Part shown: piece by piece, positions 1 to 14,045 of the stretch
How the letters are laid out: every line of letters begins with the position of its first letter
How positions within the stretch are numbered: position 1 is the stretch's first letter
DNA from: Thermostichus sp. DRC_bins_24
Lineage (GTDB): Bacteria; Cyanobacteriota; Cyanobacteriia; Thermostichales; Thermostichaceae
Length of the DNA stretch: 14,045 nt
Direction: 5' to 3'
NCBI GenBank assembly: GCA_039794845.1
Contig: JAUQVK010000018.1
Location: 1-14,045 of the forward strand
The notes under the pieces: generated by a model
Told to the model about the DNA's origin: nothing
The model's database searches: none
What the model saw: the letters and a program-made list of their open reading frames with translations, nothing else
Made by a program: the position numbers and the translations under genes

Positions 1-1
1 C

Positions 2-103
2 CAGCCGATTCAGGTGGGGCAGCAGGTCTACATTCGTCCCAAGGTGGTGAAGGCCTTTCCCCTCAAAAAAGCTGAAATGACCCGCATCCCGGTGGGAGCT
101 TGA
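2..103 (+). CDS. cysA: 3' end of sulfate/thiosulfate ABC transporter ATP-binding subunit (partial, starts before window)
   Basis: Frame from base 2 reads QPIQVGQQVYIRPKVVKAFPLKKAEMTRIPVGA* (TGA 101-103). This resembles the C-terminal TOBE-like tail of cyanobacterial CysA and lies immediately upstream of cysT-cysW. Too short for the ORF track. Confidence 0.65.
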   Translation, partial: QPIQVGQQVYIRPKVVKAFPLKKAEMTRIPVGA

Positions 104-109
104 GGAGCG

Positions 110-922
110 TTGTTGCAAGCTTTGTCCCAGATGTCGTGGCCGTGGCGGGTAACCCTGGGCTATTTGTTCCTGATGTTGGTGCTGCCCCTCACGGCCTTGG
201 TCTTGAAGTCCGCCACGGTTGGGCCGGCGGATTTTTGGCGGATTGCCACGGCTCCCGTGGCCCTCTCCACCTATGAAGTAACCTTTGTAACGGCATTGGT
301 GGCGGCCCTGATCAATGGGGTGATGGGCACCCTCACCGCTTGGGTGCTGGTGCGCTACACCTTTCCCTTCAAGAAAGTCCTGGAAGGGATCATCGATTTG
401 CCCTTTGCCCTGCCCACGGCTGTGGCGGGTCTGACCCTGGCGACGGTGTACAGCACCAATGGCTGGCTGGGATCCCTGGTGGCACCGATGGGGATCCGCA
501 TTGCTTTCACGCGCTTGGGGGTGGGGGTGGCGATGCTGTTTATCTCATTCCCCTTCGTGGTGCGGACGGTGCAGCCCGTCTTGCAGGAAATCGAGAAGGA
601 TATTGAAGAAGCCTCCTGGAGCTTGGGGGCATCTCGTTTTCAGACCTTTCGGCGGGTGGTGTTGCCTCAGATCCTGTCCGCCACGTTGACCGGGGTGGCC
701 CTAGGATTTTCCCGCGCCGTTGGGGAATACGGCTCCATTGTGATCATTGCCTCCAGCATTCCCTTTCGGGATTTAATTTCTGCTGTGCTGGTGATCCAAC
801 GGCTGGAGCAATACGACTATGCCGGAGCAACCGTGATCGGAACCGTGATGTTGCTGATCTCGTTTCTGTCGCTGCTGGTGATTAACCTCTTGCAAGCCTG
901 GGGAAGCCGCTATGAAACCTGA
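110..922 (+). CDS. cysT: Sulfate ABC transporter permease CysT
   Basis: 270 aa polytopic membrane protein with DLPFALPTAVAGLTL, PFVVRTVQPVL, EAA loop EEASWSLGAS and FSRAVGEYGS. TTG start with GAGGAG RBS at 102-107. Confidence 0.95.
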   Translation: MLQALSQMSWPWRVTLGYLFLMLVLPLTALVLKSATVGPADFWRIATAPVALSTYEVTFVTALVAALINGVMGTLTAWVLVRYTFPFKKVLEGIIDLPFALPTAVAGLTLATVYSTNGWLGSLVAPMGIRIAFTRLGVGVAMLFISFPFVVRTVQPVLQEIEKDIEEASWSLGASRFQTFRRVVLPQILSATLTGVALGFSRAVGEYGSIVIIASSIPFRDLISAVLVIQRLEQYDYAGATVIGTVMLLISFLSLLVINLLQAWGSRYET

Positions 923-1739
923 TCCCTCCGCAAATCCCTGGCTGGGGAGGCTCCTGATCGGGATTGTCCTACTCTACGTTGCGCTGCTGCTCGGGATCCC
1001 GGCGGTGAACATTTTTTATCAGGCGTTTCGAGAAGGGATCCAACCCTTTTTGCACAACCTGTTGCAGCGAAATTTTCTCAGTGCCCTCCGCCTGACGGTG
1101 ATGACCGCCCTGATCGTGGTGCCCATCAACACCCTGTTTGGCATCTGTGCTGCCTTGGCCATTGCCCACAAGCGCTTTCGAGGCCGCACGCTGCTGCTGA
1201 GTCTGATCGATTTGCCCTTTTCCATCTCGCCGGTGGTGGCGGGCATGATGTTTGTGCTCATCTTCGGGCGTCAAGGTTGGCTGGGATCCCTGCTGCAAGA
1301 CTGGAACCTGCGCGTGATCTTCGCCTTTCCGGGCATTGTGCTGGCGACCGCCTTTATCACCATTCCCTTTGTGGCGCGGGAAGTGCTGCCCGTGCTGGAG
1401 GAAGCGGGTACTGACCAAGAGGAAGCCGCCAAGACCTTAGGGGCAACCCCCTGGCAGATCTTTTGGAAGGTAACCCTGCCCAACATCCGCTGGGGCCTGT
1501 TGTATGGAGTGATCTTGACCAATGCCCGTGCCATGGGGGAATTTGGTGCCGTCGCCGTGGTATCCGGCAACATCATCGGACGCACCCAAACCCTGCCGTT
1601 GTTTGTGGAAGATGCCTACAAAAGCTACGCCACCGCTTCGGCCTACAGTGCAGCGGTGTTGCTTTCTCTACTGGCAGGGGTCACCCTCATTGCTAAAGAA
1701 CTGCTGGGGCGGGGATCCCATTCCCGGAGGGTGCTCTAA
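912..1739 (+). CDS. cysW: Sulfate ABC transporter permease CysW
   Basis: 275 aa with DLPFSISPVVAG, PFVAREVLPVLEE, EEAAKTLGA, TLPNIRWGLLYGVILTNARAMGEFGAV. Overlaps the cysT end by 11 bp. Confidence 0.95.
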   Translation: MKPDPSANPWLGRLLIGIVLLYVALLLGIPAVNIFYQAFREGIQPFLHNLLQRNFLSALRLTVMTALIVVPINTLFGICAALAIAHKRFRGRTLLLSLIDLPFSISPVVAGMMFVLIFGRQGWLGSLLQDWNLRVIFAFPGIVLATAFITIPFVAREVLPVLEEAGTDQEEAAKTLGATPWQIFWKVTLPNIRWGLLYGVILTNARAMGEFGAVAVVSGNIIGRTQTLPLFVEDAYKSYATASAYSAAVLLSLLAGVTLIAKELLGRGSHSRRVL

Positions 1740-1758
1740 CCCTGAGCGGAGTTGAGGG

Positions 1759-2418
1759 TCAAACCGACTCCGTCAGCACCTCCGGCAGGCAAACCTTGGT
1801 ACCCCCCAAGCCACAGTAACCCCCCGGATTCTTGGCCAAATACTGCTGATGGTAATCCTCGGCATAGTAGAACTCGGGGGCATCGAGAATTTCTGTGGTG
1901 ATCTTGCCGTAGCCGTGGGCGGTGAGGGCTTCTTGGTAGATTTGGCGGGTCTTTTCTGCCAATTCCCGCTGTTCTGGCGTGTAAACGTAGATGCCTGAGC
2001 GATATTGGGTGCCCACATCATTGCCCTGGCGCATCCCCTGGGTGGGATCGTGGTTCTCCCAAAACACCTTCAGCAACTGCTCGTAGCTCACCTGGACGGG
2101 GTCATAAACCACACGCACCACTTCATTGTGTCCGGTGAGGCCGCTGCACACTTCCCGATAGGTCGGGTTGGGGGTTAACCCGCCGGCATAGCCCACGGAG
2201 GTGCTGAACACCCCTGGCAATTGCCAGAACTTGCGCTCCGCTCCCCAAAAGCAGCCCATCCCAAACAGAGCCAGCTCCATGCCCTCAGGGAAGGGCGGTT
2301 GCAGCGGATTGCCGTTGACAAAGTGTCGATTCAGGATCGCCATGGGCTCGGCGCGTCCGGGCAGGGCTTCGCTGGCCGTGGGCAGGGAGAGTTTCTTGCC
2401 AAATCCGAAAAGCGCCAT
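1759..2418 (-). CDS. msrA: Peptide methionine (S)-sulfoxide reductase MsrA
   Basis: Catalytic [42 protein letters not shown] and C-terminal resolving Cys ([11 protein letters not shown]). I prefer the start at ATG 2418 (MALFGFGKK) over 2454 because a -10-like TAGAAT overlaps the upstream ATG. Confidence 0.95.
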
Positions 2419-2452
2419 AGGGACAATCCGATACATTTGTTCAACCTTTGTC

Positions 2453-2458
2453 ATTCTA
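2453..2458 (-). promoter_or_regulatory. Putative -10 box (TAGAAT) of msrA promoter
   Basis: The minus strand reads TAGAAT about 35 nt upstream of ATG 2418. No clear -35, which is common for cyanobacterial promoters. Confidence 0.4.
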
Positions 2459-2520
2459 ACTCAGGTGGCCCGGAGGTGCCTTTGGGAGGGATCCCACCTG
2501 CCGGAGAGGGATAGAAGGCT

Positions 2521-2551
2521 ACTTCCCGAAAAGGAAAGGGAAAGGGGCCGG
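2521..2551. repeat. Degenerate copy of dispersed REP-like intergenic repeat
   Basis: ACTTCCC-N10-GGGAAAGGGGCCGG matches ACTTCCC-N11-GGGAGAGGGGCCGG at 11454-11485. It lies just 3' of the permease stop codon. Confidence 0.45.
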
Positions 2552-2554
2552 ACA

Positions 2555-3487
2555 TCAGCCCACCTGCTCAAACGCCCCCAATCGTTTAGCCACCAACAAG
2601 TAGACGATCATGATCCCCATCGGCACCACCGTGAAGGCCGCAGCCAGGGGAATATTGCCAGAGGTACCCTGAAAAGCCAGAACCGCCTGCCCGATAAAGT
2701 AACTGGAATTGCCCAGCGAATAGGGCACAACAAAATCTCCCAGCGTCAGGGAGAAGGTAAACACCGATCCGGCCAGGATCCCCGGCAATGTCAGGGGAAA
2801 AATCACATGGCGAAAGGTTTGCCAGCCCTGAGCCCCCAAATCTCCTGAAGCCTCAATTAAGCTATCGGGCACCCGCTCCAAGGCAGCTTGAATGGGCAAG
2901 ATCATATAGGGCAGCCAAACATACACAAACACCACAAAAATCCCCAGGTTCGACACCGCCAAGGATGGCCCCCCAATTCCGGGTAAGTGTAAAACCCTCT
3001 CAACCCAGCCTTGCAAACCCAAATGGGTAAACAGATAAGTGAGGATCCCTTCTTTTGCCAAGATCAATTTCCAGGCGTAAACCCGAATTAAATAGCTCGA
3101 CCAAAGGGGCAAAAGCACCAATAAATACAACACGCCTTTCCAACGGGGAGAGGCCAGCCTTACCATCGTGTAAGCCAGGGGCAAAGCCAAGATAATAGCA
3201 GCCAAGGTTACTGCTAAAGCCATCACAAAGCTGCGGGCAAAAATATCCAGATTGGCCGGAGTGAGCAGCTCCCGGTAGGTGGCCAAGGTGAACTTCTGTA
3301 GGATCAGCCCAGTAAAGGGATCCAAATGATAAAAACTCTGCAGTAGCAGTGTAAACAGCGGCCCCAGATACAACACCAACAACCAAATAAGAGGTGGCCC
3401 CAACAGGATGGCCAAAGTGAGCCATGGTTGGCGGTAGAGGAGTCCGAATAAATCAATTTTAGAGGGTATCTGAGTTGTTTCGGTCAT
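2555..3487 (-). CDS. ABC transporter permease, PotB-like (polyamine/opine/related family)
   Basis: Multiple TM helices, LPLWSSYLIRVYAW, YVWLPYMILPIQAALERV, EAA loop IEASGDLGA and FSLTLGDFVVP. Likely start is ATG 3487 (MTETTQ); the track extension to 3595 overlaps deep into the upstream gene. Confidence 0.88.
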   Translation of the reverse strand: MTETTQIPSKIDLFGLLYRQPWLTLAILLGPPLIWLLVLYLGPLFTLLLQSFYHLDPFTGLILQKFTLATYRELLTPANLDIFARSFVMALAVTLAAIILALPLAYTMVRLASPRWKGVLYLLVLLPLWSSYLIRVYAWKLILAKEGILTYLFTHLGLQGWVERVLHLPGIGGPSLAVSNLGIFVVFVYVWLPYMILPIQAALERVPDSLIEASGDLGAQGWQTFRHVIFPLTLPGILAGSVFTFSLTLGDFVVPYSLGNSSYFIGQAVLAFQGTSGNIPLAAAFTVVPMGIMIVYLLVAKRLGAFEQVG

Positions 3488-4436
3488 GTTCGGATCCCTG
3501 TGAAGATAGGCTTTCCAACCAGTCTCGGTAGCGTCGGTTAAGGTTGCGAGCCGCTGGATAAATGGAGTTGGGACTGAGGAAATGAGAATACTCAAAGGTG
3601 ATCAGCTTGTCCACACCGGCTGCTTGAGCAGCTTCTAGCTTAAACCGCAACTTTGGCCAGCCAATCGGTGGAAACTTGATGTGTACATCCCGATCGAAAC
3701 TCTCGATATTCGACCAGCAGGTAATGCCATACCGCCGGGCTAGGGCAGCATTAACCGCCAGATAATCCGGCAACTCCGCAAAGTCCACCTGACCATCCTG
3801 AAAGGCAACACAATCCACTTTTCCTTGTAGGCAAGCGAATACTTGATCCCATTCTCGTTCGTGCTCTTCTAGAGAAATCGCCTGTTCAAACTGTTTGCGG
3901 CCCCGAATGTAAGGGGAGATTAAAATTGGCAACGGCTTGAGGCGACGGAGATGTTGAGAAAGCTGCTCATACACCTGCATCATGCCCGGCTCGAAGGTGT
4001 TGATCTCGTGGCTGATGTACCAACCCCCAAACGCAGGACTAGAACCATAGCGCTCCCACACTTCATCGGCAAAGGCCAAGTTGAGGTCGATCTCCGCTTG
4101 ATAGTTCCCCTGCAGCCAGTAGTGACCAGAATCGTAGGTACCTAGATAAAAAGTCATTCCCTCCTGTTCCGCCAGGTTCAGAAAGAGGGCTAGCAAATCT
4201 TCATCCACCAGTAAATGGGGGTGCAGTTTGGTCAACACTTGCGAGGGAAAGGTGGCTCGATCCCGATAGCCCGCCCGAATCAAGATCACCGTATCGATGC
4301 CGTCTTGGCGCATGGAGGCAAAATCTTTGGCCCAATCTGCGGGCCCCCAATTGGCAGAAGGAATGTCATGGCTGATCTCATCCAGGAAGGTGCCTGAGAT
4401 CGTCGGCAGGGATCCGGTTAAACCTTTTGGCGACAT
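3459..4436 (-). CDS. DUF4434-family glycoside-hydrolase-like (TIM-barrel) protein
   Basis: 325 aa. GTFLDEISHDIPSANWG..W..DF..M...GIDTVILIRAG, FGGWYISHE, AFQDG, WSNIESF and KLITFEYSHFLSP are characteristic of DUF4434 proteins as I recall them. No signal peptide is evident. Confidence 0.75.
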   Translation of the reverse strand: MSPKGLTGSLPTISGTFLDEISHDIPSANWGPADWAKDFASMRQDGIDTVILIRAGYRDRATFPSQVLTKLHPHLLVDEDLLALFLNLAEQEGMTFYLGTYDSGHYWLQGNYQAEIDLNLAFADEVWERYGSSPAFGGWYISHEINTFEPGMMQVYEQLSQHLRRLKPLPILISPYIRGRKQFEQAISLEEHEREWDQVFACLQGKVDCVAFQDGQVDFAELPDYLAVNAALARRYGITCWSNIESFDRDVHIKFPPIGWPKLRFKLEAAQAAGVDKLITFEYSHFLSPNSIYPAARNLNRRYRDWLESLSSQGSEHDRNNSDTL

Positions 4437-4444
4437 CGAGAGTC
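4420..4444 (+). promoter_or_regulatory. Candidate ECF-type autoregulatory promoter (AAAC-N17-AGTC)
   Basis: AAACCTTTT at 4420-4428 and AGTC at 4441-4444 fit the general ECF AAC...GTC promoter geometry. They lie upstream of the RBS AAAGGAG (4466-4472) and GTG 4482. Confidence 0.35.
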
Positions 4445-4481
4445 AGATAGAGCAAGGTCGAGAACAAAGGAGCCCGGTTTT

Positions 4482-5036
4482 GTGCAGGCAGCAAAGGATA
4501 CATCCGATCGGGACTTGATCCAACGTTGCCTCAACGGGGATCGCCAGAGCTTTCGCCAACTCTACCGCAAATACCAGCAGTCGGTACGGAACATTCTCTA
4601 TCCCCTGTGTGGGGCCGATCTTTTGGATGATCTGGTCCAGGAGGTGTTTATTCGCGCATGGAAAGGGTTACCTCGCTTTCGCGGCTCGGCCCGGTTTTCC
4701 ACCTGGTTGTATCGCATCTGCTGGAATGTGGCCTCGGATCAACGACGACGCTATGCCCGGCAGCGATCCCAAACCCAAGACATGGTGCTCAGTTGGGATG
4801 GGGCTCACCCCGGCCCCGATGTGATGCAGTTGCACCACCAACAGGCCCTACAGCGAGGCATGGCCCAGCTCAGCCCAGAACACAGCATGGTGCTGGTTTT
4901 GCATGACCTAGAGGATTTGCCCCAGAAAGAAATCGCCCACATTTTGGGGATCCCAGTGGGAACCGTGAAATCCCGGCTGTTTCATGCCCGCGCCACCATC
5001 CGCAAACACCTAATTCAGGAGGGAATTACCCCATGA
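4482..5036 (+). CDS. ECF (group 4) sigma-70 factor, cyanobacterial SigH-like
   Basis: Region 2 DDLVQEVFIRAWKGLPRFRGSARFSTWLYRI; region 4 LPQKEIAHILGIPVGTVKSRLFHAR. The sigma / small TM protein / Spy-like gene order recalls the Synechocystis sigH locus. Confidence 0.92.
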   Translation: MQAAKDTSDRDLIQRCLNGDRQSFRQLYRKYQQSVRNILYPLCGADLLDDLVQEVFIRAWKGLPRFRGSARFSTWLYRICWNVASDQRRRYARQRSQTQDMVLSWDGAHPGPDVMQLHHQQALQRGMAQLSPEHSMVLVLHDLEDLPQKEIAHILGIPVGTVKSRLFHARATIRKHLIQEGITP

Positions 5037-5377
5037 GCGAGCACCCCAACCCCCCAGAAGAAGAGCAGCTGCGGCATTTTTTGCGCCAATATCGCCCGTT
5101 GCCCCCCGCTGCTGCCCCTGATTTGGAGGAGCGAATCCTGCGGAGCGTGGCGGTTCATCGACCCCAGAGGGGGCTGTCTTGGCGCTGGGTTGGGATCCCG
5201 ATTTTGCTGGGGGCCTTGCTGGGTTGGGGTGGCTACCAGCGTTGGCAGACACAGCTCGTGGTGCAAGACACGGAAGCCCTAGAAAACTTTTTGGTCAGCA
5301 CCTGGGGGGGCTTGCTACAGGAAGAAGGGCTGGAAGCCGAAACGTGGTGGGCGGAACTGGGCCCAGAGGGATCCTGA
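5033..5377 (+). CDS. Putative single-TM anti-sigma factor
   Basis: ATGA overlap with the sigma stop codon. N-terminal LRHFLRQYRPLPP..DLEERIL helix, one TM segment (WVGIPILLGALLGWGGY) and a short acidic C-terminus. Confidence 0.75.
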   Translation: MSEHPNPPEEEQLRHFLRQYRPLPPAAAPDLEERILRSVAVHRPQRGLSWRWVGIPILLGALLGWGGYQRWQTQLVVQDTEALENFLVSTWGGLLQEEGLEAETWWAELGPEGS

Positions 5378-5440
5378 GCGACCCGGCTGAATGCTGAATG
5401 TATGAAGTGATCGGATTGTTGAGTGTTTGCCAGGAGATCT

Positions 5441-5857
5441 ATGAAGAACCTTTTGTTGTGGATCCCAATGTTGAGTTTGAGTGTGCTTTGCTTCGGATGC
5501 GTGAGTGAACCGGCTATGAGCCAACCCAGTCGCCCGCGGGTGACAGAACTGCGCCGGGGCCGTAACCTGCGCCAGTTGAATCTCTCTGCCGAGCAATTGC
5601 GGCAACTGCAACAGATCCGCCACCGCAAACAGGAGGAATTGTTGAATCGCAACCTGGAGTTGAGGGCAGCCCGTCGTCAATTGCGGGAGTTGTTGGCTAG
5701 CGATGCGCCGGAGTCGGAAGTGGCGGCCCAATTTCAGCGGGTACAACAGCTAGCCCAAGAGGTGAATGCCAGTCGCTTTGAGGCCGTTTTGGAAATGCGC
5801 CAGGTGCTCAACCTTGAACAACGGCGACAACTGCTGCAGGCTCTTGAGGAGTTGTGA
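5441..5857 (+). CDS. Spy/CpxP-family (LTXXQ) periplasmic chaperone-like protein
   Basis: ATG 5441 with AGGAG at 5432-5436 and an N-terminal signal peptide. Two LTXXQ-like motifs (LNLSAEQ, VLNLEQRRQL) flank a Q/R/E/L-rich helical body. Confidence 0.85.
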   Translation: MKNLLLWIPMLSLSVLCFGCVSEPAMSQPSRPRVTELRRGRNLRQLNLSAEQLRQLQQIRHRKQEELLNRNLELRAARRQLRELLASDAPESEVAAQFQRVQQLAQEVNASRFEAVLEMRQVLNLEQRRQLLQALEEL

Positions 5858-5864
5858 TCAACAA

Positions 5865-6039
5865 ACAGCCCTTTATGCCCAGGGCACACCGGCGTGTTCG
5901 CCCACCATAGGGCACCGCCGGTCACGTGTAACAACTGTGGAAGTTGAGATCCACTCTCTGGAAGGATGGCCCTCTGGGCCCCACGACAGCGGGAGCAGGA
6001 AGCACAATCCCTGCTGTAGAAAACCCGTGCAAGGGCTGT
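5865..6039 (-). ncRNA. Structured ~175-nt non-coding RNA candidate; best known-family guess is 6S RNA
   Basis: Fills a convergent intergenic gap. The ends pair perfectly (ACAGCCCTT 5865-5873 / AAGGGCTGT 6031-6039) and there are several internal stems. G-U pairs in a rod-like fold weakly favour the minus strand. Length and closing stem are 6S-like, but family and strand are unverified. Confidence 0.5.
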
Positions 6040-6050
6040 ACTGAACTTTT

Positions 6051-6968
6051 TTACAGTCGATAGTGCCGATACACGTCGCTGGCAGCCCGGTGCAGCAGTG
6101 AGTGGCGATAGACAAGGCTGGTGAGATCCTTGCCATAGCCGCCGCCAATCACACAGGCGACAGGGTAGCCCTGCTTGAGACAGGTATCCAACACCTGCAT
6201 GTCCCGCCGAAACAGCCCCTGATCGCTAAGGGCCAATTTCCCCAAAAGATCCTCTTGATGGGGATCGACACCGGCATCGTAAAGCACCAGATCGGGACGC
6301 ACCTGGGTCAACAGATCTGGCAAATGGGCTGCTAAGGTTTGCAAATAGGCCTCATCTTCCAGACCTACCGGCAGGGGGATATCCAAATCACTCTCTTGTT
6401 TGGTGCCCGGAAAATTGGCCTCGCAGTGCATGGAAAAAGTGAACACCCGCGCATCGGAGCGAAAGATCCAGGCGGTGCCATCCCCTTGATGCACATCCAA
6501 ATCCACAATCAACAGCCGCTGGACCAACCCTTGGTTCAGCAGCACTTGGGCCGCAATCGCCAGATCGTTAAAGATGCAAAACCCGGAGCCATAGTTGGGA
6601 AACGCATGGTGAGTGCCTCCGGCGGTGTTACAAGCAAGGCCGTAGCGCAGGGCCAGTTGAGCCGTTAGCAAGGTCCCCCCCACCGCCCGACAGGTGCGCC
6701 GTACCAAATCTGGGCTCCAGGGCAAGCCGATGCGCCGTTGCTGTTTGGACTCTAGGGATCCCCCACAGTAGGCGTTGACATATTCAGGGGTGTGGACGGC
6801 TTCGATCCAGTCAGTGGGAGGCAGCTCCGGTTGATGCAGTTGCTCGGGGCGAATCACCCGTTCTCGCAGCAGCAGCTCTTGGAGTAGGCGAAACTTCTGC
6901 ATGGGAAAGCGATGGCCCTTGGGCAGGGGCACACTGTAGTCGGGGTGATAAACAACGGGCAAAGACAT
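6051..6968 (-). CDS. Zn-dependent histone-deacetylase-family protein (class IV/HDAC11-like deacylase)
   Basis: HRFPMQKF, GGTHHA, GFCIFND, DLDVHQGDGT, AGVD and GGGY motifs are all intact. ATG at 6968. Confidence 0.92.
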   Translation of the reverse strand: MSLPVVYHPDYSVPLPKGHRFPMQKFRLLQELLLRERVIRPEQLHQPELPPTDWIEAVHTPEYVNAYCGGSLESKQQRRIGLPWSPDLVRRTCRAVGGTLLTAQLALRYGLACNTAGGTHHAFPNYGSGFCIFNDLAIAAQVLLNQGLVQRLLIVDLDVHQGDGTAWIFRSDARVFTFSMHCEANFPGTKQESDLDIPLPVGLEDEAYLQTLAAHLPDLLTQVRPDLVLYDAGVDPHQEDLLGKLALSDQGLFRRDMQVLDTCLKQGYPVACVIGGGYGKDLTSLVYRHSLLHRAASDVYRHYRL

Positions 6969-7021
6969 CAAGGGCAGCCTGATTGACGGGTATGAGCATG
7001 GCCTATTGCAGCGTCAGTGCT

Positions 7022-7028
7022 TATGTTA
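7022..7028. promoter_or_regulatory. Possible overlapping bidirectional -10 elements between deacetylase and kinase genes
   Basis: The most AT-rich patch in the 131-bp divergent gap gives TATGTT (+, 7022-7027) and TAACAT (-, 7023-7028), both fitting TAnnnT. Confidence 0.3.
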
Positions 7029-7099
7029 TTAGAGGTAGCCTACTCTTGCCGGATCCGCTTGGGATCCCTCGCCCGTTCTCTGTACTGTCGCGATCCCCT

Positions 7100-9016
7100 A
7101 TGTTTACGTCGCCGGATCCCTTTTTGGATCGCCTCTTGGCTCAGCGCTATCGGCTCACGCATCTGCTCGGACAGGGGGGCATGGGGCGGGTGTATTTGGC
7201 GCAAGACTTGCTCTTCGGTGGGGTAGAAGTGGCGGTGAAGCTGCTCACCCATCCGGTGATGGACGAAAGCACCCGCTTGCGCTTTGAACGAGAGGCGAAG
7301 TCCTGTGCGGCGTTGGGCCAAAAAAGCCTGCACATCGTCAAGGTGAATGACTACGGCATTACCCCTGATGAGGTGCCCTTTTATGTGATGGAATACCTGA
7401 ACGGGCAAACCCTGAAAGAGATTTTAGCGGCGGGTGCCCTGCCTTTGGAGCGATTTTTTCGGCTGGCCCGCCAAATTGGTTTGGGGTTGAAGACCGCCCA
7501 TGAAGGGATCCAGATGGAAGGGCAATCGGTGCAGGTGATCCACCGCGATCTGAAACCCGCCAATGTGATCGTGGTGGCCAACGATAGCCTTGGGGAGCTG
7601 GCCAAACTGGTGGATTTTGGCATTGCCAAGCTCCTGAACACCGGCGCTTCTCTGAGCCTTACCCACGCCTATTTGGGCACACTGGCCTATTCTTCGCCGG
7701 AGCAATTGGAGGGATCCCCTTTGGATGCCCGTTCCGACATCTACAGCTTCGGGATCATGCTCTACCAGATGGTGTCGGGGGAAATGCCCCTTAAGCCCAC
7801 CACCGAGTCTTTCCCGGGTTGGTACCAAGCCCACCACAAGCGTCGCCCCATTCCCTTAGAAGACCTGGGGATGAACTTGGCTTTGCCCGCCGGCCTTTCG
7901 GACTTGATCCTCAGCTGTTTGGCCAAGGATCCCGCCGCCCGTCCGCAAGCGGTAAGCAATGTGTTGGCCGAATTAGAGTACATTCAAGCCAAAGCCGAAG
8001 GGCTGGTTGCCCCTCTGGCCTTGGTCGCCCCTGGGAGCGCCGCCTCCCACACGTTTTTTCCGCCCACCGGCCAGACTGCCTCTTCCCCACTGTCCCCGGC
8101 CACGGCAGGTACCCTGCGGCTAAAGCCCTTGACTGCCACTGCTGCGACCGAAGGCAAGGGATCCCTGTTTTGGATACGCCTGATTCCCCTGCTGGTGGGT
8201 GGATTGTTGGGGTTGGCCCTGATGAGCTGGGTGCTGGGGCCGTTTCGCCAGCGCCCCCTAGCCCCTCTCTTCTCTGGGTCTGCCCCGAGTGCGGAAGAAG
8301 ATCTAGAAGATCTACCTGTGGCGGTTGATCCCAATGCCGAACCTGCTTCTGATCCGCAGGCAGCCCCCGAACCTCTTGTTTTGGATATTGCACGGGATCC
8401 CTCACCGGAGCTAGAACCCTACACCGAACCCTACACCGGTAGTGCCCCTGGCCCCCCCGGACAGGTGTTTCGCACCTTCCCCCTTGACACCTTGCGGGAG
8501 ACGGTACGGGCCAGCCTTGGATCCCCCAGTGAGAATGGCCGCGGCTATTGGCCCAACACCGTGTACGACCTGTACCGCTTCGGCAGCGTCGATTTGGGCT
8601 TGATTTACGATGCATCCAGCCTGGTGCTGCGGCAAACGGAAGCCACCGTTGACGACAACCTACCCGGCCCCCAGGTGGAGGGATTGCTGGAGGATATGTT
8701 GCAAGCCCCCTTGCCTCCTGAACTGCAGCGAGAACTGCAAGCGGTGCGAGAACGGCGCTCCGAACGGGTGCAATTTCGCGTTGGCCCCTTGTCCGGCCTG
8801 ATCGAACGCAATGCCCAGGGCCGCGTCTATATGGCCCTCTGGGATCCCGATCTGCACAGCAGCGCTCCACCGCCCACCCCGATGCCCACCCCACCCCCAC
8901 CCGCCCCGGCTGTTCAACCCCGCCCCGCCCAAAATACCAACCCTGCGGGCAACGCTCGCCCCGGCCAAACCCTGCGGGATCACCTGCGCCGCGCACGCGA
9001 ATTGCGGGGGGATTAG
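7100..9016 (+). CDS. Membrane Hanks-type Ser/Thr protein kinase with extracytoplasmic C-terminal domain
   Basis: LGQGGMGRVY, VAVK, FEREA, IHRDLKPAN, DFG and GTLAYSSPEQ. Thr-rich juxtamembrane linker, TM at ~8165-8245, Pro/acidic linker, globular domain ~8465-8857 and Pro-rich tail. Start taken as ATG 7100 (MFTSPDPFLDR). Confidence 0.93.
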   Translation: MFTSPDPFLDRLLAQRYRLTHLLGQGGMGRVYLAQDLLFGGVEVAVKLLTHPVMDESTRLRFEREAKSCAALGQKSLHIVKVNDYGITPDEVPFYVMEYLNGQTLKEILAAGALPLERFFRLARQIGLGLKTAHEGIQMEGQSVQVIHRDLKPANVIVVANDSLGELAKLVDFGIAKLLNTGASLSLTHAYLGTLAYSSPEQLEGSPLDARSDIYSFGIMLYQMVSGEMPLKPTTESFPGWYQAHHKRRPIPLEDLGMNLALPAGLSDLILSCLAKDPAARPQAVSNVLAELEYIQAKAEGLVAPLALVAPGSAASHTFFPPTGQTASSPLSPATAGTLRLKPLTATAATEGKGSLFWIRLIPLLVGGLLGLALMSWVLGPFRQRPLAPLFSGSAPSAEEDLEDLPVAVDPNAEPASDPQAAPEPLVLDIARDPSPELEPYTEPYTGSAPGPPGQVFRTFPLDTLRETVRASLGSPSENGRGYWPNTVYDLYRFGSVDLGLIYDASSLVLRQTEATVDDNLPGPQVEGLLEDMLQAPLPPELQRELQAVRERRSERVQFRVGPLSGLIERNAQGRVYMALWDPDLHSSAPPPTPMPTPPPPAPAVQPRPAQNTNPAGNARPGQTLRDHLRRARELRGD

Positions 9017-9019
9017 GCC

Positions 9020-11359
9020 ATGTCTGCCTCCGATGACAAAAAGCCCCTCTTGGGCACTGTCACCCGCTTTTTCAAGACCCTATCTGTTTGGCGACCCTCC
9101 CCTGCCGGGGCCACCGCCCTCCTCAAACCTGCCGAAGCCCCTCCCCCCAGACGCCCGGTGCGTCTGCGCATCACCTGTCCCGGAGAAGCCCCACAGGTGT
9201 TTGTCCTGAAAGGTTCCGACATTCTCGGTCGTAGCCAGACGGTTTCCACCATTCGCATTCCGGCGGCCTCGGTTAGCCATTTGCACGCCCGCATTCGCCC
9301 TCGCCTCGATTGGCGCATTCCCCGATTGGGTTGGCGGATCCCGTTGCTGCCCTTTCTCTACTGGTTGGGTTGGAATGCCGGTCGCTACCAATTGGAAGAT
9401 CAAGACTCCACCAACGGCGTATTTCGTCTAGGGCTATTTGGGGATTCAGTGCGGGTGCGCCGGGTGATTTTACGGAATGGCCGCCGGCTCAGCCTTGGCC
9501 CACCCCGGGATCCGGAGAGCGTTTTGATTCAGGTGCTGGATCCGCCGCCGCCGCAGGTGTATTGGGTGCGCGGCTGTTTGGCGCTGGTGGTGGTTTTGGG
9601 GCTGGGGTTACGGATTTGGATTGGCCATGAGTGGAGCAAGTTCTCGGTGGAGCCCCCCCTCTTGGCAGAGCGCAGCCCTCTGGTGGTAGTGGCGGGTGAT
9701 CAACAAACCCAGTTGCGCCGTACCCAAGCAGACTACTACCGCGATTTGGGCAGTCTGGAAGCCTTTGGCCCGATTTTGCCCAAGGTGGTGGTGGCCGCGG
9801 AAGATCACCGTTTTTATTCCCACTTTGGGGTGGATCTGCTGGGCATTGGGCGAGCCTTTTGGGTGAACCTGCGCTCGGGAGAACTGCAACAGGGGGGCAG
9901 CTCCATTAGTCAACAACTGGCCCGCACGGTTTTGCGAGAGTACACGGGATCCGGTAATACCTTTGGGCGCAAGGTGCGGGAGGCGGTCGCAGCTCTTAAG
10001 CTGGAAAGACGTTACAGCAAAGATCAGATCCTCACCCTGTACCTGAACAATGTCTACCTGGGCAATGGTATTTATGGGTTTGAAACCGCCGCCCAGTTTT
10101 ATTTTGGGATCCCCAGTAGCCAACTCAGCCTCTCAGAAGCCGCGACCTTAGCAGGGATTTTGCCTGCTCCCAACGCCTTTAACCCCATCACCAATTACGA
10201 TGCGGCGGTGCGCGGTCGGGATCGGGTGTTGGATCGCCTGAGTGAGCTGAGGGTCTTTCCAGAAGAAGACATTCGTCGTGCCCGGCGCAGTCGCCTCACC
10301 CTCAACCCCAATTTGCGCTCAGAAACCTCCACGGTTGCCCCCTATTTCTACGGCACCGTTTTCGAAGAGATGCGGCAGCTTCTGGGCCAAGATCTCGCAG
10401 CCGAAGGCAATTTCATCATCGAGACCACGGTGCATTTGCCCTATCAGCGGGTTGCTGAGCAAGTCCTGGCTCAAACAGTGCGGGAGTCGGGATCCACATT
10501 TGGGTTTCGTCAGGGATCCCTGGTGAGCCTCGATAGCCGCAATGGCGAGGTACTGGCCTTGGTGGGGGGGATCGACTACAGCACCAGCCAATTTAACCGG
10601 GCGACACAGGCGCAACGTCAGCCGGGATCCACCTTCAAGGTGTTTACCTATGCCGCTGCCCTCAGTCAGGGCATTTCCCCGTCACTGGTGCTTTCTTGTG
10701 AGCCGCTCACTTGGGGTAACCTCACCTTCAATGGCTGTCGCTCCGGATCTGCTCCCATGGATCTGGCGCGCGGGCTGATCCTCTCAGAAAATGTCATTTC
10801 TCTGCGCTTGGCCCAGCAGGTGGGGTTGGATCGGGTGGTGAGTATGGCTCGGCAACTGGGCATTCAATCACCCTTGCAACCTTACCCCTCGATGGTGATC
10901 GGCACGATGGAGGTGAACCTGCTGGAGTTAACGGCAGCCTTTGCCCCTTTTGCCAACCGCGGCATTGGGTCCAAGCCCCACACGATTCGGCGCATTCTCG
11001 ATAGCAGCGATTGTGCCAGTCGCAGCGATTTTCGCACCTGCCGCGAGATTTATCCGGGGCGGGAGGATCCCCGGTCACAGCAAAGGGTACTTCCAGAATC
11101 AGTAGCCCAACAGATGACCACATTGTTGCAGGCTGTGATCAGCTCCGGCACGGGCACAGCGGCTCGGCTCGGCATTGGGGAAGCGGGCAAAACCGGCACC
11201 ACCACCGGCAATAAAGACTTACTGTTCGTGGGCTATACCCCCAATCCTGCTTTGGTAACCGGCGTTTGGCTGGGGAACGACGACTCTAGCCCAACCCGAG
11301 GGAGCAGCAGCATTGCCGCCCAAACCTGGGGAAATTATATGCGCCAGGTGATCCGATAA
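9020..11359 (+). CDS. Class A penicillin-binding protein (transglycosylase + transpeptidase) with N-terminal FHA domain
   Basis: FHA motifs ILGR, SHLH and DSTNG precede a TM helix. GT51 motifs EDHRFYSHFG, GGSSISQQLAR, RKVRE and KDQILTLYLN; transpeptidase motifs STFK, SEN and KTG. Confidence 0.93.
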   Translation: MSASDDKKPLLGTVTRFFKTLSVWRPSPAGATALLKPAEAPPPRRPVRLRITCPGEAPQVFVLKGSDILGRSQTVSTIRIPAASVSHLHARIRPRLDWRIPRLGWRIPLLPFLYWLGWNAGRYQLEDQDSTNGVFRLGLFGDSVRVRRVILRNGRRLSLGPPRDPESVLIQVLDPPPPQVYWVRGCLALVVVLGLGLRIWIGHEWSKFSVEPPLLAERSPLVVVAGDQQTQLRRTQADYYRDLGSLEAFGPILPKVVVAAEDHRFYSHFGVDLLGIGRAFWVNLRSGELQQGGSSISQQLARTVLREYTGSGNTFGRKVREAVAALKLERRYSKDQILTLYLNNVYLGNGIYGFETAAQFYFGIPSSQLSLSEAATLAGILPAPNAFNPITNYDAAVRGRDRVLDRLSELRVFPEEDIRRARRSRLTLNPNLRSETSTVAPYFYGTVFEEMRQLLGQDLAAEGNFIIETTVHLPYQRVAEQVLAQTVRESGSTFGFRQGSLVSLDSRNGEVLALVGGIDYSTSQFNRATQAQRQPGSTFKVFTYAAALSQGISPSLVLSCEPLTWGNLTFNGCRSGSAPMDLARGLILSENVISLRLAQQVGLDRVVSMARQLGIQSPLQPYPSMVIGTMEVNLLELTAAFAPFANRGIGSKPHTIRRILDSSDCASRSDFRTCREIYPGREDPRSQQRVLPESVAQQMTTLLQAVISSGTGTAARLGIGEAGKTGTTTGNKDLLFVGYTPNPALVTGVWLGNDDSSPTRGSSSIAAQTWGNYMRQVIR

Positions 11360-11368
11360 TGCAAACCT

Positions 11369-11412
11369 TTGATACAGATTGATTGATACTTGATTGATAC
11401 AGATTGATGCAG
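11369..11412. repeat. Nested short tandem repeats (TTGA / TTGATAC units)
   Basis: TTGATTGATAC twice in perfect tandem (11379-11389, 11390-11400). TTGATACAGATTGAT at 11369-11383 and 11394-11408. Confidence 0.85.
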
Positions 11413-11453
11413 CTTTTCGGGTGAAAGCGACGGGATTCGAGATACACTTCTTG

Positions 11454-11495
11454 ACTTCCCTCACCCAGAGCGGGAGAGGGGCCGGGGGTGAGGGA
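11454..11495. repeat. REP-like palindromic element / probable bidirectional 3'-end hairpin
   Basis: Perfect 10-bp inverted repeat TCCCTCACCC (11457-11466) / GGGTGAGGGA (11486-11495) enclosing GGGAGAGGGG, located between convergent genes. Confidence 0.7.
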
Positions 11496-11526
11496 GCTGT
11501 TTCAGCCTCAATTGCAATGACAATGA

Positions 11527-12690
11527 TTATTGAGAAAATCCCGTGGAGAAAGCTCCTAAAATAGAAAAATAAGCTGGTTTTGGCTGATACTCAGCATCGA
11601 ATAGGCAGGGCCACTCTAGGCGTTCTTTAAGCAACCAAGTGTCACCATCGCTAATATCCCAGAAAGTAACTCCATACTGTTGATCTTTGGGGACAATTCG
11701 GTAGTAAGCCTGAAGGATATCACGGTATTGCTTGGCTTGCCTTCGAGCCAATTCCTCAGTCAATTGAGTGAGTCCGAGTTCACCCCCTTCAGCCTCTGCG
11801 AAGTCTCGATAATTTACAGAGACATCCAATTCTGATAAATGAATACTTAATCCGGTTTTGGCTGCCTCAGACAAGGCAAATTCAAAATCGGAGATGGATC
11901 GATAAATTGTTGTATGGGCTTGAATCCCAAAACCGGAAATAGGGATCCCCTTCCTTCTCAGTGCCTGGATAAGGTTGAGCTGTGCTCTGAGTTTCTCATA
12001 ATTGCGAGATGTAAACTCCTGGCCATAATCGTTGTAGAACAACACTGCCTCAGGGTCAGCTTCGTGAGCCCAAGTAAAGCACTTGCCGACAAAGTCGATG
12101 AAGCTGTCATTATCAGGGTAGCGTTTGCGCAGCCAAGTTTCTGCTAAGGCACCCGAGTTATATTCAAATAATTCATTAAAAACATCATATCCAACCACCT
12201 TGCCTCGATAGCGACTCACAACCCTGTGGATATAGTTTTGAATGTAAGCTTCAAAAGCTTTATTTCCACCAGAAAAGTTAAGAAGATAGTCTGGAGAAAC
12301 GGCGGGTAATCCGTAGAGCAAAGCATGAGCATGGAGCGATTTTCCATGAGACAGCGCCAGCTCTACTACTTGATCTGTATTGGTGAAGTCTATACTGCCA
12401 TCTTGTCGAATGAGATGGCTCATAAAAAAATCTGTGCTTGTGAAACGATCAACTTCTCGCAGAAGGATCCTCTTGGCGTAAGAGTTGCTTTGAATTTGAT
12501 CAAGTCCAAATGCCATGCCTACCGAGGCCGGTAAAACACTGGAAAGAGACTGCATAGAAGCCGGATAAGTGGGCTGGGCTAAACTAGGAAGCTGTAAGGA
12601 AAAAGGGCTTGTTTCATCCCAACAGCCGGCCAGAGTCAAGAACAACAGCAACAATAGAATAAGTCGAGCAAGTTTAACGCCCACAGCCAC
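11527..12690 (-). CDS. Glycoside hydrolase family 10 (endo-1,4-beta-xylanase-like) lipoprotein
   Basis: Lipobox LAGC after a hydrophobic signal. YDVFNE (acid/base Glu), LFYNDY, GIQAH, IHLSELDV (nucleophile Glu), VTFWDISD and LFDAEYQPKPAY. Confidence 0.88.
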   Translation of the reverse strand: MAVGVKLARLILLLLLFLTLAGCWDETSPFSLQLPSLAQPTYPASMQSLSSVLPASVGMAFGLDQIQSNSYAKRILLREVDRFTSTDFFMSHLIRQDGSIDFTNTDQVVELALSHGKSLHAHALLYGLPAVSPDYLLNFSGGNKAFEAYIQNYIHRVVSRYRGKVVGYDVFNELFEYNSGALAETWLRKRYPDNDSFIDFVGKCFTWAHEADPEAVLFYNDYGQEFTSRNYEKLRAQLNLIQALRRKGIPISGFGIQAHTTIYRSISDFEFALSEAAKTGLSIHLSELDVSVNYRDFAEAEGGELGLTQLTEELARRQAKQYRDILQAYYRIVPKDQQYGVTFWDISDGDTWLLKERLEWPCLFDAEYQPKPAYFSILGAFSTGFSQ

Positions 12691-12712
12691 TCGTAGAGAA
12701 AGGAGTGAAAAA

Positions 12713-14045
12713 CTATTGCTTCACCAGGGATCCGGTTACTTCCAGAATGGCATCGATCTGTACCTTGCGCACCATCAGCTTTAGGGTTTTCGCCAGGGAT
12801 CCCTGTTCGGGGGGGATTTGCTCGATCAGTTGATTCATGCGGCGATTGCTAAGACTAAGGGCAGCCTTGTGAAATTGGACAATCCAATCGGAGGGCATCT
12901 TCCGTAGGGCCTCCACAGTCAGGGGATCCGGCTCTTGGGTGGCAGTTTTTGTGGCGGCAGAATCTACGGCAGATTGATAAAGAAACTGCACCCCCAGTTG
13001 GTGTTGTAATGTCTCAAAGATTGTGCTTTCTCGGAAGGGTTTAAGGACAAACTGATCGAAGCCAATGCGTTCTGCCTTTTGCCGATCCTCTTCAAAGCCA
13101 CTGGCTGAAAGGGCAATAATTTTCGTTTGGCGACCCTTGAGTTGAGACCTGATCTGTTCGGTGGCTGCAAACCCATCCAACACCGGCATCCGAATATCCA
13201 TCCAAATCAGATGGGGATCCCATTCCTGCCAAACTTGAATGGCCTCTTGACCATTGCTGGCTTCCCGAATGCTAAAGCCAATCCCTTCTAGCAACTGCCG
13301 CAGTACCAGGCGATTGTCAGGATGATCATCCACCACCAACAGGCGATAACGCGGTTGTCCGGGAGCCAAGCCGATCACCTTTTGTTGAGTAGCAGAGGTT
13401 GTAAAGGATGGTTCATCCGCCAAGTTCACCGAGATGGTAAATCGGAAGGTGGATCCCACTCCTTTTTGGCTGGTGACGGAGATATCTCCCCCCATCAACT
13501 GCACAAATTGTCGGCTAATGGTCAGTCCTAGTCCGGTGCCTTCGCTCACTTTTTTACTGGTATCGGTTTGCACGAAAGCCTGAAACAACAGTCCCAATTC
13601 TTCGGGGGTCATGCCCAAGCCCGTATCACTGACCGCAAACTCCAACTCTACAGGATCCACCCCTACAGGGGAAATGGGCCGCACCTGCACAGAAACGCTG
13701 CCTTCGGCGGTGAACTTAATGGCATTGCCCACCAGGTTGATCAAAACCTGACGCAGTTTTTTTTCGTCCCCAATGATCACCTTTGGCAACTGGGCATCTT
13801 GTTCAAACAACAGTTGGATCCCTTTGCCACGGGCACGAATATCGAGCATTTCTCGCAATACCTTAAGGGTTTCGTGTAGGTCAAAGGGATCCTCTTGTAA
13901 AACCAGCTTTCCGGCCTCGATCTTGGCCATATCCAAAACATCGTTGATCAGGCCCAGAAGATGTTCGCCACTGCGGTTGATCGTTCCAATGGTTTCTCGT
14001 TGTTTGTCGGTGAGTTTCGGATCCCGTGCCAACAATTGGCTGACG
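12713..14045 (-). CDS. Hybrid sensor histidine kinase/response regulator (partial; N-terminus and H-box beyond window)
   Basis: HisKA tail (SGEHLLGLINDVLDMAKIEAG), HATPase N/G1/F/G2 boxes (NLVGNAIKFT, DTGLG, FQAF, GTGLGL) and receiver (VVDD, WMDIRMP, ALSAS, LKPF). The frame stays open to the window edge (..VSQLLARDP). Confidence 0.93.
   Translation of the reverse strand, partial: VSQLLARDPKLTDKQRETIGTINRSGEHLLGLINDVLDMAKIEAGKLVLQEDPFDLHETLKVLREMLDIRARGKGIQLLFEQDAQLPKVIIGDEKKLRQVLINLVGNAIKFTAEGSVSVQVRPISPVGVDPVELEFAVSDTGLGMTPEELGLLFQAFVQTDTSKKVSEGTGLGLTISRQFVQLMGGDISVTSQKGVGSTFRFTISVNLADEPSFTTSATQQKVIGLAPGQPRYRLLVVDDHPDNRLVLRQLLEGIGFSIREASNGQEAIQVWQEWDPHLIWMDIRMPVLDGFAATEQIRSQLKGRQTKIIALSASGFEEDRQKAERIGFDQFVLKPFRESTIFETLQHQLGVQFLYQSAVDSAATKTATQEPDPLTVEALRKMPSDWIVQFHKAALSLSNRRMNQLIEQIPPEQGSLAKTLKLMVRKVQIDAILEVTGSLVKQ

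Follow-up and report, generated by a model that had tools for sequence, protein, structure and literature searches.

In Thermostichus sp. DRC_bins_24 we have examined a window of 14,045 nucleotides (the whole stretch of DNA analysed), in which a gene for a membrane Hanks-type Ser/Thr kinase is followed directly, on the same strand, by a gene for a class A PBP bearing an FHA domain. The genes and their features are as follows:

7100 to 9016, forward strand: membrane Hanks-type Ser/Thr kinase gene, 638 aa from ATG 7100, in a reading frame open from TTG 6983
7148 to 7954, forward strand: kinase catalytic domain, aa 17-285 (Pfam PF00069, E 1.8e-37; the search of the organism's own genome gives identical coordinates)
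8108 to 8122, forward strand: juxtamembrane motif G337-T338-L339-R340-L341, a candidate autophosphorylation and FHA-docking site judging by its conservation
8165 to 8236, forward strand: kinase TM segment, aa ~356-379, LFWIRLIPLLVGGLLGLALMSWVL, a hydrophobic stretch after the catalytic domain, read by eye from the sequence
8465 to 8860, forward strand: periplasmic C-terminal domain of the kinase, aa ~456-587, from an AF2 model and fold comparison
9014 to 9022, forward strand: gene junction read from the sequence, TAG (9014-9016), GCC, ATG (9020-9022)
9020 to 11359, forward strand: FHA-bearing class A PBP gene, 779 aa, three Pfam domains
9107 to 9127, forward strand: PBP tail motif G30-A-T32-A-L-L35-K, which looks like the kinase juxtamembrane motif and is a candidate phospho-acceptor
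9158 to 9538, forward strand: cytoplasmic FHA domain, aa ~47-173 (Pfam PF00498 over aa 69-160, AF2, Foldseek)
9296 to 9385, forward strand: W/R-rich insertion of ~30 aa within the FHA domain, aa ~93-122, specific to the host's family in the alignment
9551 to 9637, forward strand: PBP TM helix, aa 178-206, an AF2 helix of pLDDT >90 after the FHA fold
9713 to 10240, forward strand: GT51 glycosyltransferase domain, aa 232-407 (Pfam PF00912, E 8.6e-57)
10514 to 11329, forward strand: transpeptidase domain, aa 499-770 (Pfam PF00905, E 7.6e-35)

The kinase start proposed in the original prediction, ATG 7100, is reasonable, because conservation among the orthologues begins with the N-terminus MFTSPDPFL. 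The catalytic domain scores 129.6 bits against a Pfam cut-off of 31.7, which makes the protein a Hanks-type kinase, and K47 (VAVK), E65, H148-R149-D150, N155, D172-F173-G174 and S199-P200-E201 are invariant in 30 relatives, bearing out the claim that all catalytic motifs are present. Identity with the PASTA kinases (PknB/StkP/PrkC) was considered and rejected, as Pfam finds no PASTA and the fold of the ectodomain differs; the NCBIfam model NF033483, whose cut-off is 450 bits, gives 232 bits, and its alignment (profile positions 3-274) covers nothing beyond the kinase domain. The juxtamembrane linker is variable apart from a single conserved Thr motif, G-T-x-R-L; across 30 kinases, conservation reaches at least 90% at both T338 and R340. 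T-x-x-L/I is found in 29 of the 30 relatives, at 15-25 aa before the TM segment, and G367 inside that segment is nearly invariant among them.

On the PBP side, Pfam scores of 191.9 bits for Transgly and 121 bits for Transpeptidase are accompanied by catalytic residues invariant across 57 orthologues: E261/D262 of GT51, S537/K540 of SxxK, S589/N591 of SxN and K724-T725-G726. Both domains with their catalytic motifs make this a class A (bifunctional) PBP, with NCBIfam TIGR02074 at 488.4 bits, slightly below its cut-off of 508.75. The FHA domain scores 28.9 bits (cut-off 20.7), and no orthologue among the 57 lacks it; AF2 models it at pLDDT >90 outside the insertion, and Foldseek matches it to Rv1747 FHA-1, GarA, OdhI, FhaA and Slr1951 with target-normalised TM of 0.72-0.86. 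Its pThr-contacting residues G70, R71, H89, S130, N132 and G133 are invariant in the 57 orthologues, while S86 and T131 reach 90% conservation or more. With these residues intact and the fold in place, the domain is predicted to be a pThr reader. The architecture originally described, a cytoplasmic FHA domain ahead of the TM helix followed by intact GT51 and transpeptidase motifs, was thus confirmed by Pfam, AF2 and conservation, and all 57 orthologues carry the same three Pfam domains, in agreement with the remark that FHA-PBP fusions occur in cyanobacteria; the fusion is not special to the host genome. The W/R-rich insertion, which AF2 models with moderate pLDDT (63-79), was absent from the earlier description.

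The gap of 3 nt between the kinase stop at 9016 and the PBP start at 9020 agrees with the original prediction; 6-14 nt ahead of the PBP ATG there is a purine-rich run, CGGGGGGAT. An identical gap is seen in nine of nine pair-bearing genomes of the host's genus, and four other genera of the family show spacings between a 23-nt overlap and 213 nt. A scan between the two genes, itself uninformative, brought up neither promoter-like nor terminator-like sites. Kinase and PBP are probably translated from one transcript in this family.

The original prediction was to be refuted if the adjacency were not conserved in relatives; it proved conserved within the host's family and absent outside it. Of the 19 host-family genomes that contain both genes, 17 have them side by side and co-oriented, over five genera with PBP identities of 54-62%, and a kinase directly upstream of the FHA-PBP occurs in none of 39 genomes from 27 other cyanobacterial families, one of which (L063) offers only ~0.6 kb of upstream flank. 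Both genes are present and unlinked in G418 and G408. In G420, a member of the host's own genus, the kinase is deleted to a remnant (aa 3-38 and 616-638), and the PBP is intact and has kept Thr32. Because all the family-specific traits map to one branch, each counts as one evolutionary event. Perhaps, then, a rearrangement in the family ancestor simply put the kinase upstream of the PBP, and vertical inheritance has carried this order on with no functional link. Such neutrality would fit an adjacency limited to one clade, an upstream context that elsewhere varies (most often bioY-lspA) and the lost linkage in G408 and G418. However, a 3-nt gap or an overlap implies co-translation, which goes beyond mere proximity, the pair persists while the flanking genes change between genera, and Thr motifs of the two proteins co-vary, as described below; we therefore consider neutral gene order improbable.

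The motif in the PBP tail resembles the one in the kinase linker. The Thr32 column (G/x-T-x-x-L context) holds Thr in 17 of 18 members of the host's family versus 1 of 39 other cyanobacteria, and L35, at +3 to Thr32, is conserved in all aligned PBPs; G412, excluded from the alignment for its split PBP frame, carries Arg at the Thr32 position. At their variable positions the kinase and PBP motifs co-vary, those of one genome resembling each other more than they do those of other genomes; the observed score is attained in 4 of 5040 permutations of seven motif pairs read by hand, of which one genus supplies two. Topologies match as well, with the kinase motif, the PBP tail motif and the FHA domain all cytoplasmic and near the membrane. 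In the AF2 model the tail is disordered (pLDDT <50 for residues 21-32) and undocked from the FHA domain. T338 of the kinase, presumably phosphorylated, and T32 of the PBP are candidate phosphosites, named from conservation and co-variation only, and the matching motifs suggest that the kinase controls wall synthesis directly.

The same comparison holds evidence for a second route, in which the genes are co-expressed as both products act at the envelope, the main substrates of the kinase are other proteins, and the FHA domain of the PBP reads an ancestral pan-cyanobacterial ligand written by other kinases. In all 39 genomes of other families the FHA-PBP has no neighbouring kinase; since the fusion exists there without it, the fusion predates the kinase and the FHA domain must have had an older ligand. 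In 34 of these 39 genomes the tail has a conserved Thr at its position 15, followed at +3 by a hydrophobic residue, which points to an older regulatory site, and G420 retains its PBP without the kinase. Profile counts give 13 Hanks kinases and 11 FHA domains in the host genome, so that cross-talk is possible. Yet this route leaves unexplained a family-specific tail motif that resembles and co-varies with that of the kinase linker, as well as the survival of the pair across five genera at the PBP divergence given above, and we find it rather unlikely.

The domains, the intact functional residues, the pairing throughout the family and the two related, co-varying Thr motifs are before us in the sequences, and together they make a family-specific writer-reader module plausible. 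Our leading reading, to which we give even confidence, is that phosphothreonine signalling joins the membrane kinase of the host's family and its FHA-bearing class A PBP into one module. The dedicated pair of the original prediction was supported in part, by the adjacency within the family and the co-varying Thr motifs; against it stand the lack of adjacency elsewhere, the older age of the FHA domain and the loss of the kinase in G420. In the mechanism that we infer, 1- the kinase would autophosphorylate its cytoplasmic juxtamembrane linker at Thr338 of G-T-x-R-L, 2- the membrane-proximal FHA domain of the PBP would dock on pThr338, where Leu at +3 suits the usual FHA preference, 3- docking would bring the PBP tail to the kinase, which could then phosphorylate the look-alike motif at Thr32, and 4- pThr32 would be read by the FHA domain in cis or by that of another PBP molecule, altering the partners, clustering or activity of the PBP. 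The input signal may be supplied by the BLIP-like periplasmic domain of the kinase.

This ectodomain is confidently folded in the AF2 model (pLDDT >=94 over model residues 12-143) as two helix-plus-sheet repeats, resembling the BLIP-like, DUF4309 and double-wing folds. VIA Z values of 8.9 (4ifa), 8.1 (4h0a), 7.5 (4ygt, DUF4309), 7.2 (8wj5) and 7.0 (3d4e) are borderline, being according to the tool typical of chance-level best matches, with Z <8 possibly meaning a common arrangement only; the best Foldseek hit has E 9.6e-4 and TM 0.40. No Pfam family covers the region in Pfam searches of the kinase and of sampled homologues. Among 155 cluster representatives with E<=1e-3 the domain is C-terminal in every one; many kinases carry it there, 22 of 42 sampled homologues having Pkinase. 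The coupling could be periplasmic, the ectodomain binding the periplasmic domains of the PBP or the PBP's product, as PASTA kinases associate with PBPs, and the cytoplasmic FHA domain being secondary; there is a precedent in the interaction of the StkP extracellular domain with PBP2x, as given in an excerpt of PMC12077195. With fold matches at Z 7-8.9, about half of the sampled homologues lacking a kinase, and a common fold being no proof of a common function, this coupling seems highly doubtful.

Among the nearest likenesses of the proposed cytoplasmic module is pknF-Rv1747 of Mycobacterium tuberculosis, which excerpts of the published accounts (PMC3138270, PMC3908365, PMC8339232) describe as an operon of two genes, one for a kinase and one for an FHA-bearing ABC transporter, with acceptor Thr residues in an unstructured linker beside the FHA domain. 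In both, a membrane Hanks kinase adjoins a co-oriented gene for an FHA-bearing membrane enzyme (3-nt gap here), and the PBP FHA domain finds one of its best fold matches in 6ccd, the structure of Rv1747 FHA-1. The enzyme here, however, is a bifunctional peptidoglycan synthase rather than a transporter, with one FHA domain carrying a W-rich insertion and with a putative phosphorylation, and its kinase has the BLIP-like periplasmic domain. In the PknB-FhaA(-MviN) axis and the actinobacterial fhaA-fhaB-pstP-rodA-pbpA-pknA-pknB cluster an FHA domain likewise reads a Ser/Thr kinase signal to wall synthesis, and the phosphorylated juxtamembrane domain of PknB is the docking site for FhaA, according to an excerpt of PMC12077195. 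The FhaA structure 3oun is also a fold match of the PBP FHA domain. Actinobacteria place their FHA domain on a separate adaptor, whereas that of the host is fused to the synthase itself; in addition, the host kinase lacks PASTA, and the window holds no phosphatase, SEDS protein or class B PBP. GarA and OdhI are self-recognising FHA proteins with a switch mechanism, and the FHA domain of Bdellovibrio DgcB is reportedly in complex with its own phosphorylated N-terminal peptide, going by PDB titles 6hc0/6hc1. Structures of all three are Foldseek matches of the PBP FHA domain, and all share with the PBP a tail Thr upstream of FHA in the same polypeptide, so that binding in cis or trans is possible; the host PBP differs in that just 15 residues separate its tail from the first FHA strand and AF2 leaves the tail undocked. 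Among the pan-cyanobacterial FHA class A PBPs, the host PBP is an orthologue with 45-53% identity and the same invariant FHA residues, to which the host-family copies add Thr32, the W/R-rich insertion and the upstream kinase.

To our knowledge, the activation and placement of class A PBPs is an open question. Proteobacteria are known to regulate them by outer-membrane lipoproteins, and Gram-positives by phospho-adaptors, FhaA and MacP among them. In the host the synthase itself contains the phospho-reader, and a candidate cognate kinase and two candidate phosphosites (T338 of the kinase and T32 of the PBP) can be named from sequence alone, making a direct kinase-to-synthase switch testable with a few peptides and point mutants. 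A wider proposal, which we offer as a long shot, is that Ser/Thr signalling acts on wall growth throughout the cyanobacteria mainly by way of the FHA-bearing class A PBP. The host's family would show this circuit at its most compact, in that the BLIP-like domain would monitor the PBP (or its product) outside while the kinase is clamped inside to the same PBP by pThr-FHA binding at a shared G-T-x-R-L code. If true, peptidoglycan synthesis would here have a sensor-effector loop that is complete in itself. Marine picocyanobacteria may follow a similar logic: the FHA-PBP is the sole FHA protein in three of five genomes checked, and the best Hanks-like match per genome, a membrane (pseudo)kinase, also has a conserved R-T-V-x-L in its juxtamembrane linker. 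A full-text literature search found no paper discussing the cyanobacterial FHA-class A PBP fusion. The FHA domain on one of their two class A PBPs is an apparently unstudied feature of nearly all cyanobacteria, and it may bear on the peptidoglycan-dependent division of the plastids derived from them.

The junction of the two genes proved as tight as the original prediction had it, the PBP starting at ATG 9020, 3 nt past the kinase stop codon (TAG 9014–9016) and behind a purine-rich run. The kinase reading frame is open from a TTG at 6983; since its orthologues agree only from MFTSPDPFL onward, which corresponds to ATG 7100, we took the product as 638 aa from there.

Features of the kinase-PBP region and its neighbours in the window
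7100–9016 (+): membrane Hanks-type Ser/Thr kinase; Pfam Pkinase at aa 17–285 (129.6 bits)
8465–8860 (+): kinase ectodomain, the periplasmic C-terminal domain (aa ~456–587)
9020–11359 (+): class A PBP; Pfam FHA (28.9 bits, cut-off 20.7), Transgly and Transpeptidase
9296–9385 (+): W/R-rich insertion in the FHA domain (aa ~93–122)
Directly upstream of the kinase, divergent: HDAC-like gene
Downstream of the pair, other strand: GH10 gene and hybrid histidine kinase
Further neighbours: ABC permeases, MsrA and a DUF4434 gene; ECF sigma factor and LTXXQ protein

Against NCBIfam, the PBP falls marginally below the PBP_1a subfamily cut-off, and the kinase matches PASTA-kinase models across its catalytic domain only. 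The genome comprises 3.5 Mb in 115 contigs, and the closest kinase homologues at NCBI are named Thermostichus or hot-spring 'Synechococcus sp.'. A promoter and terminator scan of 5900–11800 returned zero promoter-like sites anywhere and nothing between the genes, an outcome that carries no weight. By annotation, the neighbours have no relation to the pair. Among them, genes for an ECF sigma factor, a 114-aa product without family that may be an anti-sigma factor, and an LTXXQ/Metal_resist protein follow in series at 4482–5857 (+), likely forming an envelope-stress unit. The palindromic octamer GGGATCCC occurs at 18 window sites (469, 7061, 7711, 8158, 8394, 8841 and 10106 among them) where shuffled sequence would give 0.57, and belongs with the highly iterated palindromes of HIP1 type, presumably associated with the lineage of this genome.

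The proposed architecture of the PBP, with an FHA domain before the TM helix and GT51 and transpeptidase motifs, is borne out alike by Pfam domains, by the order of the AF2 model (FHA sandwich at aa 47–173, TM helix at 178–206) and by conservation. When 401 genomes of the phylum were searched, almost every genome of the class yielded an orthologue (745–810 aa, 45–53% identity), which also upholds the claim that such fusions occur in cyanobacteria. Forty loci were retrieved at roughly one for each genus, L031 coming from the window's genus and the other 39 from 27 further families; to these we added 20 from the window's family. The alignment took in 57 full-length orthologues and left out L073, truncated at a contig end, and L080, whose frame is split. 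Reference sequences for minus-strand loci ran without the start codon and with the stop, to no effect on the outcome. All 57 carry FHA, Transgly and Transpeptidase domains. Of the FHA residues that contact pThr, G70, R71, H89, S130, N132 and G133 are invariant and S86 and T131 reach at least 90% conservation; the same range holds for the catalytic residues of the GT51 and transpeptidase domains. Foldseek matched the FHA domain to Rv1747 FHA-1, GarA, OdhI, FhaA and Slr1951. The fusion is not universal: an FHA-less class A paralogue is all that is found in two reduced genomes of the window's genus and in three from the sister family. The W/R-rich insertion is common to the family and elsewhere absent or far shorter; within it, RLDWRIP and RLGWRIP form a near-repeat, and an LGW is conserved. 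In genome G412 (L080:3432–5743), the PBP frame is split close to the TM segment and Arg stands in place of the tail Thr (KGRIRL), the sign of a copy in decay or of a misassembly.

The expectation that kinase-PBP adjacency would be conserved in relatives held within the family and failed beyond it. The family survey covered 23 genomes, the window's included, of which 19 have both genes, and in 17 of these the kinase lies directly upstream of the PBP on the same strand; in the other two (G408 and G418) the genes are on different contigs. The gap is 3 nt in all nine genomes of the window's genus with both genes, and the eight paired genomes of four other genera show gaps of 2, 77, 80, 85, 137, 176 and 213 nt and one 23-nt overlap. 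Outside the family, a kinase is directly upstream in none of 39 loci from 27 families (L063 shows only ~0.6 kb upstream). The arrangement met most often there is bioY-lspA-PBP, all on one strand, with both genes present in seven loci, lspA alone in five and bioY alone in two. Some kinase lies in the flanks of three loci and an orthologue of the window kinase in none. The kinase of G134 (L059), 49% identical and 4 kb from the PBP, is a soluble ~510-aa protein with a different C-terminal domain and no orthologue, and those near the PBP in L037 and L065 (28–30% identity, downstream or convergent) are at about chance level. The kinase-PBP link is thus family-specific. A neutral gene order, for which the missing adjacency in other families could speak, appears improbable to us next to pairing so tight and family-wide. 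Little weight is given to the joint loss of both genes in G423 and G424; the flanking HDAC-like gene is missing there too, so that the loss belongs to a larger reduction. In the congener G420, the kinase is cut down to a remnant coding aa 3–38 and 616–638, lying between the same HDAC-like gene as in the window and an intact PBP. This gene has a ~1.7-kb internal deletion next to a ~370-nt insertion directly past codon 3 of the remnant (L086:4440–4808).

A candidate phosphosite emerged from an alignment of 30 kinases sharing the architecture of the window kinase. Their cytoplasmic linker varies in length and sequence save for one short motif, 15–25 residues before the TM segment, which reads G337-T338-L-R340-L341 in the window kinase; conservation of T338 and R340 is at least 90%, and T-x-x-L/I is found in 29 of the 30. 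FHA domains favour Leu or Ile at pT+3. A look-alike, G-A-T32-A-L-L35-K-P, lies in the disordered N-terminal tail of the PBP, its Thr present in 17 of 18 aligned family members versus 1 of 39 other cyanobacteria, with the +3 Leu kept in all aligned members of either group; G412, outside the alignment, has Arg at this position.

Motifs of the kinase linker and the PBP tail in the same genome or genus
G410: linker GTRRL; tail GTRRL
G413: linker GTMRL; tail GTIRL
Genus g160: linker GTVRL; tail ET(I/V)RL

From genus to genus, the two motifs change together at their variable positions, and 4 of 5040 permutations came up to the similarity seen within genomes (one motif pair per genus plus a second for genus g157); the sample is small and read by hand, and two of its rows are not independent. 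Under a direct link, the shared motif would serve as a code that the FHA domain reads, that the kinase writes, or both. Alternatively, the genes may share an operon and signal separately. Position 15 of the PBP tail, a Thr with hydrophobic +3 in 34 of 39 orthologues outside the family and 11 of 18 inside, hints, from its sequence, at an older, kinase-independent site; with the co-varying motifs on the other side, we consider separate signalling rather unlikely. GarA and OdhI operate a self-recognition switch. A comparable docking of the PBP tail on its own FHA domain was considered, and AF2 leaves residues 1–32 at pLDDT <50, weighing neither way; nor does the complex prediction of kinase aa 1–350 with PBP aa 40–185, whose score of 0.00 is no answer.

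The ectodomain has no Pfam match. AF2 folds residues 12–143 of the modelled fragment into two helix-plus-sheet repeats (pLDDT 94 or higher), and the top structural matches (4ifa and 4h0a domains, DUF4309 YjgB, the YdcD double-wing domain and a putative BLIP) score Z 7.0–8.9, with a best Foldseek E of 9.6e-4, borderline by the tool's own note. A phmmer search of 1.84 billion representatives found 155 proteins (cluster representatives, P0123–P0267 among them) with such a domain, C-terminal every time; a sample of 42 comprised 22 kinases and 20 proteins lacking any Pfam domain. The ectodomain defines a ~130-aa C-terminal family outside all Pfam models, in which kinases make up about half of the sampled members and short proteins without known domain the other half. 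The nearest kinase domains beyond the window's family (52–56% identity) are in soluble kinases of ~510 aa whose C-terminal domain differs. A mainly periplasmic coupling, to which this confidently folded domain would lend itself, is in our opinion very doubtful, the fold matches being borderline and about half of the sampled homologues no kinases.

The window genome encodes 13 kinases and 11 FHA domains. Its second class A PBP (L091, G000:C101:11000–22000; 663 aa, without FHA) and the window kinase's closest paralogue (39% identity) are 1.4 kb apart; the two genes are convergent, with a superoxide dismutase gene between them. This is not an operon, and the proximity was treated as coincidence. 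Elsewhere, an ORF appearing by eye to be an FHA-adenylate/guanylate-cyclase is followed at once by a soluble ~510-aa kinase of a widespread cyanobacterial type (L059:7998–10452, G134), which looks like another candidate kinase/FHA-enzyme pair. In five marine picocyanobacteria (L092–L096; G304, G224, G382, G270, G354), the FHA-PBP is the sole FHA protein in three, and the best Hanks-like match in each is a ~680-aa membrane protein, possibly a pseudokinase because VALR replaces VAIK and HGD replaces HRD; its linker ahead of the TM segment holds a conserved R-T-V-x-L motif.

A direct phospho-link from kinase to PBP would account most simply for a pairing so tight throughout the family, for reader and writer residues that are intact, for the matching membrane-proximal topology and for the co-varying Thr motifs, and we regard the case for it as evenly balanced. 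A dedicated, indispensable pair is opposed by an FHA domain older than the kinase link, by G420 living without the kinase and by the number of kinases and FHA domains in the genome. The proposed link is in line with two known patterns: the juxtamembrane pThr of PknB docks FhaA (PMC12077195), and in pknF-Rv1747 a kinase is coupled to a membrane enzyme that bears FHA. Control of wall synthesis through a kinase and an FHA domain is already known, as are operons joining a kinase to an FHA enzyme. A full-text search, with subscription journals outside its coverage, found no literature on the cyanobacterial FHA-PBP or its kinase. Nor did that search turn up in print a class A PBP with a fused FHA domain for which a candidate cognate kinase, and a candidate phosphosite motif shared by both, can be named.
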